Source: Alkalilimnicola ehrlichii MLHE-1 (GTDB lineage: Bacteria; Pseudomonadota; Gammaproteobacteria; Nitrococcales; Halorhodospiraceae). From it: DNA of 32,000 bases. Below are positions 1 through 32,000 of the stretch, one piece after another. Every line of letters begins with the position of its first letter. The first letter of the stretch is position 1. The notes under the pieces are model-generated. The model searched no databases. It worked only from the letters and a program-made list of their open reading frames with translations, and was not told the DNA's origin. The stretch covers positions 2,850,001-2,882,000 of the forward strand of contig NC_008340.1 in assembly GCF_000014785.1 (NCBI RefSeq), in the 5' to 3' direction. Both the position numbers and the translations under genes were made by a program.

Positions 1-1257
1 GCGGCTCAGGCATTCCACCCGGTCACGTCCCAGGTGCTTGGCCCGGTACAGGGCCTCGTCGGCCCGCCGCACGAGGGTCCTGCAGGTGTCGTCATCGCGC
101 AGGGCGCAGACCCCGAAACTGGCCGTCACCGGTGCGCCGTGGGGAAAGCGGTGGGCGGCCACCCGCTCGCGCAGCTTCTCCGCCAGCTCACCGGCCGCCG
201 CCAGCGGCGTTTCCGGCAACAGCACCATGAACTCCTCCCCGCCCCAGCGGGCGACGGTGTCGGCGGTGCGCACGTTGGCCAGCACCAGCCCGGCCAGAGC
301 CTGGAGCACGGCATCACCCGCCTCGTGGCCATGCGCGTCATTGACGGCCTTAAAGTGGTCCAGGTCAAACATCAGCAGGGACAGCGCACCACCATAGCGC
401 CGGCAGCGCTCATAGTCCCGCTCCAGGAGTTGCTCGAAGCTGAGGCGGTTGGCCAGCCCAGTGAGGGCGTCGGTGGTGGCGGCACGCTTCAGTTCCTCCT
501 CCATCCGCACCCGCTCCGTGATGTCCTTGCCGGTGGCCACGTAACGCACCACCTGGCCCTGGTCCGCCCGCACGGGGGTGATACTCTGCTCCAGGTAGAA
601 CAGCGCTCCGGAACGGTTGCGGTTCAGGAAGGTGCCGCGGAAGGTCTCGCCGCGCTCCAAGGTGGTCCAAAGGTCCCGGTAAAAGCGGGCACTCTGCTCA
701 CCGGAGTTGAGCACAGCCGGGGTCTCGCCGAGCACCTCATCGCGGCGGTACCCGGTGATTTGCTCGAAGCCGCGATTGACGTAGACGATGCACCCCTCGG
801 TGTCGGTGATGAGGATGCTGGCAGCGGAGGACTCCACCGCGGTGCTCAACAGTCGCGCCTCCTGCTCCAACTCGCGCTCGTGGGTGACATCCCGCTGGAT
901 CGACAACCAGGCGGTGATCCGGCCGCTATCGTCGCGCACCGGCGAGATCAACCACTCCACGTGGTAAGGCCGGCCGTCCTTGCGGTAATTGATGGCACTG
1001 CCCTCGAACCCCTGCCCCGCCGCCAGCCGCTGGCGCAGGGTCCGGAGCACCGCCGGATCGGTCGCCGCACCCTGCAGGATCTTGGGCGTGTGTCCGATCA
1101 GCTCCTCCCGCGTGTAGCCGGTCATGCGCTCGAAGGCGGCGTTGACATAACGGATCCGCTGCCCGGCACCCTCCAGCCCGGGGTCGGTGACCACGACGGC
1201 GTTGTAGGACTGCTCCACCGCCGCCCTCAACAGGCTCTCATCCAGCCCCTGCTCCAT
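1..1257 (-). CDS. PAS-PAS-GGDEF diguanylate cyclase; the 3' end runs off the left edge of the window
   Basis: Absent from the ORF track because there is no stop inside the window. Reverse-strand translation from the ATG at 1257-1255 reads MEQGLDESLLRAAVEQSYNAVVVTDP..RIRYVNAAFERMTGYTREELIGHTPKILQG (PAS 1), then ..ASILITDTEGCIVYVNRGFEQITGYRRDEVLGETPAVLNSGEQ (PAS 2), then ..TDALTGLANRLSFEQLLERDYERCRRYGGALSLLMFDLDHFKAVNDAHGHEAGDAVLQ..ARWGGEEFMVLLPET..RADEALYRAKHLGRDRVECLSR. The GGEEF motif is present. The frame ends exactly at base 1. Confidence 0.85.
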   Translation of the reverse strand, partial: MEQGLDESLLRAAVEQSYNAVVVTDPGLEGAGQRIRYVNAAFERMTGYTREELIGHTPKILQGAATDPAVLRTLRQRLAAGQGFEGSAINYRKDGRPYHVEWLISPVRDDSGRITAWLSIQRDVTHERELEQEARLLSTAVESSAASILITDTEGCIVYVNRGFEQITGYRRDEVLGETPAVLNSGEQSARFYRDLWTTLERGETFRGTFLNRNRSGALFYLEQSITPVRADQGQVVRYVATGKDITERVRMEEELKRAATTDALTGLANRLSFEQLLERDYERCRRYGGALSLLMFDLDHFKAVNDAHGHEAGDAVLQALAGLVLANVRTADTVARWGGEEFMVLLPETPLAAAGELAEKLRERVAAHRFPHGAPVTASFGVCALRDDDTCRTLVRRADEALYRAKHLGRDRVECLSR

Positions 1258-1465
1258 ATCCGGACCTCGACCATGGGTGTCCCTAAGGTGTTTATGGTAG
1301 CGGATGTCGGCTCCGATTGTTCGGTGTGGTGGGGGAATGCCGCTGTGATGCAGTGACCGCCCCCTGCGACGCACCCTGATGTGCCATGATCATGGCGAGA
1401 CAAGCCATCCAGCGGGGTAACGGCCAGCGGCCCGCCACCACCCCGCGAGCGGAGGATCGCCGGTC

Positions 1466-3157
1466 ATGCCACAACCGCCCCAATCACCGCCCGCCCCCTC
1501 ACCTCGCCGGTCACAGCCGCGGGGCCGCCGCCCCCGCCCCGCGGACATCCGGGCGGTGCGGGCGGTATCCGGCGGCCTGCCCCCTACCCGGGACCTGCTC
1601 ATCGAACACCTGCACTGCCTGCAGGACCACTACGGCCACCTCAAGGCCGAGCACCTGGTGGCATTGGCCCACGAACTAAACCTCGCCCCGGCCGAGGTTT
1701 ATGAGGTGGCCACCTTCTACCACCACTTTGACGTGGTCCACGACAATGCGGCGCCACCACCGCCAATCACCGTCCGCGTCTGTGACGCCATCGGCTGCGC
1801 GCTCTCCGGCGCCGATGACCTGGTGCAGGCGTTGGAGGCCGGACTCGGGGACGGGGTGCGGGTCCAACGGGTGCCCTGCGTGGGCCGTTGCGACCAGGCC
1901 CCGGTGGCGGTGGTCGGGTGCAACCCGGTGGGGCAGGCATCGCTGGCGACGGTTCAGGCCCGGATCGCGCAACGGGCGCTGCGGCCCGAGCTGCCGGCAG
2001 GCACCGTCAGGTACAGCGCCTATCGCGCCGCCGGCGGCTACCGGGTCTTGGCCGATTGCCTGTCCGGTCGCCGTGAGCCCGCGTCTGTGATCGACACCCT
2101 GGAGCGGGCCGGCCTCCGGGGCATGGGCGGGGCCGGTTTCCCCGCCGGGCGCAAGTGGCGCACCCTACGCGACCAGCCCGCCCCCCGCCACGTGGTGGTG
2201 AACATCGACGAGGGGGAACCCGGCACCTTCAAGGACCGCCACTACCTGGAATCGGACCCCCACCGCTTCCTGGAGGGGGCCCTGATCGCCGCCTGGGCCA
2301 TCGAGGCCGATGCGATCTGGCTCTACCTGCGGGACGAATACGCCGCCGCCAGGGCCCTGCTGCGCCAGTGTCTGGCCGAGCTGCAGGCCGATCCGCCCGG
2401 TCCCCTGCCCGCCATGCACCTGCGGCGCGGGGCCGGGGCCTACATCTGCGGCGAGGAGTCGGCCCTGATCGAGTCCATCGAGGGCAAGCGCGGCCTGCCC
2501 CGGCTCCGGCCGCCCCTGGTGGCCCAGGTGGGGCTCTTCGGCCACCCCACCCTGGCCCACAACCTGGAGACCCTGCACTGGGTGCGCGACATCCTGGCGC
2601 ACGGCGCGGACTGGTTCGCCGACCAGGGCCGGCACGGGCGCCAGGGGCTGCGCAGCTACTCGGTGAGCGGCCGGGTGCGCCACCCCGGGGTCCACCTGGC
2701 GCCGGCCGGCATCACCCTGCGCGAGCTCATCGACGAGTACTGCGGCGGCATGGCCCCCGGGCACGAACTCAAGGCCTTCTTCCCCGGCGGGGCCTCCGGC
2801 GGCATCCTGCCGGCGGCCGCTGCTGACACCCCGCTGGACTTCGACACCCTGCAGGCCTACGACCCGCACTGCTTCATCGGCTCGGCGGCGGTCATCGTAC
2901 TCTCCCAACAGGACAGCGTGCGCGAGGCCGCCCTCAACGCCATGCGCTTCTTCCAGCACGAGTCCTGCGGCCAGTGCACCCCCTGCCGGGTGGGCACCGC
3001 CAAGGCCGCCGCCCTAATGGCGCGGCCGGTCTGGGACGCGCCCCTGCTGGAGGAGCTGGCCGACTGCATGGCCGACGCCTCCATCTGCGGCTTGGGCCAG
3101 GCGGCGCCCAACCCGCTGCGCTGCGTGCTCAAGTATTTCCCGGAGGAGGTGCGCTGA
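1466..3157 (+). CDS. NAD-dependent formate dehydrogenase diaphorase subunit (fused NuoE-like gamma and NuoF-like beta modules)
   Basis: The ATG at 1466 is preceded by GGAGGA (1451-1456). The N-terminal part is thioredoxin-like 2Fe-2S (VCDAIGC...CVGRCDQAP). The NuoF-like part has GMGGAGFPAGRKW (FMN site) and ESCGQCTPCRVG (4Fe-4S). The stop overlaps the next start (TGATG). Confidence 0.9.
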   Translation: MPQPPQSPPAPSPRRSQPRGRRPRPADIRAVRAVSGGLPPTRDLLIEHLHCLQDHYGHLKAEHLVALAHELNLAPAEVYEVATFYHHFDVVHDNAAPPPPITVRVCDAIGCALSGADDLVQALEAGLGDGVRVQRVPCVGRCDQAPVAVVGCNPVGQASLATVQARIAQRALRPELPAGTVRYSAYRAAGGYRVLADCLSGRREPASVIDTLERAGLRGMGGAGFPAGRKWRTLRDQPAPRHVVVNIDEGEPGTFKDRHYLESDPHRFLEGALIAAWAIEADAIWLYLRDEYAAARALLRQCLAELQADPPGPLPAMHLRRGAGAYICGEESALIESIEGKRGLPRLRPPLVAQVGLFGHPTLAHNLETLHWVRDILAHGADWFADQGRHGRQGLRSYSVSGRVRHPGVHLAPAGITLRELIDEYCGGMAPGHELKAFFPGGASGGILPAAAADTPLDFDTLQAYDPHCFIGSAAVIVLSQQDSVREAALNAMRFFQHESCGQCTPCRVGTAKAAALMARPVWDAPLLEELADCMADASICGLGQAAPNPLRCVLKYFPEEVR

Positions 3158-5940
3158 TGACCCGACCGGCGTCCGACACCACCCGGGCCATCACCTTCAC
3201 CCTGGATGGCGAGACGGTCACCGCAGGCCCCGGCGAGACCCTGCTGCAGGTGGCCCGGCGTCAGGGTCAGGCCCTCCCCACCCTCTGCCACCAGCCCGGT
3301 TACCGCCCGGCGGGCAACTGCCGCGCCTGCATGGTGGAGATCGAGGGGGAACGGGTGCTGGCCCCCGCCTGCGTCCGCCAGCCCAGCCCCGGCATGGTGG
3401 TCCACAGCACCAGCGGGCGCGCCGCCCGGGCCCGGCGGATGGTGCTGGAGCTGTTGCAGTCGGACATGCCGGCGGCGGCCCGAACCCCCGACAACGAACT
3501 GCAGCAATGGTGTGACCGGCTGGGGGTGGACGCCCCCCGTTTCCCGGCGCGATCGCAGCCCGCGCCGGACGCCAGCCACCCGGCCATGAGCGTGCGCCTG
3601 GACGCCTGCATCCAGTGCACCCGCTGCCTGCGCGCCTGCCGCGAGGAGCAGGCCAACGACGTCATCGGCATGGCCCATCGCGGGGACCGCACCGCCGTGG
3701 TCTTCGACCTGGCCGACCCCATGGGGCGCTCCTCCTGCGTGGCCTGTGGCGAGTGCGTCCAGGCCTGCCCCACCGGCGCCCTGCTGCCGGCGGGCGACCG
3801 CCCCCCGGAAGCCCCCGACCGCCGGGTGGACTCCGTCTGCCCCTGGTGCGGTGTCGGCTGCCTGCTCACCTACGAATTGAAAGGGGAGCGCATCCTACGC
3901 GTGCAGGGCCGACCGGATGGCCCCGCCAACCGGGGCCGGCTCTGCGTCAAGGGCCGCTTCGGCCAGGACTACGTCCGCCACCCGGGCCGCCTGACCCGAC
4001 CGCTGATCCGCCGCAAGGACGCCCCCAAGACCCTCCCGGTGGATTTCGACCCCGGTGCCCCGCTGCGCTACTTCCGGGAGGCGGACTGGGAGGAAGCCCT
4101 GGACCGGGCCGCCGACGGGCTGCTTCGCATCCGCGACCGCCACGGCCCCCGGGCGCTGGCCGGTTTCGGCTCGGCCAAGGGCTCCAACGAGGAGGCCTAT
4201 CTCTTCCAGAAGCTGGTCCGCACCGGTTTCGGCAGCAACAACGTGGACCACTGCACCCGGCTCTGCCACGCCTCCTCGGTGGCCGCCCTGATGGAGGGGT
4301 TGGGCTCGGGGGCCGTCTCCAACCCGGTGAGCGACGTGGCCCACTGCGAGCTGATCCTGGTCATCGGCGCCAACCCCACGGTCAACCATCCGGTGGCGGC
4401 CACCTTCATGAAGAACGCAGCCCGGGCGGGCAAGCACCTGGTGGTGATGGACCCGCGCCGCACCGAGCTGGCGCGCGAGGCCGACCGGTTCCTGCAGTTC
4501 CGCCCGGACACCGACGTGGCCCTGCTCAACGCCATGATGCACACCATCATCGAGGAGGGGCTCACCGACGAGGGCTTCATCGCCGAGCGCACCGAGGGCT
4601 TCGAGGCCCTGCGCGATAGGGTGATGGCCGACTACAGCCCGGAGGCCATGGCCCCGGTCTGCGGCATCCCGGCCAGGACCATCCGCGAGGTGGCCCGCCA
4701 GTACGCCCGCTCCCGCTCGATGATCTTCTGGGGCATGGGCGTCTCCCAGCACGTGCACGGCACCGACAACGCCCGCTGCCTGATCGCCCTGGCGCTGATG
4801 ACCGGCAACCTGGGCCGGGAGGGCACCGGGCTGCACCCCCTGCGGGGTCAGAACAACGTCCAGGGGGCCTCCGATGCGGGGCTGATCCCCATGTTCTACC
4901 CCAACTACGCCCCGGTGGGCGACCCCGACACCCGGCGCTGGTTCGAGCGTTTCTGGGGCGTGGCGGCCCTCGACCCGGAGCCCGGGCTCACCGTGGTGGA
5001 GGTGGTGGACGCCATCCACGCCGGGGGCGTTCGCGGCATGTACATCCTGGGCGAGAACCCGGCCATGTCCGACCCCGACCTGAACCACGCCCGGGAGGCC
5101 CTGGCCCGGCTGGACCACCTGGTGGTGCAGGACATCTTCCTCACCGAGACCGCCGCCTTCGCCGACGTGGTGCTGCCCGCCTCCGCCTTCCCGGAGAAGA
5201 GCGGCAGCTTCACCAACACCGACCGTCGGGTGCAGATCGGCCGCCAGGCCCTCGACCCGCCCGGCGACGCCCGCCAGGACTGGTGGCTGATCCAGGCCAT
5301 CGCCCGGCGCATGGGCCTGGACTGGCAGTACGACGGCGTGGCCGCAGTGTTCGAGGAGATGCGCCGGGCCATGCCCGCCATCCGCGGCATCACCTGGACA
5401 CGACTGCAACGGGAGGACTCGGTCACCTACCCCTGTGATACGGAGGCGGACCCGGGCCAGCCGGTGCTCTTCCGCGACCGCTTCCCCCGTGGCCGGGGCC
5501 GCTTCGTCCCCGCCCCCTTCAGCAGGGCGGACGAACTGCCCGACCAGGCCTACCCCTGGGTGCTGATCACCGGCCGCCAGCTCGAACACTGGCACACCGG
5601 TGCGATGACCCGGCGCTCCCGGGTACTGGATGCGCTGGAGCCGGCGCCCACCGTCTGCCTCCACCCGGAGGACCTGGCGGCACTGGGGGCGAGCCCCGGC
5701 GAGGCGGTGACCCTGCACTCCCGGCGCGGGCGGTTGACCGCCTACGCCCGGGCGGACGACGGCCTGCAGCGGGGCGAGGTCTTTCTGCCCTTCGCCTACG
5801 TGGAGGCCGCCGCCAACCTGCTCACCAACGCGGCCCTGGACCCCTGGGGCAAGATCCCGGAGTTCAAGTTCTGCGCGGTGCGGATCAGCGCCGGCGGCCA
5901 GGTACCGGCGGCCCGCTTCGGGATTGCGCCGACGGCCTGA
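3157..5940 (+). CDS. fdhF: Formate dehydrogenase alpha subunit (NuoG-like Fe-S N-terminus plus Mo-bisMGD catalytic domain), Cys-type
   Basis: The ATG at 3157 overlaps the upstream stop (TGATG, 3155-3159). The track start at 2974 lies inside the upstream gene. Motifs seen: 2Fe-2S ferredoxin (CHQPGYRPAGNCRAC), two 4Fe-4S motifs (CIQCTRCLRAC and CVACGECVQACP), and a Mo/W-bisMGD 4Fe-4S (CPWCGVGCLL). The long molybdopterin oxidoreductase body contains DHCTRLCHASSV, with Cys at the position that is Sec in selenoenzymes. Confidence 0.92.
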   Translation: MTRPASDTTRAITFTLDGETVTAGPGETLLQVARRQGQALPTLCHQPGYRPAGNCRACMVEIEGERVLAPACVRQPSPGMVVHSTSGRAARARRMVLELLQSDMPAAARTPDNELQQWCDRLGVDAPRFPARSQPAPDASHPAMSVRLDACIQCTRCLRACREEQANDVIGMAHRGDRTAVVFDLADPMGRSSCVACGECVQACPTGALLPAGDRPPEAPDRRVDSVCPWCGVGCLLTYELKGERILRVQGRPDGPANRGRLCVKGRFGQDYVRHPGRLTRPLIRRKDAPKTLPVDFDPGAPLRYFREADWEEALDRAADGLLRIRDRHGPRALAGFGSAKGSNEEAYLFQKLVRTGFGSNNVDHCTRLCHASSVAALMEGLGSGAVSNPVSDVAHCELILVIGANPTVNHPVAATFMKNAARAGKHLVVMDPRRTELAREADRFLQFRPDTDVALLNAMMHTIIEEGLTDEGFIAERTEGFEALRDRVMADYSPEAMAPVCGIPARTIREVARQYARSRSMIFWGMGVSQHVHGTDNARCLIALALMTGNLGREGTGLHPLRGQNNVQGASDAGLIPMFYPNYAPVGDPDTRRWFERFWGVAALDPEPGLTVVEVVDAIHAGGVRGMYILGENPAMSDPDLNHAREALARLDHLVVQDIFLTETAAFADVVLPASAFPEKSGSFTNTDRRVQIGRQALDPPGDARQDWWLIQAIARRMGLDWQYDGVAAVFEEMRRAMPAIRGITWTRLQREDSVTYPCDTEADPGQPVLFRDRFPRGRGRFVPAPFSRADELPDQAYPWVLITGRQLEHWHTGAMTRRSRVLDALEPAPTVCLHPEDLAALGASPGEAVTLHSRRGRLTAYARADDGLQRGEVFLPFAYVEAAANLLTNAALDPWGKIPEFKFCAVRISAGGQVPAARFGIAPTA

Positions 5941-5985
5941 ACCACGGCCACGGCGCGGGGCCCCGGCGGGTCGCACGGCCTCCGA

Positions 5986-7752
5986 TCAGGGCGCCACGCC
6001 CAGGGCGGTGCCCTCCCGCCTCGGGTCGGCGGCCCCGTGGCGCACCCCGTCACCGTCCACGAAGATGGCGTGCACCCCGCTGGTCATCCCCCGCACCGAC
6101 ACCTCGTGGCCGCGCTCGCGCAGAGCCCCGGCCAGCGCCTCGCTGCCCTCCACCGCCTCCAGCTTGGTGGGGCCGTTGCGGTTGTTCCAGTTGGGTGCCG
6201 CCACCGCCTCGGCCAGGGGCGCCCCCTCCCCCAGCACCAGCGCCAGGTGGCGGGCGGTGTAGCCGATGATCCAGGGGCCGCCCGGCGAGCCCACGGCCAG
6301 GCGCAGGGCATCGTCCTCGAAGGCCAGGGTGGGCGACATGGCGCTCATGGGGCGCTTGCCGGGGGCCACCCGGTTGGCCACCGGGTCGCCATTCCCGTCC
6401 TCCGGTTCGAAGGCGAAGTCGGTCAACTGATTGTTGAGGATAAAGCCGCGCACGAACAGCCCGGAGCCGAAGGGCATCTCCACCGACGAGGTCATGGACA
6501 CGGCATTGCCTTGGGCATCCACGATGGAGAGGTGGGAGGTGGAGGGGCGCGCCGGTCTCCGGGGCATGGCGGCCTGCTCCGGCTCCAGGGCTAACCCGGC
6601 CTCCGCCTCGCCCATGCTCCGGACCGGGTCGATCAGGGCAGCCCGTTCGTCCAGGTAGTCGGCGTCCAGCAGGTCGGCCACCGGCACCGGCTCGTGGTCC
6701 GGATCGGCGGCGAAACGGGCCCGGTCCGCGTAGGCCAGGCGCGAGGCCTCCGCCAGCAGGTGCGCCCGATCGGCCTCATCCTCCGGCGGGTGGACGGCCT
6801 CGGCCCGTTCCAGCAGCCCCAGGATCTGCAGCACGACGAAGCCGCCGGCGGGGGGTGGGGCGCTGCAGACCCGGTGCCCGGCGTAGGGCGCACAGACCGG
6901 CTCCCGCACCTCCGCCCGGTAGCCGGCCATATCCTCCAGGGTCAACCGGCCCGGGTTGTGGGCCGCCCCCTGCACGGCGTCGACGATAGCCTCGGCGATG
7001 GGGCCGGTGTAAAAGGCCTCCGCCCCCGCCTCGGCGATCCGGCTCAGGGTGTCGGCCAGTGCCGGGTTGCGCAGGCGTTGGCCCACCGGCAGGGGCTCGC
7101 CCTCGTCGGTGTGGAAATAGGCCCGGGCGGCCTCATTGTCGAGGATGGCCCACTCCCGCTGAAGGATGTCGTTCAGACGGGGACTGACCTCGAACCCTTC
7201 CCGGGCCAGCTCGATGGCCGGTTGGAACAGCTCCGCCCAGGGCCGGGCGCCGTGCCGCGCATGGGCCTGCTCGAACAGCCGCACCACGCCGGGGACACCC
7301 ACGGCGAGGCCGCCGCTGACCGCCTCCCGGAAGTCCATGGGCTCGCCATCCTGCAGGAAGAGCCCGGCGTCAGCGGCCGCCGGCGCGGTCTCGCGACCGT
7401 CGTAGGCCAGGGTCTCACCGGTCCCGGCGTCGTGATGGAGCAGGAAGGCGCCGCCACCGATGCCGCTGGACTGGGGCTCCACCAGGGTAAGCACCAACTG
7501 CGCGGCGATGGCGGCATCCACCGCGCTGCCCCCGGCGGCGAGCAGTTCATGGGCCGCCCGGGTGGCGTGGGGGTTGGCGGTCACCGCCATGGCCCCCTCG
7601 GTCTGGGCGCTGCGCTTCTCCTCCGGTACCCAGGGCTGGACGTCGCCGCTGGCGTTGGCTGCCATCAACAGGGCGACCAGGGCACACGCCGCCGGTAACA
7701 GGCGGAGGCGCCAGCGGCGCATCGGGGCGGGTGGTGGCAAGGGTTCACTCAT
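5986..7752 (-). CDS. ggt: Gamma-glutamyltransferase
   Basis: ATG at 7752. The N-terminus looks like a signal peptide (RRWRLRLLPAACALVALLMAANASG). The autoprocessing/catalytic Thr context is RPSTSHLSIVDAQGNAVSMTSSVEMPFGSGL. The whole length reads as GGT-like. Confidence 0.9.
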   Translation of the reverse strand: MSEPLPPPAPMRRWRLRLLPAACALVALLMAANASGDVQPWVPEEKRSAQTEGAMAVTANPHATRAAHELLAAGGSAVDAAIAAQLVLTLVEPQSSGIGGGAFLLHHDAGTGETLAYDGRETAPAAADAGLFLQDGEPMDFREAVSGGLAVGVPGVVRLFEQAHARHGARPWAELFQPAIELAREGFEVSPRLNDILQREWAILDNEAARAYFHTDEGEPLPVGQRLRNPALADTLSRIAEAGAEAFYTGPIAEAIVDAVQGAAHNPGRLTLEDMAGYRAEVREPVCAPYAGHRVCSAPPPAGGFVVLQILGLLERAEAVHPPEDEADRAHLLAEASRLAYADRARFAADPDHEPVPVADLLDADYLDERAALIDPVRSMGEAEAGLALEPEQAAMPRRPARPSTSHLSIVDAQGNAVSMTSSVEMPFGSGLFVRGFILNNQLTDFAFEPEDGNGDPVANRVAPGKRPMSAMSPTLAFEDDALRLAVGSPGGPWIIGYTARHLALVLGEGAPLAEAVAAPNWNNRNGPTKLEAVEGSEALAGALRERGHEVSVRGMTSGVHAIFVDGDGVRHGAADPRREGTALGVAP

Positions 7753-7965
7753 GTCGGTCTATCCAGCCGTGCGTTGTTTTCAGCTTGCCGTGTATGCTCG
7801 CTATTGACGCGCCGCGGGGCGCTCCTGCGAAGATGACGGCATGACCACGCAATACTACTTTTACGAACCGGGCAAGGGGCACGGGCTGGCCCAGCGCTTT
7901 CGCATGCACCGGCCCGGCTGAGGCCGACGCCGGCCCGGTGGCTTGCCGCCTACCGGGCCGGGCGC

Positions 7966-8904
7966 TTACAGGGGCTTCAGCCGGCGTTCAATGGCCTCCC
8001 GCCGGGGCTCCAGGAAGGGCGGCAGCGCCAGGGATTCGCCCAGGTGCTCCAGCGGTTCATCCGTCGCGAACCCGGGCCCGTCGCTGGCCAGTTCCATGAG
8101 GATCCCGTTGGGCTCCCGGAAATAGAGGCTGCGAAAGTAGAAGCGGTCCACCGGGCCGCTGTTGGGCAGGCGGATCTCGGCCAGGTGGCGGGCCCAGGCC
8201 TCGTACTCCTCGTCCGCCACCCGGAAGGCCACGTGGTGCACCCCGCCGGCCCCCGGGCCGGCAGGGGCCCGGCCCGGTTCCTCGGCGACATGCAACTCCG
8301 CGCCGGCGCCCCCGGGGCCCATGGCGTACACCCGCACCGCCACCCCGTCATCCCGGTAGCGGCGCGCCTCCCGCATCCCCAGGGCACCGGTCAGCAGGGC
8401 GTCCAGCGCCTCGGGCTCGCGGACGCTGAGGGTGATGGGGCCCAGGCCCCGGATCTGGTAGTCCAGGGGTACCGGGCTGGCGGACCAGGGCCGGGCGGGC
8501 TCGCCCTCACCACCGTCGTCCACCAGGCTCAGGCGCTGCCCTTCCGAGTCCTCGAAGTCGATAACCCGGCGGCCGTCGCGGGTGGCGATCCCACCGCAGG
8601 GGACGCCGGCGGCCTCCAGGCGGGCCTGCCACCACGCCAGAGCCTCCTCGCCGGCCACCCGCAGCGCAGTGCGGCAGATGCTCTGGCTCCCCCGCCGCTC
8701 CGGGGGCGCGGGGAAATCGAAGAAGGTGATGTCGGTACCCGGCGAGCCCTCGCCGTCGGCGTAGAACAGATGATACGCCTCGGTCTGGTCCTGGTTGACC
8801 GTCTTCTTGACCAGCCGCATGCCCAGGGTGCCGGTGTAGAAGGCCAGGTTGCCCGGGGCGTCCGCCGTGACGGCGGTAAGATGGTGAATGCCTTTCAGTT
8901 GCAT
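7966..8904 (-). CDS. VOC (glyoxalase/bleomycin-resistance/dioxygenase) family ring-cleaving dioxygenase, two-domain
   Basis: ATG at 8904 with GGGAGA upstream. The N-terminus [65 protein letters not shown] is typical of this family. A second VOC domain contains [10 protein letters not shown]. Confidence 0.8.
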
Positions 8905-9071
8905 GGTGTCGTCTCCCGTAACCCGTTATCCCGTCCGTCCAGATCGGCCCGCCAAGCCGCTCCACAAAGGGTGGCATGGCGCGTGAACGAACGCAGCGAT
9001 CCGGGCAGGTACGGGGCAATCGCCCGCAGCCGGGCACACCGATCCGCGGGGCGAGGTTCGGGAGGGGGATA

Positions 9072-9148
9072 TGGTGGGCCCGGCAGGACTTGAACCTGCG
9101 ACCAAGCGATTATGAGTCGCCTGCTCTGACCAACTGAGCTACAGGCCC
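9072..9148 (-). tRNA. tRNA with CAU anticodon, most likely tRNA-Ile2 (lysidine-modified) rather than elongator Met
   Basis: The reverse complement is GGGCCTGTAGCTCAGTTGGTCAGAGCAGGCGACTCATAATCGCTTGGTCGCAGGTTCAAGTCCTGCCGGGCCCACCA. It folds as a cloverleaf with an encoded CCA. As I recall, the anticodon arm and variable region GGCGACTCATAATCGCTTGGTCGC match E. coli ileX. The position just downstream of rpoD also parallels E. coli. Confidence 0.9.
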
Positions 9149-9174
9149 GACGGGCAAGCAGTATATACCGAGGA

Positions 9175-9197
9175 CCGGGCCGGGGTCACCGGCCCGG
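9175..9197 (-). terminator. GC-rich hairpin downstream of rpoD (possible terminator; no clear U-tract)
   Basis: CCGGGCCGG-ggtca-CCGGCCCGG, a 9-bp perfect stem lying 20 nt after the rpoD stop. Confidence 0.35.
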
Positions 9198-9216
9198 CCA
9201 GCGGTTCATCGGGCGT

Positions 9217-11013
<1,797 letters not shown>

Positions 11014-11111
11014 AGAGTACAGTTACCTGAGGCGACGATAATCTTGCCGGGGGCCGTTCGGTGAACCCGGCAGTATAGGTTGCGGCGTGGCTCAATGGCA
11101 AGACCACTCCG

Positions 11112-12965
11112 TTACTGAGATGGACCCTCGTCCAGGGCCCGCAGTTCCGCGCTCTCCCGATCAGTGAGGGCGCCACGGCTGGCTTTCTCCCGCAAGTATT
11201 GCAGTCTTCGCCGTTGCATCAACGTACGAAGCTTGTCCTTGGCCGCATCAAAATCCCGCTCTTCATCGAGCTCGGCGCGAAGTTCGCTGGTCTGGCGACT
11301 GCTGCAGGCCTGGCGAATGCGCTCGAGGCAGTCGGTGAACTCCCCCTCGAGATCGCCCCCCGGCAGCTCCCAGGTGGCCAGCCGCCAGAGGGCGGCCTCC
11401 TGCGGATGCCCCTGAAAGCGCTGCAACAGCCCCGCAGTGTTTACATCGGGGTGATCCCGGGCGATTTCAAGGATCTGCCGCAACAGATCCAGGCCCGGCA
11501 AGTCCCCATGCAATTGGTCCAGCGGGCCGGCATGGGCCACCAGGGCGGGCCGTTGCAGCAGCAGGGTGAGGGCCTGGCGCACCGGGGTCCGGCGCACCAT
11601 CGCCGCACCCCGCCCGCCGCCCGCCGGACGGCGGGCGGCGGGCGGGCGCTCCGGCGCCGTGGGCCGTGCGCCTTCGCCGCCCTGCTCCACCGCCTGCTCG
11701 ATCCGCCCGACGCCGGTATGGGCCAGCTCGGCCAGCTTCTCGACGTAAAAGTCCCGGTAGATTCCGACCGGCAGTCGTCGCACCAACGGCACCGCCTTCT
11801 GCACCAGCCGGGCCCGGTCGTCCACCGCATCCAGCCGCAACCCGTCGGCCAGCTCCTCCAGGCTGTACTCGGCCAAAGGCCGGGTCTCCCGCTCCAGCCG
11901 CCGGAGGAAGGCCTCCGCACCCTCGGCACGCACCAGACTGTCCGGGTCCTCGCCCTCGGGGAGCAGCAGGATCTCCACCGAGCGCCCCTCGCGCATGGCC
12001 GGCAGGCTGTTCTCCACCGCTCGCCACGCCGCCTGACGGCCGGCGCGGTCGCCGTCGAAACAGAACACCACCCGATCGGTGGCGCGGAACAAGCGACTGA
12101 CCTGATCGGGGGTGACCGCGGTCCCCAGGGTGGCTACCGCCCCCTGGACCCCGTGCTGGGCCAGCGCCACCACGTCCATGTACCCCTCCACCACCAGCAG
12201 CAGTGGCGGGTTGCGTTGGGCCTGCACCGCTTCGTACAAACCGTAGAGCTCGCGGCCCTTGTGAAAGACGGGTGTCTCCGGCGAGTTGAGATACTTGGGC
12301 TCCCCGTCGCCCAGCACCCGGCCACCAAAACCCACCACCGTGCCCCGCCGGTTTCGGATCGGGAACATGACCCGATCGCGGAAACGGTCATAGACGCGGC
12401 CGCCGTCACGCTCGATGAGCAGCCCCGCCTCCACCAGGTCGGCCTGGCGGTCGCGGTGGCGCTTGAGCAGGTTGTCCCAGCCGGGCGGGGCAAAGCCCAG
12501 CGCGAAGCGGGCGGCGATATCGCCGGACAGCCCACGCCGCTTCAGGTAGTCCACCGCCTTCGCGCTGGCCGGGTGCCGGCGCAGCGCCTCCTGATAGTAG
12601 ATGGCGGCCTCCGCCAGCACATGGTAGAGCCGGGCGTGGCGGTCGGGGACGGGCGCGGCGGCGGCGGCGGCCGGCAGCTCCATCCCTGCCTGGCGGGCCA
12701 GGTACTCCACCGCCTCCCGGAAATCCATCCGCTCGTAGTCCATCAGAAAGCGGATGGCGGTGCCGTGCGCGCCACAGCCGAAACAGTGGTAGAACTGCTT
12801 GGCCGGGGCCACGGTGAAGGAAGGGGTCTTTTCGCTGTGGAAGGGACAGAGACCGAGCAGGTTGGCGCCGGTCTTTTTCAGGCGCACACGGGCACCCACC
12901 ACCTCGGTGATATCCGTGCGGTGGAGCAGTTCGTCGATAAACTCGTCGGGAATCCTGCCGGACAT
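11112..12965 (-). CDS. dnaG: DNA primase DnaG
   Basis: ATG at 12965. Zinc-ribbon motif CPFHSEKTPSFTVAPAKQFYHCFGCGAHG. TOPRIM region LLLVVEGYMDVVAL. The position between rpsU/yqeY and rpoD fits. Confidence 0.97.
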   Translation of the reverse strand: MSGRIPDEFIDELLHRTDITEVVGARVRLKKTGANLLGLCPFHSEKTPSFTVAPAKQFYHCFGCGAHGTAIRFLMDYERMDFREAVEYLARQAGMELPAAAAAAPVPDRHARLYHVLAEAAIYYQEALRRHPASAKAVDYLKRRGLSGDIAARFALGFAPPGWDNLLKRHRDRQADLVEAGLLIERDGGRVYDRFRDRVMFPIRNRRGTVVGFGGRVLGDGEPKYLNSPETPVFHKGRELYGLYEAVQAQRNPPLLLVVEGYMDVVALAQHGVQGAVATLGTAVTPDQVSRLFRATDRVVFCFDGDRAGRQAAWRAVENSLPAMREGRSVEILLLPEGEDPDSLVRAEGAEAFLRRLERETRPLAEYSLEELADGLRLDAVDDRARLVQKAVPLVRRLPVGIYRDFYVEKLAELAHTGVGRIEQAVEQGGEGARPTAPERPPAARRPAGGGRGAAMVRRTPVRQALTLLLQRPALVAHAGPLDQLHGDLPGLDLLRQILEIARDHPDVNTAGLLQRFQGHPQEAALWRLATWELPGGDLEGEFTDCLERIRQACSSRQTSELRAELDEERDFDAAKDKLRTLMQRRRLQYLREKASRGALTDRESAELRALDEGPSQ

Positions 12966-13011
12966 ATCACCCCGGGCTGTGTGGCGCGGGCGACACCGAC
13001 CGGCACAGGGC

Positions 13012-13470
13012 TCAGCTCGCCAGTCGGGCCTTCACCATCTTGCTGACCGCACCCATGTCGGCCCGGCCCTGGACCTGGGGCTTGAGCTGCCCCATGACCC
13101 GACCCATGTCCTGCATGCCCCCGGCGCCGGTGTCGGCAATGACCTGGTCGACCATCGCCTGCAGCTCGGCCTCGCTCAGGGGCTGGGACATGAACCCGGC
13201 GAGCACGTCCAGCTCGGCCTCTTCCACCGCCGCCAGGTCATCCCGCCCGGCGTCGCGATACTGCGCAATCGACTCACGCCGCTGCTTGACCATGCGGGTC
13301 AGCACCTCGAGCACCTGGACATCGTCCAGCTCGGTGCGCTCGTCCACTTCGCGCTGCTTGACCGCGGCGGTCACCATGCGGAGTACGCCAAGACGGGTCT
13401 TGTCCCTGGCTCGCATGGCGTCCTTGACCGCCTGCTGCAGGCGGGTTTTCAGTTCGCTGGCCGCGGCCAT
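13012..13470 (-). CDS. GatB/YqeY domain-containing protein
   Basis: MAAASELKTRLQQAVKDAMRARDKTRLGVLRMVTAAVKQREVDER... matches the YqeY family along its length. It sits between rpsU and dnaG. Confidence 0.85.
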   Translation of the reverse strand: MAAASELKTRLQQAVKDAMRARDKTRLGVLRMVTAAVKQREVDERTELDDVQVLEVLTRMVKQRRESIAQYRDAGRDDLAAVEEAELDVLAGFMSQPLSEAELQAMVDQVIADTGAGGMQDMGRVMGQLKPQVQGRADMGAVSKMVKARLAS

Positions 13471-13496
13471 CTGCTGCTACCCGATCAACCGCGAGG

Positions 13497-13712
13497 TCAG
13501 TAGAGACGCCGCCGACGGGCCTGTTCGCGAGACAGGCGCTTCATGTGACGCTTGACCGCGGCAGCCGCCTTGCGCTTGCGCTCCTGGGTCGGCTTCTCGT
13601 AATGCTCCCGGCGACGGATCTCGGACAGGACACCCGCCTTTTCGCAGGAGCGCTTGAAACGCCGCAGCGCCACCTCGAAGGGCTCGTTTTCGCGAACCTT
13701 AACTATCGGCAT
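13497..13712 (-). CDS. rpsU: 30S ribosomal protein S21
   Basis: [71 protein letters not shown] is a near-canonical S21. Confidence 0.98.
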
Positions 13713-13782
13713 GCGTGATCACACCCTTTAAATGCTGTTGAGAATTGTCGGATTACCCCTGTACACGGGGTGAAGGCGCGGT

Positions 13783-13811
13783 ATTCTATCCGCCCCCTGC
13801 AGCGAATGCAA
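13783..13811 (-). promoter_or_regulatory. Candidate sigma-70 promoter for rpsU-yqeY-dnaG-rpoD
   Basis: On the minus strand: TTGCAT (13811-13806), a 17-nt spacer, then TAGAAT (13788-13783), about 70 nt upstream of the rpsU ATG. This is sequence pattern only. Confidence 0.4.
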
Positions 13812-13837
13812 AATCCTTAAGCGGAAGAAGATAGCAC

Positions 13838-14857
13838 ATGCGCGTACTTGGTGTGGAAAGCTCCTGCGACGAGACCGGCCTGGCCATCTACGACAGCGCC
13901 CAGGGCCTGATGGCGCACGCCCTGCACAGTCAGGTGGCCACCCACGCGGAATACGGCGGCGTGGTGCCGGAGCTGGCCTCCCGCGATCATGTCCGGCGGG
14001 TGGTGCCACTGACCCGGCGGGTACTGGCCGAGGCCGGGTGCCGGCTGCGGGATATCGATGCGGTGGCCTACACCCGCGGCCCCGGCCTGGTGGGCGCGCT
14101 GATGGTGGGCGCCGGCATGGCGCGCAGCCTGGCCTGGGGGCTGGGGGTCCCAGCCCTGGGCGTACACCACATGGAGGCCCACCTGCTCGCGCCCATGCTG
14201 GAGCCAAACCCGCCGGCCTTCCCCTTCGTGGCCCTGCTGGTCTCCGGCGGCCACACGCTATTGGTCCAGGTGGCAGGCGTGGGCCGCTACCGCGTGCTGG
14301 GCGAGACCCTGGATGACGCAGCGGGCGAGGCCTTCGACAAGACCGCCAAGCTGCTCGGCCTGCCCTACCCTGGCGGTCCGGAGCTGGAGAAACTCGCGGA
14401 GTCGGGTGACCCGGGGCGCTACCGCTTCCCCCGGCCGATGACCGACCGCCCCGGGCTGGATTTCAGCTTCAGTGGGCTCAAGACCCGGGTGCTGCAGACC
14501 GTGCAGCAGAGCCGGGAGGCGGACCGGGCGGACATCGCCGCGGCCTTCCAGTCGGCGGTGGTGGATACCCTGGTTATCAAGTGCCGGCGGGCGCTGCGGG
14601 CGACCGGCAGCCAGCGGCTGGTGATCTCCGGCGGTGTGGGGGCCAATGGTCTGTTGCGTGAGCAGATGCGCGCCATGGCGGATCAGGCGGGGGCCAGCCT
14701 GCATTACCCGCGGTTGGCGCTGTGTACCGACAACGGCGCCATGGTGGCCTACACCGGCTGGTGCCGCCTGAGCGAGGGCCAGCACGACGATCTGGACTTC
14801 AGTGTCACCGCCCGCTGGCCGCTGGCCGATCTGACCCCGCCCGGGCAGCCGGTCTGA
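13838..14857 (+). CDS. tsaD: tRNA N6-adenosine threonylcarbamoyltransferase TsaD
   Basis: [39 protein letters not shown].. are Kae1/Gcp family signatures. It is divergent from rpsU, as in E. coli. Confidence 0.96.
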
Positions 14858-14881
14858 GCCGGGGCTCAGGCCTTACGCTGT

Positions 14882-15478
14882 TCAGGCCTTGCGCTGCCCG
14901 ATCTTCGGCTCCTCGCCGGCGGCCAACCGTTTGAGGTTGCCCCGGTGGCGCCACCAACTGAAGACGGTAACGACGAACATGCAGGTGGTGAACGCGACGC
15001 TGCCGGTGACGAGGGCCAGCCAGATCGGCGCCAGCACAAAGGCGACCAGGGCGGCCATGGAGGAGTAACGGAACACCCCCGCCACCAGCAGCCAGGTGGC
15101 GCCGGTCAGTAGCAGCGAGACCGGCGACCAGCCCAACAGCACCCCCAGCCCGGTGGCCACCCCCTTGCCACCGTGGAAGCCGAAGAAGACCGGGAACAGG
15201 TGACCCAGAAAGGCCGCTACGCCGACGAAACCGATCCCCCAGTCACCGTCGAGCAACCACAGGGCCACCAGCACCGGCAGTGTCCCCTTCACCCAGTCGA
15301 AGGCGAGGGTGAGCCCGGCCGGCACCTTACCGCCCAGGCGCAGCACGTTGGTGGCCCCGGGGTTCCCGGACCCCTCCCGGCGCGGATCCGGCAAGCCGAA
15401 GGCCTTGCAGACGAGCACGGCCGAGGAGATCGAGCCGAACAGGTAGGCGGCGATGATAAGCAGTATGGTCATGATCAT
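14882..15478 (-). CDS. plsY: Glycerol-3-phosphate acyltransferase PlsY
   Basis: ..AYLFGSISSAVLVCKAFGLPDPRREGSGNPGATNVLRLGG.. is a PlsY signature. The track start at 15493 is a TTG. I prefer the ATG at 15478 (MIMTILLIIAAY..); the ATG at 15472 is also possible. Confidence 0.9.
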   Translation of the reverse strand: MIMTILLIIAAYLFGSISSAVLVCKAFGLPDPRREGSGNPGATNVLRLGGKVPAGLTLAFDWVKGTLPVLVALWLLDGDWGIGFVGVAAFLGHLFPVFFGFHGGKGVATGLGVLLGWSPVSLLLTGATWLLVAGVFRYSSMAALVAFVLAPIWLALVTGSVAFTTCMFVVTVFSWWRHRGNLKRLAAGEEPKIGQRKA

Positions 15479-15553
15479 GACGCTGTATTCCAATGCGCCG
15501 CGCGCCCCGGGTCAAGTGGCAGGGTGCACCGGCTGGCAATGTGCAACGGCACC

Positions 15554-15755
15554 GCCGGCCTGCCGTGCCGGGGCGGGTGGATCGCTGGGGCGACTTATGC
15601 GCACCGAGCAACGCAGCAAAAAGTCGGAAAAAAGGCGCGCCTGTCCGAGCGAAGCGAGTTCGCGCCGCCGACTTTTTGTGAGTAGCGCAGGGCACCCCGA
15701 AGGGGTGCGCATTTGGAGCCCCAGCGATCCACCCGCCCCGGCACGGCAGGCCGGC
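15554..15755 (+). repeat. Nested-palindrome intergenic element, copy 1 (37-bp perfect outer arms at 15554-15590 and 15719-15755)
   Basis: GCCGGCCTGCCGTGCCGGGGCGGGTGGATCGCTGGGG | CGACTTATGCGCACCGAGCAACGCAGC | AAAAAGTCGG | AAAAAAGGCGCGCCTGTCCGAGCGAAGCGAGTTCGCGCCG | CCGACTTTTT | GTGAGTAGCGCAGGGCACCCCGAAGGGGTGCGCATTTGGAG | exact reverse complement of the first arm. It lies between the divergent plsY and folB genes. Confidence 0.9.
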
Positions 15756-15863
15756 ACCCCGAAGGGGTGCACAATAACGGGACGCTAGCAAACGTGGTCC
15801 GCACGATTTGGCGCACTAACCGCAACTCGCTATAGTGCCCGCTTTGCACCACCCGGAGCCGTC

Positions 15864-16220
15864 ATGGACACCGTCTTTCTACGCGAGATTCGCCTGGAGA
15901 CCACCATAGGCGTCACCGCCTGGGAGCGACAGGTGCGCCAGACCCTATTACTCGACCTGGACCTGGGCACCGACATCCGGCCGGCCGCCGAGAGTGACGA
16001 CCTGGCAGCCGCCGTCGACTACGCCGCGGTCGCGCAGTTCGTGCAGACCCTCGCCGCCGAGGGCGAATGCCAACTCCTCGAAACCCTGGCGGAGCATATC
16101 GCTGACGAATTGCGCACCCGGTTCGACCTGCCCTGGGTGCGCCTGCGGTTGAGCAAGCCCGGCATCCTGCCCCGGTGCCGCACCGTCGGCGTCTGCATCG
16201 AGCGGGGGACCCGGCCATGA
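15864..16220 (+). CDS. folB: Dihydroneopterin aldolase
   Basis: The ATG at 15864 has GGAG 6 nt upstream. MDTVFLREIRLETTIGVTAWERQVRQTLLLDLDLG..VDYAAV.. is FolB-like. It is divergent from plsY, as in E. coli. Confidence 0.9.
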   Translation: MDTVFLREIRLETTIGVTAWERQVRQTLLLDLDLGTDIRPAAESDDLAAAVDYAAVAQFVQTLAAEGECQLLETLAEHIADELRTRFDLPWVRLRLSKPGILPRCRTVGVCIERGTRP

Positions 16221-16705
16221 CCCGCGTCTACGTCAGCATCGGCAGTAATATCGAGCCCGACTACCACGTCCGGGCCGCGGTGCGGGCCCTGCGCGAGCGC
16301 TTCGGCGAGTTGGTCGTCTCCCCCGTCTACCGCAACCCGGCGGTGGGCTTCGACGGCAACGACTTCTACAACCTGGCGGTGGGCTTCGACACCGACCTTG
16401 AGCCCGAGGCACTCGCCGACTGGTTCCGCGAGCTGGAGGCCAAGTACGGCCGGCGCCGCGGCGAGGGCAAGTTTGCCGCCCGCACCCTGGACCTGGACCT
16501 GCTCACCTGGGACCAGGCGGTGATCGACCGGCCCGGGCTGCGCCTGCCGCGTGATGAAATCCTTCGCTACGCCTTTGTGCTCAAACCCCTGGCCGACATC
16601 GCCGGTGACGAGCACCACCCGGAGCTGCACCGAAGCTACCGGGACCTGTGGGCCGACTTTCAGGGCGAGCACGAGGGCATGACCCGCCTGGAGCTGACCC
16701 CATGA
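16217..16705 (+). CDS. folK: 2-amino-4-hydroxy-6-hydroxymethyldihydropteridine diphosphokinase (HPPK)
   Basis: The ATG at 16217 overlaps the folB stop (ATGA). MTRVYVSIGSNIEPDYHVRAAVRALRERFGELVVSPVYRNPAVGF...ARTLDLDLLTWD is an HPPK signature. The track start at 16175 lies inside folB. Confidence 0.88.
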   Translation: MTRVYVSIGSNIEPDYHVRAAVRALRERFGELVVSPVYRNPAVGFDGNDFYNLAVGFDTDLEPEALADWFRELEAKYGRRRGEGKFAARTLDLDLLTWDQAVIDRPGLRLPRDEILRYAFVLKPLADIAGDEHHPELHRSYRDLWADFQGEHEGMTRLELTP

Positions 16706-17913
16706 CCCGGCAACGCCACCCGGCCCTCGACCTGCCCGAGCCCGATGCCAGCGCCCGCGCCCACAGCGAGGCCCTGCAGGCGCGGATCCGCGACGCCATC
16801 CGATCCGCCGGCGGCTGGCTGCCGTTCGACCGCTACATGGGCATGGCCCTGTACGAGCCCGGACTGGGTTACTACAGCGCCGGCGCGCCGCGCTTCGGCG
16901 AAGGTGGCGACTTCACCACCGCACCGCTCATCTCGCCACTTTTCAGCCGCACCCTGGCCCACACCGTACAGCGCGCCCTGCAGGCCCTGGAGCTCGCCAC
17001 CGGCCAGGGCGAGGTGCTGGAACTGGGCGCCGGCAGCGGACGGATGGCCGCCGACATCCTGCTGGAGCTGGAGCGGCTGGGGCAGCTTCCCGCCCGCTAC
17101 CTCATCCTCGAGGTCAGCGCCGCCCTGCGCCAGGAACAGCACCGCACCCTGGGTGAACACGCCCCCCACCTGCTCGACCGGGTGGAGTGGCTGGAACAGC
17201 TCCCGGAACACCCCATTACCGGCGCCCTCCTCGCCAACGAAGTCCTCGACGCCCTGCCCTTTCGCTGCTTCGAGCGCGGGCGCGACGACATCCTGGAACG
17301 CGGCGTGGCGCTGGACGACGACGACCACCCGCAGTGGGCCACCCGTCCCGCCGATGAGCCCCTGGCCGGCCACGTCCGCCACATCGAGGCCGAGACCGGC
17401 CGGCGGCTGCCCCCCGGTTACCGCAGCGAGTGCCTGCCGCAACTGGCCGATTGGCTGCGCGACACCACCCGCTGCCTGGCGCGGGGCCTGGTACTCTACA
17501 TCGATTACGGCTACCCCCGGCGCGAGTACTACCTGCCCGACCGCCACATGGGCACCCTGCTCTGCCACTACCGCCACCGCGCCCACGAGGACCCTTTCCT
17601 CTGGCCCGGGCTGCAGGACATCACCGCCTTCGTCGACTTCACGGCCGTGGCCGAGGCGGCACTGGCCGCCGACCTGGACGTGCTCGGCTTCACCAGCCAG
17701 GCCCAATACCTGCTCGCCGCCGGCCTGGCGCACCTGGCCGACGAGGCCATGGCGCAGCACGACGACGACATGCACCGCCTTCAGATCGCGCAACAGGTCC
17801 GCCGCCTCACCCTGCCCTCCGAACTGGGCGAGCGCTTCAAGGTCCTGCCCCTGGGCCGCGACCTGGCCCCCCTGCCGGAATTCATCCGCACCGACCAGCG
17901 CCACCGCCTTTGA
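16702..17913 (+). CDS. Class I SAM-dependent methyltransferase, MidA/NDUFAF7 (DUF185) family
   Basis: The ATG at 16702 overlaps the folK stop (ATGA). ..WLPFDRYMGMALYEPGLGYYSAG..FGEGGDFTTAPLISPLFSRTLA..VLELGAGSGRMAADIL.. are typical family motifs. Confidence 0.85.
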   Translation: MTRQRHPALDLPEPDASARAHSEALQARIRDAIRSAGGWLPFDRYMGMALYEPGLGYYSAGAPRFGEGGDFTTAPLISPLFSRTLAHTVQRALQALELATGQGEVLELGAGSGRMAADILLELERLGQLPARYLILEVSAALRQEQHRTLGEHAPHLLDRVEWLEQLPEHPITGALLANEVLDALPFRCFERGRDDILERGVALDDDDHPQWATRPADEPLAGHVRHIEAETGRRLPPGYRSECLPQLADWLRDTTRCLARGLVLYIDYGYPRREYYLPDRHMGTLLCHYRHRAHEDPFLWPGLQDITAFVDFTAVAEAALAADLDVLGFTSQAQYLLAAGLAHLADEAMAQHDDDMHRLQIAQQVRRLTLPSELGERFKVLPLGRDLAPLPEFIRTDQRHRL

Positions 17914-17927
17914 TGCAGACTGACGCC

Positions 17928-18123
17928 GGCGGTGGGCCGACGGGGCCCCATCCGCCAGGGCGACTTTTGCGCACCGAGCATCGCAGCTTTCAGGGGGAAA
18001 AAAGCGCGCGCCTGTCCGAGCGAAGCGAGTTCGCGCGCTCCCCCTGAAAGCGAGAAGCACAGGGGACCCCGAAGGGGTGCGCAATCGGAGCCCAGGCGGA
18101 TGGGGCCCCGTCGGCCCACCGCC
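17928..18123 (+). repeat. Nested-palindrome intergenic element, copy 2 (most divergent; arms 17928-17960 and 18091-18123 with one A:A mismatch)
   Basis: GGCGGTGGGCCGACGGGGCCCCATCCGCCAGGG | CGACTTTTGCGCACCGAGCATCGCAGC | TTTCAGGGGG | AAAAAAGCGCGCGCCTGTCCGAGCGAAGCGAGTTCGCGCGCT | CCCCCTGAAA | GCGAGAAGCACAGGGGACCCCGAAGGGGTGCGCAATCGGAG | reverse-complement arm. It starts 15 nt after the midA-like stop. Confidence 0.9.
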
Positions 18124-18199
18124 CCAAGTTGCACAACCCCCCTATCAAGCCTATAGATAGGAGCAGGCGCACCAACACACCCGACGGGGGAGAACCGCA

Positions 18200-18490
18200 A
18201 TGGCCTGGCAGAACCCACCGGAGGTCGGTGCCTGGTACATGGACCACCTGGGCCGTACCTTCGAGGTCGTCGCCTCGGACGAACAAGACGAAACCGTCGA
18301 GATCCAATACATGGACGGCGACGTGGAGGAACTGGACCTGGAGACCTGGGCCGAATTCCGCAAGGAGCGCGTGGAACCACCGGAGGACTGGGTCGCCTCG
18401 ATGGACATGGACCCCAACCTGGAAGGCTGGAACCACCTGCACGGTGACCCGGTTCAACAGGCCCTGGATACCCTGGAACGCCAGGAGTGA
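18200..18490 (+). CDS. Hypothetical small acidic protein (96 aa)
   Basis: The ATG at 18200 follows GGGGGAG. Codon usage is GC3-rich like its neighbours. The gene is tightly packed, ending 9 nt before nfi. I recognise no family. Confidence 0.55.
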   Translation: MAWQNPPEVGAWYMDHLGRTFEVVASDEQDETVEIQYMDGDVEELDLETWAEFRKERVEPPEDWVASMDMDPNLEGWNHLHGDPVQQALDTLERQE

Positions 18491-18499
18491 GGCAAGGCC

Positions 18500-19183
18500 A
18501 TGGGTGTCAGCATCCGCGCACTACACCCCTGGGCCGTGGATGCCGCTGAAGGCCGCCGCCTGCAACAGACCCTGCGTGAGCAGCTCTGCCTAAAGACCCC
18601 GCGTGGCTTCCGCCCCCGGCTGGTCGCCGGCGTGGACGCCGGCGTCGTGGACGGTGGGCGCACCATCCGCGCCGCCGTGGTGGTGATGTCGTTACCCGAC
18701 CTGGCCGTGGTCACCCAGAGCGTGGCCCGGGCCCCGGCGATCATGCCCTACGTCCCCGGTCTGCTCTCCTTCCGGGAACTACCCGGCGTGGTGCGCGCGC
18801 TGGAACAACTGGACGTCACCCCCGAGCTGCTGCTCTGCGACGGGCAGGGCATCGCCCACCCGCGCCGCCTGGGCATAGCCGCCCATCTCGGCCTGATCAC
18901 CGACCTGCCGGCCATCGGCGTGGGTAAGAGCCGCCTGGTGGGCACCTACCGCGAGCCCCGACCGGAAAAGGGCGCCACCAGCGGCCTCTACGACGGCCAT
19001 GAGCGTATCGGCACGGTGCTGCGCAGTCGCGACCACGTCCGCCCGCTCTACGTCTCCCCCGGTCATCGGATCAGCCACGAGGATGCCGTACACTGGGTGC
19101 TCACCTGCTGCACCCGCTACCGTCTACCCGAACCGCAACGGGCTGCCGACCGACTCGCGTCCGCCAAGGAAGCGCCTGCATGA
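18500..19183 (+). CDS. nfi: Endonuclease V (deoxyinosine 3' endonuclease)
   Basis: ..LVAGVDAGV..PYVPGLLSFRELPGVVRALEQL..LLLCDGQGIAHPRRLGIAAHLGLITDLPAIGVGKSRLVG.. are endonuclease V signatures. Confidence 0.9.
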   Translation: MGVSIRALHPWAVDAAEGRRLQQTLREQLCLKTPRGFRPRLVAGVDAGVVDGGRTIRAAVVVMSLPDLAVVTQSVARAPAIMPYVPGLLSFRELPGVVRALEQLDVTPELLLCDGQGIAHPRRLGIAAHLGLITDLPAIGVGKSRLVGTYREPRPEKGATSGLYDGHERIGTVLRSRDHVRPLYVSPGHRISHEDAVHWVLTCCTRYRLPEPQRAADRLASAKEAPA

Positions 19184-19563
19184 ACCTGGAAAAAGTCGTC
19201 TTCGGATTCTTCATCCTGCTGGCCCTGACCCTCAACTTCGGCTTCTTCATCGGCGAGATCGACAACCCGGAACACCACGCGGTATACGAGCTCTACGCCG
19301 CCATCGTGGTCAACCTGATCGCCACCGTCCTAAAGTTCGGGGAACGCACGCAGATCGGCGCCATCCTGCTGGCCTCCAGCCTGGTGGCCGACCTGCAACT
19401 GATCGCCGCCGCAGTGCTCTGGGGGGTCGCCGTTTACGGCACCGAGGTGGGGCTGACGCCCATGGTCACCGCCAGCATCGTCTCGCTCTCCGGCGGCGCC
19501 CTGCTCGCCAACCTGGTCTCGGTGACCCTGTTGATCATCGAGACGACCAAGATGCACCGCTAG
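19180..19563 (+). CDS. Hypothetical integral membrane protein (about 4 TM segments)
   Basis: The ATG at 19180 overlaps the nfi stop (ATGA). Hydrophobic segments include VVFGFFILLALTLNFGFFI, AAIVVNLIATVL, IGAILLASSLVADLQLIAAAVLWGVAV and SIVSLSGGALLANLVSVTLLII. Confidence 0.65.
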   Translation: MNLEKVVFGFFILLALTLNFGFFIGEIDNPEHHAVYELYAAIVVNLIATVLKFGERTQIGAILLASSLVADLQLIAAAVLWGVAVYGTEVGLTPMVTASIVSLSGGALLANLVSVTLLIIETTKMHR

Positions 19564-19567
19564 CACC

Positions 19568-21319
19568 ATGCATACCGTGATCGCACTGGTCCTGCGGCGG
19601 ATGCGGGGGCCGCTGTTGCTGGTGATCGGCGCTTACGCCATCGCCATACTGGGGCTGGTCCTGATCCCCGGGGTGGACGACCAGGGCGAGCCCTGGCGCA
19701 TGGACTTCCTGCACGCCTTCTATTTCGTCACCTACACCGCACCGAGCATCGGCTTCGGCGAGGTGCCCTACGACTTCACGCCCGCCCAGCGCCTGTGGGC
19801 CCTGGTCGCCATCTACCTCACGGTCATCACCTGGTTCTACGCCCTGGTCACCATCATCGCCCTGGTCCAGGATCGGCAGTTTCGGGAGACGGTCACCCAG
19901 ACCCGCTTCAGCCGCACGGTGCGCCACCTGCGCGACCCCTTCTACCTCATCTGCGGCTATGGCGACACCGGGCATCTTCTGGTGCGCTCGCTCACCGAGC
20001 GCGGCCTGCGCGCCGTGGTGCTGGACATCCGTCAGGACCGGATCGACCTGCTCGGCACCCGGGACCTGGTGAGCTACGTACCCGGATTGCGCACCGACGC
20101 CGGCCAGCCTACCGCTCTGCTGGATGCCGGCCTGCAGCATCCGTGCTGTGTCGGGGTGCTCGCTGTCACTGACAGCGACCACGCCAACCTGCAGGTCGCT
20201 ATCAGCAGCAAGCTGCTCAACCCCTCGCTGCCCGTCATCTGCCGGGCCGAGAGTGAGGAGGCGGCCGGCAACATGGCCTCGTTCGGCACCGACCACATCG
20301 TCAACCCCTTTGAGGCCTTCGGTGATCGGCTGGCGATGGCCATCCGCAGCCCCCGCATGCACCAGGCCTACGAATGGCTCTCCAGCATGCCGGGCTCCCC
20401 GCTGGTGGAACGGCCCCGCCCTCCGGCCGGCACCTGGATCATCTGCGGTTACGGCCGGCTGGGCCGCGCGGTACACCGCTACCTGGACGATGGCGGGGTT
20501 GCCACCAGGGTGGTCGACGCCACGCCGGAGGAGAGCGGCGCGCCTGAAGCAGCCATCGTCGGCAAGGGTACTGAGGCCCACACCCTGGAGGCCGCCGGCG
20601 TCAAGTCGGCGGCGGCCATCCTCGCGGCCACCACCGACGATGCCGACAACCTGTCCATCATCATGACCGCACGCGATCTCAATCCCGAGATCTTCCTCGG
20701 GGCCCGCAACAACCAGCTGGCCAACAAGGCGGTCTTCCGGGCAGCCGATTTACACCTGCCCGTGGAACCCAGCTACATCATCGCCACCCGCATCCTGTCG
20801 TTGGTCAATGCCCCGCTCCTGCCCGACTTTCTCCGCTTGGCGCGGAAGAAGGAGCCGGCTTGGCACGCCAACCTGGTGACGCGCATGCGCCTGGTGTCCG
20901 GGGAAATGGTGCCGGAGATCTGGACCCTCCGCCTGGGCGAAGAGTGTTGTCCCGTGCTGATCGCGGCGTTGCGCGAGGGCCTGATCAAGCGGCTGGGCCA
21001 GCTCTTACGCGACCCCGGCGACCGCGAGGCCCCGCTGGACGTCCTGCCCCTGCTGCTGACCCGCAGCGACGAGGTGCATCTGGTGCCGGAAGAGGACACC
21101 GTGATCGAACCCGATGACCAGGTCCTGCTTTGCGGCACGGCGAAGGCGCGCCGCCAATTGGAGACGAGCCTCCACAACATCAACACCTTGCGCTACCTGG
21201 GGACCGGCGAGCTGAGGCCCGACGGCTCGCTCTGGCGCTGGCTGGCCCGGCGGGCCCGCAGCCGGGACCGGGCAACGGATGAGGGACAACCGGCAGCGGA
21301 TACAAAAAAGGCGCCCTGA
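19568..21319 (+). CDS. Two-TM K+-channel-like protein with two RCK/TrkA-N domains
   Basis: TM1 (LLLVIGAYAIAILGLVLI), a pore region (FYFVTYTAPSIGFGEVP) and TM2 (LWALVAIYLTVITWFYALVTIIALV). Two Rossmann GxGxxG modules follow (ICGYGDTGHLLV and IICGYGRLGRAV). Confidence 0.85.
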   Translation: MHTVIALVLRRMRGPLLLVIGAYAIAILGLVLIPGVDDQGEPWRMDFLHAFYFVTYTAPSIGFGEVPYDFTPAQRLWALVAIYLTVITWFYALVTIIALVQDRQFRETVTQTRFSRTVRHLRDPFYLICGYGDTGHLLVRSLTERGLRAVVLDIRQDRIDLLGTRDLVSYVPGLRTDAGQPTALLDAGLQHPCCVGVLAVTDSDHANLQVAISSKLLNPSLPVICRAESEEAAGNMASFGTDHIVNPFEAFGDRLAMAIRSPRMHQAYEWLSSMPGSPLVERPRPPAGTWIICGYGRLGRAVHRYLDDGGVATRVVDATPEESGAPEAAIVGKGTEAHTLEAAGVKSAAAILAATTDDADNLSIIMTARDLNPEIFLGARNNQLANKAVFRAADLHLPVEPSYIIATRILSLVNAPLLPDFLRLARKKEPAWHANLVTRMRLVSGEMVPEIWTLRLGEECCPVLIAALREGLIKRLGQLLRDPGDREAPLDVLPLLLTRSDEVHLVPEEDTVIEPDDQVLLCGTAKARRQLETSLHNINTLRYLGTGELRPDGSLWRWLARRARSRDRATDEGQPAADTKKAP

Positions 21320-21331
21320 AGGGCGCCTTTT
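21304..21331. terminator. Bidirectional rho-independent terminator between the channel gene and the OmpA-family gene
   Basis: AAAAAAGGCGCCC-tgaa-GGGCGCCTTTT. The channel's TGA stop (21317-21319) lies in the loop. An A-run and a T-run flank the stem, so it can work on both strands. Confidence 0.8.
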
Positions 21332-21355
21332 CGTCCGAAGGTGAAGGGTGACGCC

Positions 21356-22006
21356 TCAGCGCACGCCCTCCACGTGGATCTCCACCCGGCGGTTGGGTGC
21401 CAGGCACTCGATCAACGCGGACCCGGACAGGTTGTCAGGACACTCCTTGACCGGCCGGTCCTCACCGTAACCACGGGAGGTGATCAGGTTGTCGTCCACC
21501 CCCTGCTGGACCATGAAGGTCCGCACGGCGGCGGCACGGCGCTCGGACAGTTCCTGGTTATAAGCGGCGCTGCCGATATGGTCGGTGTGGCCATTCACCC
21601 GGATACTGTCGACCCGCTCCATGGCGTTGATGCGCTCGATGACATTGCGCAGGTTGGCGCGGCCACCGGGGGTGAGCTCGTCGCTGTCGAAGCCGAACAG
21701 CGCCTCGCTGTCGACGCTGATCCGCTCCAGTTCGGGCTCCGGCTCCGGCTCGGGCGCCGGCTCGGGCTCGGGCTCATCCAGGCATGCGGGCGGCTGAGTG
21801 GCCGTCTCCCAGGTCACCCCCCAGCAGAGCCCGAAGCCGCTGCGCACTTCATTGCCCCGGGTGTCGGTCAGAAACCCTTGGCCACTGTCGTGCCCGCCGG
21901 CAAACGCCGCGCCGGATACCGCCAGCATACCGGCCATCACCAGGCCGGAGCACATCGCACCCAGGCCGGTGCGTCGATATCCTTCGTTGTTGTTCTGCAT
22001 CATCAT
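21356..22006 (-). CDS. OmpA-family (OmpA_C-like peptidoglycan-binding) protein with a (PE)n linker
   Basis: The track start at 22036 is a TTG. The ATG triplet at 22006 has GGAG 6 nt upstream. There is a signal peptide (..GLVMAGMLAVSGAAFA), a linker (EPEPEPAPEPEPEPE), and the OmpA_C motifs ALFGFDSDELTP..VNGHTDHIGSAAYNQELSERRAAAV..GYGEDRP..NRRVEI. Confidence 0.88.
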   Translation of the reverse strand: MMMQNNNEGYRRTGLGAMCSGLVMAGMLAVSGAAFAGGHDSGQGFLTDTRGNEVRSGFGLCWGVTWETATQPPACLDEPEPEPAPEPEPEPELERISVDSEALFGFDSDELTPGGRANLRNVIERINAMERVDSIRVNGHTDHIGSAAYNQELSERRAAAVRTFMVQQGVDDNLITSRGYGEDRPVKECPDNLSGSALIECLAPNRRVEIHVEGVR

Positions 22007-22125
22007 TCCGTGCTCCAAACGATTTTGGGAAATCAAAGGTCAGGGTCTGGCTACAACCCCTCAGCCCCTGCCGTGAAAGGTAGACCATTACCAGCGGCCT
22101 GCTCAAGCAGATATTGCGCAATGTC

Positions 22126-23154
22126 TCATTCTGCGCCCGGGCGGTCCCTACTGTACTCGAAGGCGTCGTAGAAAAACCGGTCCTCCGGCAGGCCGTGGGC
22201 CACCAGGTCCCGCCGGGCGGCGGCGATCATGGCCGGTGGCCCCGCGGCGTAGACCTCGTAACGGGAGAGGACGGGAATATCCTGCAGCAGCACGTTGTGG
22301 ACCAGGCCGACGCGCCCCTCCCAACGGTCGTCGGGCCGGGGCTCCGAGAGCACCGGGACATAATGGATGTGGTCGTGCTCGCTGGCCCAGCGGCGCGGCA
22401 GGCCGTCCAGGTAGAGGTCGCGGCGGGCGCGCACCCCCCAGTAGATGTGGATGGGGCGCTGGATCCCCACATAGATGGCGTGCTCCACCATTGCCTTGAT
22501 CGGGGCAAAGCCGGTCCCCCCCGCCAGCATGATGATGGGCCGGTCGGATTCCTCGTCCAGGCTGAAGGTCCCCAGCGGCCCCTCGATGCGCAGGAGGGCC
22601 TTTTCCTTGAGCTCATTGAAGACATAGCCGGTGAACTCGCCCCCCGGCACATGGCGCACGTGTACCTCCAGCAACTCGTCGTCGTGGGGCGGGTTGGCCA
22701 GGGAGAAGCCGCGCCGGCGGCCGTCGCGCAGCAGCACGTCGATATACTGCCCGGCCAGGTACTGCAGGCGCTCATTCTGGGGCAGTTTGAGCCAGAGCCG
22801 GCGCACGTCGTGGGCCAGGTCCTCGATCCGCACCACCCGGGTCGGCATCGTGCGCGGGGTCAGCTCGCCGGCCTCGCGCAGTTCGCGCACCTCGATACTG
22901 AGGTCGGTATTCGGCTGCGCCTGACAGAACAGGGCCTGGCCCACCGCCTCCTCGGTATCGCTGAGGGCCTCGGGCCGCCCCTCCGGGTAGGTCACCTCGC
23001 CGGAGACCACCTTGCCCATACAGGCGCCGCAGGTCCCGCTGCGACAGCTGTAGGGCAGGATCAAGCCGTGGCGCAGGGCCGCCGTGAGGACGGCCTCACC
23101 CGGCTCGACGGTGAACTCATGACCGGTGGGTTCGATAAGGACCTTGTAGCTCAT
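22126..23154 (-). CDS. 2Fe-2S ferredoxin fused to an FNR-like NAD(P)H-flavin oxidoreductase (Fre/AscD-like)
   Basis: The track start at 23181 is a TTG. The ATG at 23154 gives MSYKVLIEPTGHEFTVEPGE..CRSGTCGACMGKV (plant-type 2Fe-2S). This is followed by RGFSLAN (FAD site RxYS-like) and MLAGGTGFAPI (NAD(P)H site). It lies immediately downstream of ubiD. Confidence 0.85.
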   Translation of the reverse strand: MSYKVLIEPTGHEFTVEPGEAVLTAALRHGLILPYSCRSGTCGACMGKVVSGEVTYPEGRPEALSDTEEAVGQALFCQAQPNTDLSIEVRELREAGELTPRTMPTRVVRIEDLAHDVRRLWLKLPQNERLQYLAGQYIDVLLRDGRRRGFSLANPPHDDELLEVHVRHVPGGEFTGYVFNELKEKALLRIEGPLGTFSLDEESDRPIIMLAGGTGFAPIKAMVEHAIYVGIQRPIHIYWGVRARRDLYLDGLPRRWASEHDHIHYVPVLSEPRPDDRWEGRVGLVHNVLLQDIPVLSRYEVYAAGPPAMIAAARRDLVAHGLPEDRFFYDAFEYSRDRPGAE

Positions 23155-23182
23155 GCAGTCATCCCTGTGGTCGTGGTGCAAT

Positions 23183-24649
23183 TCAGTCTAATCCCAGCTT
23201 AGGCCAGAGCGCATCGACCCGCGCCCGGGTCTCGTCATCCATGACAATAGGCCGCCCCCACTCGCGGTCGGTCTCGCCGGGCCACTTGTGGGTGGCATCG
23301 AAGCCGATCTTGGAACCCAGGCCGGAGACCGGCGAGGCAAAGTCCAGGTAGTCAATAGGCGTGTTATCGATCATCACGGTGTCCCGCTTGGGGTCCATGC
23401 GCGTGGTCATGGCCCAGATGACATCCTTCCAGTCGCGGGCGTTCACGTCGTCGTCGGTAACGATAACAAACTTGGTGTACATGAACTGGCGCAGGAAGGA
23501 CCACACGCCCAGCATCACCCGCTTGGCGTGGCCGGGGTACTGCTTTTTCATGGTGACCACGGCCATGCGGTAGGAGCACCCCTCCGGCGGCAGGTAGAAA
23601 TCGCTGATCTCGGGGAACTGTTTGCGCAGGATGGGCACGAAGACCTCGTTGAGCGCCACCCCGAGGATGGCCGGCTCGTCCGGCGGCCGGCCGGTATAGG
23701 TGGAGTGGTAGATGGGGTCGCGGCGGTGGGTGATGCGATCCACGGTGAACACCGGGAAGTGGTCCACCTCGTTGTAGTAGCCGGTGTGGTCCCCAAAGGG
23801 CCCCTCCGGTGCGGTGTCGTCCGGGTGGATGTGCCCTTCCAGGACGATCTCCGCCGAGGCGGGCACCTGCAGGTCCGGGCCCAGGCACTTGACCAGCTCG
23901 GTCTTGCTGCCGCGCAACAGCCCGGCGAAGCCGTACTCGGACAGACTGTCGGGCACCGGGGTGACGGCCCCCAGGATGGTGGCCGGGTCGGCACCGAGGG
24001 CGATGGCCACGGGGAAGGGTTCGCCCGGCCGCTCGCGCTGCCAGTCGCGGAAGTCCAGCGCCCCGCCCCGGTGGGCGAGCCAGCGCATGATGGTTCGGTT
24101 GCGGCCGATCACCTGGTTGCGGTAGATGCCCAGGTTCTGGCGCTCCTTCTCCGGGCCGCGGGTCACCACCAGCGCCCAGGTGATCAACGGCCCGGCGTCC
24201 CCCGGCCAGCAGGTCTGCACCGGCAGCCGGCCCAGGTCCACGTCATCGCCCTCCACCACCACCTCCTGGCAGGCGGCACGGCGGACCTTTTTCGGGCCCA
24301 TGTCCAGCACCTTGCGGAAGACCGGCAACTGCGACCAGGCGTCGCGCAGCCCCTTGGGGGGTTCCGGCTGGCGAAGGAAGGCGAGCAGCTCGCCGATCTC
24401 GCGCAGGGCGGAGACGTCCTCGGCCCCCATGCCCAGGGCCACCCGGCGCGGCGTCCCGAAGAGGTTACCGAGGACGGGCATCCTGTACCCCTTGGGCTTT
24501 TGGAACAGGATGGCGGGGCCTTCGGCGCGCAGGGTGCGGTCGCAGACCTCGGTCATCTCCAGCCGCGGGTCCACCTCGACGTCGACCCGGCGCAGTTCGC
24601 CGTCGGCCTCCAGCTTGCTGATGAAGTCGCGCAGATCGCGGTATTTCAT
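23183..24649 (-). CDS. ubiD: 4-hydroxy-3-polyprenylbenzoate decarboxylase UbiD
   Basis: The ATG at 24649 has AAAGGA upstream. [41 protein letters not shown].. is collinear with E. coli UbiD. The 50-aa extension from the track start at 24799 is Arg/Pro-rich and not UbiD-like. Confidence 0.93.
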
Positions 24650-24832
24650 GGGCCGTCCTTTCTGACTGTTGGCGTCGGTTGATGATAGCACTCTGGCGCC
24701 ACCGACTTTACGGGGCCGCCCCGGGGCGCGAATGGCGCGGCGGCAGCGGCGGGCGGGTTCTGATAATCTGGTAGGCGCAGGCCTTGCCTGCAGTCGCATG
24801 GAGCGAGACCCACCACAACAAGGCAGGACGCC

Positions 24833-25306
24833 ATGGATTTACTGGAACCCGTATACCGTCCCGGTGGTACCTTCTTTTTCACCCTGGCCACCGGGCGCCG
24901 TCAGCCCCATTTCCGTAACCCCCTTCAGGTGCAGTACCTGCGCACGGCGTTGCGCCAGGTGATGCGCGACCATCCCTTCCACATCGTCGGTGCGGTGGTG
25001 ATGCCGGACCATCTGCATACGGTGTGGACGTTGCCGGACGAGGATCATGCCGGGCGCTGGAAGCGGGTCAAGCTGCGGGTGTCGCGCGCGGCGGGGTTAC
25101 GGGGGTACTGGGACCCGGCGGTGCGCAGTCTCCCGCTGGAGTCCCCGGCGGCGCTGCGTGAGACCCTGGACCGCCTGCACGCGGACCCGGTGCGCCACGG
25201 CCTGGCCGACGCCCCGGCGGACTGGCCGCAGAGCTCCTTCCGGTTTTGGGTCAAGCGGGGCTTGTATGCCCAGGACTGGCAGCCGGAGCCAGCCGGCACC
25301 CGGTAG
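24833..25306 (+). CDS. REP-associated tyrosine transposase (RAYT, IS200/IS605 Y1 HUH family), possibly catalytically degenerate
   Basis: ..[46 protein letters not shown]...[35 protein letters not shown] is collinear with RAYTs such as E. coli YafM (..GGTWFFTV..LPEHMHCIWTLPEGD..DYIYINPVKHGWV..DWPFSTFHRDVARGLYPIDW). HUH is present as HLH. Confidence 0.8.
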
Positions 25307-25376
25307 GTCGCACGGTTTGGTCACGGGATGCTGCGCTTTGGCGGAAGCGAGATCGGGTAATTGGGCTTGAGTGATC

Positions 25377-25498
25377 GGCTCGTTGGCCGGCTGCGATGAG
25401 GCTCGTTGGGCGGGTGCGGTCTGTTGGTTGGGCGACTGCGATCAGGCTCGTTGGGTGGAGCGGTCTGTTGGTTGGGCGACTGCGATGGGGCTCAGGAC
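25377..25498. repeat. Degenerate ~45-bp tandem repeat (about 2.7 units)
   Basis: Units start at 25377 (partial), 25400, 25445 and 25489. Unit sequence: GGCTCGTTGGG(C/T)GG(G/A)(T)GCGGTCTGTTGGTTGGGCGACTGCGAT(C/G)(A/G). The last unit runs into the left arm of the adjacent palindrome. Confidence 0.85.
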
Positions 25499-25606
25499 GG
25501 GGTGCGGCGGTGGTTCGGGTGCGAATACGCCGTGAACCCATCCATGGGGGCTCGTAGGCAGCATCCCTGCTGCCTACGATTCGCACCCGAACCACCGCCG
25601 CACCCC
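25499..25606. repeat. Palindromic element: 28-bp perfect inverted repeat enclosing a GTAG-hairpin
   Basis: The left arm GGGGTGCGGCGGTGGTTCGGGTGCGAAT (25499-25526) is the exact reverse complement of 25579-25606. The inner hairpin has 10-bp arms, CGTAGGCAGC/GCTGCCTACG (25553-25578). Confidence 0.9.
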
Positions 25607-25801
25607 TCCAGATGGTCGGCTTTGGGCTTTCGGATGGCTGCTGAGGGGGGTGTGCCGGGACACGACCTGCACCAAGCGGCACTTCACCCCATCTTTGAGA
25701 GACCACGGGAGACACCAGCGCAGGCCGGGGTTGGGGGTTGCGATGGCCGTATCCTCAGACCTCGACACCCAATGCCGACAACGAACCTCCCAAAGCAGAG
25801 G

Positions 25802-27841
25802 TCACGCCGCCAGCCCGGAATGCCGCAACAGGGCGTCGATCCGCGGCGCCCGCCCGCGGAAGTTGCGGAACAGCACCATGGGGTCCTCGGAGCCGCCCTT
25901 CTCCAGGATGTGGGTCATGAACTCATGCCCGGCCTGTTGGTTGAAGATGCCCTCCTCCTCAAACCGCGAATAGGCATCCGCCGACAGCACCTCCGCCCAC
26001 TTGTAGCTATAATAGCCGGCCGCATAACCGCCGGCAAAGATATGCCCGAAGCTGTTGGCAAAGCGGTTCCACTCCGGCGGCCGGACCACCGCCACCTGCT
26101 CGCGCACCTCCTCCAACAGCGGATAGATGCGCGCGCCCCGCTCCGGGTCATACCCCGCGTGCAGGCGGAAATCGAACAGCGAGAACTCGAGCTGGCGCAC
26201 CATCTGCATGGCCGACTGGAAATTGCGCGCCGCCCGCATACGCCGGAAGAGATCCTCCGGGATCCGGGCCCCGGTCTGATAGTGCGCCGCGAACAGATCC
26301 AGCGCCTCGCGCTCCCAGCACCAGTTCTCCATGAACTGACTGGGCAACTCCACCGCATCCCAGGCAACCCCGCGGATCCCGGCCACCGCCGGCGCCTCCA
26401 CCCGGGTCAGCATGTGGTGCAGCCCGTGGCCAAACTCGTGGAACAGCGTGGTCACCTCGCCGTGGGTGAGCAGTGCCGGCTGGTCGCCTACCGCCGGCGT
26501 GAAGTTACAGGTGAGATAAGCCACCGGCACCTGCACCCGCTCCCCCTGGCGCATCCGCGCCCGGCACTCGTCCATCCAAGCGCCGCCGCGCTTGTGGGGG
26601 CGGGCATAGAGATCGGTGTAGAAGGCCCCGCGCAGATCGCCGTCCCGGTCGCGGATCTCGTAGTAGCGGACGTCCTCGTGCCAGACGGGCACGCCCTGGC
26701 GCTCCTCAATATGCAGGCCGTAGAGCCGCTGCACCACCTCAAAGAGCCCGGCCATCACCCGCTCGGCCGGGAAATAGGGACGAAGGTCCTCGTCCGAGAG
26801 TTGGAAGCGGGCCTGGCGCAGCTTCTCCGAGGCATAGGGGATATCCCAGGCCTGGAGGTCGGTCAGACCCAGCTCCTCGCCGGCAAAGCGGCGCAGCTCG
26901 GCCAGCTCATCCTCGGCGCGGGGCCGGGCGCGCTCAGCCAGGTCATTCAGGAAGCCCAGGACCTCATCGGTGGAGCCGGCCATCTTCTTGGCCAGGGAGA
27001 GTTCGGCGAAGTTGTCGTACCCCAGCAGCCGCGCCTTCTCGTGGCGCAGGGCCAGGATCTCCTCCATCAGCGGCAGGTTGTCCCATTGGCCGCCGTGGGG
27101 CCCCCGCTCGGAGGCCCGGGTGCTCCAGGCCTCGTAAACCTCGCGGCGCAGCGCGCGGTCGTCGGCGTAGGTGATGACCGCGAAGAAGCTGGGGAACTCC
27201 AGGTTGATCCGGTAGCCCTCGACTCCGGCGCGCTCAGCGGTCTGCCGGGCCAGCGCCAGGGAGGAGTCGGGCAGGCCGGACAGGACCTCCGCGTCCGACA
27301 GGTCCTTGTGCCAGGCGTTGGTGGCGTCGAGTACGTTCTCGCCGAACTTGGCGGAGAGCTCGGACAGGCGTTGGGCGATCTCTCCGTAGCGTTGCTTCTG
27401 GTCCGCCGGCAGGTCCACGCCTGAGAGGCGGAAGTCGCGCAGGGCATTGTCGATGGTGCGCTGCTGGGCACTATCCAGCGCCTGGTACTCCTCACTGTCG
27501 CGCAGGGCGTGGAAGGCGGCGCACAGTTCGGCGTTCTGCCCCACTTCGGTGGCGTAAGCGCTGAGCTTGGGCAGACAGGCATTGTAGGCGGCGCGCAGCG
27601 CCTCGCTGTTAACCACCGCGTTCATATGCGAGACCGGCGACCAAGCCCGGCTCAGGCGCTCGTCGGCGGCCTCCAGCGGCGCCACCAGCCCGTCCCAGGT
27701 CCAGTCGCCCCGCTCCAGCACCTCACGCAGGGTCTGCCGGCAGTGGGCCAGCAACTCGTCGATGGCCGGCTCCACGTGCTCGGGCTGGATCTCGGGGAAG
27801 GGCGGCAGCGGCTCGTCGTGCAGCAGCGGATTGTCGCTCAT
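25802..27841 (-). CDS. prlC: Oligopeptidase A (M3 metallopeptidase)
   Basis: The track start at 27856 is a GTG. The ATG at 27841 gives MSDNPLLHDEPLPPF.., parallel to the E. coli PrlC N-terminus. The zinc motif is TLFHEFGHGLHHMLT. Confidence 0.93.
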   Translation of the reverse strand: MSDNPLLHDEPLPPFPEIQPEHVEPAIDELLAHCRQTLREVLERGDWTWDGLVAPLEAADERLSRAWSPVSHMNAVVNSEALRAAYNACLPKLSAYATEVGQNAELCAAFHALRDSEEYQALDSAQQRTIDNALRDFRLSGVDLPADQKQRYGEIAQRLSELSAKFGENVLDATNAWHKDLSDAEVLSGLPDSSLALARQTAERAGVEGYRINLEFPSFFAVITYADDRALRREVYEAWSTRASERGPHGGQWDNLPLMEEILALRHEKARLLGYDNFAELSLAKKMAGSTDEVLGFLNDLAERARPRAEDELAELRRFAGEELGLTDLQAWDIPYASEKLRQARFQLSDEDLRPYFPAERVMAGLFEVVQRLYGLHIEERQGVPVWHEDVRYYEIRDRDGDLRGAFYTDLYARPHKRGGAWMDECRARMRQGERVQVPVAYLTCNFTPAVGDQPALLTHGEVTTLFHEFGHGLHHMLTRVEAPAVAGIRGVAWDAVELPSQFMENWCWEREALDLFAAHYQTGARIPEDLFRRMRAARNFQSAMQMVRQLEFSLFDFRLHAGYDPERGARIYPLLEEVREQVAVVRPPEWNRFANSFGHIFAGGYAAGYYSYKWAEVLSADAYSRFEEEGIFNQQAGHEFMTHILEKGGSEDPMVLFRNFRGRAPRIDALLRHSGLAA

Positions 27842-27975
27842 GCTTGTCTCTCTCACTCGATCACTCGGAGCGGCCTGCCAATAAAACCCAGGCCGCGGGC
27901 TATGGAATGCGTCCAGTCTACTTCAGCAGACCGTTCAACGGGGGGCTTGGTTCGCGACCGCGGGGGATGGCGGGA

Positions 27976-28186
27976 TCGAGTGTCGGGCGGCCGGGCGGGG
28001 GATCGTCCGCTGGGGCTCCAAATGCGCACCCCCTTCGGGGGTTCCCTGCGCTACTCGGGAAAAATCGGCGCGCGTGAACTCGCTTCGCTCGAACAGGCAC
28101 GCGCTTTTCCCGATTTTTCCCTGCGTTGCTCGGTGCGCATAAGTCGCCCCAGCGGACGATCCCCCGCCCGGCCGCCCGACACTCGA
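27976..28186 (-). repeat. Nested-palindrome intergenic element, copy 3 (inverted orientation; 40-bp perfect arms at 27976-28015 and 28147-28186)
   Basis: The reverse complement reads TCGAGTGTCGGGCGGCCGGGCGGGGGATCGTCCGCTGGGG | CGACTTATGCGCACCGAGCAACGCAGG | GAAAAATCGG | GAAAAGCGCGTGCCTGTTCGAGCGAAGCGAGTTCACGCGCG | CCGATTTTTC | CCGAGTAGCGCAGGGAACCCCCGAAGGGGGTGCGCATTTGGAG | reverse-complement arm. Confidence 0.9.
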
Positions 28187-28187
28187 C

Positions 28188-29543
28188 TCAACCCGGCAGG
28201 GTCACCAGCTCTTCGGCGGCGGTGGGGTGGATGGCAACGGTATCGTCCAGGTCCTGCTTGGTGGCGCCCATGCGGATGGCCACGGCAAAGCCCTGCAACA
28301 TCTCGTCCGACCCCACGCCGAACAGGTGCGCACCAACCACGCGACGATTGTCGCCCACGGTCACCAGCTTCATGGCGCTGCGCCGCTTGTCCTCGCCCAA
28401 GGCGTAGTCCATGGCGACAAACCGGGTGGTGAACACCTCCACCTCGTCATCACCGTACTCCGCCCGGGCCTCCGGCTCGGTCAGCCCCACCGTGCCGATG
28501 GGCGGATGAGTGAAGACCACAGTGGGCACGTAGCGGTAGTCCAGGTGGCGGTCGGCCTGGCCGCCAAAGAGGCGGTCGGCCAGACGGCGGCCGGCGGCGA
28601 TGGCCACCGGGGTCAGCGGGTGGTGACCGATGATGTCCCCCACCGCGTAGACGCCCTGGACATTGGTCTCCTGGTAGGCGTTGACCGGGATACTGCCGTC
28701 CGCGTTGCGCGCCACGCCGGCGGCCTCCAGCCCCAGGCCGTCGGTGCACAGATCACGGCCAATCGCCCAGATGACCTGGTCGTAACCACCGATATGACGG
28801 CCGTCCTCCAGTGCCAGCGTCAGGGTGCCGTCATCGGCACGCTCCAGCGCCTTGGGCACGGAGTGGGTCTGCAGTGTGATGCCGTCCTGATCCATCGCCT
28901 CCAGCAAGCTGTCCCGGACCAGCGGGTCGAAGCTGCGCAGCGCCGCCTCGCGCCGGACCACCAGGTCGGTCTGAGTGCCCAGGTGGTGCAGCACGCCGGC
29001 CAGCTCCACCGCAATGTAGCCCGCCCCCACCACCGCCACGCGGCGTGGCTGCTGGGCCAGTTCGAAGAAGCCGTCGGAGTCGATACCCAGTTCCTGGCCC
29101 GGGATGTCGGGACGGCTCGGCCGCCCGCCGGTGGCCAGCAGGATGTGGCTGGCGGTGTAGCGCTCGCCGTTCACCTCCACCGTGCGCGCATCGGCCAGGC
29201 GCGCCTCACCGGTCAGCAGCGTGATACCGGACTTGTCGATATTACGCTCATAGATCCCGTTCAGGCGTCGGATGTAGGCGTCACGCCGACGCTTGAGCTC
29301 GGCCCAGTCCAGGGTGGCAGGGCCCACCCGGAAACCGTAATCAGCGGCCCGGTGCAGCGCATCGGCCGTGTGCGCCGCGCTCCACATCACCTTCTTGGGC
29401 ACGCAACCGACATTGACACACGTCCCTCCCAGCCGCGAACGCTCCACCAGCGCCACTTTCGCACCATAGCTGGCGGCCCGACGCGCGGTGGCCATACCAC
29501 CACTGCCACCCCCAATCACCAGCAGGTCGTAATGCGGTTCCAT
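28188..29543 (-). CDS. gor: Glutathione-disulfide reductase
   Basis: The ATG at 29543 has AAGGAG upstream. YDLLVIGGGSGGMATARRAA..GGTCVNVGCVPKKVMW is the redox-active disulfide region. The C-terminal HPTAAEELVTL is typical of glutathione reductase. Confidence 0.9.
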   Translation of the reverse strand: MEPHYDLLVIGGGSGGMATARRAASYGAKVALVERSRLGGTCVNVGCVPKKVMWSAAHTADALHRAADYGFRVGPATLDWAELKRRRDAYIRRLNGIYERNIDKSGITLLTGEARLADARTVEVNGERYTASHILLATGGRPSRPDIPGQELGIDSDGFFELAQQPRRVAVVGAGYIAVELAGVLHHLGTQTDLVVRREAALRSFDPLVRDSLLEAMDQDGITLQTHSVPKALERADDGTLTLALEDGRHIGGYDQVIWAIGRDLCTDGLGLEAAGVARNADGSIPVNAYQETNVQGVYAVGDIIGHHPLTPVAIAAGRRLADRLFGGQADRHLDYRYVPTVVFTHPPIGTVGLTEPEARAEYGDDEVEVFTTRFVAMDYALGEDKRRSAMKLVTVGDNRRVVGAHLFGVGSDEMLQGFAVAIRMGATKQDLDDTVAIHPTAAEELVTLPG

Positions 29544-29624
29544 CGGTCAGCTCCTTGTTCGTTGCCCGGTTTCCGGGTCAGCCCCCGGCGATACAGAATC
29601 GCTCTATGTTACACGAGGCCTGTA

Positions 29625-30449
29625 TCAGGGTAATTCGCTCAGGTACTCATCCAGACCGGCGACATAATCCTCCCGGCTGACGAGGAAGCCGGTGTTGTGG
29701 TCGCCCCGCAGTTCGAGCAGCCCCACCGGGCGGGCGGCCGCCCGATATAGGGCCTCACCGTGGTGGAAGGGGACGATATCATCCTGCCGGCTGTGGACCA
29801 CCAGGGTCGGCGCCTCCACCCGGCTGACCGCCTCGCGGGCATCCAACTGCAGGCGCGCCAGCAGGCGCACGGGGAGGAAGGGGTAAAGCTCGGCCCCCAG
29901 GTCCGGCGCGCTAGTGAAGGCGGACTCCAGGATCAGGCCGCGGACCGGCTGCCGGGCCGCGGTCCGGGCCGCCACGGCCGCACCCAAGGATCGGCCGAAC
30001 AGGATGACCTCCTCCGGAGCCAGGCCCTGCTGCCCCTCCAGCCACGTCAGGGCGGCCTCCGCATCCTTATAGACCCCCGGCTCATCCGGCCGCCCCTCGC
30101 TTCGGCCGTAGCCGCGATAGTCCAGGATCAGCACCGATACCCCCAGTTCGTGGAAGATCTCCAGCGAATCCAGGCGATGGGAGATGTTGCCGGCATTCCC
30201 ATGCAGGAACAGCAGCGTGCCCCGCGGCGAGTCGTGGGGCAGCCACCAGGCGTGCAGGCGCAGTTCGTCGGCCGTGGTCAGCCACACCTCCTGGTAGGGC
30301 AGCCCGCGGGCCTCCGGCGTGGCCACCAGCTCGCGCCCAGGAATATGCGGCAGGAAGACCAGCCGGTTCTGCCCCAGGGCCATGATGAGGCTCATCGCCA
30401 GCCAGGCCAGCAGGACGGTGCCACCAATGATAACGACGGCTCTGAGCAT
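29625..30449 (-). CDS. Alpha/beta hydrolase with an N-terminal membrane anchor
   Basis: The ATG at 30449 has GGAGAT upstream. There is an N-terminal TM segment ([21 protein letters not shown]). Also seen: [19 protein letters not shown] and the nucleophile elbow GRSLGAA. Confidence 0.8.
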
Positions 30450-30673
30450 GCTATCTCCGTGATCTGCCCGGCAATCCTGTCATGAATCCAACGTTGATTA
30501 TTCGCGACAGTCTGCCAATATGGCAAAAGTCGGGTTACATGCTTGACCAGTCTGACTCAGGACTGCCGAATCCCTCGAGTGCATCGTGTGTTCAGCAGCC
30601 TCCCAGCCAGTCCGGGCAACGCTTGCAACCCGGCGGGGAACGCTTTACGTCAAGGTTTTCAGAGGTTGCTGTC

Positions 30674-30883
30674 ATGGCAGAACGCGAGACCGGTACGGTC
30701 AAATGGTTTGATAACGCCAAGGGGTTCGGCTTCATCCAGCGCGAGCAGGGTGAGGACGTGTTTGTGCATTTCCGCGCGATCCGCGGTGAGGGCTTCCGCT
30801 CGCTGGACGAGGGCCAGCAGGTGGAGTTCAACGTGGTTCGCGGCCCCAAGGGCCTGCAGGCGGAGGACGTGGCGGCGGTCTGA
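30674..30883 (+). CDS. Cold-shock protein (CspA family)
   Basis: The ATG at 30674 has AGAGG 8 nt upstream. The track start at 30482 adds a non-homologous 64 aa. [36 protein letters not shown].. contains the RNP1/RNP2 motifs. Confidence 0.93.
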
Positions 30884-30904
30884 GCCCGCCTCGACTGCAT
30901 GTCC

Positions 30905-30930
30905 GGACGGGGGCCTGACGGCCCCCGTCC
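30905..30930. terminator. GC-rich hairpin between the convergent csp and EVE genes
   Basis: GGACGGGGGCC-tgac-GGCCCCCGTCC, an 11-bp perfect stem followed by a weak GCGTTCTG tract. Confidence 0.5.
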
Positions 30931-30954
30931 GCGTTCTGCCCGGCGTGAGCCGAC

Positions 30955-31431
30955 TCAGCCCGCCGGGTCCTGCTCGGCCAGGGCGATAATATGCGCCCAG
31001 TGATCCGGCTCCACCGGCATGACCGACAGCCGGTTCCCCCGGGCCAGCAGCTTCATCCCCTCCAACTGCGGTTGGCGTTTGAGTTCGTGCAGGGTCACCT
31101 TGCGCGGCAGTATCGCCTTGAATTTCACGTCCACCAGGTACCAGCGCGGCTTCTCCGGGTCGCTCTTGGGGTCGTAGTGCTTGTCATCGGGGTCGAACTG
31201 GGTGGGGTCGGGGTAGCCCTCGCGCACGATCTCGACGATGCCGACAATACCCGGCGGCTTGGTGTTGGAATGGTAGAAGAAGGCCAGGTCGCCGACCTTC
31301 ATCTGGTCGCGCATCATGTTGCGCGCCTGGTAGTTGCGCACGCCGTCCCAGGGTTCGATCTGGTCCGGGCGCTGCTTCAGGTCCTCGATGCCGAACTCGT
31401 CCGGCTCCGACTTCATCAGCCAGTAGTTCAT
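30955..31431 (-). CDS. EVE (PUA-like) domain protein
   Basis: The ATG at 31431 has GGGGAG upstream. MNYWLMKSEPDEFGIEDLKQ..WDGVRNYQARNMMRDQMKVGDLAFFYHSN.. is the canonical EVE-domain N-terminus. The track start at 31521 adds 30 non-homologous residues. Confidence 0.88.
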   Translation of the reverse strand: MNYWLMKSEPDEFGIEDLKQRPDQIEPWDGVRNYQARNMMRDQMKVGDLAFFYHSNTKPPGIVGIVEIVREGYPDPTQFDPDDKHYDPKSDPEKPRWYLVDVKFKAILPRKVTLHELKRQPQLEGMKLLARGNRLSVMPVEPDHWAHIIALAEQDPAG

Positions 31432-31507
31432 GCACTCCCCCGGTTGCAAGCCAATAATCGGCGCCAGTTTTGCACAGCGCGACGGGGTTTGTCTTATCGG
31501 CCCGGGC

Positions 31508-31721
31508 GGCTGTTGGGACATGCCGGGGAGGGGCGGAGATCGGGATGGGGCGACTTATGCGCACCGAGCAACGCAGCAAAAGAGCGGAAAAAAGGCGCGC
31601 CTGTCCGAGCGAAGCGAGTTCGCGCCGCCGCTCTTTTGCGAGTAGCGCAGGGGACCCCGAAGGGGTGCGCATTCGGAGCCCCATCCCGATCTCCGCCCCT
31701 CCCCGGCATGTCCCAACAGCC
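31508..31721 (+). repeat. Nested-palindrome intergenic element, copy 4 (43-bp perfect arms at 31508-31550 and 31679-31721)
   Basis: GGCTGTTGGGACATGCCGGGGAGGGGCGGAGATCGGGATGGGG | CGACTTATGCGCACCGAGCAACGCAGC | AAAAGAGCGG | AAAAAAGGCGCGCCTGTCCGAGCGAAGCGAGTTCGCGCCG | CCGCTCTTTT | GCGAGTAGCGCAGGGGACCCCGAAGGGGTGCGCATTCGGAG | exact reverse-complement arm. Confidence 0.9.
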
Positions 31722-31728
31722 ACCTTGG

Positions 31729-32000
31729 CTAGCGCCTGACCGAGCCGTTTCGCGGGATCCAGATTCCCCGCTCCGTCGCCACCCCGTGCAGCGGGATATC
31801 CCAGGGGGCCAGGGGCAGCTCCGGGACGTGCTGGAAGGACCAGGCCACACCCAGCAGGCGGGGGTGGGTGCGCCAGCGCCAGCGCCCGAGGAAGGCGAAG
31901 CTGGCATCGTAGAAGCCGCCGCCCATGCCGAGCCGGCCGCCCCGGTGGTCGAACGCCACCAGCGGCGTCAGCACCAAGTCGAGATCCCGGGGGCGCAGTA
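31729..32000 (-). CDS. 5-formyltetrahydrofolate cyclo-ligase (C-terminal part; the 5' end lies beyond the right edge)
   Basis: ..LRPRDLDLVLTPLVAFDHRGGRLGMGGGFYDASF.. is the family's C-terminal motif (G-RLG-GGG-YD). The track 'start' at 31977 is an internal TTG, and the frame stays open to the window edge. Confidence 0.8.
   Translation of the reverse strand, partial: LRPRDLDLVLTPLVAFDHRGGRLGMGGGFYDASFAFLGRWRWRTHPRLLGVAWSFQHVPELPLAPWDIPLHGVATERGIWIPRNGSVRR

Follow-up and report, generated by a model that had tools for sequence, protein, structure and literature searches.

A widespread intergenic hairpin element comparable to REPs and MITEs, with four copies in a segment of the Alkalilimnicola ehrlichii genome

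Known hairpin repeats and related signals

The known hairpin repeats (REP, REPIN and MITE) are lineage-specific, each genus having a sequence of its own tied to an enzyme of its own. REP/RAYT pairs co-evolve and differ from genus to genus (PMC2817692; PMC8266576), GCGNAGC tips are present in enterobacterial REPs (PMC2817692, Table 1), and complementary changes preserve pairing in the REPs of Stenotrophomonas (PMC2817692). The element analyzed here, found in a window of 32,000 nucleotides of the Alkalilimnicola ehrlichii MLHE-1 genome, is comparable in kind to REP/BIME/REPIN and MITE repeats and is a member of a very widespread family of intergenic hairpins that are mobile and non-autonomous. 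Like REPs, BIMEs and REPINs, it forms intergenic multi-copy hairpins without an adjacent gene, occurring as singletons, head-to-head dimers and mosaics with other palindromes, and it has tips of the GCGNAGC type. The tip, TGTYY-GA-[GC GNA GC]-GA, resembles the TGTGG-GA-[GCGGGC..GCCCGC]-GA of the Pseudomonas REP, and copies in the window have GAGTAGCGCAGG (a GTAG) ahead of the small hairpin P5. REPs have a conserved unpaired head, GTAG/GTRG or CGTC, at the foot of the hairpin; GAGTAGCGCAGG was found in three of the four window copies and in both copies of a sister species; copy 2 has GAAG, other lineages have GCAG, GGAG or GACG at this position, and the tip begins with TGTYY, not GTAG. In contrast to REPs, which are 20-40 nt long and genus-specific with a local RAYT, the element ranges from ~110 to >300 nt across the family and has one 19-nt tip across phyla; REP size is reached only by the P5 sub-unit and the mini-hairpin of the tip. 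The conserved part is the loop, whereas REPs conserve a 5' head plus the stem, and no RAYT gene was found among the ORFs beside any copy or elsewhere in the 32-kb window.

With MITEs (Correia/NEMIS, ERIC, RPE) the element shares its short length, lack of coding sequence, hairpin formation, mobility in trans, clonal bursts and presence/absence variation. MITEs share their terminal inverted repeats with a parent IS and generate direct target duplications, whereas the termini of the element are copy-specific and its conserved part is central. No conserved terminal inverted repeats were found, the outer 8-14 bp of the P1 stem differing where they extend past the GCCGGGG core. No IS was found near the copies among neighbouring ORFs searched with Pfam, and inspection of the flanks of the window copies by eye gave no shared repeat that could be a target-site duplication; intergenic DNA at the empty sites of the sister species is too diverged to fix insertion boundaries.

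The ssoA and G4/phiX-type signals act as folded single-stranded DNA, with variable paired stems and conserved unpaired loop motifs that are read by host enzymes in a strand-specific manner. They are plasmid- or phage-borne, at 1-2 per replicon, whereas the element is chromosomal, with about one copy per 8 kb in the window and in both orientations. Integron attC sites are likewise recognized as a folded single strand in which structure is conserved and sequence is free, but they have R and L boxes at the base, extrahelical bases and a variable loop, and form cassette arrays by an integrase gene. The window copies contain no attC boxes (RYYYAAC ... GTTRRRY), their loop is conserved and they are dispersed among housekeeping genes. 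Gene conversion between the arms of large palindromes and the correction of quasi-palindromes by template switching are established mechanisms, and would explain arms that diverge between copies and are identical within a copy, together with inversion of the spacer, but as generic DNA processes they leave the invariant tip and the cross-phylum spread unexplained.

The first-pass annotation could not assign the repeat to any named family, and neither Rfam 15 nor full-text sequence searches supplied one. At the gathering score no Rfam 15 family matched the window copies or 33 diverse loci, and hits at E<=10 were sub-threshold noise resembling microRNA precursors, on both strands. Full-text searches for loop and module sequences and keyword searches on hairpin repeats found no description of the element in the library of papers covered.

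Four copies with a common fold in the window

The sequence CCTGTYCGAGCGAAGCGAGTT occurs exactly four times in the window, with none expected (100 shuffles), and the four copies have alignable cores and lie between genes, as first annotated. Copy 1 (15554-15755, + strand; covariance-model score 165 bits) is located between plsY (-) and folB (+). Copy 2 (17928-18123, +; 161 bits) has a Methyltransf_28 gene on one side and a DUF6763 gene on the other, 14 nt 3' of the Methyltransf_28 stop codon and 5 nt 5' of TTGCAC, a conserved -35-like hexamer that belongs to the next gene. Copy 3 (27976-28186, -; 159 bits) begins one base past the gor stop codon, and copy 4 (31508-31721, +; 169 bits) is flanked by genes for an EVE-domain protein and a 5-FTHF cyclo-ligase, in antisense orientation to the two. 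All four are singletons, and a covariance-model search together with blastn detected no further copy in the window. No reading frame is open through the element; in many copies stop codons occur a few codons past the motif.

The nested hairpin proposed in the first-pass annotation is adopted by all four copies, which are 196-214 nt long with five helices and have minimum free energies of -152 to -168 kcal/mol, compared to about -91 for shuffled sequences (z -12.6 to -17.0). The outer P1 stem is perfect over 38, 41 and 44 bp in copies 1, 3 and 4 respectively, and consists of 29+4 bp around a single A·A mismatch in copy 2. Its inner segment, (T)GCCGGGG..GGGG, is common to the lineage of the window, and the outer 0, 8, 12, 13 or 14 bp are copy-specific and perfectly paired. 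In copy 1, P1 (15554-15591 / 15718-15755) is followed by an internal loop (15592-15596 / 15713-15717), P2 (15597-15605 / 15704-15712), P3 (15617-15627 / 15668-15678), an A-rich bulge (15628-15633), P4 (15634-15639 / 15661-15666) and, on the 3' side, P5 (15693-15707). P4 is capped by the apical loop (15640-15660, +), which reads CC-TGTCCGAGCGAAGCGAGTT and contains the mini-hairpin GCGAAGC between GA and GA. The corresponding loops are at 18011-18031 (+) in copy 2, 28077-28097 (-, a TGTTC variant) in copy 3 and 31600-31620 (+) in copy 4. P2, P3, P4 and P5 vary between copies in the manner first described, and are paired in each. P2 (ATGCGCACC/GGTGCGCAT) and P5 (ACCCC-GAA-GGGGT) have two bases in common and therefore compete. 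The strands of the "junction", GAGCAACGCAG and GAGTAGCGCAG, are partly paired (GC.AC with GU.GC), and copy 2 shows a compensated A-U to U-A change there.

Copy 1 is abutted by a solo small P5-like hairpin, GGCACCCCGAAGGGGTGCACA (15753-15775, +), with 21/23 identity to the P5 plus P2-3' segment within that copy; it may be an independent REP-like unit. A separate and unrelated nested palindrome is present at 25499-25606.

Covariation was found in an alignment of 54 proteobacterial copies, where all 38 of the 38 modelled pairs covary with changes on both sides. In this set 91.6% of cells are paired, compared to 55% after shuffling and ~42% after sliding, and the covariation score is 0.62 compared to 0.14 (shuffled) and 0.05-0.09 (slid). 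Such covariation is equally expected for a DNA hairpin and for a structured RNA.

The apical motif across phyla and the mobility of the element

The apical motif TGTYYGAGCGNAGCGAGTT caps copy-specific hairpins in Firmicutes, Bacteroidota, Proteobacteria, Saccharibacteria, Elusimicrobia, Nitrospirae and other phyla, and the earlier observation that unpaired parts are invariant while stems vary and stay complementary thus extends far outside the source genome. The 19-mer TGTYCGAGCGAAGCGAGTT matched at least 120 loci in 596 Gb, compared to about 9 expected by chance under an assumption of uniform base composition. Among the matches listed, it caps a hairpin in 110 of 124 unique contexts, with a stem composition that follows the host. 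Motif-capped hairpins are present in cultured isolates of Peptoniphilus, Tannerella, Marinobacter, Thauera, Stenotrophomonas and Halorhodospira, and also in Ralstonia. A search allowing up to four mismatches confined loop variation to positions 4, 5, 10 and 11. The tip consists of 1-2 free bases, TGTYY, a 13-nt mini-hairpin (C-GA-GC-GNA-GC-GA-G) and TT, and purine-rich unpaired motifs of the GNAGCG type, few in number, recur within the elements. Perfect stems of 40 to >120 bp occur in the family; in Eisenbergiella, unrelated arms of ~110-120 predicted pairs surround the same tip.

None of 5,426 E. coli genomes contains the motif. A plasmid collection gave no match to the whole of copy 1, and the motif-bearing element was found there only on megaplasmid-sized replicons. 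A metagenome scan with the pattern GCGCACCGAGCANCGCAG, which was poorly chosen, yielded one true copy among the 120 matches listed. A phage origin was rejected: of 14 IMG/VR contigs with the shorter, 17-nt motif GTYCGAGCGAAGCGAGT, at most 1-2 have a short complementary stem, and in cultured phages the sole candidate for the element was a chance match within a coding region. Variation at motif positions 5 and 11 falls on third-codon positions of two frames (NSLRSD or SERSE), yet no frame is open and a protein-coding loop was dismissed. Mimicry of a K-turn, a T-loop or a tRNA(Asp/Asn) anticodon loop was discarded upon inspection of the tip, as geometry or key positions do not fit. The other strand of P2 reads GGTGCGCATAA, which equals the E. 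coli XerC arm, but copy 2 and the locus L188 differ, the XerD arm is absent and the copies are dispersed, and the resemblance to a Xer/dif site is regarded as a coincidence.

Head-to-head (-,+) dimers are frequent in beta-proteobacteria, including Polaromonas and Ralstonia, and many beta-, gamma- and delta-proteobacteria contain mosaics of the element with other palindromic units, here named Y, c and d. Varying arms were at first taken to set the repeat apart from MITEs and REPINs, but this fails as a general rule: MITE-like clonal sets with common arms occur in other genomes, namely Polaromonas BC.025, Clostridium sp. W2P44.032 and Bacillota OH_PDB_83.

The element is mobile and non-autonomous. 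Comparison with relatives, proposed at the outset as a check, revealed presence/absence differences for three of the four copies: the sister species (gor protein 92% identical) lacks copies 2, 3 and 4 at the orthologous positions and has copies elsewhere. Identical copies occur at contig ends in several MAGs. The idea of an adjacent mobilising gene was rejected after comparing neighbours and searching them with Pfam. When 2,585 neighbouring ORFs were compared all against all, only generic clusters emerged (ABC transporters, histidine kinases, HSP20, LeuRS, GrpE), because only universal proteins are detectable across phyla, and Pfam showed no enrichment among the 139 nearest ORFs, the commonest family (MFS_1) having 4 matches and no transposase being present among the 25 families listed. 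The neighbours that were checked individually are housekeeping genes.

The Ralstonia locus is a Russian-doll palindrome, in which a 19-bp outer stem encloses the units d, c, Y and E. Two Ralstonia copies are kept at the same site across the species complex, with flanks ~89-90% identical, and in 16 copies the unit length is fixed at 192-193 nt and the Y segment is invariant. Ten haplotypes show many stem differences, zero mismatches and no uncompensated stem change. Between orthologous copies the hairpin tip has undergone an exact 45-nt inversion between identical arms that leaves the flanks unchanged. A 328-nt segment of a head-to-head pair has probably been inverted as well (reverse-complement identity 0.83-0.88 vs. 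forward 0.77-0.82), and palindrome-mediated deletions have occurred between arm repeats. The short variants arose secondarily by deletion, as the full structure is retained in distant phylotypes. With its inversions, putative conversions and deletions, the locus is a natural series in which the upkeep of bacterial palindromes can be studied.

A putative folded-DNA element and its alternatives

Our tentative explanation is that of a REP/MITE-like non-autonomous element that would act as folded single-stranded DNA. The hairpin tip would be the putative cis-acting site of a factor that acts in trans and has its gene elsewhere in the genome, most likely an HUH/Y1-type single-strand DNA nuclease like the REP-processing RAYTs or, alternatively, a replication or priming protein; no such protein was found among neighbouring ORFs or in the 32-kb window. 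Stems may merely present the tip on a hairpin, and their sequence would be free because nothing else is needed of them. Arm pairing may be kept by copying or recombination at the DNA level between the arms of each palindrome, either by template switching at quasi-palindromes or by arm-to-arm conversion. Such copying would be the same process as the tip inversion; inversion is directly seen in Ralstonia, and conversion is the postulated step. Only well-paired copies would stay active or be retained. We infer the active form, the nature of the trans-acting factor and the mode of transposition, and two points run counter to them: a near-invariant 19-nt motif across phyla is unlike known REP/RAYT pairs, and covariation, G.U excess and conserved unpaired motifs fit a protein-binding structured RNA equally well.

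The first-pass annotation had left three options, a structured RNA, single-stranded DNA under selection, and the copying of one arm from the other. The two DNA options are now favoured and RNA less so, because of the inversions and deletions in Ralstonia, the lack of uncompensated changes, the unbiased orientation and the GNA triloops. The motif strand also has a single-strand signature: its mismatches are more often G.T than A.C (63 vs. 25 in one set, 86 vs. 56 in another), and purines predominate in the 5' arm (51 of 61 cases); the P values of these tests overstate the evidence because the copies tested are related. A multi-copy structured non-coding RNA is unlikely. In that scenario the tip and GNAGCG-type unpaired motifs would bind a conserved protein or RNA or sequester it, ordinary compensatory evolution would maintain the stems, and the gene would spread like the "cuckoo" small RNAs. 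It would agree with the covariation of every modelled pair, the excess of G.U over A.C on the motif strand, the invariant unpaired tip and Y segments and the fixed unit length in Ralstonia. The close orthologues L114 and L090 (93% identical) show one-sided changes, G.U pairs as intermediates and two double changes of the transition type, a pattern expected from stepwise compensation. However, no Rfam family matches, and orientation relative to the flanking genes is unbiased (16 sense, 16 antisense, from crude ORF calls that placed 60 matches "inside" spurious ORFs). No promoter-like site leads into, and no terminator-like site or T-run ends, any of the window copies. Long perfect RNA duplexes are RNase III substrates, as those of 40-120 bp in this family would be expected to be. 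GNA triloops are a signature of DNA in published oligonucleotide thermodynamics; C-GNA-G triloops close 16 of 249 small hairpins in the elements (background, 34/4829), with no enrichment of GNRA tetraloops in side hairpins, and UNCG tetraloops are not the type seen either, which by analogy suggests DNA. Inversion of the tip within unchanged flanks means that the loop has no fixed orientation in the unit, and copies interrupt assemblies and are gained or lost between sister species in a repeat-like manner.

A formerly selfish repeat that now serves the host as a DNA structural site appears improbable as well. Its possible roles include an ssoA- or G4/phiX-like priming signal, a site for gyrase or a nucleoid protein, or a bidirectional transcription insulator, as proposed for REP/BIME. 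Copies do lie in short gaps between housekeeping genes, just past stop codons and just ahead of promoters, two are kept across the Ralstonia species complex, and loop invariance across phyla suggests a partner in the conserved core machinery. The DNA mini-hairpin GCGAAGC has exceptional stability and is reported to occur in origins of phage replication, and ssoA origins have variable stems and a conserved loop hexamer TAGCGT/A, of which the TAGCGA of Firmicute copies may be a counterpart. However, a motif absent from the E. coli genomes, with three of its four sites empty in the sister species, is dispensable at a given site; hairpins are followed by no T-run, and clonal bursts of identical copies in some genomes look selfish. 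Least probable is that the outer copy-specific stems are not inherited, the element having inserted into the tips of pre-existing host hairpins or made inverted target duplications; nested palindromes would then grow outwards from their centre. Outer P1 base pairs that are unique to each copy and yet perfectly paired, the unrelated arms of Eisenbergiella, the Ralstonia Russian-doll palindrome and the second nested palindrome of the window would suit such an origin. Against it, no empty site with the predicted simple hairpin was recovered among the sister-species sites, the short Ralstonia variants are derived deletions, and clonal families elsewhere carry whole arms.

Within the preferred reading of a folded-DNA element, a broader and rather speculative version would have pan-bacterial selfish DNA hairpins with a universal 19-nt tip "address", which a conserved factor so far linked to no repeat would read in its folded single-stranded DNA form, with arms continually rewritten from each other. 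The reader might be an HUH-type nuclease that has been widely transferred, or a core enzyme of replication or priming. If true, repeats would have a new mode, defined by sequence, of persisting and of crossing phyla.

On the practical side, the elements break short-read assemblies, and they may affect annotation and expression because copies lie between the stop codons and promoters of housekeeping genes. What differs from the known hairpin repeats is one 19-base tip that is nearly unchanged from Firmicutes to Proteobacteria to Saccharibacteria, with surroundings that are free as long as they pair. This invariance points to a conserved recognition partner, for which the tip provides a simple sequence handle in searches by phyletic profiling or pull-down.

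Fold and genomic setting of the window copies

The four-copy element proposed in the first-pass annotation is real, non-random and much broader than is visible from the window alone. Its apical loop, CCTGTYCGAGCGAAGCGAGTT, starts at 15640, 18011, 28077 (minus strand) and 31600, where no occurrence is expected by chance, and the surrounding 196-214 nt read as described and share an alignable core. Folding predicts the same nested hairpin for copies 1-4 (15554-15755, 17928-18123, 27976-28186 on the minus strand and 31508-31721), with continuous outer stems (P1) of 38, 29+4, 41 and 44 bp, and energies of -152 to -168 kcal/mol compared to about -91 for shuffled sequences (z -12.6 to -17.0). The annotated differences between copies in the inner stems P2, P3, P4 and P5 are present, each copy keeping its own pairing. 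Two details of the architecture needed refinement: P2 and P5 exist as stems but compete, because they overlap by two bases, and some pairing exists between the junction strands GAGCAACGCAG and GAGTAGCGCAG, where copy 2 has replaced A-U by U-A in a compensated change.

As had been noted, every copy is intergenic, in a window of housekeeping genes (rpoD, dnaG, tsaD, plsY, folB, folK, nfi, ubiD, gor and others); two are sense to genes, a third is antisense and the fourth is flanked by divergent genes. Neither the covariance model nor blastn found additional copies in the window. A solo P5-like hairpin (15753-15775) adjoins copy 1, and a tRNA-Met (CAT) gene (9072-9148, minus strand) lies directly downstream of rpoD. 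A second nested palindrome, unrelated to the first, comes after three tandem units of 44-45 nt (25361-25494). Its outer stem is perfect over 28 bp (25499-25526 / 25579-25606), has a G-rich 5' arm and encloses a 26-nt unpaired stretch and a perfect REP-like hairpin of the GTAG type, CGTAGGCAGC-atccct-GCTGCCTACG. As in the main element, the outer stem is combined with a small hairpin at the 3' side.

The window comes from an Ectothiorhodospiraceae-like gammaproteobacterium. The best named matches of the gor protein, in Alkalilimnicola and Halorhodospira, are 64-68% identical, and that of a sister species is 92% identical. Syntenic contigs of this species have intergenic gaps of 109, 97 and 81 nt where the window, with copies 2, 3 and 4, has gaps of 286, 331 and about 290 nt, so the element is absent there; the flanks are too diverged to place element ends or a target duplication. 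The sister species has its own copies at other sites (L137, L188), with the loop TGTCTGAG... Promoter-like blocks upstream of the DUF6763 gene (AGTTGCACAA..CCCCTATC..GCCTATAGAT) and of the EVE gene (CTGTGCAAAAC) are kept in the sister species (window 18124-18200 and 31400-31500; L137 20797-20907) and lie 5-40 nt from element ends, so the insertions fall between stop codons and promoters and disrupt neither. Assemblies are broken by the element, as in Logan contig SRR32708590_381 (L135, 3381 nt), which carries an identical gor and ends about 30 nt past the gene, just inside copy 3.

Covariation and distribution of the apical motif

A covariance model built from six copies of the window lineage, with the structure set by hand, retrieved 54 copies in 40 sources of gamma-, beta- and delta-proteobacteria. 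In the resulting alignment, which was fitted to the model and thereby favours the modelled structure, all 38 modelled pairs had changed on both sides, 91.6% of cells paired (55% shuffled, about 42% with partners slid) and the covariation score was 0.62 (0.14 shuffled, 0.05-0.09 slid). The helices are nevertheless secure, because of the slid controls and the perfect folds of individual copies. Copy-specific arms, noted as setting the element apart, hold for the window copies but not for Polaromonas BC.025, Clostridium sp. W2P44.032 and Bacillota OH_PDB_83, whose near-identical sets resemble a recently active MITE. Copies of the window lineage have the inner P1 segment (T)GCCGGGG..GGGG in common, and each has 0-14 outer bp of its own that are perfectly paired nonetheless. 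This could be explained by the element inserting into host hairpins, by target duplication in inverted orientation or by rapid copying between arms.

An exact scan for TGTYCGAGCGAAGCGAGTT, with one genome per species, gave at least 120 loci, compared to about 9 chance matches in 596 Gb if uniform base composition is assumed. According to record titles, the matches listed include Firmicutes (Peptoniphilus, Clostridium, Lachnospiraceae, Ruminococcus, Veillonellaceae, Halanaerobiales, Lacticaseibacillus), Bacteroidota (Tannerella, Proteiniphilum, Rikenellaceae), alpha-, beta-, gamma- and delta-proteobacteria, and Nitrospirae, Acidobacteria, Gemmatimonadota, Elusimicrobia, Saccharibacteria and Bipolaricaulota. 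The motif was present in 127 Ralstonia megaplasmid records and in none of 5,426 E. coli genomes. Among the matches listed it forms a hairpin loop in 110 of 124 unique contexts; the 14 others are close to the number expected by chance. The surrounding stems, of about 20 to about 120 predicted pairs across the family, are copy-specific and match the host in base composition (AT-rich in Peptoniphilus, GC-rich in Thauera). When four mismatches were allowed, additional copies appeared at the same loci, in which only positions 4 and 5 (C/T), 10 (once) and 11 (A/C) varied, and the constant unit is thus N-TGTYY-GA-GC-GNA-GC-GA-G-TT.

Several loci depart from the common form. Giant hairpins of about 95-120 predicted pairs per arm and about 250-320 nt overall carry the same 19-nt tip between arms unrelated in sequence (L114, L036, L090, L060, L102); instability would be expected of near-perfect palindromes this long around a 19-nt spacer. 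Three of them, on one 8-kb contig of an Eisenbergiella MAG (L114; 7626-7944, 7247-7565 and 5313-5631), surround one common tip with unrelated arms of about 110-120 predicted pairs. Besides the tip, TTTTGCAGGCCTTT is common to the 5' arms of a Saccharibacteria locus (L013, about 1120-1150) and an Elusimicrobiales locus (L001, about 5590-5640), a hint that whole elements have been transferred horizontally or that the arms contain another conserved motif. In Clostridium MAGs (L057 243-400, L109 5266-5406, L091) the context is unlike a single long hairpin: the motif lies within two tandem units of 72-78 nt, each with a second hairpin (ACAGAATTT..AAATTCTGT). In Ruminococcus, Clostridiales and Eubacterium MAGs (L027, L045, L085, L097, L012) the motif precedes ACCG(A/C)AA and short simple-sequence repeats, with units such as aattcct or ccattct, and a ribosome-binding site lies just beyond; complementary simple repeats upstream in L045 could pair, and RNAfold placed the motif in no hairpin there.

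Rearrangement at the Ralstonia glgB-glgX locus

The glgB-glgX gap of the Ralstonia megaplasmid contains two units of 192-193 nt, head to head, each composed of hairpin E with the motif, an invariant segment Y (CCTTTCTTTG), an AT-rich hairpin c and a GC hairpin d. Both units are kept in distant phylotypes with flanks 88-90% identical, and are therefore old at this site. In strains SL3755 and YC40-M they were lost by stepwise deletions between arm repeats, and R. syzygii LLRS-1 (L268) has, relative to SL2064 (L271), an exact 45-nt inversion of the tip (bulge, P4 and loop) with arms unchanged. Between phylotype groups the 328-nt [E'-spacer-E] aligns better as reverse complement (0.83-0.88) than forward (0.77-0.82), and the whole head-to-head pair has probably been flipped between L262 and L268/L269/L271. 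Ten distinct unit haplotypes differ at many stem positions with zero mismatches in stems a, b and P4; all differences between GMI1000_R and EP1_R are, by inspection, compensated pairs, and some haplotypes look mosaic of left and right copies. These inversions, deletions and compensated haplotypes show that recombination or template switching occurs between arms and between inverted copies, a process sufficient for arm complementarity without RNA.

Unit d is tandemly duplicated in CQPS-1 and SL2064. The conserved 3' module of Y, c and d also follows the motif hairpin elsewhere in beta-, gamma- and delta-proteobacteria (L262 1180-1660, Ralstonia GMI1000 megaplasmid; L010, L016, L024, L032, L038, L058, L079, L104, L105, L111). 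Segment Y is polypyrimidine and is repeated in the 5' arm of hairpin c (CTTTCTTTGG-loop-CAAAGAAAG); 16 Ralstonia units show almost no variation in Y and c. A pyrimidine-purine-pyrimidine triplex, or alternative pairings, would in principle be possible between Y, the 5' arm of c and the mirror-symmetric purine arm.

Alternative readings and a working model

The motif-bearing strand matters as a single strand, as shown by the covariation, the excess of G.T over A.C mismatches on it (63:25; 86:56 by symmetric count) and the purine-rich 5' arm (51 vs. 10), although the P values of the latter two tests are inflated because the copies are related. A structured RNA would account for all three features, as would DNA, and we regard it as unlikely: copies are sense to neighbouring genes as often as antisense (16 each, by crude ORF calls), neither promoter-like nor terminator-like sites were found at the window copies, perfect duplexes reach 40-120 bp, and the absences in the sister species and the Ralstonia inversions and deletions are repeat-like behaviour. 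C:G-closed GNA triloops, GCGAAGC especially, are unusually stable DNA mini-hairpins. Such C-GNA-G triloops are nine-fold enriched in the small side hairpins (16/249 vs. 34/4829), which also argues against RNA; GNRA tetraloops showed no enrichment there. A GCGNAGC tip is also found in enterobacterial REPs (PMC2817692).

The element has no reading frame open throughout and is thus not protein-coding. Nor is it a satellite of a nearby gene, since no protein consistently adjoins it: neighbours are ordinary (e.g. frr/holB, dnaK/rsmE, mraZ/mraW), and among the 139 nearest ORFs no family was enriched and the 25 commonest Pfam families included no transposase. A role in the service of the host, e.g. 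as a single-strand priming signal or insulator, is a serious though less likely alternative, suggested by presumed resemblances to CS-6 of ssoA, the PriA-site and Chi-like GAAGCG motifs.

We suggest instead that the element may be a non-autonomous hairpin repeat, whose tip would be bound or cleaved, as folded single-stranded DNA, by a factor with its gene elsewhere. Recurring unpaired GNAGCG-type motifs are perhaps part of the recognised site, and the sole task of the stems would be to present the tip. Arm pairing might be upheld by DNA repair or replication copying one arm from the other, and also if only well-paired copies stay active. The closest working model is that of REP hairpins and their HUH Y1 nuclease, RAYT. 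The tip has the head-GA-[palindrome]-GA layout of Pseudomonas and Xanthomonas REPs, and head-to-head dimers and mosaics occur as well, but the element cannot be counted as a REP, given its size, the location of its conserved part and, above all, its lack of lineage specificity.

The first-pass annotation could not match the element to any named family, and we fared likewise. At the gathering score, Rfam 15 gave no match to any window copy or to 33 diverse loci, and at permissive E-values only microRNA-precursor-like noise on both strands. In full text, neither the loop nor the module sequences led to a description; the sole 13-mer match was in an unrelated cell-biology paper, and keyword searches and surveys of REPs and stem-loops described nothing similar. 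The element is a palindromic intergenic repeat for which we found no published description, and what makes it unusual is that its 19-nt tip is nearly invariant between bacterial phyla.

Follow-up and report, generated by a model that had tools for sequence, protein, structure and literature searches.

The window analysed here is a stretch of 32,000 nucleotides from Alkalilimnicola ehrlichii MLHE-1, and between its genes ubiD and prlC there is an ORF of 157 aa on the plus strand (24833-25306) whose product is 100% identical to 'REP-associated tyrosine transposase [Alkalilimnicola ehrlichii MLHE-1]'. Both neighbours are on the minus strand, ubiD (called start 24649) being divergent from the RAYT gene and prlC (stop at 25802) convergent with it. 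The identical protein is also encoded by the 3.19-Mb chromosome of a second strain, GCA_049200435.1 (locus L001; DNA ~98.8% identical), and by several short-read contigs, and the gene is single copy within the sequence data examined. The gene order ubiD-RAYT-prlC is common to the two A. ehrlichii strains, Alkalispirillum mobile and related MAGs. A scan of the locus for promoters and terminators yielded nothing useful. A previous sequence-only reading had described the locus as REPtron-like, and the coordinates and sequences that it gave for it all matched on rechecking. The features are as follows.

24771..24791, plus strand: GTAG and a 6-bp hairpin in the divergent ubiD/RAYT intergenic region, at chance level (shuffles, folding, sister genus)
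24833..25306, plus strand: gene for a TnpAREP/RAYT homologue with arginine replacing the catalytic tyrosine (NF047646, 4ER8, AlphaFold/Foldseek, dN/dS)
25010..25018, plus strand: codons of the HUH motif H60-L61-H62, kept and aligned to H59-M60-H61 of E. coli TnpAREP (roles from PMC3479197)
25172..25174, plus strand: CGC codon for Arg114, the counterpart of catalytic Tyr115 in E. coli TnpAREP (alignments)
25361..25494, plus strand: G/T-rich tandem repeat of about three units of 44-45 nt (22-nt sub-units), unstructured and absent in Alkalispirillum
25499..25606, no strand assigned: 108-bp palindromic element with perfect 28-bp outer arms and an asymmetric 52-nt centre (repeat analysis, folding)
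25523..25581, plus strand: conserved core common to the metagenomic locus L017 and Rfam Ysr224-type elements (RF02770 at 28.9 bits; nhmmer; alignment A9; L017 homology)
25553..25578, no strand assigned: GTAG-footed hairpin with a 10-bp stem, in which GTAG is paired with CTAC (sequence, shuffles, folding)

A RAYT homologue with arginine at the tyrosine position

RAYTs are textbook domesticated bacterial transposases that maintain populations of REPs or REPINs, and to our knowledge the published view is that all of them share one catalytic centre. The identification of the gene at 24833-25306 as a RAYT, made from the sequence alone, holds. Its product scores 108.2 bits against NCBIfam NF047646 (REP_Tyr_transpos; cut-off 80), and phmmer aligns its residues 7-151 with PDB 4ER8, the only solved TnpAREP structure, at E=7.1e-30; the match to Pfam Y1_Tnp is sub-threshold only. 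The AlphaFold model has a pLDDT of 94.4 and a pTM of 0.88, and in a Foldseek comparison it matches 4ER8 with a TM of 0.83 and an rmsd of 2.3 A, the IS200/IS605 transposases being far behind. With 37-39% identity to E. coli TnpAREP, the HUH motif, the His122 ligand and the basic alpha-B/alpha-C surface, the product is a genuine TnpAREP/RAYT homologue.

The active site of E. coli TnpAREP comprises Y115, H59/H61, N119, H123 and E161 (PMC3479197) and its Y115F mutant is inactive (PMC8266576), while the class-2 HuH Y1 signature is Y---NP, on helix alpha-D (PMC6006769). In the window protein the HUH histidines are kept, as P-D-H60-L-H62 aligned to H59-M-H61, and so are two further metal ligands, H122 for H123 and D118 in place of N119. 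At the position of Y115, alignment to 4ER8 places Arg114. With tyrosine replaced by arginine and asparagine by aspartate in D-R114-L-H-A-D118-P, the signature therefore reads R---DP. The short C-terminus is without the E161 tail, and the protein has also lost the RFWEH motif. For the E. coli enzyme, nine basic or polar residues that contact the hairpin have been named (PMC3479197), and by our own mapping, in which those residues are projected onto the 4ER8 alignment, lysine, arginine or serine occupies most of the nine positions in the window protein (K77, K80, R82, S84, R85, R90). A 17-aa 'deletion' considered as a clade-specific trait was rejected, the linker of E. coli TnpAREP being equally short. 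The replacement of the tyrosine had been overlooked in the sequence-only reading.

P0002/P0020 (77% identical to the window protein; WP_121442616 of Alkalispirillum mobile and counterparts in related MAGs) have the same arginine, and so does P0003, a metagenomic homologue with 56% identity, the arginine codon differing synonymously among lineages, CGC in some and CGG in others. Four clade members thus have arginine where a class 2 HuH Y1 transposase has its catalytic tyrosine. No clade-specific substitute tyrosine is present in the aligned clade members, the sole invariant one, Y145, being conserved in canonical RAYTs too. As judged from the alignments and the model, the nucleophilic tyrosine appears to have been lost from the window protein, and with no such nucleophile the known REP cut-and-rejoin mechanism would be impossible for it: a covalent 5'-phosphotyrosyl intermediate could not form and the protein would not be a working REP transposase. 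An unconventional nucleophile may stand in for the tyrosine. The RefSeq name 'REP-associated tyrosine transposase' overstates the abilities of the protein.

The gene is under purifying selection. Compared with its Alkalispirillum counterpart it has a dN/dS of 0.25 and a pN/pS of 0.33 (Fisher p=4e-10), and the corresponding dN/dS values for its neighbours ubiD, prlC and fre are 0.08-0.12. As the arginine is present in all clade members, loss of the tyrosine would predate the split between Alkalilimnicola and Alkalispirillum, with constraint since. The shared arginine, the synteny and the dN/dS together make the gene a conserved, and probably non-transposing, derivative. Its nearest tyrosine-bearing relative, P0052, is 46% identical, keeps DYLHYNP and is sister to the tyrosine-less clade in an NJ tree. 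P0052 is encoded on a 1.9-kb contig (L024) with GTGGGAGCGG...CCGCTCCCAC hairpins on both sides of its gene, a canonical REPtron, and it is this tyrosine-bearing sister that argues for descent of the tyrosine-less clade from ordinary RAYTs. In contrast, the window gene has neither the DYLHYNP motif nor the same hairpin on both sides.

Two other tyrosine-less homologues likewise have GTAG-bearing repeats 3' of their genes. The gene for P0003 (L010) has an ABC ATPase gene and an aldo/keto reductase gene as its neighbours, and 3' of it are a canonical GTAG hairpin, then two 86-nt units and then a second GTAG hairpin. For P0076 (L026), whose motif is DRLHDDP, five tandem 15-mers, CGGTAGGGGCCTGAA, are directly 3'. 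The juxtaposition of gene and repeat in the window, L010 and L026 suggests that their adjacency is perhaps no accident.

The flanks of the gene and the 3' palindrome

The gene had been read as flanked by GTAG hairpins, and this is so for the strong hairpin on its 3' side but not for the 5' one, which does not stand out from chance and is not preserved in the sister genus. The 5' hairpin (24771-24791) has a 6-bp stem and a 3-nt loop; combinations of GTAG with a hairpin of at least 6 bp occur six times in the window compared with 2.4 +/- 1.6 times in dinucleotide shuffles, and folding of the RAYT 5' leader is at chance level (z=-1.5). The corresponding region in Alkalispirillum has GTGG in place of GTAG, with a different hairpin nearby. 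No repeat common to both RAYT flanks was found. The sequence GTAGGTCG at the RAYT stop codon was considered as a REP relic and rejected, there being no hairpin fold (z=+0.7).

The 3' hairpin, cGTAGGCAGC-atccct-GCTGCCTACg (25553-25578), is exact, and so is the 28-bp perfect inverted repeat, 25499-25526 / 25579-25606, that had been reported around it. As single-stranded DNA, positions 25495-25610 fold at -60.7 kcal/mol (z=-12.9; none of 200 shuffles is as good) into a single long stem around a Y-shaped centre. For GTAG with a perfect stem of 9 bp or more the expectation is 0.07 occurrences per window, and it is seen here only, the palindrome having one on each strand. Within the window the 9-mer GTAGGCAGC, allowing at most one mismatch, is not enriched elsewhere, and in ~38 kb of A. 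ehrlichii sequence there is no second copy of the GTAGGCAGC hairpin, a type described by the pattern GTAGGCAGC-N4-8-GCTGCCTAC.

In Alkalispirillum (L006, L007, L020) only 30 bp separate the RAYT stop from that of prlC, and there is therefore neither tandem repeat nor palindrome there; by the same comparison the 495-bp spacer of the window belongs in its entirety to the A. ehrlichii lineage alone. The 3' region is 100% identical in the two A. ehrlichii strains, so that their comparison is uninformative. A search of the window element for terminal repeats or a target-site duplication found only 8-mers, and neither a scan of viral contigs nor blastn against plasmids gave a match to it. Breaks in Logan contigs at 25489-25564 were considered as a sign of repetition and are not diagnostic, and where Rfam paired long palindromes with miRNA precursors of plants and animals, the matches were rejected as generic for hairpins.

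A metagenome scan with the GTAG hairpin as the pattern CGTAGGCAGC-N6-GCTGCCTACG gave five matches. Four are unrelated palindromes. The fifth, L017 (GC 58%), is from another gammaproteobacterium and is located between a TPP riboswitch and thiC. Its loop is like that of the window element at 5 of 6 positions and the adjacent tail of the core, on which there was no selection, at 24 of 32. A small hairpin is compensated, CCCATGGATGGG against TACAGGGATGTA, and the long outer stem of L017 has its own sequence, unlike that of the window.

Searched with Rfam RF02770 (Ysr224), L017 scores 43.4 bits (E=2.5e-7) and the window copy 28.9 bits, with E from 1.3e-4 when 501 nt were searched to 8.6e-3 for the whole window; both are under the gathering score of 70 bits and were obtained at an E-value threshold in place of it. 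By nhmmer the window copy is a weak match (E=0.25), yet it is the top match of the window and at exactly this place, while L017 matches the enterobacterial copies strongly (E=8e-9) and so bridges the window copy to them. The assignment of the window copy leans on this intermediate, which was itself found via the window-hairpin pattern.

Yersinia carries multiple copies of Ysr224, which is one of the most often annotated 'sRNAs' (PMC12112432, PMC9029176). A search with its consensus revealed copies on plasmids of Yersinia, Escherichia, Klebsiella, Citrobacter and Pantoea. The three enterobacterial copies examined are bounded by 15-28-bp direct duplications with hairpins, and the two that were measured are 165-166 bp long. 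The element YPAL/RU-2 is ~168 bp with internal inverted repeats and has 3-26 bp target duplications at dyad symmetries (PMC2229807); from the match of these published properties, as distinct from a published sequence, we infer that Ysr224 and YPAL/RU-2 are the same. Alignment A9, of five copies from distant hosts, has ~40 invariant core columns with the skeleton G..AA.ACGC....CATCC.TG...GCTC..[stem]ATCC.TG[stem]ACG.TT, and in all five a long stem, different in sequence in each, encloses the core.

The window copy shares with Ysr224 the core ACGCCGT.AA..CATCCATG..GGCTCG followed by a hairpin with an ATCC(C/T)TG loop, the enclosure of conserved core and hairpins within an internal long stem that is copy-specific, and an intergenic location at gene ends. 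It differs in its score (28.9 bits, the gathering score being 70) and G+C-richness, in the presence of GTAG in the hairpin stem and of a tandem repeat ahead of the palindrome, and in that the enterobacterial termini, GAGGTT..TGACAA / TTGTCA..CAGTCT, are unrecognisable and no target duplication is definable. The tandem units of 44-45 nt weakly resemble the left terminal region of the Ysr224-type family. Just upstream of the stem, Yersinia and L017 have TGTAGGCTCG and the window has TGGGGGCTCG. GTAG is not family-wide, for in the enterobacterial copies other sequences make up the stem in which the window has it. On sequence likeness, the 3' structure can be assigned, up to the level of family, to the Ysr224-type palindromic repeats, of which it is a diverged copy. 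The link extends this repeat family far beyond Enterobacterales. The arrival of the element between RAYT and prlC, along with the G/T-rich tandem stretch, probably took place in the A. ehrlichii lineage.

The ~200-bp elements and the standing of the locus

The sequence-only reading had also proposed the RAYT as the partner of four ~200-bp elements elsewhere in the window. These are real (nhmmer E=1e-49 to 3e-60), with exactly four copies in the window, each with a ~140-nt core that is 75-93% identical between copies and outer arms that are only 32-67% identical between copies while being 89-93% self-complementary. The resemblance that had been pointed out, of a copy-specific outer stem around a conserved core, to the structure 3' of the RAYT gene is likewise real. 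As the same architecture is a Ysr224-type trait, it does not tie the elements to the RAYT. The nhmmer profile of the elements has no match in the RAYT flanks, and blastn-short of the elements against both flanks gave nothing below E=0.1. E3, the nearest element, is on the far side of prlC, 2.4 kb away from where the 3' palindrome ends and ~2.7 kb from the RAYT stop, as expected from a density of one element per 8 kb. The Alkalispirillum locus has one copy where A. ehrlichii has an empty site, and the E3 site is empty in Alkalispirillum. A contig scan with the 22-nt core of the elements, in a collection without the A. ehrlichii genome, gave one distant relative, L014; a match in an archaeal MAG, L013, is due to chance. 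Going by sequence, the four elements are a repeat family separate from the structure 3' of the RAYT gene. With flanks unlike the elements, no element adjoining the gene and the tyrosine lost before the genera split, the proposed partnership is unsupported.

The model behind that proposal, of an active RAYT with the ~200-bp elements as REPIN-like cognate substrates and with its own REPs in the GTAG hairpins on either side, can draw on GAGTAG with an imperfect hairpin in three of the four window elements and in the Alkalispirillum copy, on the presence of both protein clade and element family in Alkalilimnicola and Alkalispirillum, and on the difference in element-site occupancy between the two genera. 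It has to contend, however, not only with the missing tyrosine and the dissimilar, distant elements but also with GAAG instead of GTAG in element E2 and with a structure of the elements that is not that of symmetric REP doublets, and it merits scarcely any credence. Only slightly less improbable is a decaying pseudogene, a dead RAYT drifting to loss amid meaningless leftovers. Loss of the nucleophile and of RFWEH, evolution faster than that of the neighbours and the published treatment of HuH/Y-less sequences as possible pseudogenes (PMC6006769) are what decay would predict, but at least four lineages, the most divergent at 56% identity, have an intact ORF, dN/dS lies significantly under 1, the metal ligands and Arg114 are invariant with the change in the arginine codon being synonymous, and the AlphaFold model is confident.

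Less easily set aside, though still unlikely, is a relic but functional REPtron in which the tyrosine-less protein and the 3' element co-evolved, the element being a cognate REP-derived site serving, for example, autoregulation, termination or mRNA stability between the convergent RAYT and prlC. It is kept alive by the GTAG-bearing repeats directly 3' of tyrosine-less homologues, the canonical hairpins beside P0003 and the 15-mers beside P0076 included, and GTAG is at the foot of the window hairpin on both strands, the 681-nt flanks contain GTAGG 3-4 times when 0.87 are expected (p~0.06 for three counted), and the hairpin-binding basic residues, as mapped from PMC3479197, are largely kept. Yet the element is missing at the Alkalispirillum locus even though the protein is conserved, the GTAG-carrying stem differs in sequence among other family members, and GTAG is base-paired here while it is single-stranded 5' of the foot in the E. 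coli REP. Furthermore, the family is present in Yersinia, which is reported outside the hosts of GTAG-REPs (PMC3733652).

The reading preferred here, with a probability of about 0.6, is of a conserved tyrosine-less TnpAREP homologue and a separate Ysr224-type 3' repeat, with no link to the ~200-bp elements. The protein would most likely survive as a binder of structured single strands, either ssDNA or RNA hairpins, with hydrolytic nuclease activity as at most its remaining catalytic role. The GTAG-footed hairpin is a plausible candidate for its binding site and not a demonstrated cognate REP. The description of the locus as REPtron-like is borne out in that the gene encodes a TnpAREP homologue, is single-copy and syntenic, and has a strong GTAG hairpin 3' of it; it fails in the loss of the tyrosine, in the lack of a matched REP pair and in a 3' structure that is Ysr224-type and absent in Alkalispirillum. 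Where a REPtron has a cognate REP or BIME on both sides, here the strong GTAG hairpin is 3' only, although the locus is single-copy, vertically inherited and fixed in the sequence data examined, P0003 being elsewhere. It is best regarded as degenerate and REPtron-derived, with a palindrome insertion that carries its GTAG hairpin by chance or was retained for it; it is not a demonstrated REPtron, nor is it a credible mobiliser of the ~200-bp elements.

The parallels with known systems are partial. Like the gene for E. coli TnpAREP, the window gene is a single-copy chromosomal one with conserved synteny and an adjoining GTAG-bearing hairpin, but the protein has R---DP and not Y---NP and is missing the E161 tail, and the gene is without a matched REP/BIME pair and, over ~38 kb, without evidence of dispersed REPs. 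REPIN-RAYT systems of Pseudomonas and E. coli also combine a domesticated single-copy RAYT-type gene with abundant long-hairpin intergenic repeats in the genome; there, in contrast, the RAYT is catalytically intact and flanked by REPINs that populate the genome, while the ~200-bp repeats of the window are unrelated to the flanks of the gene and are not REP doublets. Proximity alone is an insufficient basis for pairing a repeat with a RAYT.

With fold, metal site and constraint kept in spite of the missing nucleophile, domestication seems to have gone one step further here, to what is probably a binding-only protein. Tentatively, and with the odds against it, RAYT derivatives with tyrosine replaced by arginine but with metal site and hairpin-binding surface kept can be imagined as a functional class of their own, either REP/hairpin-binding regulators or hydrolytic ssDNA/RNA nucleases, that are still located beside GTAG-bearing repeats and would have in A. 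ehrlichii a Ysr224/YPAL-type element as partner. The literature consulted on that repeat family yielded no protein partner, and if the proposal is true this would be the first candidate for one. When 1.84 billion representatives were searched with a profile, tyrosine occupied the relevant column in 129 of the 150 best family members and was missing from ~20 (~13%), so that among such close relatives loss of the tyrosine may be common and is perhaps now filtered out under the label of 'pseudogenes'.

Catalytic tyrosine and flanking repeats among RAYT relatives

The catalytic tyrosine, the nucleophile of the RAYT/TnpAREP family and Arg114 in the window protein, is missing in about 13% of close family representatives (best 150 of a profile search), its column being occupied instead by R, A, W, F, H, L and others. 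Because many of these tyrosine-less representatives have DPVRHG in place of NPVKHG, the sequences suggest that the nucleophile was lost repeatedly within one RAYT subfamily. The nearest tyrosine-bearing relative, P0052, has GTGGGAGCGG...CCGCTCCCAC hairpins on both sides (1130-1263 and 1789-1902 of its 1.9-kb contig, L024); its locus is a textbook REPtron and a useful contrast with that of the window RAYT. Downstream of P0076, a tyrosine-less homologue whose motif reads DRLHDDP, come GGTAGGCGCA and then five tandem 15-mers, CGGTAGGGGCCTGAA (L026 2233-2330); GGTAGGCGCA is identical to the 10-mer of the window 5′ motif at 24770-24779.

Filled, empty and shortened sites of the 200-bp elements

Copies of the 200-bp elements, which have a conserved core and self-complementary outer arms, are at:
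Window 15554-15755, element E1
Window 17928-18123, element
Window 27976-28186 (-), element E3
Window 31500-31729, element
Alkalispirillum locus L006 17553-17760, element

At two orthologous sites the element is present in one genus and the site is empty in the other, and both empty sites retain sequence resembling one arm, that beside the flanking gene. This remnant may reflect precise deletion, twice, of the core and one arm. Alternatively, neighboring host DNA may be copied in inverted orientation when the element inserts, which would explain how the arms can be specific to each copy and yet self-complementary. In the second A. ehrlichii strain only a poly-G run and partial arms of E3 are left (L001 13140-13200), with about 147 bp absent in comparison with the window. 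Either the palindrome has driven a deletion in this strain, or the long hairpin was misassembled. The core hairpin, GGCACCCCGAAGGGGTGC (repeat family D7), occurs once more at window 15753-15775, directly past the right arm of E1.

Structured RNA matches and the Ysr224/YPAL-like element

A relative of the palindromic element 3′ of the window RAYT, a Ysr224/YPAL-like element, separates a TPP riboswitch from the start codon of thiC on a gammaproteobacterial metagenomic contig, L017, with a second TPP riboswitch 2.4 kb downstream; 5965-6031 of this contig is possibly a second, weak copy of the element.
L017 7999-8350 and 10425-10543, Ysr224/YPAL-like element and TPP riboswitches
Window 9075-9148 (-), tRNA gene, Rfam 72.9 bits

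The tRNA gene is the sole Rfam match above gathering score within the window. A sub-threshold cspA thermoregulator match (30627-30934; 30.5 bits, E=2e-4) lies around the start of the cold-shock-domain gene and extends across its start codon, at about 30522.

Follow-up and report, generated by a model that had tools for sequence, protein, structure and literature searches.

Three conserved motifs of an intergenic hairpin element in Alkalilimnicola ehrlichii as putative G·A structural modules

The three motifs that recur in an intergenic hairpin element of Alkalilimnicola ehrlichii appear to act as structural modules within a palindromic, non-autonomous DNA element, in which the G·A modules would serve as recognition structures in a folded single strand; we give this explanation about an even chance. 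The original prediction had placed the motifs in the unpaired parts of the element core. Covariation among related copies demonstrates instead that motifs 1 and 3 pair with each other and that motif 2 folds back on itself. The proposal that the motifs form a protein-binding platform therefore has to be modified, since the sites are not single-stranded, although a candidate role in protein recognition is still the most plausible reason for their conservation. If our reading is right, the element carries, in place of loose single strands, a compact recognition architecture in which non-canonical pairs build three tandem G·A modules and two GNA triloops, and it offers a concrete, testable model of how a non-coding element of very small size is recognised. 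We would class it as a palindromic intergenic repeat of unusual architecture, which combines a conserved and structured centre with locus-specific arms, G·A modules and a tip that is found across phyla.

The hairpin element and its motifs

The window, that is the whole 32-kb stretch of DNA analysed, is a housekeeping region with rpoD, dnaG, tsaD, plsY, folB, folK, nfi, ubiD and genes for a peptidase M3, a disulphide oxidoreductase and a formate-dehydrogenase-like protein; assembly GCA_049200435.1 has the same genes. Four copies of the hairpin element, 196-230 nt each, are present in the window. Every copy is intergenic, and the element codes for no gene of its own. Copy 1 (15554-15755, + strand) is flanked by plsY (-) and folB (+), and copy 2 (17928-18123, + strand) lies 3' of a gene for a MidA-type methyltransferase. 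Copy 3 (27976-28186, - strand) is found between the genes for a pyridine-nucleotide disulphide oxidoreductase ('gor') and a peptidase M3 ('prlC'), and copy 4 forms a full palindrome at 31500-31729 on the + strand. With respect to their neighbouring genes two copies are in sense, one is antisense and one divergent, where copy 4 is antisense to both of its neighbours.

The inverted-repeat arms of copy 4 (31500-31565 and 31664-31729) are 89% complementary. Folded as RNA, its + strand reaches -180.3 kcal/mol with a z-score of -15.7, and either strand gives about -180 kcal/mol and a z-score of about -15. All parts described in the following refer to the + strand. At the outside, a G-rich 5' arm (31500-31546) faces a C-rich 3' arm (31683-31729); by comparison of the arms of different copies both are locus-specific. 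They are followed by a conserved basal stem, in which GGGGCGACTTATGCGCA (31547-31563) is predicted from the sequence to pair with TGCGCATTCGGAGCCCC (31666-31682), its conservation being seen when the window copies are compared. The 5' strand of this stem holds a CGAC/GGAG tandem G·A together with a TT/TY mismatch, and the segment is the same in all four window copies apart from one A/T position. In the Alkalilimnicola lineage, CGAC/GGAG would be a fourth G·A step, and Lachnospiraceae copies have a stretch similar to the basal stem (GGCGACTTA...ATGCGC). On the complement of 31547-31565, GGTGCGCATAA resembles a XerC arm. This resemblance is lineage-specific and comes with no XerD arm, and we judged it to be coincidental.

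Inside the basal stem, motif 1 (CCGAGCAACGCAG, 31564-31576) leads into the P2 stem, formed by CAAAAGAGCGG (31577-31587) and CCGCTCTTTTG (31628-31638). An asymmetric, A/G-rich bulge (AAAAAA, 31588-31593), which is purine-rich and variable in sequence in the alignments, separates P2 from the P3 stem, in which GGCGCG (31594-31599) pairs with 31621-31626. The apical 20-mer TGTCCGAGCGAAGCGAGTTC (31602-31621) is conserved across phyla and includes motif 2 (CGAGCGAAGCGAG, 31606-31618). Motif 3 (CGAGTAGCGCAGG, 31639-31651) is the antiparallel partner of motif 1. The hairpin that had been predicted to follow the right-hand site is present as the P4 mini-hairpin ACCCC-GAA-GGGGT (31654-31666), which constitutes the third arm of a three-way junction.

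The positions originally given for the three sites in copy 4 (CGAGCAACGCAG at 31565-31576, CGAGCGAAGCGAG at 31606-31618 and CGAGTAGCGCAG at 31639-31650) are exact. The same sites occur in copies 1 and 3, as had been claimed, except that the right-hand site of copy 1 reads TGAGTAGCGCAG, with T in place of C, and the slightly altered variants described for copy 2 agree with our own. Motif 2 resembles motifs 1 and 3 more weakly than these two resemble each other; the likeness lies in the 5' half, CGAGN, and in the 3' half, N'CG(C)AG, which all three have in common. A search for the motif alone, as suggested with the original prediction and run here on the window, returned CGAGNNNCRCAG seven times (1.35 +/- 1.33 expected; seven or more in 0 of 100 shuffles) and CGAGCGAAGCGAG four times, once per copy (0.13 expected). 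All these matches are within element copies, and none was found outside of them in the 32 kb.

The three sites are also the most conserved parts of the element, which was the outcome anticipated for a genuine motif. In 41 distinct copies from several families of gamma- and betaproteobacteria, motif 1 reaches 1.71 bits per position, the apical 20-mer 1.82 and motif 3 1.47, compared with 0.68-0.86 bits per position for the stems and the A-rich bulge. The value for the apical 20-mer is inflated because the scan that collected the copies was anchored on it.

Pairing and covariation in the core

Covariation was analysed in 39 distinct copies, again from gamma- and betaproteobacteria, using an alignment (A9) that was fitted to the model and in which the motif columns are of fixed length; MAFFT alignments gave the same covariation. 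The whole structure is paired in 91.5% of cells, compared with 68% in shuffles and 31-43% when the partners are slid by 1-3 columns, and changes on both sides occur in 21 of the 27 pairs. Compensatory changes are seen in 10 of 12 pairs of P2 and in all six pairs of P3, and every difference in P2 among the window copies is compensated.

Motifs 1 and 3 each have two variable positions, and these covary with each other. Position 4 of motif 1 covaries with position 6 of motif 3 (CG 25, GC 12, UA 1), and position 6 of motif 1 with position 4 of motif 3 (GC 24, UA 7, AU 4, CG 3); together the two variable pairs are paired in 98.7% of cells. The same exchange is visible in the window, where copies 1, 3 and 4 have GAGCA[A]CGCAG opposite GAG[T]AGCGCAG and copy 2 has GAGCA[T]CGCAG opposite GAG[A]AGCACAG. 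In the resulting helix C-G is followed by G·A, then by A·G, where a C is bulged, by G-C and by N-N', and A·A lies at the centre. Its non-canonical sites hardly vary: the G·A pairs are found in 39/39 and 37/39 copies, A·G or A·A in 39/39, the bulged C on each strand in 39/39 and the central A·A in 36/39. Motifs 1 and 3 thus build a two-fold pseudo-symmetric irregular helix, with both registers paired. The two motifs are alike because each strand of such a helix is identical when read from 5' to 3'.

Motif 2 is the same CGAG/CG(C)AG module folded on itself, CGAGC-GAA-GCGAG. The pairs C-G, G·A, A·G, G-C and C-G make up a mini-hairpin that is capped by a GNA triloop and contains GCGAAGC. Variation in the copies that were recovered without the anchor fits this fold. 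Of the 39 copies, 32 are closed by C-G and seven by U·G, so that a wobble with G13 is kept, and the middle base is the one variable position of the triloop (GAA or GCA). No variation is seen at the G and A positions, and one copy reads GCCGAAGGC, which represents a compensated base-pair insertion. In P4, a C[GNA]G triloop is present in 16 of 28 distinct copies, and GCGAAGC in 4-5 more. The core, which combines three CGAG/CG(C)AG modules with a pair of GNA triloops, is therefore a three-way junction.

A GNA triloop closed by C-G is the hallmark of very stable DNA mini-hairpins, d(GCGAAGC), which were reportedly described by Hirao and by Yoshizawa et al. in 1997. Both the sequence pattern and the natural variation of the element fit GNA triloops that are closed by C-G and vary at N alone, and 5'-YGAR-3' tandem G·A steps between Watson-Crick pairs, for which a sheared geometry would be predicted. 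That the G·A sites adopt such a geometry is suggested by their invariance together with the covariation of the flanking pairs. When the core was folded thermodynamically as DNA, it scored no better than shuffles and the G·A modules were not reproduced by nearest-neighbour folding. This kind of folding is uninformative here, because nearest-neighbour rules disregard G·A modules.

The element may function as a single folded strand. This would be the G/A-rich strand, most likely as DNA, and its triloops together with the three G·A modules would form a rigid, strand-specific surface, which could be read by a protein encoded elsewhere; this protein would then move or copy the core. The two-fold symmetry suggests that it acts as a dimer. 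No mobilising protein was found in the 32-kb window, which is free of transposase genes, or among the ORFs of 121 related loci, where an all-against-all comparison of 2,966 ORFs recovered only spurious ORFs running through the element (...ELASLGQ...) and common domain families.

Arms, insertion sites and relatives

The conservation of the element is concentrated in its centre. The core of about 140 nt (125-150; the structured core of the window copies measures 137-140 nt) is 88-99% identical between loci, even across genomes, whereas the outer arms of different copies are unrelated, with a mean identity of 0.59 compared with 0.57 +/- 0.07 for shuffles. Within one copy the arms are 80-97% complementary, and in 11 of 12 copies G outnumbers C in the 5' arm. 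The only inverted repeat that is shared in the Alkalilimnicola lineage is the inner 17-19 nt of the basal stem. Since the cores are nearly identical and the arms are at the level of shuffles, the core is the conserved unit and the long stem is made or acquired at each locus. Near-identical cores inside locus-specific perfect palindromes are not known to be explained by any standard bacterial transposition mechanism. The locus-specific outer stems may be a later product of events at the level of DNA, either fold-back copying at insertion or outward growth of the palindrome through template switching, and each of these would explain perfect arms that are free of wobble pairs. Their origin bears on the question of how long palindromes arise and persist in bacterial chromosomes.

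The copies are polymorphic between relatives. At each of the four window sites the element is missing from Alkalispirillum mobile or from metagenomic relatives with 82-86% protein identity: the counterpart of copy 1 is empty in A. mobile, that of copy 2 in A. mobile and in the 86% relative, and those of copies 3 and 4 in the relative with 82% identity. Conversely, the 82% relative has a copy between a UPF0149 gene and zapB, where A. ehrlichii has none. In a 91% relative, the gor-prlC site is occupied by a copy with its core in the opposite orientation. Such presence/absence polymorphism at orthologous sites is a property of MITEs. In five comparisons of filled and empty sites no target-site duplication was visible, the flanks being too diverged to fix the junctions or the exact ends.

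We also looked for the source of the arms. At the four window sites, where the flanks have diverged, no similarity was detected that would identify an arm as an inverted copy of the target. In the empty allele of the UPF0149-zapB site, a single stretch in the expected place resembles an arm (p = 0.03, uncorrected), which is suggestive. Insertion into pre-existing palindromes was rejected, as the empty sites show none. When strains were compared for copy 3, the other assembly was seen to have the arms and a poly-C run but no core, which is probably an artefact or a deletion of the centre rather than a true empty site. The elements cause breaks in short-read assemblies, and at least one closed genome has them mis-assembled or deleted.

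Relatives of the element were sought by an exact-match scan with the apical 20-mer TGTYCGAGCGAAGCGAGTTC in one genome per bacterial species, which returned at least 120 loci in many phyla. Among the matches listed, most are at the tip of a hairpin with a locus-variable stem, and about ten are plain coding-sequence matches as judged by eye; a fold-based count, made without a random-sequence control, gave at least 15 spanning pairs in 105 of 116 loci. Hosts represented by isolates include Marinobacter, Thauera, Variovorax, Stenotrophomonas, Coralloluteibacterium, Halorhodospira, Hydrogenovibrio and Thermoclostridium. Metagenome-assembled hosts include Polaromonas, Lachnospiraceae, Porphyromonadaceae, Prevotella, Saccharibacteria, Nitrospira, Gemmatimonadota and Acidobacteriota. 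Some bins are contaminated, as those assigned to Bdellovibrionales and Fibrobacteria contain identical copies of the Thauera type. The apical mini-hairpin is thus carried by otherwise unrelated hairpin repeats of Proteobacteria and Firmicutes, both with cultured isolates, while in Bacteroidota, Nitrospirota, Gemmatimonadota, Acidobacteriota and CPR it occurs in metagenome-assembled genomes only. One viral contig has the apical motif, and matches on plasmids are rare and essentially confined to Ralstonia megaplasmids. Not a single match was obtained in 5,426 complete genomes of E. coli.

Ectothiorhodospiraceae, Xanthomonadaceae and Burkholderiales have copies in which motifs 1 and 3 are kept as well. 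With a covariance model derived from 25 copies of this kind, 102 matches were obtained in the fetched loci, some of them without the exact anchor. The same apical mini-hairpin on unrelated repeats of many phyla implies a shared partner, which could be a mobilising enzyme or a universal host protein. As a bolder and rather doubtful extension, the elements might belong to an undescribed mobile superfamily that spans phyla, consisting of a folded single-stranded core of about 140 nt with the nearly invariant apical mini-hairpin TGTYYGAGCGNAGCGAGTTC and, in gamma- and betaproteobacteria, the two-fold junction; its palindrome would be built by hairpin-primed copying of the target, and its enzyme would be widespread. 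If this were true, the target duplication would be inverted and not direct. Full-text literature searches with the motif strings returned nothing relevant, and searches on MITE and REP descriptions led only to REP/RAYT papers, whose criteria the element does not match.

Alternative explanations and known systems

An apical 20-mer that is nearly identical in different phyla would be expected of functional RNAs, or of sites bound by universal host proteins, more than of ordinary MITEs, and this speaks against our preferred reading. The core might be a structured non-coding RNA or an RNA-level mobile element, in which the G·A modules and the apical hairpin are tertiary or protein-binding motifs and whose copies spread via an RNA intermediate or are kept for processing, stability or protein sequestration. 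Covarying stems with conserved irregular loops are a classic signature of functional RNA, and the U·G closing pair of motif 2 (7/39 copies), the only strand-specific wobble of the element, is specific to the G/A-rich strand. The 5'-CGAG-3' tandem G·A is, moreover, a well-known stable motif in RNA, so that structure alone does not distinguish between DNA and RNA. We nevertheless regard an RNA as rather unlikely. Unlike evolving RNA helices, the variable stems are almost pure Watson-Crick (0-3 G·T per about 85 pairs in the window) and show no strand bias of G·T pairs (560 on the + strand, 659 on the - strand). In tandem gene contexts, 14 copies are co-oriented and 15 anti-oriented, with convergent intergenic regions being preferred (heuristic gene calls), and copy 4 is antisense on both sides. 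No promoter- or terminator-like features were evident on reading the sequence, both tips are GNA triloops and not GNRA or UNCG tetraloops, and the very long, perfect, locus-specific arms point to a process at the DNA level. Rfam 15 gave no real match at the gathering score or at E <= 10, the only hits being spurious ones to long-hairpin miRNA models. Even orientation, the absence of a G·T bias and of an Rfam match, and triloops that are stable in DNA together favour folded single-stranded DNA, namely the G/A-rich strand. A weak orientation bias by GC skew (63 versus 38, p about 0.017, with copies that are not independent) was not relied on. The covariation also led us to reject a double-stranded iteron model. 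Three similar motifs in direct orientation, spaced by 41 and 33 bp, could be iterons for a sequence-specific DNA-binding protein, with the hairpin being irrelevant. In iterons equivalent positions should match, but here positions 4 and 6 of motif 1 are complementary to positions 6 and 4 of motif 3, with four types of pairs; the stems between the motifs covary as well, and in the window the motifs never occur outside the fold. An iteron array is, in consequence, hardly credible.

A structural site kept by the host, that is a cruciform or hairpin for a universal protein (gyrase, IHF, Pol I, a repair nuclease or a nucleoid protein) or a gene insulator, would agree with the cross-phylum apical motif, which suggests a ubiquitous partner, with the preferential placement between convergent genes and with the symmetry of the junction helix, as expected for a dimeric partner. 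In E. coli, BIMEs are bound by host proteins. Against such a role, none of five sites examined is conserved between relatives with 82-91% protein identity, so that individual copies are dispensable, and the element is patchy among genomes, missing from E. coli and rare in plasmids other than the Ralstonia megaplasmids. We therefore consider a host-kept site unlikely, and we are still more sceptical of a REP/REPIN-type element moved by a RAYT, a Y1 HUH transposase, that recognises GTAG beside P4. This link had been proposed originally because the right-hand site contains GTAG, and three of the four window copies indeed have the tetranucleotide 7-11 nt upstream of the small hairpin. The element is also abundant, extragenic and palindromic, and HUH enzymes work on folded single-stranded DNA. 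The T of GTAG (T31643 in copy 4), however, pairs with position 6 of motif 1 (A31571) and covaries with it: copy 2 has GAAG, other lineages have GCAG, GAAG or GGAG, and GTAG is absent in most of them. Neither the window nor the DNA up to about 4 kb from the approximately 120 related loci listed showed a gene for a Y1 transposase. REPs are 20-40 bp long with a stem of 6-13 bp and have an unpaired GTAG/CGTC tag in more than 90% of members (PMC3733652), and neither the size nor the tag fits the present element. Alkalilimnicola is not named in the main text of that paper, and our literature search found no paper that pairs Alkalilimnicola with repetitive extragenic palindromes. The GTAG link could thus not be upheld.

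Despite this, our non-autonomous DNA element shares several properties with REPs and REPINs. These are abundant, extragenic and non-autonomous palindromes as well, which are thought to act as folded single-stranded DNA, have conserved non-Watson-Crick features and vary in presence between relatives. REPs measure 20-40 nt and REPINs about 100 nt, whereas the element described here has 200-235 nt with a core of 140 nt. It further differs in that the centre and not the arms are conserved, that GTAG is paired and variable, and in its three-way junction and cross-phylum apical motif. Bacterial MITEs and long palindromic repeats (Correia/NEMIS, ERIC, RUP, BOX and bcr1) are similar in size range, intergenic location and hairpin potential; they likewise code for nothing and are polymorphic in their insertion. 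In MITEs, however, the terminal inverted repeats are conserved, being shared by all copies and by a parent IS, and the target site is duplicated directly. In the present element the outer inverted repeats are locus-specific, at an identity that is close to that of shuffles, the centre is conserved, and neither a parent IS nor a target-site duplication was found.

Recombination sites that act as folded strands provide a second comparison. Like attC and the attP of CTX-phi, the element conserves structure over stem sequence and has extrahelical bases, an internal bubble and strand specificity. The arrangement in attC is the opposite one, with conserved boxes at the stem base and a variable centre; of the R''/R' core sites (RYYYAAC ... 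GTTRRRY), no GTTRRRY was seen on reading at the base of the present stem, and the neighbours are housekeeping genes, with no integrase or cassette context. The inverted terminal repeat of AAV is a three-way-junction hairpin whose GAGC-type repeats and tip are contacted by the HUH protein Rep, and hairpin-primed copying converts it between flip and flop. A three-way-junction hairpin, GAGC-type stem modules and a tip are features that the element has in common with it. This is an analogy for which we claim no homology, and in eukaryotic cells the AAV repeat serves as the telomere of a virus. The modules themselves resemble (PyGAPu)2 tandem sheared G·A motifs and GNA mini-hairpins, which are said to go back to the work of Hirao, Yoshizawa, Chou and Reid. 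The modules place 5'-CGAG-3' opposite 5'-CG(C)AG-3' in the manner of tandem sheared G·A motifs, and motif 2 has the exact GCGAAGC, with variation only at the N of GNA and at the C/U closing base. d(GCGAAGC) and (PyGAPu)2 are biophysical motifs and not genetic elements; in the repeat of A. ehrlichii, where the geometry is deduced from conservation, they would be part of one.

Cores and outer arms of the element

Copies of the element, an intergenic hairpin repeat of about 200 nt, consist of a conserved core of about 140 nt flanked by inverted repeats. When the four window copies (15554-15755, 17928-18123 and 31500-31729 on the plus strand, 27976-28186 on the minus strand) were compared with loci L131, L137, L035, L095 and L104, the cores were found to be 88-99% identical between loci. 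The outer arms, which measure 30-47 nt and lie at 31500-31546 and 31683-31729 in copy 4 and at equivalent positions in copies 1-3, are unrelated between copies in the same set, and within a single copy the two arms are nearly perfect complements. In 11 of 12 copies, the 5' arm contains more G than C, and G runs are present.

Alleles at two intergenic sites

Copy 3 lies between an oxidoreductase gene and a peptidase M3 gene, here called gor and prlC. The near-identical assembly GCA_049200435.1 (L140, 7763-7951) retains both arms of window copy 3 (27976-28186) and lacks its core; it also has a 17-nt poly-C run. This loss reflects either a mis-assembly of the palindrome or a true deletion of its centre. 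In a 91% relative (L133, 3236-3313), the site carries a copy with arms unlike those of window copy 3 and with its core in reverse orientation, in a contig that stops within the element. Downstream of prlC, the window also contains a tandem repeat (25361-25494; unit of about 44-45 nt, 2.5-3 copies, 88% matches).

Three alleles were observed at the glgB-glgX intergenic site among L136 (1160-1660, Ralstonia GMI1000 megaplasmid), L143 and L142. One has only a small GC hairpin, another has a perfect palindrome of 68 nt, and in the remaining one the palindrome extends over about 450 nt and includes two apical-loop hairpin copies inverted to each other. Nesting of palindromes or a succession of centre deletions could account for these alleles.

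Adjacent modules and assembly effects

At six loci (L058, L088, L093, L119, L136, L061) from beta- and gammaproteobacteria and Bacteroidota, the hairpin is followed on its 3' side by an additional conserved module, TTTCTTTGCTTNCTTTCTTTG-loop-CAAAGAAAG.AAGTCGG, and then by a small GC hairpin. The module is absent from the window copies and has no match in Rfam. Immediately 3' of copy 1, ACCCCGAAGGGGTGCAC (15756-15772) resembles the P4 mini-hairpin and basal-stem start of another copy and may be left over from an older or nested insertion.

Logan contigs assembled from short reads of this genome and of related ones (L123-L125, L127-L129, L133-L135) terminate within about 150 nt of element sites; therefore, the repeats interrupt assemblies. 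Thauera-type copies in L002, L114 and L118 are identical to that in L017, including their flanks, and the source MAGs are labelled Bdellovibrionales and Fibrobacteria. Bin contamination is the likely cause, hence MAG-based phylum counts need caution.

Resemblance to the dif site

On the complement of 31547-31565, the reverse complement starts with GGTGCGCATAA, a match limited to the Alkalilimnicola lineage and with no XerD arm beside it. In E. coli dif, the XerC arm has an identical sequence, a likeness that is probably coincidental.
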